This document shows positions 1 through 64,000 of a stretch of 64,000 bases of DNA, in pieces. The DNA is from Alistipes sp. (GTDB lineage: Bacteria > Bacteroidota > Bacteroidia > Bacteroidales > Rikenellaceae): positions 2,855 through 66,854 of the forward strand of contig JAFZFX010000005.1 in NCBI GenBank assembly GCA_017555695.1, in the 5' to 3' direction. The notes under the pieces were generated by a model. It was not told the DNA's origin and did not search any database. It saw only the letters and a list, made by a program, of their open reading frames with translations. The position numbers and the translations under genes are program-made. The first letter of the stretch is position 1. Each line of letters begins with the position of its first letter.

Positions 1-1
1 A

Positions 2-421
2 TACTTCCCTCTTTTGCCTTCGTTTATGTTCAATCCTATTCGAGCTTTTCTGTGGAAATTAATAGGGGTAAAGGCTGGTAAAAATTTATTTGTTGGATAT
101 GGGGTATATCTTGATGTTGATGGAACTAGTAGATTGCATATCGGAGATGACTGTTCTATAATGGCTCAATCCTTAATATTAATGCATCGCCGCAATATAA
201 ACGAGTATAGTCGAGATAAATTGCAGCACGATTTATCGTATCTACAACTTGAAACTTATATCGGTAATAATGTTTCAATAGGAATGAGATCAATTATTAT
301 GCCAGGAATTTCAATCGGAGATGGCGCTGTAATTGCAGCGGGCTCTGTTGTTACTAAAAATGTTGATCCTTATACGGTTGTTGGCGGTAACCCTGCTAAA
401 ATCATTAAATACATTAAGTAA
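2..421 (+). CDS. Hexapeptide-repeat (left-handed beta-helix) O-acyltransferase of a polysaccharide locus; probably 5'-truncated by the window edge
   Basis: Repeats [28 protein letters not shown] and C-terminal [11 protein letters not shown]; the frame is open from position 2. Confidence 0.85.
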
Positions 422-424
422 TTT

Positions 425-1714
425 ATGCGTATTAATATTCCATACATATTCATAAATTTTACACTTTTCTGTATTTTCTTTATTGGATTTCAACTGTTTA
501 TCCCCCTTCCATTTACGGGATTATTAGATGAGGCTTTGATGGGTTTTTCAATGCTTCTGATATTTTCATATCCATCGTTTATTAAGCAATGCGGTGGAGT
601 GTATAAACTTTTTATAGGCTATTTTATATATAACATTGTTAATTATTTTATATCTCCATACTCCAACTCATTTTATATGATGATGTTGCAGTCTTGCATA
701 TCTTTGAAGGTTTTTATAGTTATGTTAGCTCTATTTTGTAGCTATAAAAATCTTAATGATTATTGTAAGGCTAAATTATGGAAAAGAATAAAATTTATCA
801 TCTATTCATTTACATTCATATTTTTTGTTGCGCTATTCCTTAATATTATTTTGGGAGTATTTTGGATGGAAATGTGGAACTTACCTATTATGTATCGTAA
901 TGGAATGCTACGAGTTTTTGGTATGTTTAAGGAAGGCGGCGCAAATGGTTACTTTATAGCTTTTGTCGTAATGACTTTGCTATTCTTCAAACTCTCCGGA
1001 AAGTTAAATTTGCGTAATGTGGTTATAATTTCTATTGTAGCTATTATACTTTCGTATATATCATCGTATCGAAAAACAGTATTGTTCTGTTTCCCATTAA
1101 TACTGTTTTATAATAAAAGTTTAACACATAAAAGACGTTCGTTAAATATACTATTAGGTGCGATATGCGTTTTGATATTTGCTCCTTATATTCTCGGATC
1201 GTCATATTCAGAAGAGACTATTCGAGATTTGTCAAATTTTACAACGAATGACTCTAGTTATATTAGAGGATTGTTATTTTATAATGGATTTTGGTTAGCG
1301 CTAAAATGTTTCCCATTCGGAACGGGGGCGGCGACATTTGGAAGTGTGTATTCTCAATTTAATACATTGTCTGTTTATCGTTTAGTTGGAATGGAGCGAT
1401 GGATTTTGGATTTTGAAGAAGGTGGGGCCGAAATTTTTGATAATTATTTGGGAAGTATCGTTGCCGAACTTGGTTTCTTGGGTATGATTATATATGTATT
1501 ATTGGTCATTAGGATATATAAATTTATTATTCAATCGATCCCATCTACATATAAAATTTGGTTTAAGATTATACATGTGTATCTGATAATTACATCTGCA
1601 ATGGGCCCATTTATTTGTTCTGCAGATGGAACTGCAATATTCTCATTGTTTTTTATCTATTTTTTAATTAAAAATGAAACTGTTTCTAGTCTCAAATATG
1701 TATCCAGACAATAG
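425..1714 (+). CDS. Polytopic membrane protein, putative Wzy O-antigen/capsule polymerase (O-antigen ligase-like)
   Basis: About 10-12 hydrophobic segments; R-G-L..PFGTGAATFGS and DNYLGSIVAELGFLG motifs; lies among glycosyltransferases; AT-rich. Confidence 0.7.
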   Translation: MRINIPYIFINFTLFCIFFIGFQLFIPLPFTGLLDEALMGFSMLLIFSYPSFIKQCGGVYKLFIGYFIYNIVNYFISPYSNSFYMMMLQSCISLKVFIVMLALFCSYKNLNDYCKAKLWKRIKFIIYSFTFIFFVALFLNIILGVFWMEMWNLPIMYRNGMLRVFGMFKEGGANGYFIAFVVMTLLFFKLSGKLNLRNVVIISIVAIILSYISSYRKTVLFCFPLILFYNKSLTHKRRSLNILLGAICVLIFAPYILGSSYSEETIRDLSNFTTNDSSYIRGLLFYNGFWLALKCFPFGTGAATFGSVYSQFNTLSVYRLVGMERWILDFEEGGAEIFDNYLGSIVAELGFLGMIIYVLLVIRIYKFIIQSIPSTYKIWFKIIHVYLIITSAMGPFICSADGTAIFSLFFIYFLIKNETVSSLKYVSRQ

Positions 1715-2744
1715 CTCTCCGGGATACGGTGTGTTTGTTAAAAATGTTGCAGATTATCTTTGCGACAATGGAGTATATATTCCATATCGTGCTGTGATTA
1801 GAGGTAGAAGTAAGAATGTAATACACAAATTAGTTAAGTATATTGTATTCTATTGTACAATAGTGATGCATTTTTTTAAAAAGTACGATGCGCTGTATAT
1901 TCATTATCCCAATATGGTGATACCTGTGCTATTCCCTCTATTTAAGTTGTGTAAAAGAAATCTTATTGTTAATTATCATGGTGAAGATTTACTTTATTCA
2001 GGTCGTTTAGGAACTATATTGGGGCAAATCACAGAAAAATTTGTAAAAGAATATGCTACGGCAGTTGTTGTGCCATCTGATTTTTTTAAGCAAATATTGC
2101 TTAATCGGTCAATATGTACAGAAGAAAAAATAATTGTTTTTCCTTCGGGGGGCGTAAATACTAATATATTTTATCCATCATCAAAAGAAAAATTAGATTC
2201 CTTGGAGTTGGGCTTTGTTGGAAGGATTGAATATGGAAAGGGTTGGAAGGAATATATATTGACTTTAAGTAATTTGAAAAAATATATAAACTTTAATGGG
2301 TATATAATCGGTTATGGGGCGCTAGAACACGAAATGAAGGAATTAATATCGCAATGTGGCCTCAATGATAAGATAAAATTGATTAATGGTATTCCACAAA
2401 GTAAATTACAATACTATTATTCAATGTTTGATTTATTGCTCTTTACGACTCAATTACCTGAAAGTTTAGGCCTCGTTGGGTTGGAAGCAATGGCGTGTGG
2501 AACGCCAATAATTGCAACTAATATTGGAGGTGTTGCAACTTATACTAAGGATAATGTGAATGGTTTTCTTGTGGAAAAAGGAGATATTAATGGAATAGTT
2601 AACTCTGTGGAGCGTTATGTTCATATGAGTGATGCAGAAAAAAAACAAATGAGGTGTAATTGTATTGAAACAGCAAAAAAATATTCTACGGATACGATTT
2701 ACATATCTTTTTTAAATAATCTTAAAAAGCAGTTTAATTCATAA
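1674..2744 (+). CDS. Glycosyltransferase family 4
   Basis: GT-B signature ESLGLVGLEAMACGTPIIATNIGG and FVGRIEYGKG. Confidence 0.92.
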   Translation: MKLFLVSNMYPDNSSPGYGVFVKNVADYLCDNGVYIPYRAVIRGRSKNVIHKLVKYIVFYCTIVMHFFKKYDALYIHYPNMVIPVLFPLFKLCKRNLIVNYHGEDLLYSGRLGTILGQITEKFVKEYATAVVVPSDFFKQILLNRSICTEEKIIVFPSGGVNTNIFYPSSKEKLDSLELGFVGRIEYGKGWKEYILTLSNLKKYINFNGYIIGYGALEHEMKELISQCGLNDKIKLINGIPQSKLQYYYSMFDLLLFTTQLPESLGLVGLEAMACGTPIIATNIGGVATYTKDNVNGFLVEKGDINGIVNSVERYVHMSDAEKKQMRCNCIETAKKYSTDTIYISFLNNLKKQFNS

Positions 2745-2759
2745 TTTGAGGGTTTGGGT

Positions 2760-3830
2760 ATGAAAAATATAACAATTATAGGTACACAGGGTGTGCCAGC
2801 AAGTTATGGAGGTTTTGAGTCTTTGGTGGAGAATATAATCGGAGAAAACAAATCATCGGATATAAAGTATACGGTTTTTTGCAGTAGTAAGGATTTGTCT
2901 CAAAAGTACGATGAATACAAAGATGCAAATTTGAAATATATACCATTAAGTGCCAATGGGATACAGAGTATCCCGTACGATATGTTGAGTTTTCTTAAAA
3001 CTCCAAAGGATGCAGATGTTATTTTGGTATTGGGCGTGTCGGGGTGCTTGTTATTGCCATTATTTAAGCTATTTTCGAAGAAGAAACTTGTTATTAATAT
3101 CGATGGTTTAGAGCATCGTCGTGATAAGTGGGGTAAGTTAGCGAAATTTTACTTGAAACTTTCAGAGAAAATAGCTGTAAAATATGCAGATGTAATTGTT
3201 GCTGACAATAAAGGAATTCAGGATTATGTAAAAGAAGAGTATGGTAAGGATTCAGCTCTTATCGCTTATGGCGGTGATCATGTTATTCGGGAATTAGATG
3301 CAAATACTGAGAATAAAATACTTAGTCAATTTTTTTTGACTCCGAATGAGTATGCTATTACTGTATGCCGAATTGAACCCGAAAATAATTGCCATAATAC
3401 TTTAGAAGCATTTTCTAAAACCGATAAAAAACTTATCTTTATCGGTAATTGGAATCGTAGCGAATATGGACGAAGTCTTAAAGAAAAGTATAGTCAATTC
3501 TCCAATATTATAATTCAAGACCCTATCTATGATATAGATACCTTGTATGCTTTGCGTAAAAATGCAGGATTGTATATTCATGGGCATAGTGCGGGTGGAA
3601 CAAATCCTTCATTGGTAGAGGCAATGTTCTTTGGTTGTCCTATTTTGTGTTATGATGTGGTGTATAATAGGGCAAGTACACAAGATGCAGCTTATTATTG
3701 GACCAATGTAGAAGATCTTGTGAAATTACTGCAACGGAAGGATCTGTCTGGAAATATAATGAAAGAGATCGCTCAGACATGTTATACATGGAAAGTGATA
3801 ACTTCTCAATATGAAGCACTGTATGGATAA
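2760..3830 (+). CDS. DUF1972-containing GT4-like glycosyltransferase (WchF/RgpA rhamnosyltransferase-like)
   Basis: IIGTQGVPASYGGFES, NIDGLEHRRDKW, RIEPENN, HGHSAGGTNPSLVEAM; ATG at 2760 preferred over TTG at 2754. Confidence 0.85.
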   Translation: MKNITIIGTQGVPASYGGFESLVENIIGENKSSDIKYTVFCSSKDLSQKYDEYKDANLKYIPLSANGIQSIPYDMLSFLKTPKDADVILVLGVSGCLLLPLFKLFSKKKLVINIDGLEHRRDKWGKLAKFYLKLSEKIAVKYADVIVADNKGIQDYVKEEYGKDSALIAYGGDHVIRELDANTENKILSQFFLTPNEYAITVCRIEPENNCHNTLEAFSKTDKKLIFIGNWNRSEYGRSLKEKYSQFSNIIIQDPIYDIDTLYALRKNAGLYIHGHSAGGTNPSLVEAMFFGCPILCYDVVYNRASTQDAAYYWTNVEDLVKLLQRKDLSGNIMKEIAQTCYTWKVITSQYEALYG

Positions 3831-4926
3831 TATCGCAATGTTATTTTGTGAATTATTACAAATAGCCCTTGGGCATAGCATGGAGTTCTCGCGTGTTCCG
3901 TCGAAAGAGGAGTGGCGAGAACTCTTCTTATTAGCAAAGAAGCAAGCTCTTATCGGGGTGTCATATGTTGCTATAGAAAAATTGCCTAAGAATCAGAAGC
4001 CGCCTCGCAAATTGTATTTGCAATGGGGGGTTACAGCAGAGCATATCGTGAAACAGAATGAAGAACTTAATATTAAGGCAATATCTATATCTAAAATGTT
4101 TCGCGAGGCAGGTTTTCGCAATGTAGTACTTAAAGGGCAGGGAGTTGCGTTGTATTATGGCATAGAAAACCTAAATAAATATAGGATGCCAGGTGATGTG
4201 GATATTTGGTTAGATGGAAGCAGAGGAGATATAGTGTCGTATGTTTGTAAGTGCAAGCCTGATTGTAAAATTGTATATCATCATATTGATTTTCCCGAAG
4301 TTGAAGGTGTCGAGGTGGAGGTACATTTTACCCCGTCGTGGATGAATAGCTATTTTACTAATCGAGTGCTGCAACGATACTTTGATCAGAATAAAGAGTG
4401 GCAGTTTGCTCAATGCGAAGATGAGGTTGAGGCAATCCCCGTACCATCATTAGCCTTTAATCGAGTATATATTTTGGTCCATATCTACAGACATCTTTTT
4501 CACGAGGGTATCGGCTTACGCCAATTAATGGACTACTATTTCGTATTACGACAAGGTTTTACTGCTACGGAACGCGATTATACGATGCGCATTTTGCGTT
4601 CATTGAAAATGGAGCGTTTTACATCAGCTGTAATGTGGGTGTTGCAGGAAGTTTTGGGGTTGGAGGATGTATATTTGTTAACTTCCCCTAACGAAAAAGA
4701 AGGTAATTTTTTGTTAAAAGAAATTATACATTCTGGCAATTTTGGAAAGAGCGACAAATCTCTTATGCGCAGTCGCAATGAGTCGGACTTATCATATGCT
4801 ATTCGAAAATTAAGACGCAATTTCAGATTTATCCGAAGTTATCCATCAGAGGTGTTGTGGAGCCCTTTGTTCAAAGTGTGGCACTACTTTTGGCGTAATA
4901 GGATGATGAAAACGAAGGCGGCATAA
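3823..4926 (+). CDS. Nucleotidyltransferase family protein (NTP_transf_5-like)
   Basis: LKGQG...R.PGDVDIW, VEVEVH and H.FHEGIGLRQLMD motifs; start 3811 or 3823. Confidence 0.8.
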   Translation: MDNIAMLFCELLQIALGHSMEFSRVPSKEEWRELFLLAKKQALIGVSYVAIEKLPKNQKPPRKLYLQWGVTAEHIVKQNEELNIKAISISKMFREAGFRNVVLKGQGVALYYGIENLNKYRMPGDVDIWLDGSRGDIVSYVCKCKPDCKIVYHHIDFPEVEGVEVEVHFTPSWMNSYFTNRVLQRYFDQNKEWQFAQCEDEVEAIPVPSLAFNRVYILVHIYRHLFHEGIGLRQLMDYYFVLRQGFTATERDYTMRILRSLKMERFTSAVMWVLQEVLGLEDVYLLTSPNEKEGNFLLKEIIHSGNFGKSDKSLMRSRNESDLSYAIRKLRRNFRFIRSYPSEVLWSPLFKVWHYFWRNRMMKTKAA

Positions 4927-4957
4927 TATTCTAAATATAGTTACCTATTGGGGATAT

Positions 4958-5000
4958 ACGAGATGACTGGCGGGTTTAGGCTGGTCATCTCGTTGTTTTT
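4958..5000 (+). terminator. Intrinsic terminator ending the polysaccharide locus
   Basis: ACGAGATGACTGG...CTGGTCATCTCGT stem with G-U pairs, followed by TGTTTTT. Confidence 0.7.
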
Positions 5001-5072
5001 GTGGGGTACAGATGTTGATAAGAGAAAAGAGGAAGTGATCTCGGGGCACTATATTTGTCATAATTCCTCTAG

Positions 5073-5107
5073 AAAAAACGGCGAGAATCAGAACGATTCT
5101 CGCCGTT
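5073..5107 (-). terminator. Intrinsic terminator of the GH78 gene
   Basis: Perfect stem AACGGCGAGAATC/GATTCTCGCCGTT; A-run on the left gives a U-tail on the minus strand. Confidence 0.8.
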
Positions 5108-5128
5108 GAATTTGTTTGCGGGGCGGTG

Positions 5129-7702
5129 TTACTTGGTGATGGAGTGTGTGCCGCTGCCGTAGTTAGTTGATTCTGTCTCACCGGGGAGGGTTACTGTGGC
5201 AGTTGCGCCCTCGGGGATGGTGAACTCCCAAATCCACTTGTCGCCCTCATAGCGCCAAGCACTCTTGATAAGGCCTGCTGCAGAGTTATACTCGGCATTT
5301 ACATAACCCAGACGCTTGTCGGGTACGGGCTTCATGATGATGTGCTTGAAACCAGGAGTTGCGGGGTCTGATGAGATACCAGCTACAGTCTCCCAAATCC
5401 ACTCACATACGCAACCGTAAGCGTAGTGGTTAAAGCTGTTCATACCGCTGGGGCCCATACCCTTGTCCTTCATATAGCTGTTCCAGCGCTCCCAGATAGT
5501 TGTAGCGCCGTTATCTACAGAGTAGAGCCAGCTCGGGTTCTTACGCTGGAAGAGCAACTCGTAAGCGATATCCTCCATCCCGTTCTCTGTAAGAGTAGCC
5601 ATCAGGATAGATGTACCCAAGAAGCCAGTCTGCAAGCAGTTGTCGTGCTCAACGAAGTTCTGGCGCAGACGAGCGATCATATCAGCCTTTGCCTGACCCT
5701 CGACAACTCCGTTCTTTAGAGCGAACAAGGCGGGAGTCTGCATTGTGTTCAATACCTCGGTCTTGAATGTGCCGTTAGCGTTGAGGAAGTTAGCCTTGAT
5801 GTAAGCCTTTGCCTCGTCAGCCATCTGCTGATACTTAGCGGCGTCACGGCCTGTTGCAGCAGCCATGTCGCGCATCATTGTAGCGTCGATAGCCCAGTAA
5901 GAAGCGCAGAGGTAGTTCCAGTAAGCGATAGCCTCGGGCAGAGGACCGTTAGGCCCGAATGCGCCACCGCCGCAGCTCTCCAGAGGCTCGTAGCTCAACC
6001 AGTCAGCCCACTGATAGTTGCCGTTCTCGCCTCTGAGTGACTCGTGGTTGTACTTGGTCTCGTAGATGCGATTCATAAACAAATCCATAGCCTCCCAGCT
6101 CTCGTTTACAATCTGTGTGTCGTTAAACTGTTTCCAGATTGTCCAAGGCACGATGATACCTGCATCGGCCCAACCAAGGCGCATAAAGTCGTTGCCATAC
6201 TGTGCATAGGGAGCTACACCGGGGAAGCCACCCAACGCGTGCTGGCTGTCACGCATATCGCGCATCCACTTGTGGAAGAAATCTACTGTATTCGCAAAGA
6301 AGCTACCTGTCTCGGTGAATACCTGTGTGTCGGCAGTCCAACCCAAACGCTCGTTACGCTGCGGGCAATCGGTAGGAACAGAGAGGTAGTTCGAAAGCTG
6401 ACCCCAATATGTGTTAGAGATGAGCTTGTTTACAGACTCATCGCCAGTTGTAATCTTACCAATCTCGAGGTTCTGTGCAATAGATGTTACGGGGATAGTT
6501 GTAACGCTCTTGATTGTCACATCAGCATCGGCTGTGATAGTAACAAAACGGTAACCATAGAATGTGCGAGTGGGGTGGTACTTCACAAACTTGCCACCCT
6601 GACCGAATGTGTACTTCAACAAGAAAGCTGTGTCGGGAGTACGCAAGTTCTTACGGTGAACGCTACCCTCGGGGCCGTCCATACCGCGGCTGAGTGCGCC
6701 GTTACCGTCGTTGAGCAACTCACCAGGCAAGCAAGTGAGTGTAGTACCCTCAGCGGCCTTGAACTCGAAAGCGGGTATACCAGCGCAGTTCTGACCGAAG
6801 TCGATAACCAAGTTCTCGCCAGCCTTCAGCACGATCTGCTCGCCAGCGTTGTACTGCTTGTTGATAGCAACCTTACCAAACTCATTCTCCTTTGCACCCT
6901 CGATATCCTGCCAAGTGTAGGCCAATACGGGGCTGAGAGTAAGGTCATGACGAAGATAAACCTCGGCACCCTCTGAAGGCAGAATCTCTCCCTTGAACTC
7001 TTTGTTCTGCTCGGGAGTAGAGAGCTTGTCGATGCAGTCGTAACCCATCACCTCGCGAGCATCGTACTCCTCACCATCGAAGATAGCAGAGTGCTTAACG
7101 GGACCAGCGATGCCAGCCTTCCAATTCTCGAGGTCTGTACCATACAACTTCTTTGAGCCATCGGCGTAAGTGAGCTCCAATACAGCACGGAATGCACACT
7201 TTGTTCCGTAGAAGCCCTTGCCGCCAGGAGTCACAATCTTGTCACCCCACCAGCCGGGAGTAACCTGTGCCGTAAGAACATTCTCGGCGTTGGCGCCACA
7301 CTTGAAGGCGTCGGTGATGTCGTATGTGAATGAGCGGCGAGTCTTGAATACATGAGTAAAGCCAGGCTTCAAGAACTCCTTACCAACGGGCTTGCCGTTA
7401 AGGTAAATCTCGTAAACGCCCAAGCTGGTTGTCATCCACTTGGCAGCGACAACCTTCTGCTCGTTCTTTACAGTTGAAGCAAACCAGCTGGCGCCGTCGG
7501 CTGCACGGTTCTGGGTTGCGCCTCTGTCCTTAACTACGGGAGCATCTACTGCTGAAATCCAAATAGACTTCTCCCACGCAGAGTTGTCCAATGCGTCGGT
7601 CTTTGTTCCAACCTCTGTTTCCGAATTAGCGCAGCAACCTGTCAGCAGCAATGCAACGAAAGCCACCGCCAGGGTTGATAGAATAGTCAAATTTTTCTTC
7701 AT
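5129..7702 (-). CDS. Alpha-L-rhamnosidase, GH78, probable lipoprotein
   Basis: PTDCPQRNERLGWTAD, GATTIWERWNS, MNSFNHYAYG; lipobox LLTGC. Confidence 0.93.
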   Translation of the reverse strand: MKKNLTILSTLAVAFVALLLTGCCANSETEVGTKTDALDNSAWEKSIWISAVDAPVVKDRGATQNRAADGASWFASTVKNEQKVVAAKWMTTSLGVYEIYLNGKPVGKEFLKPGFTHVFKTRRSFTYDITDAFKCGANAENVLTAQVTPGWWGDKIVTPGGKGFYGTKCAFRAVLELTYADGSKKLYGTDLENWKAGIAGPVKHSAIFDGEEYDAREVMGYDCIDKLSTPEQNKEFKGEILPSEGAEVYLRHDLTLSPVLAYTWQDIEGAKENEFGKVAINKQYNAGEQIVLKAGENLVIDFGQNCAGIPAFEFKAAEGTTLTCLPGELLNDGNGALSRGMDGPEGSVHRKNLRTPDTAFLLKYTFGQGGKFVKYHPTRTFYGYRFVTITADADVTIKSVTTIPVTSIAQNLEIGKITTGDESVNKLISNTYWGQLSNYLSVPTDCPQRNERLGWTADTQVFTETGSFFANTVDFFHKWMRDMRDSQHALGGFPGVAPYAQYGNDFMRLGWADAGIIVPWTIWKQFNDTQIVNESWEAMDLFMNRIYETKYNHESLRGENGNYQWADWLSYEPLESCGGGAFGPNGPLPEAIAYWNYLCASYWAIDATMMRDMAAATGRDAAKYQQMADEAKAYIKANFLNANGTFKTEVLNTMQTPALFALKNGVVEGQAKADMIARLRQNFVEHDNCLQTGFLGTSILMATLTENGMEDIAYELLFQRKNPSWLYSVDNGATTIWERWNSYMKDKGMGPSGMNSFNHYAYGCVCEWIWETVAGISSDPATPGFKHIIMKPVPDKRLGYVNAEYNSAAGLIKSAWRYEGDKWIWEFTIPEGATATVTLPGETESTNYGSGTHSITK

Positions 7703-7766
7703 AATGTTATTAGTTTAAGTTAGAAATTTCCTATGTGCGGAGGGGGTACACACCACTCCAATATGA

Positions 7767-7774
7767 CAAATATA
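7767..7774 (-). promoter_or_regulatory. Bacteroidetes -7 element for the GH78 gene
   Basis: TATATTTG on the minus strand; a second copy at 7795-7802. Confidence 0.5.
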
Positions 7775-7901
7775 TAAAGAAGTATGTGATTACGCAAATA
7801 TAACTGCCGATTTGTGGCTTTACATGACCGATAGTGTGGAGAAAGCGAAGCGGTCGTTCAACTTGTGGGGTGAAAATGTTGCTGAATAAACATATTTTGT
7901 G

Positions 7902-7909
7902 TAATTTTG
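7902..7909 (+). promoter_or_regulatory. Bacteroidetes -7 element for the esterase gene
   Basis: TAATTTTG ~30 nt before the ATG at 7941. Confidence 0.55.
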
Positions 7910-7940
7910 ATGAAAATTTATAACCGAAAATATTGTAATT

Positions 7941-9365
7941 ATGAAGCGTATTTTACTCTGTGTAGCCCTTGTGGTGTTGGGGAGTGTAATGTGTAATGCT
8001 GCCGAGAAGAAGATTAAGGTGGCTTGCGTTGGAAATAGTATAACCTATGGTGCGGGTATCGCAGACCGTGAGCATAATAGCTATCCTGCGCAGTTGCAGG
8101 CCGCGCTCGGAGATGAGTACGAGGTGAGAAACTTCGGTGTGTCGGCTACGACCGTCTTGCGTAAGGGCCCGATGCCCTATGCCGAGACCGAGGCTTTCCG
8201 TGCGTCGCTGGAGTATAATCCCGATATTGTATTCATCAAGATGGGTACGAATGCTGCGGCTAATCGTAACATCAAGTTCCGTCCCGAGTTCGGTGCGGAG
8301 TACCGTTGGATGGTAGATACCTATCTCAATCTGCCATCAAAGCCTCGTGTGATTCTGCTCACTCCCGTGCGTAGTTTCTTCGAGAAGGATCACCCCGATA
8401 AGGTTATTGAGCAGGAGATTATTCCCGAAATCAAGAAGACAGCCTACGAGAAGGGTCTGGAGGTACTCAACCTGCACAACCTCTTCGGCGACAAGTGGGA
8501 GAAGGAGCTTATGCCCGATAAGTTGCACCCCTCGGCAATCGGTGCAAGCAGAATTGCATCGAAGCTCTATCGTTATTTGACAATGGGTGTTGATGCAGAG
8601 TCAGATGTTGTGTCGGCTTTTGCGCTGAACCCCACCAAGGAGTTCAACTTTCACGGCTATAAGGGTTATGAGTACGATAACAATGGCGTGAAGTACTATA
8701 TCGTCAAGCCCCATCGTGTGGCAAAGGGCAACCCCTGGATTTGGCGTGCGCGCTTCTGGAATCTCGAGCCGCAGGTGGATATTGAAATGCTGGAGAATGG
8801 TTTTTACCTCACATATTGCGAGGTGGGTAACCTGTTCGGCTCTCCCAAGGCCGTAGCCCGTTGGGATGAGTTCTATAAACTTGCAACCAAGGCAGGTCTT
8901 AACAAAAAGACCGTATTGGAGGGTATGAGCCGCGGAGGTCTGATTGTCTATAACTGGACTGTGAAGAATACCAAGAAGGTGGCTTGTATCTATGCCGATG
9001 CTCCCGTTATGGATATCAAGAGCTGGCCCTTCGATTGGGGTGAGTTCCGCGATACTGATGGTCGCCTGAAGCGATTGATGGACTCTTATAATTTTGCCGA
9101 TACTATTGAGGCTTACGCTTGGCGTAAGAATCCGATTGACCACGCTCGCAAGATTGCAAAGGCAAAGATACCTATCATCCATGTTGTGGGCGATGCCGAT
9201 ACAGGTGTACCCGTGAGCGAGAATACGGCTATCTTCGAGGAGCGCCTGGCCCAGTATGGCTACAAACTCAATGTCTATCATAAGCCTGGCATTGGTCACC
9301 ATCCCCACTCGCTGAACAACCCCGAGCCTATCGTGTCATATATCCTTGAGTCGGTTGGGCGGTAG
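7941..9365 (+). CDS. Secreted two-domain esterase: SGNH/GDSL hydrolase fused to an alpha/beta hydrolase (putative carbohydrate acetylesterase)
   Basis: Signal peptide; VGNSITYG, MGTN, DKLHP (SGNH); GMSRGG nucleophile elbow, GDAD, GHHPH. Confidence 0.82.
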   Translation: MKRILLCVALVVLGSVMCNAAEKKIKVACVGNSITYGAGIADREHNSYPAQLQAALGDEYEVRNFGVSATTVLRKGPMPYAETEAFRASLEYNPDIVFIKMGTNAAANRNIKFRPEFGAEYRWMVDTYLNLPSKPRVILLTPVRSFFEKDHPDKVIEQEIIPEIKKTAYEKGLEVLNLHNLFGDKWEKELMPDKLHPSAIGASRIASKLYRYLTMGVDAESDVVSAFALNPTKEFNFHGYKGYEYDNNGVKYYIVKPHRVAKGNPWIWRARFWNLEPQVDIEMLENGFYLTYCEVGNLFGSPKAVARWDEFYKLATKAGLNKKTVLEGMSRGGLIVYNWTVKNTKKVACIYADAPVMDIKSWPFDWGEFRDTDGRLKRLMDSYNFADTIEAYAWRKNPIDHARKIAKAKIPIIHVVGDADTGVPVSENTAIFEERLAQYGYKLNVYHKPGIGHHPHSLNNPEPIVSYILESVGR

Positions 9366-9392
9366 TTTTGTATCCACCATAAGTGCGACAAT

Positions 9393-10316
9393 ATGAACAG
9401 AAAGGAGTTTATGAAAGTGGCGGCGGCATCGCTGGTGGCTGTTGGAGCCGATGGCGTAAATGCCAAGGTGTTTGCCACGCCCTCGGCAATTGACGAAAAG
9501 GCCTCTGTAGAGGAGGGTCTGCGAGTCAGATTTCTCGGAACGGGTGCTGCCGATTGGAATGGCAAGGATGATAGAGGCGAGCATCGTCGCCTATCGAGCA
9601 TACTCGTCGATGGCCATATCTTGATAGATGTTACGCCCACTAACCTCGAGATGTTGCCCGAAGGATGCAAGCCCGATGTGGTCTTCTTTACCCACTCTCA
9701 TGGCGACCACTACAACCCCGCTGCGGCAATCAAGGCGGGTGTAAAGAGGGTATATTTGAGCCAGACTTGGTACGATATTGCGTGCAATGATTTTATGCTT
9801 GCAGCGCGTGAGTTGCAGGCTACAATGCCCCAGATTATACCGCTGTATGTCGGTCAGCCCGTTGTTGTGGGTGATTTGCAGATAACGCCACTCCCAGCGA
9901 GTCATGCTACGAAAAATTTCTTTGAGCAGACGCTTATCTATCTTGTAGAGAAGCGAGGCGTAAGACTTATTTATGCAACCGATACGGGTGGTATTCCTGC
10001 CGTAGCGGCTCGTTTGGCTGGTATTGATGCCCACGAAAGAGATGGCAAACCCATTACGGCACTTATTATGGAGGCCACAATGGGGCGTCAACAAGATGAT
10101 GATTTCAGAATGTTTACTCACACGAGCGTCGATGGAGTTGAGCGCATCGTTAGAGTTTTGAATAAGACACGCCGATACACTCCGCCCGCAGGGCAACCGG
10201 TCTACTTGACTCATATGGCCCGCACTTTGCACCCTACGCAGAGGGAGTTAGACGCGACTCTGCCAGAGCCATTGGCGGCAGCTTATGATGGATTAGAGGT
10301 CGTGTTCAATATTTAA
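9393..10316 (+). CDS. MBL-fold metallo-hydrolase (PhnP-like) with a Tat-type leader
   Basis: FLGTGAA, THSHGDH, YATDTG, THM, AYDG; N-terminus MNRKEFMK plus hydrophobic stretch. Confidence 0.8.
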   Translation: MNRKEFMKVAAASLVAVGADGVNAKVFATPSAIDEKASVEEGLRVRFLGTGAADWNGKDDRGEHRRLSSILVDGHILIDVTPTNLEMLPEGCKPDVVFFTHSHGDHYNPAAAIKAGVKRVYLSQTWYDIACNDFMLAARELQATMPQIIPLYVGQPVVVGDLQITPLPASHATKNFFEQTLIYLVEKRGVRLIYATDTGGIPAVAARLAGIDAHERDGKPITALIMEATMGRQQDDDFRMFTHTSVDGVERIVRVLNKTRRYTPPAGQPVYLTHMARTLHPTQRELDATLPEPLAAAYDGLEVVFNI

Positions 10317-10317
10317 T

Positions 10318-10352
10318 AAAAACGGCTTGCAAATTACTTGCAAGCCGTTTTT
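10318..10352. terminator. Bidirectional intrinsic terminator
   Basis: Perfect inverted repeat AAAAACGGCTTGCAA/TTGCAAGCCGTTTTT between convergent genes. Confidence 0.88.
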
Positions 10353-10356
10353 GTTG

Positions 10357-13300
10357 TTACTCTTTAATCAACTCAAACTCCGCTCCCGAGCCAAAGTCCT
10401 GGCCGTTTTGTGAAGAGAGTCCGGTGAATCTTACATAGCGAGCCTTGACGGGTTTGTTGAAGATGACCTCCTGCTGTTTGTTGCCAGAGAATTCGCCTTG
10501 TGCGACGGGCTCTGACCAACTCTTGCCATCGTTGCTCACCTGCAACTTATAACCCTTAAAAGTGCCATTGGGAGAGCCATCCTGGCGGGGAAGATACTTG
10601 AAGCCCTTGATGCTCACCTCGGCGTTGGCGTCAAAGTCGATGTAGTGGGGGTAGTTGGCTACTGTCACCGAATACATCGTGTGCCATATCGTTGAGGGGT
10701 CGCCATCAATCAAGTTCTCGGCATCGTCGCCAGTCTCCTGGCTCGAGCAGAAGGCAATCGAGATGGGAATAGATGTAACCTCGCTGAATGTGTAGCGCGC
10801 CTCCAATTCGGGGGTGCTCTTCTCCCATACCGTGATGTCGCCGCCCTGACTCATATCCACGGGCTCGGTGTAGAGGGTAGCCTTGCCCTTATCGCCAACC
10901 TTATAATAAATCTCGGCATCGGCCTTTGTGCAGCTCATAGTCACCACGCCTCGTACGCTGCGTGATACCATTACGGGCGTTGCACCCGACGAGAGTACAT
11001 TGGCCTTTGCACTGTAATCATCGCCCGACTTGATGGGGCGGATGATGAAGCCAACAGAGTTCTCACCCGACTTCACAACATCTGGTGCAAGAGGACCTCC
11101 CTGACCGCAGCTGTTACCGCCAAGGCCGTTCACCTTCTTGTCGATGTTGAGCCAAGTGCCCGATGATGCGGGCAGCTGGAAGGGGTGTGCCGCCTCGGTA
11201 AGCTCAACAGAGTTCCACTCCAGAGCCGAAGTGGACATTCCCTCGGTAGATACTACCAATATGCCATTGCCAGCCTTGTTGGTGAGTGCCGCCCATCTTA
11301 CATCCTCGCGGTTAGCCATATCCTGAGGTTTGGGGAAGTGTACAAACTGCTCCTTTACGGTGCTGCGGTGCTGTTCGATGAATGCACCTGTCGAACGGTC
11401 GTTGTAGTTGTTCTGCGGGCCACGACCATAGTATGTGTACTGCGTCAGATCAGACGAAAGCTGCATCTGGTAGCCCATACGAGCCAGGCTAATAGAACTG
11501 TCGCTACCCGAAATCACGCTATTGAGCTCTATCGAACCATCGGGGTAGATAGTCCATATACGATTCGAGATGAAGTGGAAATCCTCGTCAGTCATCTCAC
11601 GCTCCTCATTGGCGAGCGTGAAACTGTTATCCTCGTTCTTGACTCTGCGTCCAGGATGTGTGGCCTGGCTACGCACGATGTACTGAATGACGATAGTGCC
11701 ATCCGCTTTGAGTCCCGTAGTCTGCATAGACAACGCCTTATCCTTTGTGTCGAACAATCCTAATGCAAACCAGCGGTTGAATGCCCAGTTGTCGTTATCG
11801 ACGGGCGCACGGTAGGTGTAGAGCTGCATCGAGTTGCCAGCGTTGAGTACGGTTGTGCCGTTGTATGTGAGGCTGTGCAGAGCGCCAGTCTCGTTGTTGA
11901 ACTCGATTGTGTAAGCATCACCGCCCGAAATAGTGGTTGTTTTACCTGCGGTTGTAACGCTCGGCATAATGCTGGTAGATGCCGCCTGCGCGATGTATTG
12001 GTTCTTTGTGGCGGCCTTCAACAGCATCTGCTCCTCCATCTGCACATAACCCTTCTTAGCCCACGGCATATCCTTCGAAAGCAAGAGCTGTACCTTAATG
12101 AAGTACTCCTTATCAGCCTTCAGATCGGCTGTGTGCAACTGTGGCTTGAACGACTTGCGTGTGCGGGGAGAGATGTTCAGATTGGGCTGAGTGTAACGCT
12201 CAATCTCCTTGCCATCCTCCCAAAGTGATACCACTACATCCAGATCATTGAGCGAAGTGAAGTAACGCTTGTTGAAGATGCAGATCTCGCCATTGTCGAG
12301 CATCGAGATGCCCGCATTCTGGTAAACCTTCTTCACCTCATAATACTGCGGTTTGGGAGTGTGGTCGGGGAAGATGATACCGTTCATACAGAAAGTGTGG
12401 TCGTTGGGGCGGTCACCGAAGTCACCACCATAGCCCATATATTTCACGCCACTCTGCTTATCCACATTCCAGAATGCTTGGTCGGCCCAATCCCAGATGG
12501 CACCGCCCATAAAGAAGTTGGTACTCTCGATAGCATCCCAATAGTCCTGCAGATTACCCACGGCATTACCCATCGAGTGTGCATACTCCGAGATGTGGAA
12601 CGGATACTTGATGGGAGCCTTGCCCGTTACGGCGTACTGTGTCCAGCCGATTGAGGGGTATTGGTTTGAACCTATATCCACGATGTTGTTGTTGCGCTCA
12701 TACTGCACGGGGCGAGTTGAGTCAAATGCCTTCAGTTCATTGTATGCCGCTACGAAGTTCTTGCCAGGGCCAGCCTCGTTACCGAGCGACCAGATGACAA
12801 CTGATGGATGGTTGACTGTAGCGTGCGCCATCTCCATGATGCGGGCGATGTGGGCATTCTTGAACTCCTCGACATGAGAAAGCGAGGCGTCACCGTAGTA
12901 ATATTGGTGGCTCTCGAGATTGGCCTCATCCTCGAGCATAATGCCGTATTTATCGCACAGATAATACCAGTAGGGTGCATTGGGGTAGTGTGAGCAACGC
13001 ACATGGTTGATGTTGCCACGCAGCATAAGCATAACCTCTTCGTGCATCTGCTCACGAGTGATGGCGTGGCCACGCTCCAAGTTGTTCTCGTGACGGTTTA
13101 CGCCCTTCATCTTGATAGGCTTGCCGTTTAGATAGTAGTAACGACCTGCCAAGCCGAACTCATCATCCTCGGCCTTTGTGTCGAGAAGTTCCACCTCGCG
13201 GAATCCGAAGTGAGTCGATGCACGCTCCACAATATTGCCCTTCTTGTTCAAAAGGCTCACAACGAGCGTGTAGCGGTTAGGCTCCTCGGCACTCCACTTT

Positions 13301-14391
13301 GCGGGGTTCTCTACATCAATTGAGAGAGTTGCGGTTGTAGTTGCCGATGGCTCGGTGATATCGATTGGTGTTATTGCTCTTGCCTCATTTAATGGAGTAT
13401 TCTCGTCGCTATAGAGTTCATTTTTGTAGATTGTGGCCAACACTCTGTAGCCTTTCGCAACCTTTGATGTAAGGTTGCGGATATCGACTGCAATATTAGC
13501 CTTGGCGTTCTTGTACTCTGCGTCGAGGTCGGTAGTGACGCGCAAGTCGCGTATCTCAACGGGGTTTGTAGCGGTGAGCGATACGGTGCGGAAGATACCC
13601 GGCAGACGGAACATATCCTGTGACTCTAGGAATGAAGCATCTGAGCTACGGTACACCTCTACTGCAACGGTGTTTTCGCCCTTAACCAAATAAGATGTGA
13701 TGTTAAAGGCTGCCAAATTGCGAGAGTTCTTCGAAAAACCTACATATTGACCGTTTATCCAGAGATAGAAGAACGAATCCACACCGTCGAAGTTGATGTA
13801 AACCTCTCGGCCATCCCACTCCGCGGGCAGAGTGAATGTGCGGCGGTAAGAGCCAACCTCGTTGCGGTTCTTGTATGTGGTATGGTGCTTGGCTGGCTCA
13901 CGCATAACGCCACCCTTCCAGTCACCAACGGCTACCGAGTGCTTGAAGATAACAGGCTGATTCACATAGATGGGCGTGCCGTACTTCTGGCTACCATCGT
14001 TCTGCAGACCATACACATTCCAGTTCATAGGCACCTCTACATCATCCCATGCCGATACATCGAAGTCGGGCTTGTAGAACTCAGTGGGGCGCTCCTCGGG
14101 GTTACCTACCCAATTGAACTTCCATACTCCATCGAGCGACTGATAGTAGGCACTATTTTCGGGTAACACCTTGCGTGCAGACTCCTCGCTGTTGAAGTGG
14201 AAGAACCACGCCTTGGGTTGCTCCTTGTTCAGTGAGAGTTCTGTGGGCGATTCCCATTCGGGATTTTGTGATTCGTAGCCTCTCGGTGCATCCTGCTTGC
14301 CATAGGCAAAGCCTTCGAGCGGCGAAATGGTTTGAGCAGTGGTGGTTGTTGCGAATACAACAGCCGTGATAAGCAAAAAGAATCTTGTCAT
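10357..14391 (-). CDS. Beta-galactosidase, GH2 (LacZ-type), with a C-terminal F5/8 (CBM32-like) domain
   Basis: KGVNRHE, NHVRCSHYP, WSLGNE, SEYAHSMGN; C-terminal NLIDGDPSTIWHT...ARYVRF discoidin motif; signal peptide. Confidence 0.93.
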   Translation of the reverse strand: MTRFFLLITAVVFATTTTAQTISPLEGFAYGKQDAPRGYESQNPEWESPTELSLNKEQPKAWFFHFNSEESARKVLPENSAYYQSLDGVWKFNWVGNPEERPTEFYKPDFDVSAWDDVEVPMNWNVYGLQNDGSQKYGTPIYVNQPVIFKHSVAVGDWKGGVMREPAKHHTTYKNRNEVGSYRRTFTLPAEWDGREVYINFDGVDSFFYLWINGQYVGFSKNSRNLAAFNITSYLVKGENTVAVEVYRSSDASFLESQDMFRLPGIFRTVSLTATNPVEIRDLRVTTDLDAEYKNAKANIAVDIRNLTSKVAKGYRVLATIYKNELYSDENTPLNEARAITPIDITEPSATTTATLSIDVENPAKWSAEEPNRYTLVVSLLNKKGNIVERASTHFGFREVELLDTKAEDDEFGLAGRYYYLNGKPIKMKGVNRHENNLERGHAITREQMHEEVMLMLRGNINHVRCSHYPNAPYWYYLCDKYGIMLEDEANLESHQYYYGDASLSHVEEFKNAHIARIMEMAHATVNHPSVVIWSLGNEAGPGKNFVAAYNELKAFDSTRPVQYERNNNIVDIGSNQYPSIGWTQYAVTGKAPIKYPFHISEYAHSMGNAVGNLQDYWDAIESTNFFMGGAIWDWADQAFWNVDKQSGVKYMGYGGDFGDRPNDHTFCMNGIIFPDHTPKPQYYEVKKVYQNAGISMLDNGEICIFNKRYFTSLNDLDVVVSLWEDGKEIERYTQPNLNISPRTRKSFKPQLHTADLKADKEYFIKVQLLLSKDMPWAKKGYVQMEEQMLLKAATKNQYIAQAASTSIMPSVTTAGKTTTISGGDAYTIEFNNETGALHSLTYNGTTVLNAGNSMQLYTYRAPVDNDNWAFNRWFALGLFDTKDKALSMQTTGLKADGTIVIQYIVRSQATHPGRRVKNEDNSFTLANEEREMTDEDFHFISNRIWTIYPDGSIELNSVISGSDSSISLARMGYQMQLSSDLTQYTYYGRGPQNNYNDRSTGAFIEQHRSTVKEQFVHFPKPQDMANREDVRWAALTNKAGNGILVVSTEGMSTSALEWNSVELTEAAHPFQLPASSGTWLNIDKKVNGLGGNSCGQGGPLAPDVVKSGENSVGFIIRPIKSGDDYSAKANVLSSGATPVMVSRSVRGVVTMSCTKADAEIYYKVGDKGKATLYTEPVDMSQGGDITVWEKSTPELEARYTFSEVTSIPISIAFCSSQETGDDAENLIDGDPSTIWHTMYSVTVANYPHYIDFDANAEVSIKGFKYLPRQDGSPNGTFKGYKLQVSNDGKSWSEPVAQGEFSGNKQQEVIFNKPVKARYVRFTGLSSQNGQDFGSGAEFELIKE

Positions 14392-14513
14392 AATATGTTT
14401 GTGTTATGTTTTGCTTTTGTGGGGCAAAGGTGTGCTGTGCAGACCTGCCTATAATCGGTACGAATATACTCCATTATATTCAAATAAACAAACGATTAGC
14501 TCCACTCATACGG

Positions 14514-14521
14514 CAAAAATA
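14514..14521 (-). promoter_or_regulatory. Candidate -7 element for the GH2 gene
   Basis: TATTTTTG on the minus strand. Confidence 0.45.
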
Positions 14522-14576
14522 TATAAATCGCTGTACTATTTTGCCGCTGGAGTTTGCGGCTTCTAAACAGATTATT

Positions 14577-14584
14577 TATCTTTG
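14577..14584 (+). promoter_or_regulatory. -7 element for the 14626 gene
   Basis: TATCTTTG ~40 nt before the ATG. Confidence 0.55.
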
Positions 14585-14625
14585 TGTAGAGTGAATAGTA
14601 AAACTGATTAAAACCACAATCTGAT

Positions 14626-16923
14626 ATGAGAAGAGCATTACTTGTTTTGTTGTTTACACTTTTCTGCGTCGGTGCGCAGTCGCAGGATGGCGTATTGTTG
14701 CCTGGTGAGGATGGCCGAAAGGCGGCACTTGAGTTTGATTATTTCCCGCACAGACAATATGCCTTTGTGTGGCGTAACTGGAGTGTGGTCGATAAATCAC
14801 TTTTGGCCGAGGTGCTATCAACATCGGTAGAGAATGTTGAGCAGTTGGCCGTGTCGATGGGCTTGCCACGCCGTCAGACGATTGAGCCCGAGTGGGCGAC
14901 TACACGAGGCTATATTACGGTTTTGCGCCGTAATTGGCATCTGTTGCCCTATGAGCAGTTGTTGCAGTTGCTTGGTTTTAGTCGTGAGGAGATGCGCTTC
15001 CGTCTGATTGAGGATGACTTCTTGTATGTAAAATTGGGTAATGTGAAGCCCTGGTGTGAACCACTGCGTTATGAGGCTCCGACAGAGGCTATGGAGGCGC
15101 GTGCGAGAGAGATTGCGGCCGATGTTAAGTCGCTCGGGCGTGATGCACTGAAAACCGATGAGCCTCGCTTCGGCTTTATGCGTGATTTCGATAAATTGCA
15201 GACAATGAAGCTATCATCGGAGTCGATAGCGAGCGATGGTGATGGCTTCGAACTTAGGATGATATATCCATATTTTGCCGATTTTGGTGACCCGTTGCTC
15301 GATGAGAGTATGAGTTCATATCCCGAAGAGCTTTTCCGCCGTTTGCAGCAGGTTGGTGTGAATGGTATATGGTTCCACTCGGTGATGCGTATGTTGGTGT
15401 TGCCCGATGAAAAGGGCTTCCCTGGTGACGAGAAGGCGTTGGATAGAATTGCGGGCTTGAATCGTCTGGTTGAGCGAGCTGCAAAGTATGGCATAAAGAT
15501 ATATCTCTATGTAAATGAGCCGCGTGCTATGGGAGAGGAGTACTTCGACGGAACGTCAGAGCGTATGGCTTACGCTGGCCCGAAGTATGGTGGTTTGCAC
15601 TCATTTTGTACCTCTAATCCCGATGTGTTGGATTGGTTGTCGCGCTCGATGGAGAGCATTTTTAGCAAGGTGAAGGGCCTTGGCGGTGTATTCACAATTA
15701 CGGCCTCGGAGAATCATACATCGTGTGCATCGCGCAATTACTACGACTGTCCGCTGTGTAAGGAGCGCGCCTACTCTGATTTGATTGTCGATATCAATCG
15801 TGCCATAGAGCAGGGCGTACACCGAGCCGCCCCCGATGCAAAGGTTATTGTGTGGGATTGGGCTTGGCCTGATAGTGAGTGCGAAAATATCATCAACAAT
15901 CTGCCAAAGCAGTGCTGGTTTATGTCAGTTAGCGAGTGGTCGAAACCTATCGAGCGAGGAGGCGTAAAGTCGTCGGTGGGTGAGTATTCGCTCTCGGCCG
16001 TAGGCCCTGGCCCTCGTGCGTTGCGTAATTGGGAGACGGCACGCCGTGCAGGATTGAAGACTGTTGCCAAGGTGCAGGTAAATGCCACTTGGGAAATGGC
16101 TGTTGTGCCATCGGTTCCCGTTCTTGACTTGGTGGCTCGTCACGCCGCTAATCTCTCACAGCAGAGTGTTAATGGCGTGATGTTGAGTTGGAGTCTGGGT
16201 GGTTATCCGTCTGAAAACCTCAAACTGTTCCAATCTGTCAAGCGTGGCGATGTGGCTGATGATGTGGTGATAAAGCTGGCTTGCGACGAGTATGGCCCGA
16301 AGGCGGGCGAGTTGGTGCGTGAGGCTTGGCGTAAATGCTCTGAAGGATTTGAGAACTATCCCTATCACGGCGTAACTGTATATAACGGCCCGCATCATGT
16401 TGGTCCCTCTAATCCGTTCTACCTCGATGTGACGGGATATGCAGCCACTATGGTGGGTATTCCTTACGATAACTATGATTCGTGGCGTTCTGTATATCCG
16501 CTCGATGTGTGGATTGGTCAGTTCGATAAAGCTGCCGAGGGTTTTGCGGAGGGCGTAGAGCTGTTGCGTCAAGCCGTGAAGGTTGCCAAGGGCGAACAAC
16601 GCGAGAAGGTCGCAGTGCAACTGCATCGTGCCGAGGCTGTCTATATCCATCTGAAATCTTCTGCCGAGCAGGCTCGTTTCTTTGAGGCTCGCAACAAGTT
16701 GAGTAAATGTCAGGATGCGGCCGAGCGAGAGGTGTATAAGCAGGCGATGCGTCGCGCTTGCCATAACGAGCAACAGCTTATTCGCCGAATGTTGCCTATC
16801 CTGTCTGTGGACTCGTCTATCGCCTATGAATCGTCAAATCAGTACTTCTATTTGCCCGCCGATTTGATTGAGGCATATATTAGTATCAGCTATGCTCTGC
16901 AATGGTTAGACGAAGTGGAGTAG
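14626..16923 (+). CDS. Secreted hypothetical protein, possible TIM-barrel glycoside hydrolase of unassigned family
   Basis: Signal peptide; GVNGIWFH, YGIKIYLYVNEP, VIVWDWAW beta/alpha pattern; normal codon usage. Confidence 0.55.
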   Translation: MRRALLVLLFTLFCVGAQSQDGVLLPGEDGRKAALEFDYFPHRQYAFVWRNWSVVDKSLLAEVLSTSVENVEQLAVSMGLPRRQTIEPEWATTRGYITVLRRNWHLLPYEQLLQLLGFSREEMRFRLIEDDFLYVKLGNVKPWCEPLRYEAPTEAMEARAREIAADVKSLGRDALKTDEPRFGFMRDFDKLQTMKLSSESIASDGDGFELRMIYPYFADFGDPLLDESMSSYPEELFRRLQQVGVNGIWFHSVMRMLVLPDEKGFPGDEKALDRIAGLNRLVERAAKYGIKIYLYVNEPRAMGEEYFDGTSERMAYAGPKYGGLHSFCTSNPDVLDWLSRSMESIFSKVKGLGGVFTITASENHTSCASRNYYDCPLCKERAYSDLIVDINRAIEQGVHRAAPDAKVIVWDWAWPDSECENIINNLPKQCWFMSVSEWSKPIERGGVKSSVGEYSLSAVGPGPRALRNWETARRAGLKTVAKVQVNATWEMAVVPSVPVLDLVARHAANLSQQSVNGVMLSWSLGGYPSENLKLFQSVKRGDVADDVVIKLACDEYGPKAGELVREAWRKCSEGFENYPYHGVTVYNGPHHVGPSNPFYLDVTGYAATMVGIPYDNYDSWRSVYPLDVWIGQFDKAAEGFAEGVELLRQAVKVAKGEQREKVAVQLHRAEAVYIHLKSSAEQARFFEARNKLSKCQDAAEREVYKQAMRRACHNEQQLIRRMLPILSVDSSIAYESSNQYFYLPADLIEAYISISYALQWLDEVE

Positions 16924-16999
16924 CGTGGCGTTGGCTCCATTTTGGGTGGTTTTAGGTTGGGCAAAAGATATAAAAGTTGTCGGAGTGAATAAAAAAATG

Positions 17000-17007
17000 T
17001 AACTTTG
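17000..17007 (+). promoter_or_regulatory. -7 element for the thioesterase-LytTR operon
   Basis: TAACTTTG 25 nt before the ATG. Confidence 0.6.
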
Positions 17008-17032
17008 TGCGACTAAACAATAGTTACAAAGT

Positions 17033-17758
17033 ATGGAAAAGAGCGTATTTAAGTATAGAATAGAGCCTAATAGAGTCGATTTCACGGGTCGTATCTCCGT
17101 CTCTTCGATGTTCGATATGATTCTCGCCGCTGCGGGTGAGGATGCTCACACGCGAGGTTTCGGAGTAGATGCTCTGGCGGTAAATGACTATGGTTGGGTG
17201 TTGTCACGCATCTGCTTTGAGTTGGATGCTTTGCCCAAGGAGTACTCAGATTTGACCCTATATACTTGGATTGGCGGATATAATCGCTTGATATCAACCC
17301 GTAACTTCCAGCTGGCTGATGCCGAAGGCAAGGAGTTCGGTCGTGCGGTGTCGCAGTGGTGTATGCTCGACTTCAATACCCGTATGCCTGCCGATATGAA
17401 CACTATGGCAAAGGCTCACGAGGGTAATATGGTCGATGCTCCAGAGCCTTGCGAGCGTCCGCGTCGTCTGTTGGCTGTTGATAGCGAGGTGGTGGGTAGT
17501 CACAAGGTGGCCTATAGCGACATCGATTTCAACCACCATATGAATACTATGCGATATATTGACTTGATTTTTGACTCTATGCCTATCGAGGTTATCGAGA
17601 ATTTGCAGTCGGTTCGTATGGATATCAACTTCGTCAAGGAGGCTCTTTATGGTGATGAGCTTTCGATCTATGGCAACGAGTGCGATGGTGTGCGCCAATA
17701 TGAGTTCCGTAACGCTGCGGGCGAGGTGTTGTGTCGTGCGGCTCTTGAGATTAAATAA
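17033..17758 (+). CDS. Acyl-ACP thioesterase (double hotdog fold)
   Basis: WVLSR and YSDIDFNHHMNTMRY motifs. Confidence 0.9.
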   Translation: MEKSVFKYRIEPNRVDFTGRISVSSMFDMILAAAGEDAHTRGFGVDALAVNDYGWVLSRICFELDALPKEYSDLTLYTWIGGYNRLISTRNFQLADAEGKEFGRAVSQWCMLDFNTRMPADMNTMAKAHEGNMVDAPEPCERPRRLLAVDSEVVGSHKVAYSDIDFNHHMNTMRYIDLIFDSMPIEVIENLQSVRMDINFVKEALYGDELSIYGNECDGVRQYEFRNAAGEVLCRAALEIK

Positions 17759-17782
17759 CGCTACACATTAAACTTTAGGGTG

Positions 17783-18658
17783 ATGAAACCGATTCCACAA
17801 TTTATATATAAGAGGTCGAATCAAATCGCGATGATTATCTTTGTGCCAATCTTCGCGCTTCTGTTTATCACCATATATAGCCCGTTTGATTTCGACAATG
17901 TGGACCCGCAGGGTAAACTGTTGTCGTTGCTGAATATCCGTTCGCGAGAGCTTATGGTGCAGCTCATCACGCTGGGACTTATCCTTGTGGGTATGGCTGT
18001 GGCAGCGGTGAGTAGATGGTTGATGGCTGTATATACCAAGCGACGCCAGATTTCGTATGTTGCCTACATTGCGTGGATTGCGTGCGAGGTGTTGGTTATG
18101 GCTGCGTTGTTTACGGCTGCTTCGGTGTTTACCGATACTGACAAGAGTGTGGTTACGCTCTTTAGGAATTCGCTTTTTAAGACATTCTTTATTCTGCTGA
18201 TTCCATATACGATGTGCTACATCTTCTTCATTTGGCAGGAGCGTGTGGCCCAGCTTCGTATCTTGACGCAGCGTATGGCCGAGGATGAGACACTGTTGCA
18301 AAATGCCTATGTGCAGATTTATGACGACAAGGGTGATATGCGCCTCTCGATTCGTCGCGAGAATCTGCTATTCATAGAGTCGGCCGACAACTATGTATGC
18401 GTGTGGTATATCAACAACAACGAGCCGAAGAAGGTGATGGTGCGTAATACGCTCAAGCATATTGCCGAGCATTTGGATGCTACACACATTCGTCGTTGTC
18501 ACAGGTCTTATGTGGTAAATCTTGACTTGGTGAAGGTCTTGCGCCGCGAGCGTGAAGGCGTATTCGTTGAGCTTGGCATTGCAGGTGTTCCTGATATTCC
18601 TATTTCGAAAACTTATTCTGAAAACATCCAGGCATGGCTGATGTCTAACTCTGATTAG
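17783..18658 (+). CDS. Membrane-anchored LytTR-family transcriptional regulator
   Basis: About four N-terminal TM segments; FIESADNYV, VRNTLK, RCHRSYVVN, IPISKTY; no receiver domain. Confidence 0.9.
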   Translation: MKPIPQFIYKRSNQIAMIIFVPIFALLFITIYSPFDFDNVDPQGKLLSLLNIRSRELMVQLITLGLILVGMAVAAVSRWLMAVYTKRRQISYVAYIAWIACEVLVMAALFTAASVFTDTDKSVVTLFRNSLFKTFFILLIPYTMCYIFFIWQERVAQLRILTQRMAEDETLLQNAYVQIYDDKGDMRLSIRRENLLFIESADNYVCVWYINNNEPKKVMVRNTLKHIAEHLDATHIRRCHRSYVVNLDLVKVLRREREGVFVELGIAGVPDIPISKTYSENIQAWLMSNSD

Positions 18659-18696
18659 GGGCGTTTAATAAGCTTGATATAGTATTAATAACAGCC

Positions 18697-18861
18697 GGGG
18701 CGAATTTTGAAATTCAAAATTTCGCCCCTAAATTTTGAATTTTATCCCCTATAGGGATTTCATCCCACCATTAGCTGCTATAGCCCATTTTTTTTGTTAT
18801 TCGGGCTTTGTATACGATATTCGCACCGTATAAATATATGTTCACCCGCAGGGGCGAAATT
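18697..18861. repeat. Array of GGGGCGAA(A/T)T / TTT(C/A)(G/T)CCCC repeats, candidate LytTR operator
   Basis: TTTCGCCCC (18720-28) and TTTATCCCC (18741-49) with a 12-bp spacer; perfect 12-bp inverted repeat 18718-29 / 18850-61; hairpin 18697-18728. Confidence 0.55.
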
Positions 18862-18911
18862 ATTTAAGAGGTTGAATTCAAGAAAATATTAAACATAAAA
18901 AGAATTAGTTT

Positions 18912-20549
18912 ATGAGACATTACTTGAGTATCTTCAAGGATACGGTACGAAGAAAGTGGGATATGCCCGCGTTGAGTGATTACAACGGAGCTACCTACTC
19001 TTTCGCAGAGATTGCAACTGACATCAAGCGCATCCACGCTATGTTTGAGGGTCTGGGTGTTCAGCCTGGTGATAAGGTGGCGTTGGCTTCTAAGAACTGC
19101 GTGCATTGGGCCGTTGTTTTCTTGGCAAGTGCTACTTATCGTGCAGTTGTTGTTCCTATCCTTAACGATTTCTTGCCTGAGGATATCGCATCGCTTACAA
19201 ACCACTCAGAGAGTGTCGTTCTCTTCACCGAGCCTAAGATGTGGGATGCAATGCCCCTCGACAAGATGCCTGGCTTGAAGGCTGCGATCAGCACCGAGGA
19301 TTTCACTTCACTCTACTCAAAGGAGGAGGGTCTGCTCGACTCTATCATCGCCGAGAATGCAAAGAACATTCCTGCAATTTACTCTGCAGAGCAGAAGGAT
19401 AGCGTAACCGACTACCAGATTGGTGATTTGGATGATTTGGCGGTTATCAACTATACATCGGGTACAACAAGCTCACCCAAGGGTGTAATGCTGACTGCCC
19501 GTAACATCTCTTCTAATGTCGAGTTCGGTTTGAATCGTATTCCCGTTCAGGATGGTGATACTATAATGTCTATGTTGCCTATGGCGCATATGTACGGTAT
19601 GGCTTTCGAGTTCCTCTATCCGTTGAGTGGTGGTGCTCATGTCTACTTCTTGGGTAAGACTCCCACACCTACTATCTTGCTCAAGGCGTTGTCGGATATC
19701 AAGCCCTACCTCTTCATCACAGTGCCCCTCGTACTGGAGAAGATATTTAAGGGTAAGGTTATGCCCACATTGGCAACACCCGCTATGCGCATTATGACAT
19801 CTATCCCCGTTTTGAAGAATGTAATTTACGGCAAGGTGCGTAGCAAGTTGCTCAATACCTTTGGCGGTAATATCCGTTCAATCGTTATCGGTGGTGCTGC
19901 TATCAGCCGTCCCGTTGAGAATGTTATGCGTAAGGTAGGTCTGCCTTACACTGTAGGTTACGGTATGACAGAGTGCGCTCCGCTTATCGGTTACGAGCCT
20001 TGGGATAGTTTCCGTCTTGGCTCTGCTGGTCGAGCTGTTGATAATGTAGATGTTCGTATCGACTCTAACGACCCTGCAAAGGTTGTAGGCGAGATTCAGG
20101 TTAAGGGAGACAATGTCATGATGGGTTACTACAAGAATCCCGAGGCTACTGCCGCTGTATTTACCGAGGATGGTTACTTGCGTACTGGTGACTTGGGTAT
20201 CATCGACAAGCAGGGTAACATCTTTATCCGTGGCCGTAGCAAGTGTATGATTCTCACAGCCAATGGTCAGAATGTATATCCCGAGGAGATTGAGAGCAAG
20301 CTCAACTCACTGCCCCATGTAGCAGAGTCGCTCATCGTTGAGCGCGACAAGCGAATGGTTGCTATCGTAGCTTTGGCCGAGAGCGCCGAGGGTATGAGCC
20401 AGGAGGAGATTGATGCTGCTCTGGAGCAGAACCTCAAGGATTTGAACACAATGATTCCCGCATATAGTCGAGTATCTTCTATCGAGGTTATCAAGGAGGG
20501 CTTCGAGCATACTCCCAAGCGTTCAATCAAGAGATTCCTCTATAAATAA
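18912..20549 (+). CDS. fadD: Long-chain-fatty-acid--CoA ligase
   Basis: AMP-binding motifs YTSGTTSSPKG, GYGMTE, LRTGDLG, GQNVYPEEIE. Confidence 0.9.
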   Translation: MRHYLSIFKDTVRRKWDMPALSDYNGATYSFAEIATDIKRIHAMFEGLGVQPGDKVALASKNCVHWAVVFLASATYRAVVVPILNDFLPEDIASLTNHSESVVLFTEPKMWDAMPLDKMPGLKAAISTEDFTSLYSKEEGLLDSIIAENAKNIPAIYSAEQKDSVTDYQIGDLDDLAVINYTSGTTSSPKGVMLTARNISSNVEFGLNRIPVQDGDTIMSMLPMAHMYGMAFEFLYPLSGGAHVYFLGKTPTPTILLKALSDIKPYLFITVPLVLEKIFKGKVMPTLATPAMRIMTSIPVLKNVIYGKVRSKLLNTFGGNIRSIVIGGAAISRPVENVMRKVGLPYTVGYGMTECAPLIGYEPWDSFRLGSAGRAVDNVDVRIDSNDPAKVVGEIQVKGDNVMMGYYKNPEATAAVFTEDGYLRTGDLGIIDKQGNIFIRGRSKCMILTANGQNVYPEEIESKLNSLPHVAESLIVERDKRMVAIVALAESAEGMSQEEIDAALEQNLKDLNTMIPAYSRVSSIEVIKEGFEHTPKRSIKRFLYK

Positions 20550-20632
20550 TTGGATAACCGAAAGGTTTACAATTCTATTATGTTTGGTGATTTGGAATGT
20601 ATTTTGCACGATACATTCCAAATTTTTTTGTT

Positions 20633-21136
20633 ATGGAGGAGATTGTAAACAAGTATCAGGTCAGCATCGACCTGCTTAATGACGCTGTTCGCCGCGAGAT
20701 AGCGACAGCAATGCAGTACATCTATTTTCATATCCGCTTGGAGGATGCGGGTTATGAGTATGTGGCGCGCTATATGCACAAAGTGGCGATTGACGAGATG
20801 CGCCACTCGGAACATCTGGCCGAGCGCATACTCTTTCTTGGTGGTGATGTCGATTTGAACCCTGTCGAGCCTACGCGCCAGTTGCACGAGGTGGAGGCTA
20901 TGTTCGATTTTGCCAAGAGGCTCGAAACATCCACTATCGATAACTACAACGCCTGGGCCAAGCGTTGCGCCGAGGCTGGCGACACCGTAACGCAGCGACT
21001 TTTTCAGGAGTTGGCGGCCGAAGAGGAGGAGCATCAGGATAACTTCGACAAGGAGTTGCAGAATATGATGAACTACGGCACGCTCTACTTGACGATGCAG
21101 TCTATGGGTCACAGCAAGAGCCTTGCGAAAAAGTAG
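20633..21136 (+). CDS. bfr: Bacterioferritin
   Basis: E..A..QY, IDEMRH (heme-ligand Met), ERILFLGG, EEEH; start placed at 20633. Confidence 0.88.
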   Translation: MEEIVNKYQVSIDLLNDAVRREIATAMQYIYFHIRLEDAGYEYVARYMHKVAIDEMRHSEHLAERILFLGGDVDLNPVEPTRQLHEVEAMFDFAKRLETSTIDNYNAWAKRCAEAGDTVTQRLFQELAAEEEEHQDNFDKELQNMMNYGTLYLTMQSMGHSKSLAKK

Positions 21137-21239
21137 GGTTGTGCGGCAATAGATGCCACGCACCAGCGAGCGCCAATAGGCGGTTATGACGAAATTAAGT
21201 TTTGTGAGTTTTTGTATTGATATACTCCACAATAGTTTG

Positions 21240-21247
21240 TATCTTTG
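21240..21247 (+). promoter_or_regulatory. -7 element
   Basis: TATCTTTG ~30 nt before the ATG at 21277. Confidence 0.55.
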
Positions 21248-21276
21248 CGAAAATTTTACAGAACTTAATTTCTTTT

Positions 21277-22563
21277 ATGTTATCATCATCAGAAAGAGCC
21301 TCGATTATCGCTCTCATCAAGCGTGAAGTGGTGCCTGCGATAGGGTGTACAGAGCCCGTTGCCGTGTCGTTGTGTGTGGCGCGTGCAACCGAGTTGTTGG
21401 GTGTGAAGCCCGAGTCTATATCAGTGCGTTTGAGCGCTAATGTGCTGAAGAATGCAATGGGTGTAGGAATCCCTGGTACAGGTATGATAGGTTTGCCTAT
21501 CGCCGTTGCGTTAGGTGCCATCGTGGGTCGCTCGGAGTATGGTCTTGAGGTGTTGAAGGATGCCGACAGCAAGGCCGTTGAGAGTGGTCGTGAGTATATT
21601 GATCAGAAGCGCATCTCGATTAATCTGAAGGAGGGTATCACCGAGAAATTATATATCGAAGTAGAGGTTAAGGCTGGCCAGAGTAGCGCAGAGTGCGTGA
21701 TTGCTGGCGGTCATACCACCTTTGTCTATCTGCGTAAGGATGACGAGGTGTTGCTCGATGAGCGTAAGTGTGATGCACAGCAAAGCGTCGAAGAGGATGT
21801 GGAGTTGTCATTGAGCAAGGTGTTTGACTTTGCAACCACTTCGCCTATCGAGGAGTTGAACTTTATCCTGCAGGCACGCCAATTAAATAAGAACGCCGCC
21901 GAGAGCGCATTTCAGGGTGATTTCGGTCACTCATTGGGCAAAACCCTGCGTGGTGAGCGCGAGATAAGCATTATGGGCGATAGCATCTTCTCTCGCATCT
22001 TGTCATATACATCGGCAGCGTGCGATGCTCGTATGGGTGGTGCTATGGTTCCTGTAATGAGTAACTCGGGTAGTGGTAATCAGGGTATTGCAGCTACATT
22101 GCCCGTTGTGGTCTATGGCGAGGAGTGTGGTGCTAACGAGGAGCAGATGACTCGTGCTTTGATTTTGAGCCACCTTACCGTTATCTACATCAAGCAGAGC
22201 CTTGGCCGTTTGTCGGCCTTGTGTGGTTGTGTGGTTGCGGCATCGGGCTCGAGCTGTGGTATTACCTATCTGATGGGTGGCGGCTACGAGGAGGTTGCTA
22301 TGGCTGTAAAGAATATGATTGCCAATCTGACGGGTATGATCTGTGACGGTGCAAAGCCGAGTTGTGCATTAAAGTTGACGAGCGGCGTCTCAACGGCTGT
22401 GTTGTCGGCAATGATGGCTATGGAGCATAGATGCGTGTCGAAGTTGGAGGGTATTATCGACGAGGATGTTGATGCCTCGATTCGCAACCTGACCTCAATC
22501 GGTCGTGATGGTATGGACGAGACCGACAGACTCATCCTTAACATTATGACAAGCAAGTGCTAA
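21277..22563 (+). CDS. L-cysteine desulfidase family protein (CdsB/YhaM, UPF0597)
   Basis: PAIGCTEP, MSNSGSGNQG, LSALCGC, GMICDGAKPSCALK. Confidence 0.9.
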   Translation: MLSSSERASIIALIKREVVPAIGCTEPVAVSLCVARATELLGVKPESISVRLSANVLKNAMGVGIPGTGMIGLPIAVALGAIVGRSEYGLEVLKDADSKAVESGREYIDQKRISINLKEGITEKLYIEVEVKAGQSSAECVIAGGHTTFVYLRKDDEVLLDERKCDAQQSVEEDVELSLSKVFDFATTSPIEELNFILQARQLNKNAAESAFQGDFGHSLGKTLRGEREISIMGDSIFSRILSYTSAACDARMGGAMVPVMSNSGSGNQGIAATLPVVVYGEECGANEEQMTRALILSHLTVIYIKQSLGRLSALCGCVVAASGSSCGITYLMGGGYEEVAMAVKNMIANLTGMICDGAKPSCALKLTSGVSTAVLSAMMAMEHRCVSKLEGIIDEDVDASIRNLTSIGRDGMDETDRLILNIMTSKC

Positions 22564-22653
22564 TGTCTTAAGGACGGAATCCGATAGGCCTAAGGGGTAA
22601 GATATGTTCCCAAAGTAAATGAAAAAATACCAAATTAAATAAATTTAATACCG

Positions 22654-24318
22654 ATGAAAAAGAATTTTCTACTAATCGTATTGCTGGCTGTTGTATTTGG
22701 CGTTATGCCTGCTATGGCCCAGCGTGCAGACTACCGCATCATCCCCACTCCCAAGAGTGTTGAGGTTGATACTTTGCAGTACTTCACTCTCGCTGAGGGT
22801 ATGGGTATTGCTTACGATGCCGACAACGAGGAGGTTGCTCGCAATGCACAGTTCCTCAGCGAGTGGGTTGAGCAGGCTACAGGCATCAAGTTGGCGCTCA
22901 CTCCCAATGACAAGAAGGCTGTTATTCGTATGAGCCTCGGTTTTGCTGCTGATAAGAAGCTTGCCAAGGATGCAACTCTTACAGAGCAGCAGCAGGAGGC
23001 TTACACAATCAATGTAGACAAGAATGGTGTGCTGATTGAGGCTCGCAACCCCGTAGGTTTGTTCCGCGCAGCACAGACTTTGAGAAAGTCTATGCCCATC
23101 TTGAAGAAGGGCGAGGGTAAGGTTGATATGCCTTATGTTAAGATTCAGGATGAGCCCCGTTTCGTATATCGTGGTACATTGCTCGATTGCGGTCGTCACT
23201 TCTTTACTGTAGATGTAATCAAGCAGATGCTCGATGTTATGGCTTTGCACGGCTGCAACCAGTTCCACTGGCACTTGACAGAGGATCAGGGTTGGCGTTT
23301 CGAGGTTAAGTCTATGCCTAACCTTGCGCTTCACGGTAGCGTGCGTCAGGAGACAGTTGTAGGTCCTAATGTAGGTATCTATGATGGTCAGCCCTATGGC
23401 GGTTACTATACACAGGAGGAGTGCCGCGATGTTGTTCGCTATGCAGCAGAGCGTTACATCAATGTTGTTCCCGAGATTGACCTCCCCGGTCATATGCAGA
23501 GTGCTTTGCATGTATTCCCCCACCTGGGTTGTACAGGCGGTCCTTACCCCGTAAGAACTTATTGGGGTGTTAGCCGTGAGGTGCTTTGTGGTGGTAACCC
23601 CGAGACTATGACATTCTTGAAGACCGTTTTGGGTGAGTTGTGCGATGTATTCCCCTCAAAGATTATCCACATCGGTGGTGACGAGTGTCCCAAGAACCGC
23701 TGGAAGGAGTGCCCCAAGTGCCAGGCCAAGATTAAGGAGTTGGGTCTGGTTGATGATGGCAAGCACAGCCCCGAGAACCAGTTGCAGTCATATATTAATA
23801 AGGAGGTAGAGGCATTCCTCGCCGAGCGCGGTCGCGACATCATCGGTTGGGACGAGATTTTGGAGGGTGGCCTCTCTGGTAAGTCTATCATCATGTCTTG
23901 GCGTGGTACCAAGGGTGGCGTAGAGGCTGCAAAGCAGGGTCACCGTGTGATTATGAGCCCCAATGTATATGGCTACATTGACCACCCCCAGTTGAAGGAT
24001 GTGGCAAAGCAGCCCCGTACAACAGGCGGTTATATCGTATCAGCCAGCAAGATGTACTCATTCGAGCCTTTGATGAAGGAGGAGTTGAACGAGGAGCAGC
24101 AGGATTACATCCTCGGTGTTCAGGCCAACCTCTGGACTGAGCATGTTGCATACCCCGAGCATTTGTTCTATCAGCTTCTGCCCCGTTTGGGTGCAATGAG
24201 TGAGGTGCAGTGGTGTTTGCCCGAGCAGAAGGATTTTGAGGACTTCAAGAATCGTCTGCCCCGCCTCAAGAAGCTCTACGACTTGTTGGGTGTTAAGTAT
24301 TGCACAGGCATCGAGTAA
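22654..24318 (+). CDS. Beta-N-acetylhexosaminidase, GH20
   Basis: RG.LLDCGRHF, HWHLTEDQGWR, HIGGDE catalytic motif, GVQANLWTE; signal peptide. Confidence 0.95.
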   Translation: MKKNFLLIVLLAVVFGVMPAMAQRADYRIIPTPKSVEVDTLQYFTLAEGMGIAYDADNEEVARNAQFLSEWVEQATGIKLALTPNDKKAVIRMSLGFAADKKLAKDATLTEQQQEAYTINVDKNGVLIEARNPVGLFRAAQTLRKSMPILKKGEGKVDMPYVKIQDEPRFVYRGTLLDCGRHFFTVDVIKQMLDVMALHGCNQFHWHLTEDQGWRFEVKSMPNLALHGSVRQETVVGPNVGIYDGQPYGGYYTQEECRDVVRYAAERYINVVPEIDLPGHMQSALHVFPHLGCTGGPYPVRTYWGVSREVLCGGNPETMTFLKTVLGELCDVFPSKIIHIGGDECPKNRWKECPKCQAKIKELGLVDDGKHSPENQLQSYINKEVEAFLAERGRDIIGWDEILEGGLSGKSIIMSWRGTKGGVEAAKQGHRVIMSPNVYGYIDHPQLKDVAKQPRTTGGYIVSASKMYSFEPLMKEELNEEQQDYILGVQANLWTEHVAYPEHLFYQLLPRLGAMSEVQWCLPEQKDFEDFKNRLPRLKKLYDLLGVKYCTGIE

Positions 24319-24342
24319 CGAGCCAAAAGGTAAATAGAAAAG

Positions 24343-24379
24343 AAATAGCCTTCGAGAGTTAATCTCCGAAGGCTATTTT
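24343..24379. terminator. Terminator hairpin between convergent GH20 and waaA, overlapping the waaA stop
   Basis: AAATAGCCTTCG/CGAAGGCTATTT. Confidence 0.65.
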
Positions 24380-25588
24380 CATTATCAGTTCCGTAGCACC
24401 TTGATTCTTTGCGGTGTAGTCGCCAGCTGCGGCGCTGACCTTTTGTAGTAGGTCGTTGTCGTCGCGCAGGGGGTTGAACCATTGCTCCAAATCGTCGGCG
24501 TTCTCAATCTTGGTGGCGGCACCCAGAGCGACCAAATCGCGTGCCTCCTTGAACTTGCTATAGTTCGGGCCAAAGGCTATTGGCAGCGCAAATGTAGCGG
24601 CCTCGAGCGTGTTGTGTATGCCGACACCGAAACCTCCGCCTATGTACGACCACGAAGCGTAGCCATAGACCGAAGAGAGGATGCCTATTGTGTCGAGAAT
24701 GAGCACCTGCACGCGGCTGAAGTCGGTCGAGTCATTGCATTGTGTATAACGGATTGCACCACCCTTGGTAGCCTCTATAATCTTGTTGATTCGACCCTCG
24801 TTCATCTCGTGGGGAGCAATGACGAATTTCGTCTGCGGGTTGCGGTTGATTAGCTCCTGCAGGATATCTTCATCGGGACCCCAGGTTGAACCTGCAACGA
24901 AGAGTCGGCTCTCGCCCTTGAATCGTTCAACAATATCGACCCTCTTTGCGGCCTTGGCTATTGCGGCTACTCTGTCGAAACGGGTATCACCCGCAATGAC
25001 TACATTGTCGAAGCCTAATTCGTGCAGCAACTCTTTCGATTCGCTGTTCTGTACGAAGAGGTATTCGTAAGAGTCGAGCGCCTGACGCCAAGCGTTGCCA
25101 TACCACTTGAAGAATATCGAGTTGGGACGGAAGATAGCCGAAACAACGAAGGTGCGAATCTTGCGCGCCTTGAGTTCATAGAGATAGTTGAGCCAGAACT
25201 CATACTTCACGAAGATAGCTATCTCGGGGTGAGCTATATCAAGAAAACGCTTTACATTGGCTGTGGTGTCGGTAGGCAGATAGTAGATGTAATCTGCTCC
25301 GTCATAATTCTTACGAATCTCATAGCCCGAAGGCGAGAAGAATGTGAGCAGAATCTTATACTCAGGTCGCTGCTTGCGTATTTGTTCGATGATGGGGCGA
25401 CCCTGCTCGAATTCGCCGAGCGATGCCACATGTATCCATACGACTTTGTCCGTAGGGGCAATGTCGCGGGCCATTTTGTCGAAGATGCCTTTGCGACCAT
25501 CGTGCCACTGCTTTGCCTTCTTGTTCCACAACGCAACGAGTGAGACAATTCTGGCATAAGCGGCTATACTTATATTATATAAAAGCAT
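24359..25588 (-). CDS. waaA: 3-deoxy-D-manno-octulosonic acid (Kdo) transferase
   Basis: WIHVASLGEFEQG, LTFFSPSG, GDTRFDRV, HNTLEAA...FGPNY. Confidence 0.93.
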   Translation of the reverse strand: MLLYNISIAAYARIVSLVALWNKKAKQWHDGRKGIFDKMARDIAPTDKVVWIHVASLGEFEQGRPIIEQIRKQRPEYKILLTFFSPSGYEIRKNYDGADYIYYLPTDTTANVKRFLDIAHPEIAIFVKYEFWLNYLYELKARKIRTFVVSAIFRPNSIFFKWYGNAWRQALDSYEYLFVQNSESKELLHELGFDNVVIAGDTRFDRVAAIAKAAKRVDIVERFKGESRLFVAGSTWGPDEDILQELINRNPQTKFVIAPHEMNEGRINKIIEATKGGAIRYTQCNDSTDFSRVQVLILDTIGILSSVYGYASWSYIGGGFGVGIHNTLEAATFALPIAFGPNYSKFKEARDLVALGAATKIENADDLEQWFNPLRDDNDLLQKVSAAAGDYTAKNQGATELIMKIAFGD

Positions 25589-25610
25589 AATGACTCTCTA
25601 ATTAGATATA

Positions 25611-25618
25611 CAAAGGTA
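25611..25618 (-). promoter_or_regulatory. -7 element for waaA
   Basis: TACCTTTG on the minus strand. Confidence 0.55.
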
Positions 25619-25642
25619 GCTTTTTTTATCTATTAGTCCAAA

Positions 25643-26008
25643 TCACCATCCAAATTCTATGACATTCTCGATAAAGCGCACATCGGAACTGTTATCTGGG
25701 AATATATCTACGGCAATCAAGTCGAATGCCACATCGCCTTGCGTGCGAGTCTGTGCCAGATAGGCTGCGGCGGCTCGGCGCAACGAGGTAGCTTTGTTTG
25801 AATTGATACTCATCTCGGGCGACACCAATGCTCCTGCACGGCGTGTCCTTACCTCTACGATGTGTGTGATGCCATACTTTGTGGCTACTATATCTATCTC
25901 GTATCGACCGTTACGCCAGTTGCGGTGGCATATCATATAGCCATTGTCGCGCAGATATGCTGTGGCCAACTCTTCGCCACGAAGACCTATTGCCGCCTTA
26001 TTGTTCAT
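25643..26008 (-). CDS. yraN: YraN family (UPF0102) endonuclease-like protein
   Basis: G..GEELA..YL..GY.I..RNWR....EIDIVA..IVEVRTR. Confidence 0.9.
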   Translation of the reverse strand: MNNKAAIGLRGEELATAYLRDNGYMICHRNWRNGRYEIDIVATKYGITHIVEVRTRRAGALVSPEMSINSNKATSLRRAAAAYLAQTRTQGDVAFDLIAVDIFPDNSSDVRFIENVIEFGW

Positions 26009-26024
26009 AGTGGGGTAGTTTAAC

Positions 26025-26056
26025 GACTTCCCCCGCCTTTGGCCTGCGGGGGAGTC
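26025..26056. other. GC-rich hairpin between pepE and yraN (weak terminator or processing stem)
   Basis: GACTTCCCCCGC/GCGGGGGAGTC; no good U-tail on the coding strand. Confidence 0.4.
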
Positions 26057-26077
26057 TTTATCGGTTATGTGATGATA

Positions 26078-26779
26078 TTACAGCAGGAAACTCAAGTCGT
26101 CGCCAGCCTTAACCTCGTAAGGCTCGATTCCATTCTTAAAAATACGCATCGGACGAGAGCCTATGAGTTCGAGTTTGCCATCCGAAAGATGCAACATGCA
26201 ACCCTCGCGCAGACCTACAACCCAACGGCGTGGATTGGCCACGATATACTCCTGTATGCGCTGCTCGCGAGTCTCGCCAGCGTGACCCTCGGGGTTAGCG
26301 TCGAGGTAGTGGGGGTTAATCTGGAACTTTACCGCACCTATGGCCTTGAATGACTCGGGCTGTACGATGGGCATATCGTTTGTTGTGCAGATGGTGGGGC
26401 AGGTCACATTGCTACCGGCTGACCAACCAACATAGGGCGTACCCTCCTTGATTTTGCGGAGTATGGCCTTCATAAGACCCTGCTCCTGCATCTTTTTCGT
26501 AAGAGCGAATGTGTTACCGCCACCTACGCAGATGGCCTTCGCCTCGCGAATCATCTTGCGGGGATCCTTCGAACGGTGAATAGAGCGTACCTTGACGCCT
26601 ATCTCGTTGAAGCGGTTTTGCACCTTGGCCTCGTATTCAGCGTATGAGAAAGTTATGGCTGCATAAGGGATGAATACCACCTCGTCGATGTTTTTTAGGA
26701 AGGATGCAATCTGATTGATAGGATATTGCAAATATGCCTCACCAGCGTTGGTGGAATTTGATATGAGTAAAAGGTTCAT
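26078..26779 (-). CDS. pepE: Dipeptidase E (peptidase S51)
   Basis: VGGGNTF, GWSAG, TTNDMPI, INPHY, GHAGETREQR. Confidence 0.95.
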   Translation of the reverse strand: MNLLLISNSTNAGEAYLQYPINQIASFLKNIDEVVFIPYAAITFSYAEYEAKVQNRFNEIGVKVRSIHRSKDPRKMIREAKAICVGGGNTFALTKKMQEQGLMKAILRKIKEGTPYVGWSAGSNVTCPTICTTNDMPIVQPESFKAIGAVKFQINPHYLDANPEGHAGETREQRIQEYIVANPRRWVVGLREGCMLHLSDGKLELIGSRPMRIFKNGIEPYEVKAGDDLSFLL

Positions 26780-26850
26780 AAAAAGTTGGTTTATAAGTGT
26801 TTAATATAGTCTAAAATGAGCATAGGTGTAAAATATTTCCTCTCTGTTGC

Positions 26851-26879
26851 CAAAATTAATAAAAAAAGTGTTACTTTTG
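26851..26879. promoter_or_regulatory. Back-to-back -7 elements for pepE and acpP
   Basis: CAAAATTA (26851-58) - 13 bp - TACTTTTG (26872-79). Confidence 0.55.
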
Positions 26880-26944
26880 CGCAGAAATACATTGAAAGTT
26901 AAACCAATCAATAATAAAATTGTTAAACTTAAAAAGTTAAAGTT

Positions 26945-27181
26945 ATGTCAGAGATTCAGGCAAAAGTTGTTGAGATTATCGTTGACAAGTTGGGCGTTAA
27001 GGAGTCAGAGGTTGTACCCGAAGCAAGCTTCACAGCACACTTGGGTGCAGATTCACTCGATTCAGTAGAGCTTATTATGGAGTTTGAGAAGGCATTTGAT
27101 ATCCAGATTCCTGATGAGGACGCTGAGAAGATTACTACTGTTGGCGCTGCCATCGAGTATGTAGAGGCTCACACAAAATAA
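26945..27181 (+). CDS. acpP: Acyl carrier protein
   Basis: LGADSLD phosphopantetheine site, ELIMEFEK.F. Confidence 0.97.
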
Positions 27182-27220
27182 TTAATCAGCTAATCATAAT
27201 TCGCCGAGGCGCATTAGGCT

Positions 27221-28471
27221 ATGTCGGGTCGCAGAGTCGTAGTCACTGGTATTGGTACTATCAACCCGTTGGGTAATAGCGTAGAGGAGTATTTTCAGAA
27301 TCTACAGCAGGGCGTAAGTGCCGCCGATACTATCACTCACTTTGATGCCTCGAAGTTCCGCACGCGCATCGCTTGCGAAATTAAAAATTATGATTGGACC
27401 CGCTATTTCGACCGTAAGGAGGTTCGTAAATATGACCTTTTTACACAATATGCGATGATTTCAGCCGATGAGGCTATGCGTGATGCACAACTTGTTGATG
27501 ACGCATCGGTCAATCGCGAAAGAATCGGAGTCGTATGGGGGTCTGGTACAGGTGGAACGACAACGTTCTACGAGGAGAGTAAGGACTTTGTCGAGGGGAA
27601 TTTTACCCCTCGATTCAGTCCTTTTTTCGTTCCTCGTTTGGTGGCTGATATAGCTGCTGGATTCATCTCTGTCAAGTATGGTCTGATGGGCCCGAACTAT
27701 TGTACGGTTTCGGCTTGTGCCTCGTCTAACCACGCTATGATAGATGCGCTTAATCTGATTCGCTGGGGTAAGGCCGATGTCATTGTGACGGGAGGTTCTG
27801 AAGCATCAATCAACGAGCCGGGAGTGGGTAGCTTCTGCAGTATGCAGGCCCTCTCGACACGCAACGATGACCCCAAGCACGCATCTCGTCCCTTCGATGC
27901 TAACCGCGACGGTTTTGTCATTGCCGAGGGTGGAGGCGCACTGGTGTTCGAGGAGTTGGAGCACGCCCAGAGGCGTGGAGCCAAGATTTATTGTGAAGTA
28001 GTAGGTGGAGGTATGTCTGCCGACGCGCATCATATGACCGCACCCCATCCCGAGGGTAAGGGCGCGATGATATCTATGCGAGAGGCGCTTAGCGATGCAG
28101 GAATGCATCCTTCTGATATAGATTATATCAATGTTCACGGCACATCCACCCCGTTGGGTGATTTGGCTGAGATAAAGGCTATACAGACCTTGTTCGAGCA
28201 GCACGCCTACAATCTCAATATCTCTTCGACAAAATCTATGACCGGCCACTTGTTGGGCGGTACTGCAGCCGTTGAGGCATTGGCCTGCATTATGGTCATT
28301 ACGCAGGGAGTTATACCCCCGACCATCAATGTCGAGAAGGTGGATGACGAGATTGACCCTCGTCTGAATCTCACTCTGGACAAGGCTGTGCAGCGCGATG
28401 TGCGCACGGCAATGAGTAATGCATTCGGTTTTGGAGGACATAACTCGACAATCATCTTTCGTAAGATGTAG
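27221..28471 (+). CDS. fabF: Beta-ketoacyl-ACP synthase II
   Basis: RRVVVTG, SACASS, HGTSTPLGD, KSMTGHLLG, NAFGFGGHN. Confidence 0.96.
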   Translation: MSGRRVVVTGIGTINPLGNSVEEYFQNLQQGVSAADTITHFDASKFRTRIACEIKNYDWTRYFDRKEVRKYDLFTQYAMISADEAMRDAQLVDDASVNRERIGVVWGSGTGGTTTFYEESKDFVEGNFTPRFSPFFVPRLVADIAAGFISVKYGLMGPNYCTVSACASSNHAMIDALNLIRWGKADVIVTGGSEASINEPGVGSFCSMQALSTRNDDPKHASRPFDANRDGFVIAEGGGALVFEELEHAQRRGAKIYCEVVGGGMSADAHHMTAPHPEGKGAMISMREALSDAGMHPSDIDYINVHGTSTPLGDLAEIKAIQTLFEQHAYNLNISSTKSMTGHLLGGTAAVEALACIMVITQGVIPPTINVEKVDDEIDPRLNLTLDKAVQRDVRTAMSNAFGFGGHNSTIIFRKM

Positions 28472-28560
28472 AGCCGAAGTTTGAGGCTTTGGCTGGAATA
28501 ATAGGTATTGAGGCTGTCGGACTATAGTGTGGCAGCCGTTGTTATTGTAGATATTAAGTT

Positions 28561-29838
28561 ATGATGGATTTTTTGTTGCGTCCGTTGCGACGCAATTTTG
28601 GCAAAGATAAGAAGTTTTACGCCGCTATCGACGATATGTTTGGCTTCATTCCTCACAATATCGAGTTGTATAAGTTGGCGCTTATTCACAAGTCAGCATC
28701 AGTAGTTCTTGAGGATGGCCGCCATATCAACAACGAGCGTCTGGAGTTTTTGGGTGATGCTGTGTTGGAGTGCGTGTCGTCAGACTACCTTTTCATTGAG
28801 TTTCCCGACAAGAACGAGGGCTTTTTGACGCAGTTGCGCTCGAAGATGGTGTCGCGTCAGACTCTGAACGAGGTGGCAAAGCGCATCGGTTTGGATGACT
28901 ATGTGATTACACACTCGTCGAACAATCTCTCGCAGAAACATATCTATGGTGATGCATTCGAGGCTATGATGGGTGCAATCTATCTCGACCAGGGTTACGA
29001 TTTTGTGAATCGTCTGCTGATTAACCGCATCTTTGTCGATTATATCAAGGTGGCAACACTGTTGGAGTCGGAGACTGACTTCAAGAGCCGTCTGATTGAG
29101 TGGTGCCAGAAGAATCATCACACAATTCATTTTGCAACTACGCACGATAAGACATATTCGAGCAATCATCCGTTCTTCTATAGTAAAGTCCTGATTGACA
29201 ATATGGAGGTCGGCTATGGTGCTGGTGACTCGAAGAAGGAGGCCGAGCAGCGTGCTGCACACTCTGTGTCGTTGGGTGTGAGTGATGAGGACTGCGCAAA
29301 GTTGCTCGATAAGTTGGATAATATAGACTCTGTGCGCGCTCCTAAGTCTAAGACAGAGCATCAGCCCAAGGCGGAGCAGAAACCAAAACCTCAGCCCAAG
29401 CCACAGCCTAAGGCCGAGGTGAAAGCAGAGCCGAAGTCTGAGCCTAAAACGGAGCCAAAGGCTGAGCCGAAAGTAGAAGTGGTGGCCGAGAATAAACCCG
29501 AACAGCAGGAGGAGTCTGCAGAGCGTAAGAGTACGCGTGCGCCTCGCAGAAGAAGAGTGGCAAAGAGTGTCGCTCCTGCAGTGGATAGTGCTGTAGAGCA
29601 GAAGAGTGAGGAGGTTTCTACACCTACACCCGCGGTCGCGCAGGAAGATGCGACATCTACGCCCGAAAAAGCATCTGAAAAGTCATCTGAAAAGGTTGCT
29701 GCAAAGCCCGCACAAAGACGCTCGTCTCGTCGCCGAAATGGCAATAAGGAGGCTACTGCTGGTACTGCGGAGACAACAACAGCTGAGCCTAAAAAGCGTC
29801 AGCCAAAGGCTGTTGAGGCCGAGCAGGTAGGCGAGTAG
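28561..29838 (+). CDS. rnc: Ribonuclease III with a long low-complexity C-terminal extension
   Basis: NERLEFLGDAVL, GDAFEA, dsRBD DFKSRLIEW...G.SKKEAEQ.AA; follows acpP-fabF. Confidence 0.95.
   Translation: MMDFLLRPLRRNFGKDKKFYAAIDDMFGFIPHNIELYKLALIHKSASVVLEDGRHINNERLEFLGDAVLECVSSDYLFIEFPDKNEGFLTQLRSKMVSRQTLNEVAKRIGLDDYVITHSSNNLSQKHIYGDAFEAMMGAIYLDQGYDFVNRLLINRIFVDYIKVATLLESETDFKSRLIEWCQKNHHTIHFATTHDKTYSSNHPFFYSKVLIDNMEVGYGAGDSKKEAEQRAAHSVSLGVSDEDCAKLLDKLDNIDSVRAPKSKTEHQPKAEQKPKPQPKPQPKAEVKAEPKSEPKTEPKAEPKVEVVAENKPEQQEESAERKSTRAPRRRRVAKSVAPAVDSAVEQKSEEVSTPTPAVAQEDATSTPEKASEKSSEKVAAKPAQRRSSRRRNGNKEATAGTAETTTAEPKKRQPKAVEAEQVGE
29362..29472 (+). repeat. Degenerate 12-nt coding tandem repeat (PQPK / xEPK)
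   Basis: QPKAEQKPKPQPKPQPKAEVKAEPKSEPKTEPKAEPK. Confidence 0.75.
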
Positions 29839-29921
29839 CAGAGTCTGATGTGGCAGGGTTGCGGTAATGTTGATTATTGCGTAACCTAATGTAATGCAAT
29901 TAGTTGCAAATTAAATAAAAT

Positions 29922-30572
29922 ATGAAAAATCTGCACGATAAACTTTCCTCACGAGGTGCTACATCGCTCACGGACGAGGAGTTGCTGGCACTGTTGGTGG
30001 AGTCGGCCGATGATAGGCGCGATGCCCGCGAGGTGGCGGCATCTATCATCGCACAGAGTGGCTCTTTGGCCTCTGTTGCGCGTCAGGAACTCAGCCGTCT
30101 GCGTATGGTCGAGGGTTTGGGTTTGCGTCGTGCCGAACGACTGCTGTTGGCGGCAGAGTTTGGTCGCAGAGTGGCTATCGCGACATCGTCTGATGTGGAG
30201 TCTGTTTCGACCGATGTCGATGTCGTCAGATTGATGCGCCCCCATCTGGATAGCATCAGCCACGAGGAGTGCTGGGTATTGTATCTCACCTCGTCGAATC
30301 GTCTGCTGGAGCGTCAGCGAGTGAGCCAGGGCGGAGTGCAGGCTACGGTCGTAGACCATCGTCTGGTGGTGAAGCGTGCGTTGGAGCTGCTTGCTACGCA
30401 GATTATCTTGGTGCATAATCACCCCTCGGGTGCGGCAGAGCCGAGTGTGGCCGACAAGCAACTCACGCAGCGCATAAGCGAGGCTGCAGCGTTGTTTGAT
30501 ATTCGTCTGTTGGATCACATCATCATCTCGGGTGAGGGTCATTTTTCGTTCAGGCGTTCTGCTCTGTTGTAG
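29922..30572 (+). CDS. radC: RadC (UPF0758) JAB-domain protein
   Basis: LTDEELLA, HEECW, HNHPSG..PS.AD, LLDHIII. Confidence 0.93.
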   Translation: MKNLHDKLSSRGATSLTDEELLALLVESADDRRDAREVAASIIAQSGSLASVARQELSRLRMVEGLGLRRAERLLLAAEFGRRVAIATSSDVESVSTDVDVVRLMRPHLDSISHEECWVLYLTSSNRLLERQRVSQGGVQATVVDHRLVVKRALELLATQIILVHNHPSGAAEPSVADKQLTQRISEAAALFDIRLLDHIIISGEGHFSFRRSALL

Positions 30573-30590
30573 GCGAAAAATCATATTTTC

Positions 30591-30644
30591 ATAATAAACA
30601 CCTCTGAATAGGGCCTCAAAAGGTTCTGTTGGAGGTGTTGTTGT
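30591..30644 (+). other. Long imperfect RNA hairpin 3' of rnc-radC
   Basis: AACACCTCT.AATAGGGCCT-CAAA-AGGTTCTGTT.GGAGGTGTT, extendable to ~24 bp; G-U pairs work on the + strand only. Confidence 0.55.
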
Positions 30645-30688
30645 GTAAAAAAACGATTGTAAATGAGTGATGTTTGTCGAAAAAGTCG

Positions 30689-30696
30689 TATATTTG
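30689..30696 (+). promoter_or_regulatory. -7 element for glyQS
   Basis: TATATTTG ~35 nt before the ATG. Confidence 0.6.
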
Positions 30697-30730
30697 CCAA
30701 TTATAAGAATACATAAAAAAGTTAATAGAT

Positions 30731-32275
30731 ATGACACAAGAGGAGTTGTTCAAAAAGCTTATCGCGCACTGTAAGGAGTATGGTTTTATCTTCCCTTCAA
30801 GCGAGATTTATGATGGTCTGGGCGCAGTCTATGATTATGGCCAGAATGGTGTAGAATTGAAGAATAACATCAAGCGCTACTGGTGGGATTCAATGGTGAA
30901 ACTCAACGAGAACATCGTTGGTATCGATGCCGCTATCTTTATGCATCCCCGCACTTGGGAGGCATCAGGTCATGTGGCTGCTTTCAACGACCCTCTGATT
31001 GACAATAAGGACTCAAAGAAGCGTTATCGTGCTGATGTGCTCATCGAGGATTGGATGGCAAAGCAGGACGAGAAGATTCAGAAGGAGGTTGAGAAGGCTC
31101 GCAAGCGTTTTGGCGAGGCTTTCGACGAGGAGCAGTATCGTGCAACATCACCCCGCGTGGCTGATATCGTGGCTAAGCGTGATGCTATTCACAAGCGTTT
31201 TGCTGATGCTCTGAACGATAACAACCTCGAGGAGTTGAAGCAGATTATTCTCGATTGCGAGGTTGTTTGCCCCATCTCTGGTACTCGTAACTGGACCGAT
31301 GTACGCCAGTTTAACCTGATGTTCTCTACACAGATGGGTTCTACTGCCGAGGGTGCTAACACAATCTACCTCCGTCCCGAGACAGCTCAGGGTATCTTTG
31401 TGAACTACTTGAATGTTCAGAAGACTGGTCGCATGAAATTGCCCTTCGGTATCGCACAGATCGGTAAGGCTTTCCGTAACGAGATCGTAGCTCGTCAGTT
31501 CATTTTCCGTATGCGCGAGTTCGAGCAGATGGAGATGCAGTTCTTCGTACAGCCCGGCACAGAGATGGAGTGGTGGAACAAGTGGAAGGAGACTCGTATG
31601 GCTTGGCACCGCGCTTTGGGCTTTGGTGATGATAACTACCGTTTCCACGATCACGATAAGTTGGCTCACTATGCTAACGCTGCTACCGATGTTGAGTTTA
31701 ACTTCCCGTTCGGCTTTAAGGAGGTTGAGGGTATTCACTCTCGTACAGACTTCGACTTGGGTCGTCACCAGGAGTACTCTGGTAAGAAGATTCAGTACTT
31801 CGACGCAGAGCGTGGCGAGAGCTATGTTCCCTATGTTGTCGAGACTTCAATCGGCGTAGACCGTATGTTCTTGCAGATTATGTCGGCTGCATATACTGAG
31901 GAGAAGTTGGAGAACGGCGAGGAGCGCGTAGTATTGCGTATCCCTGCAGCTTTGGCTCCTACGAAGGTTGCCGTTATGCCTTTGGTTAAGAAGGATGGTC
32001 TGCCCGATGTAGCACGCCAGATTATCGACGACTTGAAGTATGACTATGTTGTAGCATACGATGAGAAGGACTCTATCGGTAAGCGTTACCGTCGTCAGGA
32101 CGCTGTTGGTACTCCTTTCTGTGTAACCGTTGACCACCAGACTTTGGAGGATGGCACTGTTACAGTTCGTCACCGCGATACAATGCAGCAGGAGCGCATC
32201 AAGATTGAGGCTTTGCGTCAGATGGTTGATGACGAGGTATCATTCCGCAAGTTGTTCCAGAAGATTAAGGCATAA
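30731..32275 (+). CDS. glyQS: Glycine--tRNA ligase (homodimeric class IIa type)
   Basis: LRPETAQGIF, IGKAFRNEI, FRMREFEQME, SIGKRYRRQD. Confidence 0.97.
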   Translation: MTQEELFKKLIAHCKEYGFIFPSSEIYDGLGAVYDYGQNGVELKNNIKRYWWDSMVKLNENIVGIDAAIFMHPRTWEASGHVAAFNDPLIDNKDSKKRYRADVLIEDWMAKQDEKIQKEVEKARKRFGEAFDEEQYRATSPRVADIVAKRDAIHKRFADALNDNNLEELKQIILDCEVVCPISGTRNWTDVRQFNLMFSTQMGSTAEGANTIYLRPETAQGIFVNYLNVQKTGRMKLPFGIAQIGKAFRNEIVARQFIFRMREFEQMEMQFFVQPGTEMEWWNKWKETRMAWHRALGFGDDNYRFHDHDKLAHYANAATDVEFNFPFGFKEVEGIHSRTDFDLGRHQEYSGKKIQYFDAERGESYVPYVVETSIGVDRMFLQIMSAAYTEEKLENGEERVVLRIPAALAPTKVAVMPLVKKDGLPDVARQIIDDLKYDYVVAYDEKDSIGKRYRRQDAVGTPFCVTVDHQTLEDGTVTVRHRDTMQQERIKIEALRQMVDDEVSFRKLFQKIKA

Positions 32276-32280
32276 AGTCG

Positions 32281-32727
32281 ATGGGTAGAATACTCTCCAT
32301 TGACTATGGTACTAAACGCACGGGGTTGGCAGTGACCGACCCTTTGCGTATTATAGCGAGTGCGTTGGACACGGTCGAGACCAAGCAACTTGAAAAGTAT
32401 CTGGCAGACTATTTTTCGAAGAACGAGGTAGATATAATAGTCTTGGGTAAGCCTTCGCAGATGAATGGCCAGCCGTCGGAGACTATGCGCTACATCGAGC
32501 CTTTGGCAGGTCGTCTGCGCCACGCATACCCCGACAAGAAGGTTGTGCTCTATGACGAGCGTTTCACTTCGGTGATGGCACATCGTACGATGCTTGAGAG
32601 TGGCATAGGCAAGATGGCTCGCCGCGATAAAGCCTTGGTGGACCGTATATCGGCTACGATAATACTGCAGTCGTATATGGAATCGATAGAGTACAATGCC
32701 GATAGGTTCAATGAGGTGTTCAAATAA
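32281..32727 (+). CDS. ruvX: YqgF/RuvX pre-16S rRNA nuclease
   Basis: IDYGTKRTGLAVTD, DERFTS, VD.ISA.IILQ. Confidence 0.95.
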   Translation: MGRILSIDYGTKRTGLAVTDPLRIIASALDTVETKQLEKYLADYFSKNEVDIIVLGKPSQMNGQPSETMRYIEPLAGRLRHAYPDKKVVLYDERFTSVMAHRTMLESGIGKMARRDKALVDRISATIILQSYMESIEYNADRFNEVFK

Positions 32728-32746
32728 TGATGTAAAATATTGAGTT

Positions 32747-33292
32747 ATGATATATCCAATAGTGATTTACGGTTCGCAGACACTGCGAAACAAATCTGAG
32801 AATATTACACCAGAGTATCCTGAGCTGAAGAAGCTTATCGACGATATGTTCCTTACTCTCGATGAGGCTTCGGGTGTTGGTCTGGCAGCTCCGCAGATTG
32901 GCAAGAATATCCGCTTGTTCATTGTGGATTGTACGCCTTGGGCTGACGATGAGCCCGAGTTGGCTGATTACCGCAAGGTCTTTATCAATGCCGAGATTTA
33001 CGAACATTCAGAGGAGACCGACCTCTTCAATGAGGGTTGTCTGTCGTTGCCGGGTCTGCACGAGGATGTGCGCCGTCCGATAGCAATTAGGATGCGTTGG
33101 CTGGATGAGAATTTCGAGGAGCACGACGAACTTATTGAGGGTCTGCCTGCTCGAGTTATTCAGCACGAGTACGACCACCTGGAGGGCAAAATCTTTACTG
33201 ACCGCCTTACTCCGTTGCGTCGTAACCTGCTCAAGAGCAAGATGATAAAGTTGTCTAACGGTAAATATCGTTGTGCTTATAAAACAAAGTAA
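32747..33292 (+). CDS. def: Peptide deformylase
   Basis: GVGLAAPQIG, EGCLS, QHEYDHLEG. Confidence 0.97.
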   Translation: MIYPIVIYGSQTLRNKSENITPEYPELKKLIDDMFLTLDEASGVGLAAPQIGKNIRLFIVDCTPWADDEPELADYRKVFINAEIYEHSEETDLFNEGCLSLPGLHEDVRRPIAIRMRWLDENFEEHDELIEGLPARVIQHEYDHLEGKIFTDRLTPLRRNLLKSKMIKLSNGKYRCAYKTK

Positions 33293-33297
33293 TTCAT

Positions 33298-33331
33298 AAG
33301 AGGTTGTTATGTTATATAGCAACCTCTTTTT
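33298..33331 (+). terminator. Intrinsic terminator after def
   Basis: AAGAGGTTGTTAT/ATAGCAACCTCTT followed by TTT. Confidence 0.75.
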
Positions 33332-33365
33332 GTTTATATTTTACTAACCTAAAACCATTAAAACT

Positions 33366-33473
33366 ATGAAGAAAGAGTATCTGCCGCCCGTAATCGAAAT
33401 CGAAGAGGTCGTAATTGAGAAGGGATTTGCAAATAGCAATCCGATAAGTGAATGGAATCAAGATGTCTTGTAA
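33366..33473 (+). CDS. Small 35-aa peptide MKKEYLPPVIEIEEVVIEKGFANSNPISEWNQDVL (absent from the ORF track)
   Basis: Read by hand: ATG 33366, TAA 33471-73; A-rich Bacteroidetes-type start context (CCATTAAAACT-ATG); ends 13 nt before the fimbrillin-like gene. Confidence 0.7.
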   Translation: MKKEYLPPVIEIEEVVIEKGFANSNPISEWNQDVL

Positions 33474-33486
33474 AGGGTTGTGAGCT

Positions 33487-34839
33487 ATGAAATGGATTAC
33501 AAAATTTAGTGCCCTCGGTGTTGTTGCTGCGCTTGCACTTGTGGCTTGCCAAAAGGATAATGTATCTTATCCTAAATTGCAGAAAGGTATCTCGATAACC
33601 GCCTCTACTTCGTCTTCGGTGCGTACTACATTTGACGGTCAGGCTACAAAGTGGGCTGCTGGCGATGAGATGTGCGTGTTGATTGAAGGCAATAACTATT
33701 CGACTCCGACTCCGCATCTATTCACACTGACTGATGCCGCTACTAACCAATTTACTAACGCTACGGCGGGGGTGGACTACGAGTTAGAGTATGACTTCTA
33801 TGCGGTCTATTCATCTGACGAAGTGACTATCAATGAGGGGACAACTGTAACTGTCCAGATTGGTGCGGCAACGCAGACTCAGGCGGGTAGTGACCCCAAC
33901 CACATCGCGGCGCTTGACCCGCTGACGGGATGTACTTTGGCGACGAAGCCTAACGAGGTGGGCATCGAGATGAATCATAACGCAGCGGTGTTGGCTGTGG
34001 CGATTCGTAACAATGCACCTATGACGGGCATACAGAGCTTGCAGATTGAGGCCGAGGAGGGCATAACACTCTACGGCAAGTTCGATATTGACATTGCTGA
34101 CGGAGCTATCTCTGGTGGCATTGATACAGGCCGCAGTGTGGTCGTTGAGGTTGAGGATTCTGGTGTTGTGGCTACGGACGAAGAGTTTATCGTATATGCT
34201 GCGATTGCTCCGTGTCAGCTGGCCGCGAACTCGACGCTGAAGTTCACTGTCACCGAGAGTAATGGCACGGTATATGAACTTGTCAAGGAGTTTCCCAATG
34301 GCCGAACAATCAGCGCTGGCGACTTGCTGTCTACGACTCTGAATATGTCGGCTGCAAACACTACGACATATAATATACTCTTTACGAGTGGCAATATCCC
34401 TGCAGGATTCCCTGCTAATGACGATGATTCGGTAAAGGATGCAACTACCTATTTCTCGTTCAATGGCGTGACATTGGGCTTTAATTGTAAGGGAGGCTAC
34501 TCAACGAGCAACACTACGGATGATTATTTAATCTTCAATACAACGAGCAAGAGTGGTGCAATGATTGTTATTCCGAAGTTGGATGGTTGCACTTTAGCTG
34601 AAGCTACATTACTGAACGATATTACCGGCAAGCATAGAGCCTCGCTCTATAATGCTGATGGCATAGTGAAGATTGTAGGCGGCACGGGCAATCCCGTAGA
34701 TAGCAAAAAACTTGCATCCGATGCCACAATTCTCAGTCCCACAACGACTGCAGATGTGGACTACATTTATGTCTACAATGATTCATCTACAAATCCGTAC
34801 AGATGTCAAGGCCTGTGCCTAAAGTATGTAAAGCAGTAG
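33487..34839 (+). CDS. Fimbrillin-like (type V pilin / Mfa1-like) lipoprotein
   Basis: Lipobox LVAC; VRTTFDG..TKW..GD and FYAVY motifs typical of Bacteroidetes fimbrillins; beta-rich. Confidence 0.75.
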   Translation: MKWITKFSALGVVAALALVACQKDNVSYPKLQKGISITASTSSSVRTTFDGQATKWAAGDEMCVLIEGNNYSTPTPHLFTLTDAATNQFTNATAGVDYELEYDFYAVYSSDEVTINEGTTVTVQIGAATQTQAGSDPNHIAALDPLTGCTLATKPNEVGIEMNHNAAVLAVAIRNNAPMTGIQSLQIEAEEGITLYGKFDIDIADGAISGGIDTGRSVVVEVEDSGVVATDEEFIVYAAIAPCQLAANSTLKFTVTESNGTVYELVKEFPNGRTISAGDLLSTTLNMSAANTTTYNILFTSGNIPAGFPANDDDSVKDATTYFSFNGVTLGFNCKGGYSTSNTTDDYLIFNTTSKSGAMIVIPKLDGCTLAEATLLNDITGKHRASLYNADGIVKIVGGTGNPVDSKKLASDATILSPTTTADVDYIYVYNDSSTNPYRCQGLCLKYVKQ

Positions 34840-34863
34840 TTGTAATGTGTAGCTAATTGCATG

Positions 34864-34895
34864 AGCCTACTCGCCTTCTGGCGGGTAGGCTTTTT
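34864..34895 (+). terminator. Intrinsic terminator
   Basis: AGCCTACTCGCC-TTCT-GGCGGGTAGGCT followed by TTTT. Confidence 0.85.
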
Positions 34896-34980
34896 GTTAG
34901 GATAATCAAATACTTATTCAGCAGAATATTACAATAAAATTTGTTTCACAGCGTTTGTATGGCAGTCCAATAATGTGTGT

Positions 34981-36171
34981 ATGAAGAATCTGGTTTTGTT
35001 TTCAGTTGTAGTTATGTCGTTTGTGGCATGTAGAAATAACTCGCGATTTTGTCTTGATGGGACAATCCTAAATGCTAACGATGGAGAGATGATTTGTCTG
35101 TTATATCCTATTAAGCGTGGCAATATTTGGTACAAACAGTGTGATACAACCTATGTGGACAAAGGGAAATTCTATTTCAAGGGTTTGGTGGACGATATTA
35201 CGCCAGCATCGTTAGTGTTTGAAAATATGGATGAAGTAGAACTGTTTATTGGTCCTACTGATATGACTTTTTCTGCAGAACGCAGTACTATGTATGATTA
35301 TTCGATTCGAGGGTTGTGTATAGATGACGAAATAGATGATTATAGAGAGTATTTCGCAGAACATAATAGGGAAATTTACAAAAGAACATTTCTGCTACAG
35401 CGCAAAAACGAGGAGATGATGGTGGCATTTAATGCTGGCGCAAAAAACGCTAATGATATTCAAGTAGAATTTCATCAACTTTTATCAGAGTATAAAAAGA
35501 AGTATGAGGAATGGCCTAAAATGGCTATGGAATTTATTGCTAATAACCCCAATTATTTTATTGTCCCACATATTATTAGAACACTTGTTCGTTTAGACTA
35601 TGATGGCGCAACGATTGAATCATTGCGCGATAATCTTCTGCAGGAGCAACAGCAAAGTGTATTAGGAGAACTTATGGCAATACACGGTGATATTGCTAAA
35701 TCATATAATGGAGTAGTTGGTAGCAAAGCGCTTAATTTTACATTGCGTAGTGCTGATAATGGCGTAGTGTCTCTTTCGGATAGATATGCAAAAGGTTATG
35801 TGTTATTAGATTTTTGGGCAAGTTGGTGTCGCTCTTGTATATCAGAAATACCAACTATTAAGTCTCTGTACGATAAGTTGTCTGATATAATGCAAATACT
35901 CAGTATTTCGATAGATCAAGATGAAACGCAATGGCACAATGCTGTGGCGAAACACAACCTTATGCAATGGACTCAATTGATTGCAGATAGGGCTAATGAT
36001 GTTGATAAATATTACTTTGTTGAGCAAGCTGACATATCTACTGCATACGGAGTGGAGCAAATACCTTGTTTTATCCTTATAGATAATAGCGGGACTATAA
36101 TCGGCCGCTGGTCACATCTAACTCACGATGTCATAAAAGAGATTGAACAGATAGTTAGTGCCAACAACTAA
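34981..36171 (+). CDS. TlpA/ResA-type thiol:disulfide oxidoreductase lipoprotein (DUF4369 + redoxin)
   Basis: Lipobox FVAC; LLDFWASWCRSC; YGVEQIP cis-Pro motif; AT-rich. Confidence 0.88.
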   Translation: MKNLVLFSVVVMSFVACRNNSRFCLDGTILNANDGEMICLLYPIKRGNIWYKQCDTTYVDKGKFYFKGLVDDITPASLVFENMDEVELFIGPTDMTFSAERSTMYDYSIRGLCIDDEIDDYREYFAEHNREIYKRTFLLQRKNEEMMVAFNAGAKNANDIQVEFHQLLSEYKKKYEEWPKMAMEFIANNPNYFIVPHIIRTLVRLDYDGATIESLRDNLLQEQQQSVLGELMAIHGDIAKSYNGVVGSKALNFTLRSADNGVVSLSDRYAKGYVLLDFWASWCRSCISEIPTIKSLYDKLSDIMQILSISIDQDETQWHNAVAKHNLMQWTQLIADRANDVDKYYFVEQADISTAYGVEQIPCFILIDNSGTIIGRWSHLTHDVIKEIEQIVSANN

Positions 36172-36179
36172 CCAAACCC

Positions 36180-36209
36180 CACAGCCCGACACGGAATTGT
36201 CGGGCTGTG
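36180..36209. terminator. Hairpin between convergent tlpA-like gene and glgB
   Basis: Perfect 12-bp stem CACAGCCCGACA/TGTCGGGCTGTG. Confidence 0.65.
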
Positions 36210-36226
36210 TGTTATTGCGACCATCG

Positions 36227-38263
36227 TTAATCCACCTTTTGTAGGACGATTGCGGTGCGGGAGGTGTTGTAGACCTTTAGGCGGGGGTAGAGGTTGCCCT
36301 CTTCGTCCTCGATGTTGAACGAGAAGTGTTCCTCGCCGAGGCTCAGGCGCTTGAGTCCGCCGAAGCGCTCCTCGTCGGTAGAGAGGATGACTCTGTACTT
36401 GCCCGCTTCGTGCAGCGGCAGCTCATAGTCAGGAATTGAGGCTGTCGGGTGCCAGTTGAATATGAATATGAGGTCGCGGTGCGAGTAAACCATTGTTTTG
36501 TTCTGCTCGTCCATCAGCAGGTTGTAGGGATAGCCGTCGGCAAGGATGTCGTGCTTGCGCACCAGCGAAATCATAGCCTCGTCGAAGTCGGCAAGGTATG
36601 CGTAGCGCAACTCCTCGCTATCGCGCAGTGACCATTGACGGCGTGCGTGCACATACGACCAGCCATTGCCCTCGCGTGGGAAGTCAATCCATTCGGGGTG
36701 GCCGAACTCGTTACCCATAAAGTTCAGGTAGGCCTCGCCGCCCGTAGTAATGGTGAGAAGGCGTATCATCTTGTGTAGTGCCAATCCGCGATCTACAACC
36801 ATACTCTCCGTAGTGCGATCCATCGAGTCATACATCAACTTATCTAGCAGACGGAACGCAATGGTCTTATCTCCCACCAAAGCCTGGTCGTGTGACTCTG
36901 CATAGGCTACGGTCTTCACCTCGGGCAGGCGGTTTGTCATTATGCTCCACATCTCCCATATATTCCAATCTTCGTCGGGCGTATCCTTCAGCATCTTAAT
37001 CCAGAAGTCGGGGATAGCCATACCTAGGCGATAGTCGAATCCTATACCGCCATCATCAATCTTCGAGCAGATGCCAGGCATACCGCTTACATCTTCGGCT
37101 ATGGTGATGGCATCTTTGCGTAGGTCGTGAACGAGGCGGTTAGCCAGCGTCAGGTATGTGATGGCGTCGAGGTCCACGCCCTCGTCGAAGAACTTTTCGC
37201 GTGAGTCGAAGTCTATATATCCTCGGTGGTAGTATAGCATAGATGTAACGCCGTCGAAGCGGAAACCGTCGAAGCGGAACTCCTCCATCCAATACTTTAC
37301 ATTCGAGAGCAGGAAGTGCTCAACGCCTCCCTTGCCGTAGTCGAATATCATCGAGTCCCAATACTGCTGATAACCAGCGTCGCCCGCTTTCGAGTAGTGG
37401 TGGTCAGAGCCGTCGAGGTCTCTGATGCCTTCGTTCAGATTCTTCACATAGTGGGCGTGTACCAAATCCATGATGACGGCAATACCCATCGAGTGGGCGG
37501 TGTCGATTAGTCGCTTCAACTCCTCGGGTGTGCCACATCGTGATGATGGAGCGAAGAAGTTGGCGACATGATATCCAAATGAACCATAGTAGGGGTGTTC
37601 GGCAATAGCCATCAACTGCACGGCGTTATATCCCGCCTCCTTGATGCGTGGTAGGATGTTGTCGGTAAACTCGATGTAAGTACCGACACCTTCACGCTCT
37701 TGTGCCATTCCAACATGAGCCTCATATATGAGCAGAGAGCCAATCTTCGATGCGTCGAACTTCTCGTTTTGCCACTCATACTGCTGTGTGGGATTCCAGA
37801 ATTGGGCTGTGTAGTTTTTGGTCTCCTCATCCTGTACCACTCGTGTGGCGTAGGCGGGGATGCGGTCATACCAGCCGTTGGCGCCGTGAATGTGGAGTTT
37901 ATAGAGCGAACAGTGAGTCAGCAGATGGCCATACATCGCCTCGGGCAGGAATATGCTCCACACCCCGTTGCGGTCTTTGTCCAGACGCAGTTGGGTGCGC
38001 TGCCACGAATTGAAGTCGCCAAAAATGAAGACATCGTAAGCCTCGGGTAGCCACTCGCGGAACCACCAGCCCGAGAGCTCGTCGTCCCACTGCCAACCGA
38101 AATATTTGTAACCATTGGCATAGTCCACAAGCGAGCCAGCCTGCTGTTCTATGGCATCTTTGCGACTTAAATATCTATTGTGGCGTTCGGCAACCGAGTC
38201 TGCTACAGGGTGTAACCACTCGTCGCGCTGAACCATTGGCAAAAACTTTTTCACCTCTTGCAT
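36227..38263 (-). CDS. glgB: 1,4-alpha-glucan branching enzyme (GH13)
   Basis: IYEAHVGMA, FDGFRFDGVTSMLY, IAEDVSG, YAESHDQ, NFMGNEFGHPEWIDFPR. Confidence 0.95.
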   Translation of the reverse strand: MQEVKKFLPMVQRDEWLHPVADSVAERHNRYLSRKDAIEQQAGSLVDYANGYKYFGWQWDDELSGWWFREWLPEAYDVFIFGDFNSWQRTQLRLDKDRNGVWSIFLPEAMYGHLLTHCSLYKLHIHGANGWYDRIPAYATRVVQDEETKNYTAQFWNPTQQYEWQNEKFDASKIGSLLIYEAHVGMAQEREGVGTYIEFTDNILPRIKEAGYNAVQLMAIAEHPYYGSFGYHVANFFAPSSRCGTPEELKRLIDTAHSMGIAVIMDLVHAHYVKNLNEGIRDLDGSDHHYSKAGDAGYQQYWDSMIFDYGKGGVEHFLLSNVKYWMEEFRFDGFRFDGVTSMLYYHRGYIDFDSREKFFDEGVDLDAITYLTLANRLVHDLRKDAITIAEDVSGMPGICSKIDDGGIGFDYRLGMAIPDFWIKMLKDTPDEDWNIWEMWSIMTNRLPEVKTVAYAESHDQALVGDKTIAFRLLDKLMYDSMDRTTESMVVDRGLALHKMIRLLTITTGGEAYLNFMGNEFGHPEWIDFPREGNGWSYVHARRQWSLRDSEELRYAYLADFDEAMISLVRKHDILADGYPYNLLMDEQNKTMVYSHRDLIFIFNWHPTASIPDYELPLHEAGKYRVILSTDEERFGGLKRLSLGEEHFSFNIEDEEGNLYPRLKVYNTSRTAIVLQKVD

Positions 38264-38288
38264 ATTGTTATTTCATTTGGTTTATACA

Positions 38289-38317
38289 CAAATATACAAT
38301 AAAAATTTCTATATTTG
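38289..38317. promoter_or_regulatory. Back-to-back -7 elements for glgB and the peptide transporter
   Basis: CAAATATA (38289-96) - 13 bp - TATATTTG (38310-17). Confidence 0.6.
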
Positions 38318-38371
38318 TGCAAATTTAGCAACATTGCTGATATATTAACCATTAAATAATTTAAGAAAACT

Positions 38372-39889
38372 ATGTTCAAAGGACATCCTAAGGGACTATA
38401 TGCCCTTGCTTTGGCTAACACTGGTGAGCGTTTTGGCTACTATACTATGTTGGCTGTATTTGCGTTGTTCCTGCGTGCTAACTTCGGCTTGGATGCCGGT
38501 GTTGCGGGTGCAATCTATTCGACTTTCCTCGGATTGGTATATCTTATGCCTCTCTTTGGTGGTATTATGGCCGACAAGTTTGGCTTTGGCAAGATGGTAA
38601 CAATCGGTATTACAATCATGTTTGCCGGTTACCTGTTGCTCTCGTTCCCGTTGGGCGGTGATACAGTAGCTATGATTGCTATGTTGGCAGCGTTGCTCTT
38701 CATTAGTGTTGGTACTGGTTTGTTCAAGGGTAACTTGCAGGTAATGGTAGGTAACCTCTACGACGACCCGAAGTATGCTGACAAGCGTGACTCAGGTTTC
38801 TCAATCTTCTATATGGCTATCAACATTGGTGCATTGTTTGCTCCTACCGCAGCCGTAAAGATTAAGGAGTGGGCAGAAACTTCACTCGGTTACACAGGTA
38901 ACGACGCTTACCACTTCTCGTTCGCAGTGGCTTGCGCATCGCTTATCGCTTCAATCGTTATCTACTACATTTTCCGTTCTACTTTCCGTCATGTAGAGGG
39001 TGGCGAGCGCAAGAAGGGTGATGCTGTGGCCGTTGAGGATACACTCACACCTGCCGAGACAAAGGCTCGTATGACAGCTTTGTTCCTTGTATTTGCCGTT
39101 GTTATCTTCTTCTGGATGGCATTCCACCAGAACGGTTTGACACTTACTTACTTCGCTGACGAGTTCACCGCAAAGAGCTCTGAGGGCTTGCAGAGTATGG
39201 CATTCAATGTATGGAACCTCGTTCTTATTATTGTTGCTGTTTATGCTGGTTTCTCACTCTTCCAGAGCGACAGCGCAAAGGGTAAGGCCGTATCGGGCGT
39301 TACAATCTTGGCTGTTATCGGTATCTTGGTTTACAAGTATCTCAACCTCAATGGTTCTGTAGCAGTTAGTGCACCTATCTTCCAGCAGTTCAACCCCTTC
39401 TATGTAGTAGCATTGACTCCCGTATCGATGGCTATCTTCGGCGCACTTGCAAAGCGTGGCAAGGAGCCTTCAGCACCCCGTAAGATTGCTTACGGTATGG
39501 TGATTGCAGCCGTAGGTTTCGCTGTAATGGCTGTTGCTTCTATGGGTCTTTTGACTCCCAACGAGCAGGCTGCCGCTGGTGATGCAGGTACTTTTGTTTC
39601 AGCAAACTGGTTGATTTCAACATACCTCGTATTGACATTTGCCGAGTTGTTGCTCTCGCCGATGGGTATCTCATTCGTATCGAAGGTGGCTCCTCCCAAG
39701 TATAAGGGTATGATGATGGGTTGCTGGTTCGTAGCTACAGCTATCGGTAACTGGTTGGTTGCAGTTGGTGGTTTCCTTTGGGGTGGCCTCTCACTCACCG
39801 TTGTATGGTCAGTATTTATCGCATTGTGCTTGCTCTCGGCTCTCTTCATGTTCTCAATGATGAAGCGTTTGGAGAATGCTACAAAGTAG
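38372..39889 (+). CDS. POT-family proton-dependent di/tripeptide transporter (MFS)
   Basis: GERFGYY, GTGLFKGN, FYMAINIG, FQQFNP, AELLLSPMG. Confidence 0.93.
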   Translation: MFKGHPKGLYALALANTGERFGYYTMLAVFALFLRANFGLDAGVAGAIYSTFLGLVYLMPLFGGIMADKFGFGKMVTIGITIMFAGYLLLSFPLGGDTVAMIAMLAALLFISVGTGLFKGNLQVMVGNLYDDPKYADKRDSGFSIFYMAINIGALFAPTAAVKIKEWAETSLGYTGNDAYHFSFAVACASLIASIVIYYIFRSTFRHVEGGERKKGDAVAVEDTLTPAETKARMTALFLVFAVVIFFWMAFHQNGLTLTYFADEFTAKSSEGLQSMAFNVWNLVLIIVAVYAGFSLFQSDSAKGKAVSGVTILAVIGILVYKYLNLNGSVAVSAPIFQQFNPFYVVALTPVSMAIFGALAKRGKEPSAPRKIAYGMVIAAVGFAVMAVASMGLLTPNEQAAAGDAGTFVSANWLISTYLVLTFAELLLSPMGISFVSKVAPPKYKGMMMGCWFVATAIGNWLVAVGGFLWGGLSLTVVWSVFIALCLLSALFMFSMMKRLENATK

Positions 39890-39914
39890 TCGATTACCCA
39901 ATCAACTATAAAGT

Positions 39915-39948
39915 AACGGGCTGTCGCCAAGTGGTGACAGCCCGTTTT
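39915..39948 (+). terminator. Intrinsic terminator
   Basis: AACGGGCTGTCGCC-AAGT-GGTGACAGCCCGTT followed by TT. Confidence 0.8.
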
Positions 39949-39984
39949 CTATTCTATTATCAGTTCCTTTGGTTGGAAGATAAG

Positions 39985-41106
39985 TTACGCTCTTAAAAAT
40001 ATCTTTTTGCGATACATTATATATAGTATCAAATAGATTATGCCCACCTGCGAGAGGGTGATAAGCACTCCGTACCACGCTCCCAAATACTGCTCCAATC
40101 CGAAGAAGAGAGATTGTGCAACGCCTCGGAAATTAACTATCTGTGTGAGCATATATGCCGTAATAGAGTTCATTCCATATGCCTTGAGCCAGGTGAGATT
40201 CGTGCGGCACTTCTTATAATCAACGAAGTAGTATGAAATGCCCAACAGAATGAACGACACGCCAGCGGCAAAGAGTGCCATCGACGAGGTCCATATAGTC
40301 TTGATTATAGGCATCCATATGCTCCACAACAGCGATACGGCAACCATTGCGGCGCCGCCACCAAACAAGAGCGTGAGTTTGCGCTTTTCAGCCATCTGAC
40401 TCTTGGCGATTGAGCCTGCAAACATACCGCATAGACCCGTTACGGCAAAGGTGAGCGAGCTGAGAATCCAGGTGTAGTGATACCACTCGGCCCACACTAC
40501 TGTGCCATCTTCAACCTTTGCGTGGTCGCGGAAACGACCCAACACTGCGCGGTCAATCCATTCGGCCAGATTGCCGTCGGGAGCGTAATTTCCGCCTCCA
40601 AAACCATCCACCGACACAAATTCCATTGCAGCCCAATAACCCAATAGAAGTACTACCGCTACCACAATCTGCGTGCGCCATTTGGTAAACAAAAACATAA
40701 TGGCTGCCACTGCGTAGGCCACGGCGATAGCCTGAAGTGTATTGGTGTATAGATATATGCGGTCGGGGTTGAGTGCGAGCAGGTTGCCCTGACACATCAT
40801 ACCAAATATCCACAATACTACAACGCGACGCAATATGTGCCACAGGGCTGCGCCCTTATTGTTGTCACGGCGATAGCGCTCCATAGCAAATGGGATTGTA
40901 GCGCCTGCCATAAACATAAATAGCGGCATAATCATATCCCACGGCGAAAAGCCCTCCCAATCGACATGGTGGAATATCCACATCCCTTTATTCAGCCATT
41001 CGGCATCGGCCGCCGAGGCAATCTTACCCATTATAGGGCCTAATGCCACCAGAAAGAATAGGTCCGCACCGCGCAGAACATCCAACGATTCCAGGCGTTT
41101 CTTCAT
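39985..41106 (-). CDS. DUF5009 / HGSNAT-like membrane acyltransferase
   Basis: RLESLDVLRG, H..WEG...D.IMPLF.F.AG, PIIKTIWTSS; start placed at MKKRLES (41106). Confidence 0.85.
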   Translation of the reverse strand: MKKRLESLDVLRGADLFFLVALGPIMGKIASAADAEWLNKGMWIFHHVDWEGFSPWDMIMPLFMFMAGATIPFAMERYRRDNNKGAALWHILRRVVVLWIFGMMCQGNLLALNPDRIYLYTNTLQAIAVAYAVAAIMFLFTKWRTQIVVAVVLLLGYWAAMEFVSVDGFGGGNYAPDGNLAEWIDRAVLGRFRDHAKVEDGTVVWAEWYHYTWILSSLTFAVTGLCGMFAGSIAKSQMAEKRKLTLLFGGGAAMVAVSLLWSIWMPIIKTIWTSSMALFAAGVSFILLGISYYFVDYKKCRTNLTWLKAYGMNSITAYMLTQIVNFRGVAQSLFFGLEQYLGAWYGVLITLSQVGIIYLILYIMYRKKIFLRA

Positions 41107-41156
41107 AGTCGTATGTTTTGAGTTGTTGTATATTTGGTGTTGTAGCCTCTTCAATA

Positions 41157-41975
41157 CTACTTGAAGGGTGAGTCGGGCTCCTTTGACATTACCCAATAGA
41201 AGAGCTTATCAACGAGTGCAGGAGCGAACTTCTTGATAAAGTGCGTTGCGCGACCCTCGGCCTCCATCAGACACAAACGCTTGCGACGGGCGATGCCACG
41301 AGCTACGATGTCGGCAACCTGCTCGGCTGTCATCATCTTGCCCTCTTCGCGAGGTGTTGAGCCCTGCTGCGAGCCATCGGCTGTCAAGGCAGAAAAACGC
41401 ACATTCGATGCGGTGAAGCCAGGGCAAGCAACCATCACATGGACGCCCTTCTTCAAATTCTCGACTCTGATGGTCTCCAGGAAGCCGGTCATAGCAAACT
41501 TCGATGCCGAGTAGCCAGTACGGCCAGGCAGACCGTGAATACCTGCCACTGACGAAATGCCGACGAGTGAGCCCTTTGACTTCTGCAGATAGGGTAGTGC
41601 AAACTTAGTGCAATAGACTGTGCCCCAGAAGTTCACATCCATCAGACGATGCAATACGCTCAAGTCGAGGTCATCAAACAGAGCGCGCATCGAGATACCT
41701 GCGTTGCATATCATAACATCAATTCCGCCGAAGTTCTCAACGGCAGTATTTATTAGAGCCTTGCAATCCTCCACTTTGGTTACATCTGTCGTGGCCCAAG
41801 CGGCCTGACCACCTGCGGCCTTAATCTCGTTGCAAAGAGCTTCGAGCTTGTCAGCCTGACGCGCTCCAAGTACAACCTTTGCGCCCATCTGTGCATATAC
41901 ACGAGCCATAGCCTCGCCAATACCTGACGATGCTCCCGTGATAACTACAACTTTGTCTTTTAGTTTGTTAGCCAT
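41157..41975 (-). CDS. Short-chain dehydrogenase/reductase
   Basis: TGASSGIG, NAG, YSASK. Confidence 0.93.
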   Translation of the reverse strand: MANKLKDKVVVITGASSGIGEAMARVYAQMGAKVVLGARQADKLEALCNEIKAAGGQAAWATTDVTKVEDCKALINTAVENFGGIDVMICNAGISMRALFDDLDLSVLHRLMDVNFWGTVYCTKFALPYLQKSKGSLVGISSVAGIHGLPGRTGYSASKFAMTGFLETIRVENLKKGVHVMVACPGFTASNVRFSALTADGSQQGSTPREEGKMMTAEQVADIVARGIARRKRLCLMEAEGRATHFIKKFAPALVDKLFYWVMSKEPDSPFK

Positions 41976-42023
41976 AGTATAACTATTTTTGTTGCTATAA
42001 TCTATTCCGTTTGCTGTATGTGC

Positions 42024-42806
42024 CTACTCTTCGATGTCGATTGTCAGTGTGTCATATCCAAGAAATACCCCTTCGGGTAGCTGCTTGCTGGTTTCGGCGT
42101 GCAGACCGATGTCGTGCGAAAGGTGCGTGAGGTAGGCCACGCGAGGTTTCACCTCATCGATAAGTGCGAGAGCCTCATCAACGCTGAAATGCGAGTGGTG
42201 GGGCATAAAGCGCAGAGCATTTACCACGAGGGTATCCACGCCCTTTAGTTTCTCCACCTCGCCATCCATCAACTCCTTGAAGTCGGTGAGATAGGCCATT
42301 TTGCCTATACGATACCCCGTCACATTGAATCGCTCGGAGTGTCGGCCATTGATGGGTATAATCTCTCGCCCGTTGAGCGTAAATGGTTGGTCGGTCGCTA
42401 TTGCGTGCAGTCGCATCTCGGGCGCTCCTATATACTTGTTCTCAACGAATGCGTAACCGAAATCTCGGCGTACACAGGCCGTCGTATGTTCGGTGGCGTA
42501 TATGTCGATTGGGCGCACGATAGGGTAGTCCACGAAATTGAATGCCCTTACATCGTCGAGTCCACCCGTGTGGTCCTTGTGTTCGTGGGTGAGTAGTATA
42601 GCATCAATCTGCCTTACGCCCGTGCGTAGCATCTGTTGTCGGAAGTCGGGTCCCGCATCAATCACTATGCGCATATCGTCACACTCGACCATCGCAGAGG
42701 TGCGCAGTCGCTTATCGTGCCAATCTGCCGATTGACACACCTCGCAACGACACCCGATGACGGGTACGCCCTGTGATGTTCCTGTACCGAGTAGTGTGAG
42801 TCTCAT
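42024..42806 (-). CDS. MBL-fold metallo-hydrolase, PhnP-like
   Basis: LGTGTSQGVP..GC.C.VC, THEHKDH, YLTD, THLSH. Confidence 0.9.
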   Translation of the reverse strand: MRLTLLGTGTSQGVPVIGCRCEVCQSADWHDKRLRTSAMVECDDMRIVIDAGPDFRQQMLRTGVRQIDAILLTHEHKDHTGGLDDVRAFNFVDYPIVRPIDIYATEHTTACVRRDFGYAFVENKYIGAPEMRLHAIATDQPFTLNGREIIPINGRHSERFNVTGYRIGKMAYLTDFKELMDGEVEKLKGVDTLVVNALRFMPHHSHFSVDEALALIDEVKPRVAYLTHLSHDIGLHAETSKQLPEGVFLGYDTLTIDIEE

Positions 42807-42808
42807 CT

Positions 42809-43159
42809 CTATTCCAAATTCAGTTCTATGCGTCTCTTGCGCGAGAATTTCTTAATCACCTCTGCGTAAGAGTGGTCAATCAATGACTTGATAAGTTTGT
42901 CATCCAACGCAGGAATCAGGTGCTGGTTCCAATATTTCTTGTTGAAGTGCCACGCAGGCTCTATAGCCGAGTAGCGTTCACGCAACTCGATGGCGTAGCT
43001 GGCGTCGCACTTGAGTGTCAGCATATCGCTCCTCTCCAGCGGCAAGCAGGCAAACATCTTTCCCGCAACCTTGAAGACCAAGGTGGTGTCGTCGAAGGGG
43101 AACTCCTCTGTCGCCAGAGGTTTGCTCAAGCAATATTCACGAATACTCTCAATATCCAT
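42809..43159 (-). CDS. MmcQ/YjbR family protein
   Basis: FPFDD..LVFKVAGKMFA, LKCD, AWHFNKKYWN. Confidence 0.9.
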   Translation of the reverse strand: MDIESIREYCLSKPLATEEFPFDDTTLVFKVAGKMFACLPLERSDMLTLKCDASYAIELRERYSAIEPAWHFNKKYWNQHLIPALDDKLIKSLIDHSYAEVIKKFSRKRRIELNLE

Positions 43160-43162
43160 AGC

Positions 43163-43618
43163 CTATTCTGGTTTGTAGCCAATATCCACCAGCAGATTGC
43201 CACTGTTTGCTGCCGCTACGGCCAACTCGTCACAGCGGTTGTTCTCTACTGTCGAGGCGTGACCCTTCACCCAAATAAAGCGAACATTGTGGCGTCGATA
43301 GACCCTTAAGAAGCGCATCCAGAGGTCGGGATTCTTCTTGCCAGCAAAGTTCTTGCGCTCCCAGCCGAATACCCATCGTTGATTGACTGCGTCGATTACA
43401 TACTTCGAGTCGGAGTAGAGGGTCACATTGCTACCCTCAAACTTCAGAGCCTCCAGCGCAACGCATACGGCCATCAACTCCATACGGTTGTTGGTCGTCA
43501 GTTTATACCCCTCCGAAATCTCCTTTCTGTGAGGCCCCGACAATAGCACTACGCCATAGCCTCCCCTGCCAGGGTTGCCTTGGGCTGCGCCATCGGTATA
43601 TATCGTAATATCTGCCAT
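43163..43618 (-). CDS. rnhA: Ribonuclease HI
   Basis: IYTDGA..GNPG.GG, TTNNRMEL, DSKY, WVKGH...N.RCD.LA. Confidence 0.97.
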   Translation of the reverse strand: MADITIYTDGAAQGNPGRGGYGVVLLSGPHRKEISEGYKLTTNNRMELMAVCVALEALKFEGSNVTLYSDSKYVIDAVNQRWVFGWERKNFAGKKNPDLWMRFLRVYRRHNVRFIWVKGHASTVENNRCDELAVAAANSGNLLVDIGYKPE

Positions 43619-43623
43619 AAAAT

Positions 43624-45135
43624 CTATTTTTCTACATATAAAACAACACTCTGCGGTGCTGCTGTAATATTTACTCTGCCCTTGCGAGCCTTTTGCGTAG
43701 AGTTGCTTGCAATCATCTCTTCGTTGGTGGGAAGAGTCTCTCTTTCGTACGCGTAGCGGTCGAAGCGTTTACCCTCGGCGACGGAGTTTTCGATTATTGC
43801 CTTATACTCCTCTTGTGAGGCGTTTGCAATGACATATACCCAGCGACCATCCATTCCTCTAAAGGCCGAAGCCGCCACGAACTCGTCGTTGGTCTGCAAC
43901 GGGAAAATCTCACTACGGCCGATGTGGCGTGTTAGTAGCGAGTATGCCCAATACTGCGGACGCAACTCAAAGTCACACTCTATATCATCGAAATAGGGTT
44001 CGCTGCTGTATTCGCTCTTTGCCGAGCGCCAGAGTCCAAGTTGCTGCATCGAGCCATAGGAGTCGGTGAAGGCGTAGTATTCGTCCAGCAACGACCAATA
44101 GCTCACTCCTGCAGCTCCTGCATTCATCAGCGAGAGGGCTATGCGGGACATCAGTACACCGCGTTCGTAGAGGTCAATATCCCTCTGTCGTGATGCTCCG
44201 ACGGTCTGGTTTGAGCCGAACTCTCCAATGTAGTGACGCTTGCCTGTGGGGCGTACAACCTCGATATTAGCTCGCTCCCAAGCCTCAATCTCGCTGTTGG
44301 GTGTCTCGTAACCGAATTTGTAGGTGTGCGAGTTGTAGCAGTCGGATATGTCGTTTGCCGACGATACGGCCTTACGCAGAAAACCGATATGCTCAGCATC
44401 GTCCGAGAGGTTGAATAGCAACTTGTTACGCAAGCCATCGCGCTCCAACCTGTCGTTCAATAGGTGGCACATCTCGACATAATGCTCATAGTCCAACTCT
44501 CCGTCTATGCGGTACGACCAGCTCGGCTCGTTCATTAGAGTGATGGCCTTGATGCAGGTGTACTTCTTCTGTAAAATCAGATATTGCAAAAGCGCCGAAG
44601 TACTCTCGGCCCACTCGTCCATATCTTTTGATGGAACGCACCAGTCATTCGTTGAGTTACTCTTTGCCAGGAAGTAGATATCAGAAGAACGGTAGCGCTC
44701 GTCGATTATCGCTCCGCAGTAGCGGTGACAACCCCACATCGTAAGGGTGATATCTATGCCACAACGCTCGGCCAGATCCAATGTCTTGTATAGCGACTGC
44801 ATCTCGACCGATTGTAGTGTCAGCGCCTCCCAGGCTATTTTGTTGGGGTCGTCGTTGTCGTTGATTGGTTCCCACCACGCAGGCATTGCCATCACGCGCA
44901 TACGCTTCAGCCCCATCTTCTCCACTCTCTCACAAACCATATCCCACGCCGCAGGGTCAATGCCTCGCATCACAATATTCTGTGACCAGAAGTGTGGGTC
45001 GTACTCCACCGATGGTGGCTCGACGATGTGCGACGGTCTATTACCTACGGCAATATATACACCATCGCGCTGCCCGTGGCAGGCTGTGAGCCCGACGGAT
45101 AGCGCGACGAGTAGTGATATGATTATGCGAAGCAT
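43624..45135 (-). CDS. Lipoprotein glycoside hydrolase of clan GH-A (GH5/GH30/GH39-like)
   Basis: Lipobox LTAC; candidate acid/base MNEP and nucleophile YIGEFG; C-terminal beta-sandwich (APQSVVLY). Confidence 0.7.
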   Translation of the reverse strand: MLRIIISLLVALSVGLTACHGQRDGVYIAVGNRPSHIVEPPSVEYDPHFWSQNIVMRGIDPAAWDMVCERVEKMGLKRMRVMAMPAWWEPINDNDDPNKIAWEALTLQSVEMQSLYKTLDLAERCGIDITLTMWGCHRYCGAIIDERYRSSDIYFLAKSNSTNDWCVPSKDMDEWAESTSALLQYLILQKKYTCIKAITLMNEPSWSYRIDGELDYEHYVEMCHLLNDRLERDGLRNKLLFNLSDDAEHIGFLRKAVSSANDISDCYNSHTYKFGYETPNSEIEAWERANIEVVRPTGKRHYIGEFGSNQTVGASRQRDIDLYERGVLMSRIALSLMNAGAAGVSYWSLLDEYYAFTDSYGSMQQLGLWRSAKSEYSSEPYFDDIECDFELRPQYWAYSLLTRHIGRSEIFPLQTNDEFVAASAFRGMDGRWVYVIANASQEEYKAIIENSVAEGKRFDRYAYERETLPTNEEMIASNSTQKARKGRVNITAAPQSVVLYVEK

Positions 45136-45144
45136 AAGGCAACG

Positions 45145-47769
45145 CTATTTAAGTGCTGCCAAACGCTCCTTGATAGCCAAAATCTTGGCCTCTGCATCAG
45201 CCTTTTTGGCACGCTCGTTAGCTACAACCTTCTCGGGTGCAGAATTAACGAAGCGCTCGTTAGACAGTTTCTTCATTACGCTTGCGAGGAAGCCCTCCAG
45301 ATAGTCGAGCTCGTCGGTCAGCTTCTTGGTCTCGGCCTCGATGTCAATCTTGTCACCCATAGGTACGAAGTACTGTGTGGTCTTGACGATGAATGCATCG
45401 GCTGTCGGATCCTTCTCTGTGATGGTGTTAATCTGCTCGAGATTACACATCTTGATGATGACGGGAGCAAACTCTGTGGGGTAGTTCTCGTCCTCGATTA
45501 CATTCAGAGTCAATGCCTCCTTCTGTGCGATGTTCTTCTGCTTGCGGATGTTACGCACACCTGTGATAACCTCGGTTGCAAGTGTAAAGCGAGCGAGCAA
45601 TGCCTCGTCGGCCTGCTTCTCTGCAGGCATCGGAGCATACATAATAGACTCGCCCTCAGCACGAGGTGCCAAATCCTGCCAAATCTCCTCTGTAACGAAG
45701 GGCATAAACGGATGGATAAGACGCATCAAGAGGTCGAAATAGTTGCGTGTAGCCTCCAGTGTAGTCTTGTCCGCGGGCTGCTGATATGCGGGCTTAACCA
45801 TCTCGAGGTACCAACCGCTGAAGTCGTCCCAGAAGAGTTTATAGATACGCATAAATGCCTCAGAGATACGATACGACTCAAACATCGCATTGATCTCGCC
45901 GATGGCCTTCGACAGTGTGTTGTCAAACCACTCGATAGCCTGACGGCAGCACTCGCTCTGTGCGAGGTTCTCGTCTACGCTCCAGCCATTGATGAGTCGG
46001 TATGCGTTCCAAATCTTATTACCGAAGTTACGGCCCTGCTCACACAAAGCCTCGTCGAACATAACATCGTTACCAGCCGATGATGAGAGCATCATCGCTA
46101 CACGCATACCATCTGCGCCGTATTGTGCAATCAAGTCCAGCGGGTCGGGTGAGTTACCCAACTGCTTCGACATCTTGCGACCCAACTTGTCGCGTACGAT
46201 ACCAGTGAAATATACATTGCCGAAGGGCTTTTCGCCACGGTACTCGTAACCGGCCATAATCATACGGGCTACCCAGAAGAAGATGATATCGGGACCAGTG
46301 ATAAGGTCAGATGTGGGGTAGTAGTACTTGATGTCCTCGTTGTCGGGGTTGCGGATGCCGTCAAATACAGAAATGGGCCACAACCAAGAAGAGAACCAAG
46401 TATCCAATACATCCTCGTCCTGACGCAGGTCGCTCATCTGCAGAGTCTCGTCGCCCGCCTTTGCGCGAGCCTTGATGAGAGCCTCCTCGGCTGTGGGGGC
46501 AATCACATAGCCACCCTTGGGCAGATAATAAGCGGGAATACGCTGACCCCACCATAACTGACGCGAGATACACCAATCCTTGATATTCTCCATCCAGTGG
46601 CGATAAGTGTTCTTATACTTTGCGGGAATGAACTTAATTGCATCCTCCAAAACGGCCTTTGTTGCGGGCTCGGCAATCTCCTGCATTGACATAAACCACT
46701 GCATCGAGAGCTTAGGCTCGATAGCCACGCCAGTACGCTCTGAATAACCTACATTGTTGGTGTAAGCCTCCACCTTCTCCATTAGGCCAGCCTCCTGCAA
46801 ATCCTTCTCGATAACCTTGCGGCACTCGAAACGGTCCATACCTACATACATACCAACCTTGTCGTTGATTGTACCATCGTCGTTGAAGATGTCGATAGTC
46901 TCCAAGTTGTACTTCTCGCCCAACATATAGTCGTTTACATCGTGTGCGGGTGTCACCTTCAATGCACCTGTACCGAACTCGATGTCTACATACTCATCAC
47001 GGATGATGGGCACTGAACGGCCTACCAACGGAACAATTACGCGTGCGCCCTCGGGGATATCCTTGTAACGCTCGTCGTTGGGGTTAAGACATACGGCTGT
47101 ATCGCCCAAGATAGTCTCGGGGCGTGTAGTTGCCACAATCAGGTAGCGGTCTGTACCCTCCACCATATAGCGCAGGTAGTAGAGCTTACCCTGTGACTCC
47201 TTATAGATAACCTCCTCGTCAGAAAGTGCTGTCTTTGCCGAGGGGTCCCAGTTTACCATACGCACACCGCGGTAAATCTTGCCCTTCTCGTAGAGGTCAC
47301 AGAATACCTTGATTACGCTCTCGGTGCGGGGCTCGTCCATAGTAAAGCAAGTACGGTCCCAGTCGCACGATGCACCCAACTTACGCAACTGCTTAAGGAT
47401 GATGCCACCGTGCTTCTCTTTCCACTCCCAAGCGTGAGCCAAGAACTCTTCGCGTGTGAGAGTCGCCTTGTCGATACCCTCAGCCTTGAGCTTGGCTACA
47501 ACCTTTGCCTCGGTTGCGATTGAGGCGTGGTCGGTACCAGGTACCCAGCAGGCGTTCTTACCCTGCTGGCGTGCACGACGCATCAATACATCCTGCAATG
47601 TGTTGTTCAGCATATGACCCATATGCAACATACCTGTCACATTGGGGGGAGGAATAACTATAGTGTAAGGCTCGCGAGCATCGGGCTCCGAGTGGAAAAG
47701 TTTGTTGTCAATCCAATACTCATACCACTTCGACTCTATGTCTTGTGGTGTGTATTTGTCTGCTACCAT
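45145..47769 (-). CDS. valS: Valine--tRNA ligase
   Basis: [29 protein letters not shown]-terminal coiled coil; start 47769 or 47778. Confidence 0.97.
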
Positions 47770-47823
47770 AATGTTCAAATCAAATGTTTAGTCTTAATCA
47801 ATTTTGGCCTCTCTCGATGCTGA

Positions 47824-48768
47824 TTACAATGTAGCCAAATAGTCGCTTACATTCTTCTCGATACGAGCCGCTACATCGTCGCTCTCTGCCTTGCAGAACT
47901 TCTCGCCCACGATGTTCTCGTACAACTCAACATAGCGGTCGGTGATGCTGTTTACGATTTCGGGAGTCATCTCGGGTACCTGCTGGCCCTCCTGACCTTG
48001 GAAGCCGTTAGCCATAAGCCACTCGCGTACGAACTCCTTTGAAAGCTGCTTCTGCTTCTCGCCAGCAGCCAGACGCTCCTCGTAACCCTCGGCGTAGAAG
48101 TAGCGTGATGAGTCGGGAGTGTGAATCTCGTCCATGAGGTAGATAACGCCATCCTTCTTACCGAACTCGTACTTTGTATCAACCAAGATAAGACCCATCT
48201 TGGCGGCAATCTCGGTTCCGCGCTGGAAGATTGCGCGAGTGTAAGCCTCCAACTGCTCGTAGTCCTCACGGCTTACGATACCTTGTGCGATGATATCCTC
48301 CTTTGAGATGTCCTCGTCGTGACCCTCGTCGGCCTTTGTTGTGGGAGTGATGATAGGCTCTGGGAACTTCTGGTTCTCAACCATACCCTCGGGCATCTCT
48401 ACGCCACATATTGTGCGCTTGCCAGCCTTGTACTCTCTCCAAGCGTGACCAGAGAGGTAACCACGGATAACCATCTCAACCTTGAAGGGCTCGCACTTGT
48501 GACCAACTGTTACCATAGGGTCGGGCACTGCTATCTTCCAGTTGGGGAGGATGTCTGTAGTAGCGTCAAGGAACTTGGCGGCTATCTGGTTCAACACCTG
48601 ACCCTTGAAGGGAATACCCTCGGGCAATACTACATCAAATGCTGATATACGGTCCGATACAACCATTACAAGATACTTGTCGTCGATGCTATATACATCA
48701 CGAACCTTACCCACATAGTGGCTCTGCTGACCCTTGAAGTTGAAGTCTGTCTTTACGATTGCTTTCAT
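47824..48768 (-). CDS. purC: SAICAR synthetase
   Basis: [31 protein letters not shown]. Confidence 0.97.
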
Positions 48769-48854
48769 TTTATTCTATATGTTTTTGTTATTTGATTTCT
48801 CTTCGTTGGCTTGACCTTGCGGGGTAAGTGTCTCCGCATAGGCCAATACGACCG

Positions 48855-48862
48855 CAAAAATA
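48855..48862 (-). promoter_or_regulatory. -7 element for purC
   Basis: TATTTTTG on the minus strand ~86 nt upstream of the ATG. Confidence 0.55.
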
Positions 48863-48989
48863 GTAAATTTTATTGACGATACTTAAATAAATAGAAAGTT
48901 TTTTCGTGCTCTTGTCGTTAAAGTTTTCGTTTTTCTTTGGCTTTTTGCCAAATATGCGAATAGGTAATATTGATTTGCGAAAAAAATCG

Positions 48990-48997
48990 TATATTTG
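48990..48997 (+). promoter_or_regulatory. -7 element for the beta-propeller gene
   Basis: TATATTTG. Confidence 0.55.
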
Positions 48998-49027
48998 TCA
49001 GTTAAAACTATGTTAATTACAAGCAGT

Positions 49028-50527
49028 ATGAACTTAAAATATGTGAGAAAGGCATTGTTGATGCTCTCGTCGGCAGTGCTCGTTGCGTGTAGCTCTCATC
49101 CCGAGCAGGTTAAGGATAGCGTGGCTGAGTTGCCACCCATCTTTCCCGACTATGCGGGTGTTACCATTCCTACCAATATAGCCCCTCTGAACTTTATGAT
49201 TGAGGGCGTTCCTTCGCTCGAAGCGGTATTTATGCGTGATGGCAAGGAGTTGCTTACGGTTGATAGCCGCAAGGGCGTTGTCGATATTCCCATCAGCAAG
49301 TGGCACGATATGATTAAAGCCAACGAGGGAGGGTCTATCCAGGTCAAGGTGCGCGCGTGGGGTGGCGAATACCCCGAGGGCGTGGAGTATGCCCCGTTTG
49401 ATATCCATATCTCAACCGACGAGATTGATGGCTGGGTTGCCTATCGTCTTATCGAGCCTGGCTATGAGGGTTGGTTGCAGATGGGTATCTATCAGCGTGA
49501 ACTCGCTTCATTCAACGAGGAGGTGTTGGTCGATAACTCGGTGAATAATATGGGTTGCGTGAACTGCCACTCATTCTGCTCACACTCACCCCAGACGATG
49601 ATGTTCCACTCGCGTAGCGACAATGGCGGTACGGTCTTCTGGCAGGATGGTCAGCTGGAGAAGATTAATCTTGCAGCCGTAGGCCCAAAGAAGCAGGGTA
49701 CTTACCCTCGCTGGAATCCCAAGGGTCGCTATGTAGCCTACTCGTCAAACCTCACATTCCAGTCATTCTATGCCGAGGGTAGCCGTGAGAACGAGACTTA
49801 CGATACAGCCTCTGACCTTATCATTCTTGATACTGAGAGCGGCAAGGTGCTGGCTGATGAGCGTTTCAACGAGTCCACTCGTTGGGAGACCTATCCCGAA
49901 TGGTCGCCAGATGGCGAGTACATCTACTTCTGTTCGGCCAATGGTGTGCAGATGCCTAACGATAGACGCAACCTGCACTACGATTTGTTGCGCGTTAAGT
50001 TCGACCGCGAGACAATGACTCTTGGTGAGCAGGTAGATACAGTCTATAATACTCGTATTGAGGGTGGTAGCGTTGGTTATCCCCGCATTTCGCCCGATGG
50101 TCAGTATCTGATGTACGCCCGATTGGCTTATGGTACTTTCCCCGTTTGGCACGAGGAGTCTGATATGGAGATGGTGCGCTTGGCCGATGGTCAGAAGGTC
50201 GATGTGTCGGCCATCAATAGCGACGATAGCGAGAGTTACCACTCGTGGTCATCTACGAGCCGCTGGAAGGTTGTAGCCAGCCGCCGTCTGGATAGTCGTT
50301 ACGCCAGAGTCTATATCGCCCATATTTCAGAGGATGGTGTTTGTGGTAAGCCTTTCCTGTTGCCGCAGCGTAATCCGTTGCATAATATGTGGCGTCTGAA
50401 GTCGTATAATATCCCCGAGTTTGTAACGGGTAAGGTGAGCCTGCCGAAGGAGCGATTGATGGAGTTGCTCGATGCTGGTACGGGTCGCGACAGCGAGGAT
50501 AGCAAGGCCCAGCGCGGTGTAAACTAA
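49028..50527 (+). CDS. TolB-like (PD40 repeat) beta-propeller lipoprotein with a CxxCH motif
   Basis: Lipobox LVAC; YPRWNPKG, YPEWSPDG, YPRISPDG, YHSWSS repeats; GCVNCHSF. Confidence 0.8.
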   Translation: MNLKYVRKALLMLSSAVLVACSSHPEQVKDSVAELPPIFPDYAGVTIPTNIAPLNFMIEGVPSLEAVFMRDGKELLTVDSRKGVVDIPISKWHDMIKANEGGSIQVKVRAWGGEYPEGVEYAPFDIHISTDEIDGWVAYRLIEPGYEGWLQMGIYQRELASFNEEVLVDNSVNNMGCVNCHSFCSHSPQTMMFHSRSDNGGTVFWQDGQLEKINLAAVGPKKQGTYPRWNPKGRYVAYSSNLTFQSFYAEGSRENETYDTASDLIILDTESGKVLADERFNESTRWETYPEWSPDGEYIYFCSANGVQMPNDRRNLHYDLLRVKFDRETMTLGEQVDTVYNTRIEGGSVGYPRISPDGQYLMYARLAYGTFPVWHEESDMEMVRLADGQKVDVSAINSDDSESYHSWSSTSRWKVVASRRLDSRYARVYIAHISEDGVCGKPFLLPQRNPLHNMWRLKSYNIPEFVTGKVSLPKERLMELLDAGTGRDSEDSKAQRGVN

Positions 50528-50595
50528 ATATGGCCTAACTGCTTGCATAGCAGCGTGAAAGTTTGAGAGAAAAAGATTAGCGAAATAGATATTTT

Positions 50596-52104
50596 ATGAA
50601 AAAGATATTGTTGATTCAATCGGGATTGTTGCTTCCTGTGGTATTCATTTTCTGGATGGTGACCTATCCCGAAACATTGCAGTGGATGGAGGAGTATAGC
50701 TTCTTCTCTACATTGCCCGATTTTACCCATCTTCAGGTGCGATTGCCGGGCGATGCTCTGCGTTATTTGGGTGCCTTCGTGTTGCAGTTCTATCGTTGGA
50801 CTTGGGTTGCTGCCGCCATTCAAACTCTGTTTGCGTGGATTGTGATGGCTTGCACATCATATATTCTGTGGCGTTTGGTGCGTGTTTCTAAATTGATGTG
50901 GCTGGCTTTCATCCCCGTTGCAGTGTTGCTTTCACAGCAGTGTACTTACCGCGATTTGGAGAGTTCGTTTGTATGGATTATTGCTGCGGCTTTGGCGGCT
51001 TTGGCAGCAAAGTATTTTGTGCGCCGTCCGATGGACTTTTTCGAGAAGTATGCAGACGATAATGCGGCGAAAAATGAGCCTAAAGGCCGTAAAGTAGTGA
51101 CCGAGCCTAAAAAGAAACTAAACTTTAAGACTATCCTCTGCTATGTGATTCTGCCTCTGGTGATTATGGGCGCAGGATGCTATGCTTCGGCGAACGATAT
51201 GGACTGCTCATTCCGTGAGAGAGTTCATCGTCTTGAGCATCTTGCCGAGGAGCAGAAGTGGGCGGAGATTCTGGATATCGTCACTCCCGAAGTTGCACTC
51301 ACCGATGCTGTCAGCAAACGCTATGCTATTCTGGCTCTGCTGGAGACCGATATGCTTGCCAATCGTGCTTTCGAGTATGGTGTAACTACGCCTGACGATT
51401 TCTATTTTATGGATCGTAACGAGTTTGTTGGTATATATTTCAATGCGCTGTTGTATAAGGCTTTGGGCGTTGATGATGAGGTTATCCACCTGATGTATCT
51501 GCTCAACGAGCACTCTCGTTTGGGCTTCTCGTTCCGTACTCTGCGTATTATGGCCGATGCTTACCTGCGTAAGGGTGACCATATCTTGGCCGAGAAGTAT
51601 CTTACTATCCTTTCACATACGACTTGCCACGGTTCGTGGTTGAAGCCTCGTTGGGAGCAACTCTCTGCCTTGAAGGCTAACCCCGTGCCGCGTCCCACCG
51701 AGCCGAGTGATGTGGCCATCGGTGCCCACGGCTTGCAGGGTGAGGCGCAGTTGTTGGGCGAGATGTACCGACTGCTCGATGCTTATCCTTCGAACAAGAA
51801 GATTCTCGATGTGCTGTTGTGCGGTCTGCTGGCAGTGTGTGATGTCGAAAGTTTTGGAAAGTATTTCGATAAGTTTGGCCCTGTGGCCTATGCTGGTCAG
51901 AAGATGCCCGTATATTATGAGGATGGACTTATCTTGTACTCTTACATTGACAAGACTATCTACGAGCGTTTCCCTGTGCGCCAATCTCGTCTGAATGATT
52001 TTGTGAAGTTCTCGCAATATATGAACAGCGGACAGAAGGCCAACGCCCGCCGCAGTGCCCCCAATAGCTATTGGGCATATATGTATTGCAGCACTCCGTA
52101 TTAA
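50596..52104 (+). CDS. DUF6057-like membrane protein
   Basis: N-terminal E.YSFF...PG....YLG.FVLQFY, several TM helices, helical C-terminal domain ending SYWAY; family name recalled, not searched. Confidence 0.65.
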   Translation: MKKILLIQSGLLLPVVFIFWMVTYPETLQWMEEYSFFSTLPDFTHLQVRLPGDALRYLGAFVLQFYRWTWVAAAIQTLFAWIVMACTSYILWRLVRVSKLMWLAFIPVAVLLSQQCTYRDLESSFVWIIAAALAALAAKYFVRRPMDFFEKYADDNAAKNEPKGRKVVTEPKKKLNFKTILCYVILPLVIMGAGCYASANDMDCSFRERVHRLEHLAEEQKWAEILDIVTPEVALTDAVSKRYAILALLETDMLANRAFEYGVTTPDDFYFMDRNEFVGIYFNALLYKALGVDDEVIHLMYLLNEHSRLGFSFRTLRIMADAYLRKGDHILAEKYLTILSHTTCHGSWLKPRWEQLSALKANPVPRPTEPSDVAIGAHGLQGEAQLLGEMYRLLDAYPSNKKILDVLLCGLLAVCDVESFGKYFDKFGPVAYAGQKMPVYYEDGLILYSYIDKTIYERFPVRQSRLNDFVKFSQYMNSGQKANARRSAPNSYWAYMYCSTPY

Positions 52105-52134
52105 CCGATTTTATAACTTAAAACCTACTTCGCT

Positions 52135-54051
52135 ATGTGTCGCAAATTCTACACTTTGCTTTTGATGACTTGTCTGTTGTCGGTGGCTCAGGCTCAAGTC
52201 AAAAAAGAGAACTACTATCTTGATATCTATCCCGACACCTGGGTGGCAACTGACGATGTTGGTCGCGTGATGCCAACGGCTGCCGATACTCCGCTGAAGA
52301 CAGATAAGGATAGAACAGTCGGCATATTTTATATTACTTGGCATACCCAAAGATGCCACTACGGCAAGCCCTATGTGGCCGATGTTAGCCGAGTGTTGGC
52401 ACAAGATCCTAATGCCAGCCGTGACGGCGATAGTGAGGCGTGGGGTGGCTATGACTCATTTCACTGGGGAGAGCCCGAGTGGGGATATTTCTTGAGTCAG
52501 GATGAGTATGTCATCCGCAAGGATATGTCGATGCTTGCCGATGCGGGTGTCGATGTCATCATCTTCGATGTTACCAATGCCGTACACTATTGGGATGAGT
52601 GGGCTGTAGTATTGCGTACTATGGCGCAGATGAAGAAGGAGGGTAATAAAGTGCCCAAATTCTGCTTCTGGGCCTTCAATGGTAATGTGATTACAGTTGT
52701 CCACGCTCTCTACGATAAGTACTACCGTAATCCCCAATATCAGGACTTGTGGTTCTATTGGCAGGGTAAGCCTCTGTTGCTCTACAATGCTACGCCGAGT
52801 GTGGATGCCAATGTGGGCGGAGGTGAGAAGAACTTGGCCGACTATTCTGACGAGGTCAAGGAGTTCTTTACACTGCGTAATATGTGGTGGGGCTACTATG
52901 AGTGGGCTGGCGAGCGCTATGTCGGCGGCGAGGGTAAGTGGTCCTTCGGTTTGCAGTTGTGCGATGAGAAGGTTGCTAAAATGAAACCCGAGGAGTTGGC
53001 AGCAACCTGGAAGGGTCGCTACGAGCAGATGCCGGTAACACCTGCACAGCATCCCATATCTATGGTAGGTAAGAGCTGGTCGCGCAAGGATGGTCAGCCC
53101 GCTATGGATATATGCGATATGCCCATCAAGGCGCAAGTGCCATATCTTGATAACAAGGTGTGTATCGACCCCGTGCGTTACGGAATCTACTTCCAGGAGC
53201 GTTGGGACGAGGCATTGCAGGTGGATCCCGACTTCATCTATCTTAACGACTGGAATGAGTGGACTGCAGGTAAATATAAGAGCGGTTTTGATCCTGGTGG
53301 TCATCCCACGCCCAGCCTTGATAGCTTCCTTGGTCGTAAAAATCCTTTCTACTTCGTAGACCAGTACAATGCCGAGTATAACCGTACGATTGCCCCGATG
53401 AAGGGAGGCTATACCGACAACTACTATATGCAGATGGTGCAGAATATCCGTCGCTATAAGGGTGTGCGCCCGATTCCCGAGAATAAGGGTGAGGTGAAGA
53501 TTGCGGTCGATGGAAAGATGGCTGATTGGCAGCAGGTTGAGGTCGTATATCGTGATACAAAGGGCGATACGGCTCACCGCGACCACGATGGCTATGGTGA
53601 CCTTCACTATACCGACAAGAGTGGCCGTAACGACATCGTAGAGTGTAAGGTGGCTTGCGATGGCGATAACCTCTACTTCTACGCTGAGGTTGCGGGTAAA
53701 CTCACTCCTGATACCGATAACAATTGGATGATGCTCTTCGTTGATGCCGACCAAAATAGCCAGACAGGATGGCACGGTTATGACTATATGGTAGCCGAGA
53801 AGATGCTCTGCCGTTACGATGCCGAGATTGGTAACTGGGTGAGCGTAGCCGATGTTGCGATGGCTTGTAGCGACAATGCTTTGGAGTTGAAGGTAAAGCG
53901 TAGCGATATGAATCTCAAGGGCAGCAAGATGACCTTCGACTTTAAGTGGGCCGACAATCCCAACAACCTCGACGATGTCATTTCGCTCTGTACTCACGGT
54001 GATACAGCGCCCAACCGTCGATTCAACTTCCGCTACATCTGGAAACGATAA
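52135..54051 (+). CDS. Secreted putative glycoside hydrolase (GH99/GH71-like barrel) with a C-terminal beta-sandwich
   Basis: Signal peptide; VGIFYITWH, P.WGYF.S.D, LADAGVDVIIFD, GKPLL, DWNEW. Confidence 0.6.
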   Translation: MCRKFYTLLLMTCLLSVAQAQVKKENYYLDIYPDTWVATDDVGRVMPTAADTPLKTDKDRTVGIFYITWHTQRCHYGKPYVADVSRVLAQDPNASRDGDSEAWGGYDSFHWGEPEWGYFLSQDEYVIRKDMSMLADAGVDVIIFDVTNAVHYWDEWAVVLRTMAQMKKEGNKVPKFCFWAFNGNVITVVHALYDKYYRNPQYQDLWFYWQGKPLLLYNATPSVDANVGGGEKNLADYSDEVKEFFTLRNMWWGYYEWAGERYVGGEGKWSFGLQLCDEKVAKMKPEELAATWKGRYEQMPVTPAQHPISMVGKSWSRKDGQPAMDICDMPIKAQVPYLDNKVCIDPVRYGIYFQERWDEALQVDPDFIYLNDWNEWTAGKYKSGFDPGGHPTPSLDSFLGRKNPFYFVDQYNAEYNRTIAPMKGGYTDNYYMQMVQNIRRYKGVRPIPENKGEVKIAVDGKMADWQQVEVVYRDTKGDTAHRDHDGYGDLHYTDKSGRNDIVECKVACDGDNLYFYAEVAGKLTPDTDNNWMMLFVDADQNSQTGWHGYDYMVAEKMLCRYDAEIGNWVSVADVAMACSDNALELKVKRSDMNLKGSKMTFDFKWADNPNNLDDVISLCTHGDTAPNRRFNFRYIWKR

Positions 54052-54076
54052 TGGCGTAAGAATTACTGAAAAGTTA

Positions 54077-54117
54077 ATAGGGGTTGTCCTCCATCAGGAC
54101 AACCCCTATATTTTTTT
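54077..54117 (+). terminator. Intrinsic terminator (possibly bidirectional)
   Basis: Perfect 14-bp stem ATAGGGGTTGTCCT/AGGACAACCCCTAT followed by ATTTTTTT. Confidence 0.85.
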
Positions 54118-54136
54118 GTACTCGTTAGCCGCTTTG

Positions 54137-55438
54137 CTATATGAATATCAGCTGAATAAGTATATAGACGGGCAGTAGAATAATCAGCGAGAATTTGAAG
54201 ATATAACCGAAGAAACTCGGCATCTTTACATCGTTCTGCTCGGCTATAGCCTTTACCATAAAGTTGGGACCGTTGCCTATGTATGTGAGCGCTCCAAAGA
54301 AGACTGCGCCCGTTGCAATTGCAGTCAAAATCTGCTCCGGAACACCTGCGATGAGTGTGGCGTCGGCTGCGTGAGGCAGACTCTGTGCCACGGTGTGGAA
54401 TGCTACGGCTGTAGGCGAATTGTCGAGGAATGCTGACAAGAATCCCGCCCCGTAGAAGAACTGCCATGGCTCACTGAAACCGAGTAACTCGGCGTGTTCG
54501 TTCAGATAGACCAGCGCAGGGGTCATAGTGATAAATATGCCGATAAATACCACCGCTACCTCGGTGATGGGCTCCCACGAGAAGTGATTGCCCTCTCTTA
54601 CGCCGCGGCGTGTTGTCATAATTGACATCAATGCGATGATAATCAGTATAATTTCGCGCATTGCCGCCACTCTCAGTGGTGCGTCCTCTGCTCCCATTTG
54701 TGGGAAATACGAGGGGTTGATGTATGCCACTGACAGGATTATGCAGATAAGATAGAAGATATTTATACGACCCGAAAAACGCAATGGCTTCTTCTCTCTG
54801 ACATCGGCGATGATGTTGGCGGTCTCCTCTTTGTAGTAGTATATACGCTTGTCCACCAAGTAGTAACCCAACAGTATGATGCTACCTACTACAGCCCACT
54901 CTGGCAGCAGATTCAGAAACCAGGTAAAGTCTGCACCGCGCAGATATAACAAGAAGAGGGGTGGATCACCGAGTGGTGTCAAGATACCTCCGCAGTTGGC
55001 TACCAACGCAATGAAAACAAGCACCGTGTGGGTGACATATTTTCGCTGTGAATTAAAGTACAACAATGGTCTAATGAGCAACATCGCGGCACCTGTCGTA
55101 CCAATCAGTGAAGCCAACAGATAACCTATTGCCAGCAGTATGGTATTGTTGCGCGGGCGGGCTTGAATATTACCCTGAATTCTGATTCCTCCCGTAACGA
55201 TAAATAGCGCTCCGAGAAGGATGATAAAAGGTAGATAATCGCCAAAAATCATATGGCCTAATTCTTTGCCCATTCCGCTGTATATGAGGTATATACCCGT
55301 CGGAACAGAGAGTGCTAAAGCAACATATAATTTATGCTTATTATCGCTCCACCATTGCTCGGCCAGCAGTGGCATTACGGCTATGCTAAGCAGCATCATC
55401 GCAAAGGGGATGAGTGCCCATAATTCTACTTCGTGCAT
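54137..55438 (-). CDS. Putative sodium:proton antiporter (ion transporter superfamily, CitMHS_2-like)
   Basis: IGTTGAAMLLIRP, ANCGG.LTPLGDPPLFL, LDNSPT, TYIGNGPNFMVK. Confidence 0.85.
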   Translation of the reverse strand: MHEVELWALIPFAMMLLSIAVMPLLAEQWWSDNKHKLYVALALSVPTGIYLIYSGMGKELGHMIFGDYLPFIILLGALFIVTGGIRIQGNIQARPRNNTILLAIGYLLASLIGTTGAAMLLIRPLLYFNSQRKYVTHTVLVFIALVANCGGILTPLGDPPLFLLYLRGADFTWFLNLLPEWAVVGSIILLGYYLVDKRIYYYKEETANIIADVREKKPLRFSGRINIFYLICIILSVAYINPSYFPQMGAEDAPLRVAAMREIILIIIALMSIMTTRRGVREGNHFSWEPITEVAVVFIGIFITMTPALVYLNEHAELLGFSEPWQFFYGAGFLSAFLDNSPTAVAFHTVAQSLPHAADATLIAGVPEQILTAIATGAVFFGALTYIGNGPNFMVKAIAEQNDVKMPSFFGYIFKFSLIILLPVYILIQLIFI

Positions 55439-55463
55439 AATGATTTCTTTGTAAAAAGTACTG

Positions 55464-55471
55464 CAAAAGTA
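55464..55471 (-). promoter_or_regulatory. -7 element for the minus-strand antiporter
   Basis: TACTTTTG on the minus strand 25 nt before the ATG. Confidence 0.55.
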
Positions 55472-55559
55472 GTAATTTTTTTTCGTTTGGTTGTAATTTT
55501 TTATTTCTGCAATAGATTTTTTGTGAGGCTACATTCTTGATAGTATATGAGAAAAAACT

Positions 55560-55567
55560 TATATTTG
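55560..55567 (+). promoter_or_regulatory. -7 element for the small ORF-nhaD transcript
   Basis: TATATTTG ending 4 nt before the GTG at 55572, implying a leaderless or nearly leaderless mRNA. Confidence 0.55.
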
Positions 55568-55571
55568 CAGT

Positions 55572-55910
55572 GTGAATAGGTTAGTTTCAATACTCTTTTT
55601 ACTATTTGTTTATGGTGCAACATCTCTCTCTGCGACGGATGCAGATGTTGTGTCTGAAGTTGTTCCTTGTAGTGAAACTTTCGAAAATCTCACCATATCG
55701 GAAGACCCCAATTCAGAAGGCGTAGTCATCAACGAGAATAATATTACGTTTAGTGTTTCTCCTAAAGTACATCATTCTCATCATCACGCATTTGGAGCGC
55801 ATTATTCGCATTTCGTAAATGCTATTATAGCAGTCCATAATTCCTGCCTTGTAGGCTTTTCGCGTACGATAGATAAATATATCTATTTCTTGCGCCATAT
55901 AATCATTTAG
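55572..55910 (+). CDS. Small secreted His-rich protein, candidate regulatory leader ORF of nhaD
   Basis: Sec-type signal (MNRLVSILFLLFVYGATSLSA), acidic middle, HHSHHHAFGAHYSH, C-terminus DKYIYFLRHIII. Confidence 0.6.
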   Translation: MNRLVSILFLLFVYGATSLSATDADVVSEVVPCSETFENLTISEDPNSEGVVINENNITFSVSPKVHHSHHHAFGAHYSHFVNAIIAVHNSCLVGFSRTIDKYIYFLRHIII

Positions 55911-55914
55911 CCCA

Positions 55915-56010
55915 CGTTTGGATTCCATATTGTCTTTGTACATCTTGAATACACCCTTTTCAAGATAAATCGGGTGTGTCTAAAAATAAGTTGTTTTATC
56001 GAATCAAACG
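55915..56010 (+). promoter_or_regulatory. Structured intercistronic RNA occluding the nhaD initiation region
   Basis: CGTTTGGATTC (55915-25) pairs with GAATCAAACG (56001-10); inner stem ATCTTGAA/TTCAAGAT (55942-49/55959-66) whose loop ACACCC matches GGGTGT (55972-77). Confidence 0.5.
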
Positions 56011-56017
56011 AAGTTTT

Positions 56018-57328
56018 ATGATTATAATGATGATTGCCGTATTCGTTATTGGATATGGATGTATCACTCTTGAACACAAAATCAAAATTGACAAGGCTGC
56101 GACAGCCCTATTTATGTTTGGCCTTATATGGTCGGTTTACGCTCTGTATACGGGCGATGTTAGTGATAGGCTTGTCGAGCATCTGGGTACAACCTGCGAG
56201 ACGCTGATATTCCTGATTGGAGCAATGACGATTGTCGAAGTTATTGATACTCACGGAGGATTTAGCGTTATCACCCGCCGTATCACATCCAGAAATAAGT
56301 TCCATCTGCTGTGGTTGCTCTCCATTTTGACCTTCTTCCTTTCGGCTGTGTTGGATAATATGACCACAACAATCATTATGGTTATGTTGTTGCGTCGTAT
56401 TATACCCGAAAGAGCAGACCGATTACTATTTGCAGCCATCGTAATTATCGCGGCCAATAGTGGTGGCGCTTGGTCGCCCATTGGAGATGTTACAACAATA
56501 ATGCTATGGATGCAGGGTAATGTTAATGCAGGTGGTCTGGTGGGTTATCTTTTCTTGCCGAGCGTAGTCTCGTTGCTTATTCCTACCTATGTCGTTGCGC
56601 GTAAATTTCGCAATGCTCCGCTATTGAGTGCTGATTATATGCAACAAGCCGATAACCAGCAGTATAACGTCGGCCCTCGTGTCAGCCGAGGTGTGCTATT
56701 GGCGGGTGTTTTGAGCCTGCTTTTTGTGCCCGTATTCAAGAGTGCGGTGGGGTTGCCTCCTTATGTCGGCATTATGTTGTCGCTTGGCGCAATGTGGATA
56801 CTAATCGAGATACTCTACGATAGGAAAGGGGTCGAAGAGGATTTGCAACACCGTGTGTCGAAAGTCCTGCACCGAATAGATATGTCTACAATACTCTTTT
56901 TCTTGGGTATATTGATGTCTGTGGCGGGCCTTCAGTCAGCAGGTATACTATCATCGGCGGCTGATTTTCTCGATAAGAATGTCCACGAAGTCTTTACTAT
57001 TGCTTCGACAGTCGGAATATTGTCGGCAATCGTAGATAATGTGCCGTTGGTTGCGGCGTGTATGGGTATGTATCCCGTGGCCGATGAGGCGATGATTGCC
57101 TCTGCCGCCGACCCGCAATATATGCAATTCTTTACTGAAAATGGTTTGTTCTGGTTGCTGCTGACCTATTGTGCTGGCGTTGGTGGTAGTCTGCTTATTA
57201 TTGGCTCAGCAGCAGGAGTCGTGGCTATGGGCTTGGAGAAGATTGATTTTTCGTGGTATCTGAAAAATATATCGTCAGTTATGTTGCTCGGCTACTTTGC
57301 GGGAGTTTTAGTCATCTTTATCGAATAG
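56018..57328 (+). CDS. nhaD: Na+/H+ antiporter NhaD
   Basis: GY..I.LEH..KIDK, FLIGAMTIVE.ID.HGGF, LDNMTT, AANSGGAWSPIGDVTT, IVDNVPLVAA, GGSLLIIGSAAGV. Confidence 0.92.
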   Translation: MIIMMIAVFVIGYGCITLEHKIKIDKAATALFMFGLIWSVYALYTGDVSDRLVEHLGTTCETLIFLIGAMTIVEVIDTHGGFSVITRRITSRNKFHLLWLLSILTFFLSAVLDNMTTTIIMVMLLRRIIPERADRLLFAAIVIIAANSGGAWSPIGDVTTIMLWMQGNVNAGGLVGYLFLPSVVSLLIPTYVVARKFRNAPLLSADYMQQADNQQYNVGPRVSRGVLLAGVLSLLFVPVFKSAVGLPPYVGIMLSLGAMWILIEILYDRKGVEEDLQHRVSKVLHRIDMSTILFFLGILMSVAGLQSAGILSSAADFLDKNVHEVFTIASTVGILSAIVDNVPLVAACMGMYPVADEAMIASAADPQYMQFFTENGLFWLLLTYCAGVGGSLLIIGSAAGVVAMGLEKIDFSWYLKNISSVMLLGYFAGVLVIFIE

Positions 57329-57389
57329 CTCATTTTTATGTAACTACGAATGTCGTCAATGCTATTGCTGCGAGAATCTCGCAACAAAC

Positions 57390-57432
57390 AATGGGGTTGC
57401 ACAACAAGCCGTTGGTTAGCCCCATTTTTTTT
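57390..57432 (+). terminator. Intrinsic terminator after nhaD
   Basis: AATGGGGTTG...TAGCCCCATT followed by a T-run. Confidence 0.65.
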
Positions 57433-57537
57433 GTTTAAGATGTGTTAATTTATAATTTTCTGCACCTTTTTTGAGGCGATTTTTTTGTTTGTTAGTTAAT
57501 ATAACTAAAAGATTTTCTCAGTGTGGCAAAAAATTAC

Positions 57538-57545
57538 TATTTTTG
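57538..57545 (+). promoter_or_regulatory. -7 element for the lon-kds operon
   Basis: TATTTTTG 20 nt before the ATG at 57566. Confidence 0.55.
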
Positions 57546-57565
57546 CAATCGAGAATATTGTAACT

Positions 57566-59986
57566 ATGAGTAAGAAGAATAATATTGATTTGACAGATTT
57601 AGAGGCACTCCCCGATTTGCTTGATGGACGCCATCAGGTAGTGCCCATTATTGCAAGCGGTGACGACATCGTTGAGAATGTAACCATTCCCGAGTCATTG
57701 CCCATTTTGTCGTTGCGCAGTTCAGTACTTTTCCCTGGCGCTATTACACCCATCACGGTTGGTCGTGAGAAGAGCATCAAGTTGGTGCGCGATGTGAATG
57801 CTTCAGGCGGTTTGCTGGGTGCTGTGTTGCAGCGCGAGAGCGAGGTGGAGATTCCTTCGCCCGATGATATGTACAAAGTGGGTACAGCTGCCCGCATCAT
57901 CAAGATATTGGAGATGCCCAATGGCAACCTGACCGTAATACTTAGTGGTTTGGAGAAGATTGAGGTAGGCGAATACCTTCAGTCAGAGCCATATTTGAAG
58001 GCTGTGGTACACACTATCCGCGATTCGCAGCCCGACGAGAATAATGTCGAGTTCCAGGCGCTGGTAGATTCTGTGCGCGAGGTGTCGCTCAACATCATCA
58101 ATATCTCGGCTTCGATGCCCAAGGAGGCGGTTTTTGCTCTTAAGAACCTCGACTCGCCCCGTGGCTTGATTAACTTCGTTTGCTCGAATATGGACTTTAC
58201 CGACGACGACCGTCAGGCGTTGTTGGAGGCTCCAGGTTTGTTGGCTCGTGCGCGCAAGTTGCTTGAGATTTTGGTGCGTGAGCAGCAGATGGCCGAACTC
58301 AAGAACGAGATTCAGGAAAAGGTTAAGCGCGAAATCGACAAGCAGCAGCGTGACTACTACCTGCAGCAGCAGATGCGTACCATCCAGGATGAGTTGGGTG
58401 ATGGCGCTGATGCCGAGATCGAGCAGATGCGCGAGCAGGCCAAGCAGAAGAATTGGAACAAAGAGATAGGTGAACTCTTCGAGAAGGAGTTGCAGAAGGT
58501 TGAGCGTTTGAATCCAGCCGTTGCGGAGTATTCGGTGCAGATGACATACCTGCAGTTGATGCTGGAGTTGCCGTGGAACGATGTTACGAAGGATAACCTC
58601 GATTTGGAGTGTGCCCGCAAGCAGCTCGATGACGATCACTTCGGTCTTGAGGAGGTGAAGGATAGAATCTTGGAGCATTTGGCCGTTATCAAACTTAAGG
58701 GCGATTTGAAATCACCCATCTTGTGCCTGTATGGCCCTCCGGGCGTTGGTAAGACTTCGCTCGGTCGCTCGGTCGCTACGGCTTTGGATCGTAAGTTTGG
58801 TCGCATCTCATTAGGCGGTCTGCACGATGAGTCAGAGATTCGTGGCCACCGTCGTACATACATCGGTGCTATGCCTGGTCGAATCATTCAGACCATCAAG
58901 CGTTGCAAGTCGTCTAACCCTGTAATCATTCTCGACGAGGTTGATAAGATTACCGTGAGCAATCACGGCGACCCCTCGTCAGCATTGTTGGAGGTGTTGG
59001 ATCCCGAGCAGAACACTACATTCCACGATAACTACCTCGATACAGAGTACGACCTCTCGAAGGTGTTGTTTATCGCTACGGCTAACGATATTGGCGCTAT
59101 AAATCCTGCGTTGCGTGACCGTATGGAGATGATTAATATTCCTGGATACATTCTCGAAGATAAGATTCGTATCGCTGCTGATCACCTTGTTCGCAAGCAG
59201 TGTGAGGCGCACGGCGTGAAGCCCGAGGAGTTTATTCTTTCGAATGAAATTCTTGAGAAGATAATCTCTGATTATACTCGCGAGTCGGGTGTTCGCTCTC
59301 TGGATAAGAATATTGCCAAGTTGGTGCGCGCACGAGCAAAGCATATCGCATTCGACGAGGCCTTTGCTCCCGAGCTTTCTGCAGCCGACATCGAGAAGAT
59401 TTTGGGTAAGCCCCGCTTCCGCAACGACGAGTATGAGATTGCGGGTATGGTTGGGGTGGTTACAGGTCTGGCGTGGACAGCAGTGGGTGGCGACATCCTC
59501 TACATCGAGTCAGTCCTCACTCCTGGTAAGGGTGCTCTTAACTTGACTGGTAACCTCGGTGATGTGATGAAGGAGTCAGCAACAATCGCTTATGAGTGGG
59601 TGCAGGCTCACCACGAGGAGTTGGGTATTGCAGCCGAGCGATTCGAGAAGCACAACATTAATATCCATGTTCCCGAGGGCGCAGTACCCAAGGATGGCCC
59701 GTCGGCTGGTATCACTATGGTGACATCTATCGTATCGACATACACTGGCCGCGAGGTCAAGGAGCGTATCGCAATGACTGGCGAGATGACTCTGCGTGGT
59801 AGAGTTATGCCCGTGGGCGGTATCAAGGAGAAGATTCTTGCGGCGAAGCGTGCTGGCATCAACGAACTGATATTGTGCGAGGATAACCGCAAGGATGTCG
59901 AGGAGATTAAGCCCGAATATGTAGAGGGTCTTAACTTCCACTATGTTAAGATGATTGACGAGGTTCTGGCCTTGGCGCTGAAATAG
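57566..59986 (+). CDS. lon: Lon protease (endopeptidase La)
   Basis: GPPGVGKTS, RGHRRTYIGAMPG, PKDGPSAG, GGIKEK. Confidence 0.97.
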   Translation: MSKKNNIDLTDLEALPDLLDGRHQVVPIIASGDDIVENVTIPESLPILSLRSSVLFPGAITPITVGREKSIKLVRDVNASGGLLGAVLQRESEVEIPSPDDMYKVGTAARIIKILEMPNGNLTVILSGLEKIEVGEYLQSEPYLKAVVHTIRDSQPDENNVEFQALVDSVREVSLNIINISASMPKEAVFALKNLDSPRGLINFVCSNMDFTDDDRQALLEAPGLLARARKLLEILVREQQMAELKNEIQEKVKREIDKQQRDYYLQQQMRTIQDELGDGADAEIEQMREQAKQKNWNKEIGELFEKELQKVERLNPAVAEYSVQMTYLQLMLELPWNDVTKDNLDLECARKQLDDDHFGLEEVKDRILEHLAVIKLKGDLKSPILCLYGPPGVGKTSLGRSVATALDRKFGRISLGGLHDESEIRGHRRTYIGAMPGRIIQTIKRCKSSNPVIILDEVDKITVSNHGDPSSALLEVLDPEQNTTFHDNYLDTEYDLSKVLFIATANDIGAINPALRDRMEMINIPGYILEDKIRIAADHLVRKQCEAHGVKPEEFILSNEILEKIISDYTRESGVRSLDKNIAKLVRARAKHIAFDEAFAPELSAADIEKILGKPRFRNDEYEIAGMVGVVTGLAWTAVGGDILYIESVLTPGKGALNLTGNLGDVMKESATIAYEWVQAHHEELGIAAERFEKHNINIHVPEGAVPKDGPSAGITMVTSIVSTYTGREVKERIAMTGEMTLRGRVMPVGGIKEKILAAKRAGINELILCEDNRKDVEEIKPEYVEGLNFHYVKMIDEVLALALK

Positions 59987-60012
59987 TCTATTCAATAAAA
60001 CTTTTAAGCAAA

Positions 60013-60783
60013 ATGGATAAAGCACTCAAATTCATAGCGTTGATTCCGGCTCGATATGCTTCGACGCGTTTCCCTGCCAAGCCTTTGGCTATTTTGGGCG
60101 GCAAGCCCGTCATCCAGCGTGTGTATGAGCAAGTTGCGCGCGTGGTGGAGAGTGTTGCCGTGGCTACTGACGATGAGCGTATAGCATCGGTGGTGGAGTC
60201 TTTCGGTGGCCGAGCCATTATGACATCACCCAACCATAAGAGCGGTACAGACCGCTGCTGGGAGGCTTATCAGAAGGTGGGCGAGGAGTACGATGTGGTA
60301 ATCAATGTGCAGGGCGATGAGCCTTTCATTGCCGAGTCGCAGTTGAAGGCCGTTATGGAGTGCTTTGCAGATGATAATACCGATATAGCTACGCTGGTCA
60401 AGCCCTTCGCCGAGGAGGATGGCATCGAGGCTCTGGAGAATCCCAACTCACCAAAGGTGGTATTGGATAGTGAGTCAAAGGCTATCTACTTCTCTCGCTC
60501 GGTGATTCCGTATTTGCGAGGTGTGGAGCGCAGTGAGTGGCTCAAGAAGCATACTTTCTACAAGCATATCGGAATGTATGCGTTTCGTAGCGATGTGCTG
60601 CGCCAGATTACAGCACTGCCCCAGTCGCCGCTGGAGTTGGCCGAGTCGCTGGAGCAGTTGCGTTGGTTGGAGAACGGATATAAGATTGGAGTTGGCATCA
60701 CCAATGTGGAGACTGTCGGCATAGATACCCCCGAGGATTTGGAGCGCGCCGAGGCTTTTTTGGCTGCGGGCAATAACCAATAA
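60013..60783 (+). CDS. kdsB: CMP-Kdo synthetase
   Basis: IPARYASTRFPAKPL, SGTDR, NVQGDEP, LEQLRWLE. Confidence 0.96.
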   Translation: MDKALKFIALIPARYASTRFPAKPLAILGGKPVIQRVYEQVARVVESVAVATDDERIASVVESFGGRAIMTSPNHKSGTDRCWEAYQKVGEEYDVVINVQGDEPFIAESQLKAVMECFADDNTDIATLVKPFAEEDGIEALENPNSPKVVLDSESKAIYFSRSVIPYLRGVERSEWLKKHTFYKHIGMYAFRSDVLRQITALPQSPLELAESLEQLRWLENGYKIGVGITNVETVGIDTPEDLERAEAFLAAGNNQ

Positions 60784-60821
60784 GCGTAGGGGAAATAATG
60801 AAGCAAAAACTTAATAAAAAT

Positions 60822-61571
60822 ATGAAAAAGTTTGTAGCAGGGCCGTGCGTGATTGAGTCGGCCGAGTTGTTGGACAAGGTGGCAGAGACACTTGTGGCTA
60901 TCAATGAGCGTTTGGGCGTTGAGGTAATCTTCAAGGCTTCGTTCGATAAGGCCAATCGTACATCGTTGTCGTCATATCGTGGCGTAGGACTCGATAAGGG
61001 TCTGCAGATGCTCGAGGATGTAAAGCGCAAGTGGGGCTTGAAGCTCTGCACCGATATTCACGAGTCGTGGCAGGCTGCTCCCGCAGGTGAGGTAATTGAT
61101 GTATTGCAGATTCCTGCGTTCTTGTGCCGTCAGACCGATTTGTTGGTGGCTGCTGCAGCAACGGGTCGCATCGTAAATATCAAGAAGGCGCAGTTCCTCT
61201 CTGGTGAGGATATGAAATACCCCTACGAGAAGGCTGTCAAGTCGGGTGCTGCCGAGGTGTGGCTTACCGAGCGAGGCAATATGTACGGTTATAACAATCT
61301 GGTTGTCGATTTCCGTAATGTGGCCGATATGTTGAAGATTGCGCCTACGGTAATGATGGACTGCACGCATAGCGTTCAGCGTCCTGGTGCTGCAGGCGGT
61401 AAGACAGGCGGTAACCGAGAGTTCGTTCCTGCTATGGCGCAGGCTGCAAAGGCTTTCGGTGCCAACGGATTCTTCTTCGAGGTGCATCCCGACCCCGATA
61501 ACGCTTTGAGCGACGGACCCAATATGCTCTATTTGAGTGAGCTGGAGGGCGTGATTAAATCGCTGTTGTAA
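60822..61571 (+). CDS. kdsA: Kdo-8-phosphate synthase
   Basis: AGPCVIES, KASFDKANRTS, QIPAFLCRQT, THSVQ; start 60798 or 60822. Confidence 0.96.
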   Translation: MKKFVAGPCVIESAELLDKVAETLVAINERLGVEVIFKASFDKANRTSLSSYRGVGLDKGLQMLEDVKRKWGLKLCTDIHESWQAAPAGEVIDVLQIPAFLCRQTDLLVAAAATGRIVNIKKAQFLSGEDMKYPYEKAVKSGAAEVWLTERGNMYGYNNLVVDFRNVADMLKIAPTVMMDCTHSVQRPGAAGGKTGGNREFVPAMAQAAKAFGANGFFFEVHPDPDNALSDGPNMLYLSELEGVIKSLL

Positions 61572-61595
61572 ACTGAAAACTTAAACAAGAATATA

Positions 61596-62561
61596 ATGAA
61601 TTCATTGACTTCGCAAGAGATACTCTCTTTGGCGCGTGAGACACTCAATAAGGAGGCCGAGGCCCTGAACTCTATGGCAACCAAACTGGACGACCAGTTC
61701 GTTGGTGCGGTGGATAGAGTGCTTAACTGCAAGGGTAAAGTCATCATCACTGGTATGGGTAAGTCTGGCCTTGTGGGTCGCAAGATTGCGGCTACATTGG
61801 CTTCGACAGGTACGCCCAGCTTCTACCTACACCCCGGTGAGGCCTTTCACGGTGACCTGGGTATGATTTCACCCGAGGATGTGGTGATTGCTCTCTCTCA
61901 TTCGGGCGAGACCGACGAGGTGTTGAAGATTGTGCCCTTTATCCAGAATAACGGCAATGTGCTGATATCAATCACCAGCAATGCAGAATCTACATTGGCC
62001 AAGAACTCTGACCTGCACCTCGACGTGTGTGTCAAGGAGGAGGCCTGCATCCTGCATCTGGCGCCTACAACATCCACAACGGCGCAGTTGGCTATGGGTG
62101 ACGCATTGGCTGTGGCACTGATGAAGGCTCGCAATTTTACCTCTATGGATTTTGCGCGTCTGCATCCAGGAGGTAGCTTGGGACGCAGATTACTGATGAC
62201 CGTTGGCAATGTGATGCGCAACAACGACCTGCCTGTAGTGTCACCTGATTGCGGTGCTACCGAGATGATTCATCGTATGACTCGTGGTGGCTTGGGTATG
62301 ATTATCGTCGTGGAGAATGGAGCTATCGTGGGTATCGTTACTGATGGCGACTTGCGTCGTGCTATGGAGAGTCTTCAGGCCGAGTTCTTCAACATTAGTG
62401 TGATGGATATAGCAACTCGCTCGCCCAAGACCATCAATGAGAACGCAAAGTTGATTGATGCCGAGAAGATGATGACGCAGCATAAGGTGAACTCTCTGCT
62501 GGTAACTAACGACGAGGGTGCGTTGAAGGGTGTGATACAGATTTACGACATTAAACTGTAA
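61596..62561 (+). CDS. kdsD: Arabinose-5-phosphate isomerase (KpsF/GutQ, SIS+CBS)
   Basis: GMGKSG, HGDLG, APTTST, HPGG.LG, CBS pair. Confidence 0.95.
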   Translation: MNSLTSQEILSLARETLNKEAEALNSMATKLDDQFVGAVDRVLNCKGKVIITGMGKSGLVGRKIAATLASTGTPSFYLHPGEAFHGDLGMISPEDVVIALSHSGETDEVLKIVPFIQNNGNVLISITSNAESTLAKNSDLHLDVCVKEEACILHLAPTTSTTAQLAMGDALAVALMKARNFTSMDFARLHPGGSLGRRLLMTVGNVMRNNDLPVVSPDCGATEMIHRMTRGGLGMIIVVENGAIVGIVTDGDLRRAMESLQAEFFNISVMDIATRSPKTINENAKLIDAEKMMTQHKVNSLLVTNDEGALKGVIQIYDIKL

Positions 62562-62599
62562 TCTCATATATAGACCTTAACCTAAACGAATTGTATAGT

Positions 62600-63928
62600 A
62601 TGAGGAAATTTGTTGCCACTCTACTCGCTGTGATGTGTTGCGTGGTATGTGTTTCGGCAGAAAGAGGGGGCTGGAAAAGCCTATTCAATGGTCGAAATCT
62701 GCGTGGTTGGGTGAAACTGAACGGCGAGGCGGAGTATCGTATAGAGAAGGGTGAGTTGGTAGGCGTCAGTACTGCAAATACCCCTAACACATTTCTTGCT
62801 ACCGAGCGTGAGTACGGCAATTTTATCTTGGAGTTGGAGTACAAAGTAGAGGAGGGTGTGAACTCGGGAGTGCAGATTCGTAGCCACTCGAAGCCTGAAT
62901 ATAAGGATGGACGAGTGTATGGCTATCAGTGCGAGATTGACCCTGCGGCATATTGTGGTGGCATATACGATGAGGCTCGTAGTGGTTGGTTGTACTCACT
63001 CTACGATGTGCCTCAGGCGCAGACAGCCTTCAAGCGTGGCGAATGGAACAAGATGAGAGTTGAGGCTGTGGGCGAGTCTGTAAGAGTATGGCTTAATGGT
63101 GAACCTACGGCCGATATCGTGTGCGATAAGGATATGTCGGGTTTCATTGCCCTACAAGTACACGAGATAGGCTCGAGAACCGAGTTGGTTGGTCGCACGA
63201 TTCGTTGGCGAAACATAAGAATCAAGACCGAAGGTTTGGAGAAGGAACTCTCTCCCGCAATTGAGAGCATCCCCCAGCGCAACCACATTCCTAATACAAT
63301 ATCTTCGCGCGAGGCGGCCGAGGGTTGGACGCTGCTCTGGAATGGCGATGATTTGTCGGGTTGGAAGAGCGTAGCGGGTAAGGATTTCAAGAAGGGTTGG
63401 AGCTGCAAAGATGGTGTGCTGACGATTAGCCCCAAGTCAGGTGCTGGAGATATTATAACCGAGCGTAAGTTCCACGATTTTGAGCTATCGATAGACTTCA
63501 AATTCGAGAAGGGTGCAAATAGCGGAATCAAATATTTTATAGGTGCAAACGGTAGCATAGGCTGCGAATTCCAGATTTTGGATGATGCTAATCATCCCGA
63601 TGCAAATGCAGGGTTTGAAGGCAATCGCAAGTTGGGCTCGTTGTATGATATTCTGCCTGCCGAGGGTTGGAAACATACTCGCCAAGGAGATTGGAATACG
63701 GCACGAATCGTTGTGTGTGGTAGCAGTGTAGAGCATTGGCTCAATGGCGTGAAGATTCTGTCGTATGAGCGTGACAATGCAGAGTGGGATAGATTAATCT
63801 CACGCAGCAAGTTTGCTAAAGAGAAGAACTTTGCAGCGGGTAACAACGGTGGCCACATATTGTTGCAGGACCATAACGATATGGTGCATTTCCGTAACCT
63901 GAAAATTAGAGAGTTGAACAAGAAATAA
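62600..63928 (+). CDS. Tandem DUF1080 (3-keto-disaccharide hydrolase-like) secreted protein
   Basis: Two repeats of LFNG..L.GW / NSG / Y(F)Q / WN / G.I.LQ.H / FRN..I; signal peptide. Confidence 0.9.
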   Translation: MRKFVATLLAVMCCVVCVSAERGGWKSLFNGRNLRGWVKLNGEAEYRIEKGELVGVSTANTPNTFLATEREYGNFILELEYKVEEGVNSGVQIRSHSKPEYKDGRVYGYQCEIDPAAYCGGIYDEARSGWLYSLYDVPQAQTAFKRGEWNKMRVEAVGESVRVWLNGEPTADIVCDKDMSGFIALQVHEIGSRTELVGRTIRWRNIRIKTEGLEKELSPAIESIPQRNHIPNTISSREAAEGWTLLWNGDDLSGWKSVAGKDFKKGWSCKDGVLTISPKSGAGDIITERKFHDFELSIDFKFEKGANSGIKYFIGANGSIGCEFQILDDANHPDANAGFEGNRKLGSLYDILPAEGWKHTRQGDWNTARIVVCGSSVEHWLNGVKILSYERDNAEWDRLISRSKFAKEKNFAAGNNGGHILLQDHNDMVHFRNLKIRELNKK

Positions 63929-63938
63929 TACCATAGAT

Positions 63939-64000
63939 ATGAAAGATACGATAATAACTGCTGGCGCAAAGCGTCGTGAGTTGTGGATATTGTTGGCCTG
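63939..64000 (+). CDS. Start of a probable small membrane protein, truncated at the window edge
   Basis: MKDTIITAGAKRRELWILLA..., starts 10 nt after the previous stop. Confidence 0.5.
   Translation, partial: MKDTIITAGAKRRELWILLA

Follow-up and report, generated by a model that had tools for sequence, protein, structure and literature searches.

The closest described systems are the export-monitoring arrest peptides SecM, VemP, MifM and LudP, in which a small upstream ORF encodes an N-terminal export signal, a long spacer and a conserved C-terminus, and a stem covers the start of the next gene (PMC10987492; 10.64898/2026.10.26.761930). VemP arrest, for example, reports reduced function of the Na+-driven SecD1/F1 (PMC11470409). 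Arrest at termination is described for CliM (uC_KYxIW) of the Clostridia, the C. difficile peptide achieving it through a tail that is helical and has a bulky residue in the penultimate position (PMC13183943). A further group, the RAPP/RGPP leaders including CruR (DUF2946), precedes non-Sec genes such as those for TonB receptors and copper genes (PMC12992588; PMC9426467). In the Bacteroidetes, translation initiation depends on structure and on upstream adenines (PMC6847099).

The small ORF described here lies in a window of 64,000 nt from Alistipes sp. (GCA_017555695.1, contig JAFZFX010000005.1, forward-strand positions 2,855-66,854). By its sequence, it is a member of a conserved Bacteroidales leader family whose genes directly precede, in the same orientation, genes for membrane ion transport. 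It shares the layout of SecM, VemP, MifM and LudP, the stem over the next gene's start being in this case a predicted one. Unlike those peptides, the family has ion pumps, antiporters and other membrane genes as its targets rather than sec or yidC, its motif is unrelated to theirs, and several copies in one genome would serve different operons. Furthermore, the stem would hide an A-rich initiation region and the AUG, in a lineage without Shine-Dalgarno pairing (PMC6847099).

Layout of the leader and nhaD in the window

The original prediction drew on four sequence observations at 55560..57328, and all four were confirmed (Table 1). The -7 element lies 4 nt 5' of the GTG at 55572; the ORF has a hydrophobic N-terminus, histidines 33-46 residues from its end and the ending DKYIYFLRHIII-TAG; no TAnnTTTG box occurs in the 107-nt spacer between leader and nhaD; and 55915-55925 pairs with 56001-56010 over 10 bp with one bulged G. 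The outer stem had been put at only 10 bp. That helix exists, but the closing stem extends further, through pairing of 55909-55911 with 56013-56015 and of 55898-55906, in the Ile codons, with 56018-56026, which comprises the AUG and the next two codons. The 5' two thirds of the first arm lie under a ribosome stopped at the leader stop codon. The two inner hairpins are formed by 55942-55949/55959-55966 and 55949-55956/55972-55979, the second being the one in the predicted fold. For the 181-nt region as a whole, the fold z is -3.14, and 0 of 200 shuffles were as stable.

The proposal that the 112-aa ORF is leaderless fared differently in the window and in the family. Since the start site of the B. 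thetaiotaomicron homologue lies 6 nt after the -7 box, the equivalent site in the window would be the GTG itself, and leaderless translation is plausible there; it is not general, the box lying 12-42 nt before the leader start across the family. AlphaFold models the window leader with helices over residues 2-23 and 76-111. The ORF matched no Pfam or NCBIfam family, and no Rfam match at E<=1 was obtained for 54000-58000 of the window. The downstream product passed NCBIfam NhaD_1 (NF038006) with 140.5 bits against a cut-off of 80 and did not reach the cut-off of 577 for TIGR00775 (343.9); homologues of this nhaD begin at the same Met as the ATG at 56018.

Table 1. Features of the leader-nhaD locus (positions in the window).
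Feature	Position	Strand	Basis
Bacteroidetes -7 promoter element TAnnTTTG, TATATTTG	55560..55567	+	Sequence; box recurs in the family
Leader ORF, 112 aa, GTG start, TAG stop	55572..55910	+	YxYxLRxIxI-stop family member
Signal peptide or signal anchor, about residues 1-21, putative cleavage site	55572..55634	+	Hydropathy; AlphaFold helix 2-23
His cluster, residues 67-80, unconserved in the family	55770..55811	+	His counts over 40 members
Conserved tail R98-x-x-D-x-Y-I-Y-x-L-R-x-I-I-I112 with ATT-TAG, candidate arrest motif	55863..55910	+	Family column counts
Closing stem, 5' arm (Ile codons, stop, next bases)	55898..55925	+	Fold; family arm map
Inner spacer, two mutually exclusive 8-bp hairpins	55942..55979	+	Read from sequence
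Closing stem, 3' arm (A-rich initiation region and nhaD AUG)	56001..56026	+	Fold
nhaD-type sodium:proton antiporter, 436 aa	56018..57328	+	NF038006 above cut-off; PF03600

The leader family and its downstream genes

The original prediction had made conservation its key test, and the outcome was favorable: the C-terminal motif, the signal peptide, the variable middle, the single upstream promoter and the stem are found across the Bacteroidales. In a survey of 93 nhaD-type loci, including the window's own, a same-strand ORF with the same tail lies upstream of nhaD at 30, and three more divergent members were found later; among the 63 leader-negative loci, the available upstream DNA is shorter than 600 nt at seven, and one was anchored wrongly. 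The 30 leaders all end in the codon ATT, 27 of them followed by TAG, and at seven of these loci a gene for a 166-aa membrane protein lies between leader and nhaD. Their alignment begins with a hydrophobic N-terminus, continues through a middle in which hardly any column is conserved, and closes with the tail R-x-x-D-x-Y-[IV]-Y-x-[LF]-R-x-I-I-I, which over the family gives the consensus Y[IV][YF]xLRxIxI-stop.

A profile search of 1.84 billion representatives returned 79 proteins at E<=0.001, and a DNA pattern scan of metagenomes gave at least 120 matches with at least 50 distinct tails, including proteins annotated as hypothetical in Bacteroides, Phocaeicola and Odoribacter. At least 102 loci were recovered when a profile restricted to the 33 C-terminal residues was applied to genomes sampled from the order Bacteroidales and from three families. 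Among the matches listed, 86 end in the motif, and 80 of those 86 possess a hydrophobic N-terminus by a hydropathy rule; this stretch lies about 110-150 residues from the C-terminus, and the tail-only profile could not have selected for it. Across the order, 15 of the 301 genomes sampled gave matches, which were true in 12 genomes from 9 families. In a 300-genome phylum sample outside the Bacteroidales, no match extended as far as the tail; the full-length profile used there has a lower sensitivity than the tail profile. Members are 112-149 aa long (40 members) and only 10-30% identical in pairs. Up to three copies occur in one genome, each before a different operon where checked. Because a second, divergent copy in the window's own genome (contig C23) was missed by the profile, the family counts are lower bounds. 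Five metagenome copies with a broken leader frame were excluded from the tests, the breaks having the appearance of assembly or read errors. A single-sequence protein search with the leader returned the window's own cluster alone, a plasmid tblastn gave no match, neither the leader profile nor the two-helix profile had a significant match among PDB sequences, and none of 40 members was assigned a Pfam or NCBIfam family. A literature search covering few subscription papers and no preprint supplements found no account of these leaders. The leader family is real, widespread in the Bacteroidales and, within the literature covered, undescribed, and the recurrence of tail, promoter and stem layout in relatives is, as a pattern of sequence, more than chance.

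The promoter arrangement of the window is common in the family: TAnnTTTG occurs within 60 nt before the leader start in 36 of 40 non-redundant loci and in the spacer in 3 of 40. In B. thetaiotaomicron, the hypothetical gene BT_4068 (378 nt) precedes nuoA of complex I and corresponds to family locus L238 in its promoter sequence. A primary start site, giving a 14-nt leader sequence, is recorded for BT_4068 in all three growth phases (PMC7366714). For nuoA itself (BT_4067), the accessible part of that dataset lists no primary site and one internal site, in stationary phase. At another locus (L170), sense reads span leader, spacer and nuoA with no downstream drop in two raw-read runs (X23, X24), which were labeled RNA by guess and are strand-biased as RNA would be; two contig-only runs mapped alongside are not informative on levels.

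Conservation is concentrated at the end of the peptide. Among 83 members, Tyr is found at -10 in 69, Arg at -5 in 79, Ile at -3 in 77 and Ile at -1 in 77, and the penultimate residue is Ile, Val or Leu in 82. The last codon is ATT in 75 of the 83 and the stop TAG in 51, in a set that includes pattern-found loci; the 43 profile-found members alone give 36 and 26. Of 23 non-redundant members recovered by means other than the DNA pattern, 22 end in an ATT codon, 17 are terminated by TAG, and 19 have C directly after the stop. Codon choice at the Arg, Leu, Tyr and first Ile positions varies, with five codon types for Arg and CTG, TTG or TTA for Leu. For reference, ATT makes up 33% of Ile codons genome-wide, and TAG 313 of 1005 stops. 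TAG followed by C terminates 31 of 47 two-helix and nhaD leaders versus 70 of 1005 long ORFs genome-wide. Over 18 pairs, dN/dS is 0.07 in the last 12 codons versus 0.21-0.27 elsewhere, a contrast that is partly circular because some pairs were found by motif. The synonymous variation, the low dN/dS of the tail and the fixed stop context together imply selection on the tail at the peptide level and on the stop context at the RNA level. The middle region, with a dN/dS of 0.24, is also under purifying selection, which might be more than a mere linker needs.

The histidine cluster, to which the original prediction gave a possible sensory role, is not a family trait: 40 members have 0-9 His at positions -60..-15, with a median of 2, and His-based sensing of pH or metal was therefore rejected at the family level. 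Cys occurs at positions 11-24 in 17 of the 40. Outside the tail, the members have no conserved motif of His, Cys or acidic residues. Fusion of the leader to the downstream product by frameshifting or read-through was likewise rejected, since the leader-to-gene spacers, 55-371 nt long, fall in all three frames (34/25/24) and hence yield no fusion protein.

The leader had been proposed as a system for NhaD; nhaD turned out to be a minority target. At 82 distinct loci, the first gene after the leader belongs to a two-helix cluster in 44 (35 of a 130-195-aa family and 9 of about 70 aa), is nuoA in 12 (one more having been wrongly picked as nuoB), of exbB/tolQ type in 7, a small gene before the beta subunit of a Na+-translocating decarboxylase in 4, nhaD in 3, dedA in 2 and a Ca/Na antiporter gene in 1; 7 are unassigned and one locus has none. 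Second or third genes encode Ca/Na antiporters, K+/H+ antiporters, NhaD, ExbD, or DUF47 with a PiT phosphate transporter. The leader profile was built from members before ion-transport genes, and the Ca/Na and K/H antiporter classes were absent from it. LrgAB, folE and a mutase subunit occur as single or unrelated later genes. The nuo, exb, decarboxylase and antiporter systems generate, convert or consume the proton or sodium motive force, and DedA is also linked to ion motive force. The case for an ion-motive-force theme comes from targets other than the commonest one, which is functionally uncharacterized.

Anchoring in the reverse direction gave a leader upstream of the two-helix gene at 41 of 46 loci by manual reading (40 by script), two of the 46 rows being one tandem locus and one row being truncated, and upstream of nuoA at 9 of 30 Bacteroidaceae loci, a tenth picked by the script being an unrelated gene. 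The leader is thus patchy at both nhaD (30/93) and nuoA (9/30) loci. The two-helix protein (model pLDDT 91) matched no family, and its whole model gave no Foldseek match at E<=0.001; VIA-align returned generic helical-hairpin matches over residues 22-78 alone.

Predicted pairing of the leader stop with the downstream start

The covarying stem anticipated by the original prediction was borne out in part: pairing is partner-specific in three sets of loci, but the helix is not conserved letter for letter and is absent at nuoA. Because of the lack of letter-for-letter conservation, the stop region of each leader (-12..+22) was instead paired with its own and with other loci's downstream start regions (-36..+6), using a folding model and starts assigned by rule and, in some cases, by hand. 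The sets do not overlap. Set 1 comprises 40 of 68 loci, at less than 60% leader identity; set 2, 43 new loci after removal of 6 unclassified and 2 with failed start assignment; and set 3, another 26 loci, collected by way of the two-helix gene. A locus's own start was the best partner in 12 of 40, 14 of 43 and 11 of 26 cases, respectively (p=5e-5 for each), p-values that overstate the evidence since related loci are not independent. By target, set 1 gave p=0.009 for nhaD, p=5e-5 for two-helix and p=0.91 for nuoA loci. Its five shifted controls gave p=0.044-0.78, one of nine shifted-window controls overall being marginal (p=0.044), and ordinary gene pairs produced 0 first ranks in four draws of 40 pairs each. 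At nuoA loci, no stop-arm/start-arm stem was detected in either set (p=0.91 and 0.84).

Over the family, the arms extend from about -12 to +15 relative to the stop and from about -30 to -2 relative to the AUG, and in the folding model they map to the footprint of a ribosome at the stop codon. As Bacteroidetes do without Shine-Dalgarno pairing, it is the A-rich region and the AUG that the stem would hide. In the window, opening the nhaD start is calculated to cost 13.7 kcal/mol, and about 10 less with a modeled ribosome at the last leader codon. When the footprint was scanned along the ORF, a gain of 8.2-10.0 kcal/mol was obtained at codons 108-112 only, with values of -0.3 to 2.2 at codons 60-104; a ribosome on codons 108-112 is thus predicted to free the nhaD start. 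Among 62 loci tested, forcing the footprint to be unpaired gained at least 2 kcal/mol at 18 of 21 two-helix, 5 of 20 nhaD and 0 of 15 nuoA loci. A stem over the downstream start that a stalled ribosome would open is predicted for the window and for most two-helix, exbB and small-gene loci, and is missing at nuoA and most long-spacer nhaD loci. A scan for alternative stems at nuoA loci produced two cells with z of -3.3 and -4.0 among about 60 window pairs. The nuoA loci keep the tail but lack this predicted stem, and the output there would differ.

Proposed arrest at termination and competing readings

Screening for monitoring substrates of the SecM/VemP/MifM type in PMC10987492 uses four features, three of which are found in the leader family: a small unannotated ORF (112-149 aa, no Pfam or NCBIfam family, hypothetical in its sources), an N-terminal signal or transmembrane segment (80 of 86 by the hydropathy rule; helix 2-23) and a conserved C-terminus more than 30 residues from the signal (about 110-150 residues). 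The fourth, a position before secA, secDF or yidC, is not seen at the 82 leader loci; no sec or yidC gene occurs among their classified first genes, 7 being unassigned. The NSP/NAP-stop peptides, from the same phylum, similarly have a motif flush with the stop codon, which they require for arrest; unlike the present leaders, they have Pro as their last residue and are encoded before secA or secDF (PMC10987492). Five spellings of the leader tail are absent from the 12 supplementary files of that report.

CliM offers a further parallel. Its Lys66 lies 11 residues from the end, in the register of Lys102 of the window leader, with Tyr next in both, and its bulky penultimate residue corresponds to the Ile, Val or Leu of 82 of 83 family members (PMC13183943). 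However, CliM needs Trp70 and many residues back to Arg49, has its Arg at -6 rather than -5, and is a membrane protein encoded before yidC in a Gram-positive organism. In the leader family, Trp is not among the commonest residues at -7, Lys occurs at -11 in 3 of 83, and the KYxIW motif and yidC position are absent. The resemblance is treated as a lead, and homology is not claimed. With the RAPP/RGPP leaders, the family shares a signal, a C-terminal motif and non-Sec downstream genes; it differs in having no RAPP-like motif, no Pro in the tail and no conserved metal ligands. Column counts over the last 16-20 residues gave no RAPP-like motif as in the RAPP/RQH family, SecM or ApcA/ApdA/ApdP, and 0 of 40 members matched DUF2946 (CruR/CutF) at E<=0.5. 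CruR and CutF carry a conserved metal-binding Cys/His motif. Among the members of an ESM Atlas cluster that resembles the leader (Bacteroidota, 123 aa; score 0.95 with 166 shared features), 34% carry DUF8440 (PF28586), a domain that has no function attached and may cover part of the leader family. In its sequence features, the family lies outside every named arrest-peptide family tested.

On balance, it appears probable that the leader arrests at termination, that export releases it, and that the stem over the downstream start opens as a result of the arrest. The leader would act in cis as an export-released arrest peptide: the conserved tail would hold the ribosome at the leader stop codon, the stalled ribosome would melt the stem covering the nhaD start and turn on nhaD translation, and the translocon, by pulling on the signal peptide, would release the arrest. 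By analogy to SecM, VemP, CliM and the NSP/NAP-stop peptides, arrest at termination and release by translocon pull are likely. Likely too, though the least supported element, is that the sensed condition is slow export from a weak ion motive force, as the target list suggests. A weak proton or sodium motive force would then slow export and lead to stalling, and with it to more complex I, Na+ pump, cation/proton antiporters and ExbBD.

Several other readings have to be weighed against arrest and export-driven release. Under unregulated translational coupling, finishing ribosomes would open the stem briefly at a slow ATT-TAG-C stop context, with no signal-dependent arrest. The stem and the conserved stop nucleotides (31/47 vs 70/1005) indeed need no arrest peptide, yet coupling leaves unexplained the residue conservation at -10 to -5, which falls mostly upstream of the stem arm and is accompanied by free codon choice, as well as the signal peptide at a fixed distance from the tail and the presence of the same tail at stem-less nuoA loci; we consider it unlikely. 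An arrest peptide that senses an ion, pH or a metal directly, in the tunnel or the periplasm, like CruR/CutF or TnaC, would account for the His cluster of the window copy, the Cys residues of 17 of 40 members and targets that handle Na+, K+, Ca2+ and H+. However, with no conserved His, Cys or acidic motif outside the tail and no member among 40 matched by DUF2946, direct sensing seems similarly unlikely.

A leader that is an ordinary small exported or anchored protein, whose C-terminal helix binds a partner such as the two-helix protein while the stem tunes co-expression, fits the occurrence of such an ORF at 41 of 46 two-helix loci, the selection on the middle region and the modeled helix over residues 76-111. 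Yet the same tail precedes unrelated operons with no two-helix gene (nuoA, exbB, decarboxylase, dedA), up to three copies per genome stand before different operons where checked, members are highly divergent, and a fixed last codon is unexpected for a trans-acting protein; this reading is judged rather improbable. Very little probability is given to attenuation, in which the stalled ribosome would control termination of transcription in the spacer rather than initiation of translation, at least at nuoA loci. It would fit the predicted terminator with a coverage decrease in the spacer 37-71 nt after the BT_4068 stop (PMC7366714) and the 11-bp GC stem followed by a U run at long-spacer nhaD loci. 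Against it, a strict hairpin-plus-U scan picked out 1 of 16 nuoA, 5 of 30 two-helix and 2 of 11 nhaD spacers, which does not support a conserved intrinsic terminator; the terminator hairpin is unchanged by the modeled ribosome; and coverage does not drop from leader to nuoA in the two raw-read runs. A C-rich Rho site after the leader stop is likewise unsupported in family spacers.

Extended from single loci to the whole family, arrest with export-driven release raises the tentative possibility, which we hold with less than even confidence, that one secreted arrest-peptide family constitutes a protein-free regulon for membrane energy in gut Bacteroidales. Export speed would read the motive force and might set complex I, the Na+ pump, three kinds of antiporter, ExbBD, DedA/PiT and the two-helix protein, which would then be a new player in ion homeostasis. 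Export-monitoring arrest peptides are familiar as feedback devices for the Sec and YidC machineries. If the proposed mechanism is true, the principle would extend to membrane-energy homeostasis, that is, to respiration, sodium pumping and cation/proton exchange, in dominant gut bacteria, and the family would illustrate how a switch of this kind operates where Shine-Dalgarno pairing is lacking. It would also assign a likely function to BT_4068, a hypothetical gene that heads the complex I operon of a model organism amenable to genetics, and it points to an uncharacterized two-helix membrane protein as the main regulated gene.

Genes behind the leader

The gene most commonly found behind the leader encodes an uncharacterised two-helix membrane protein of 160-185 amino acids (loci L199, L324 and L031, among others), and this gene is nearly always preceded by the leader. 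The model of this protein is confident, yet neither a family nor a fold match was found. Some genomes (L315, L316 and L375) carry versions of the protein that lack the helices. In one family (L343, L380, L385, L386, L389, L394, L398 and L399), two small genes come after the leader, each coding for a protein of approximately 66-70 aa with two hydrophobic helices, and in several of these loci a Ca/Na antiporter gene comes next. The small proteins that were tested matched no NCBIfam model.

The window's own genome holds a second leader (locus L408), which ends in YYLHTLCRLRI, with ATT-TAG-C as the last codon, stop and next base. It lies 260 nt upstream of two genes, one for a two-helix protein and the other K+/H+ antiporter-like, and a closing stem is predicted.

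Positions of associated features
Feature	Position	Strand	Remark
Second leader, L408	G000:C23:21690-22100	minus	divergent, 136 aa
35-nt hairpin, L238 spacer (BT_4068-BT_4067)	37-71 nt past leader stop		annotated terminator with coverage decrease
Second hairpin, L238 spacer	over nuoA start region
CitMHS_2 (PF16980) transporter gene	window 54137-55438	minus	divergent transcription
-7 box of CitMHS_2 gene	window 55464-55471

Hairpins in the nhaD spacer

The nhaD spacers of eight loci (L022, L023, L029, L030, L044, L045, L047 and L091) share a conserved GC stem of 11-13 bp whose long loop is rich in pyrimidines. After the stem comes a U run, 20-30 nt upstream of the nhaD start, and the arrangement is terminator-like.

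Upstream CitMHS_2 gene and possible exchange of the leader-nhaD unit

In several relatives, a CitMHS_2 gene lies directly upstream of the leader on the same strand.

Compared with L024, a locus from another Alistipes genome, window positions 55572-57328 show 98-99% identity across leader, spacer and nhaD, whereas identity in the flanking genes is 72% and 86%. This disparity suggests that the leader-nhaD unit was recently exchanged as one block.
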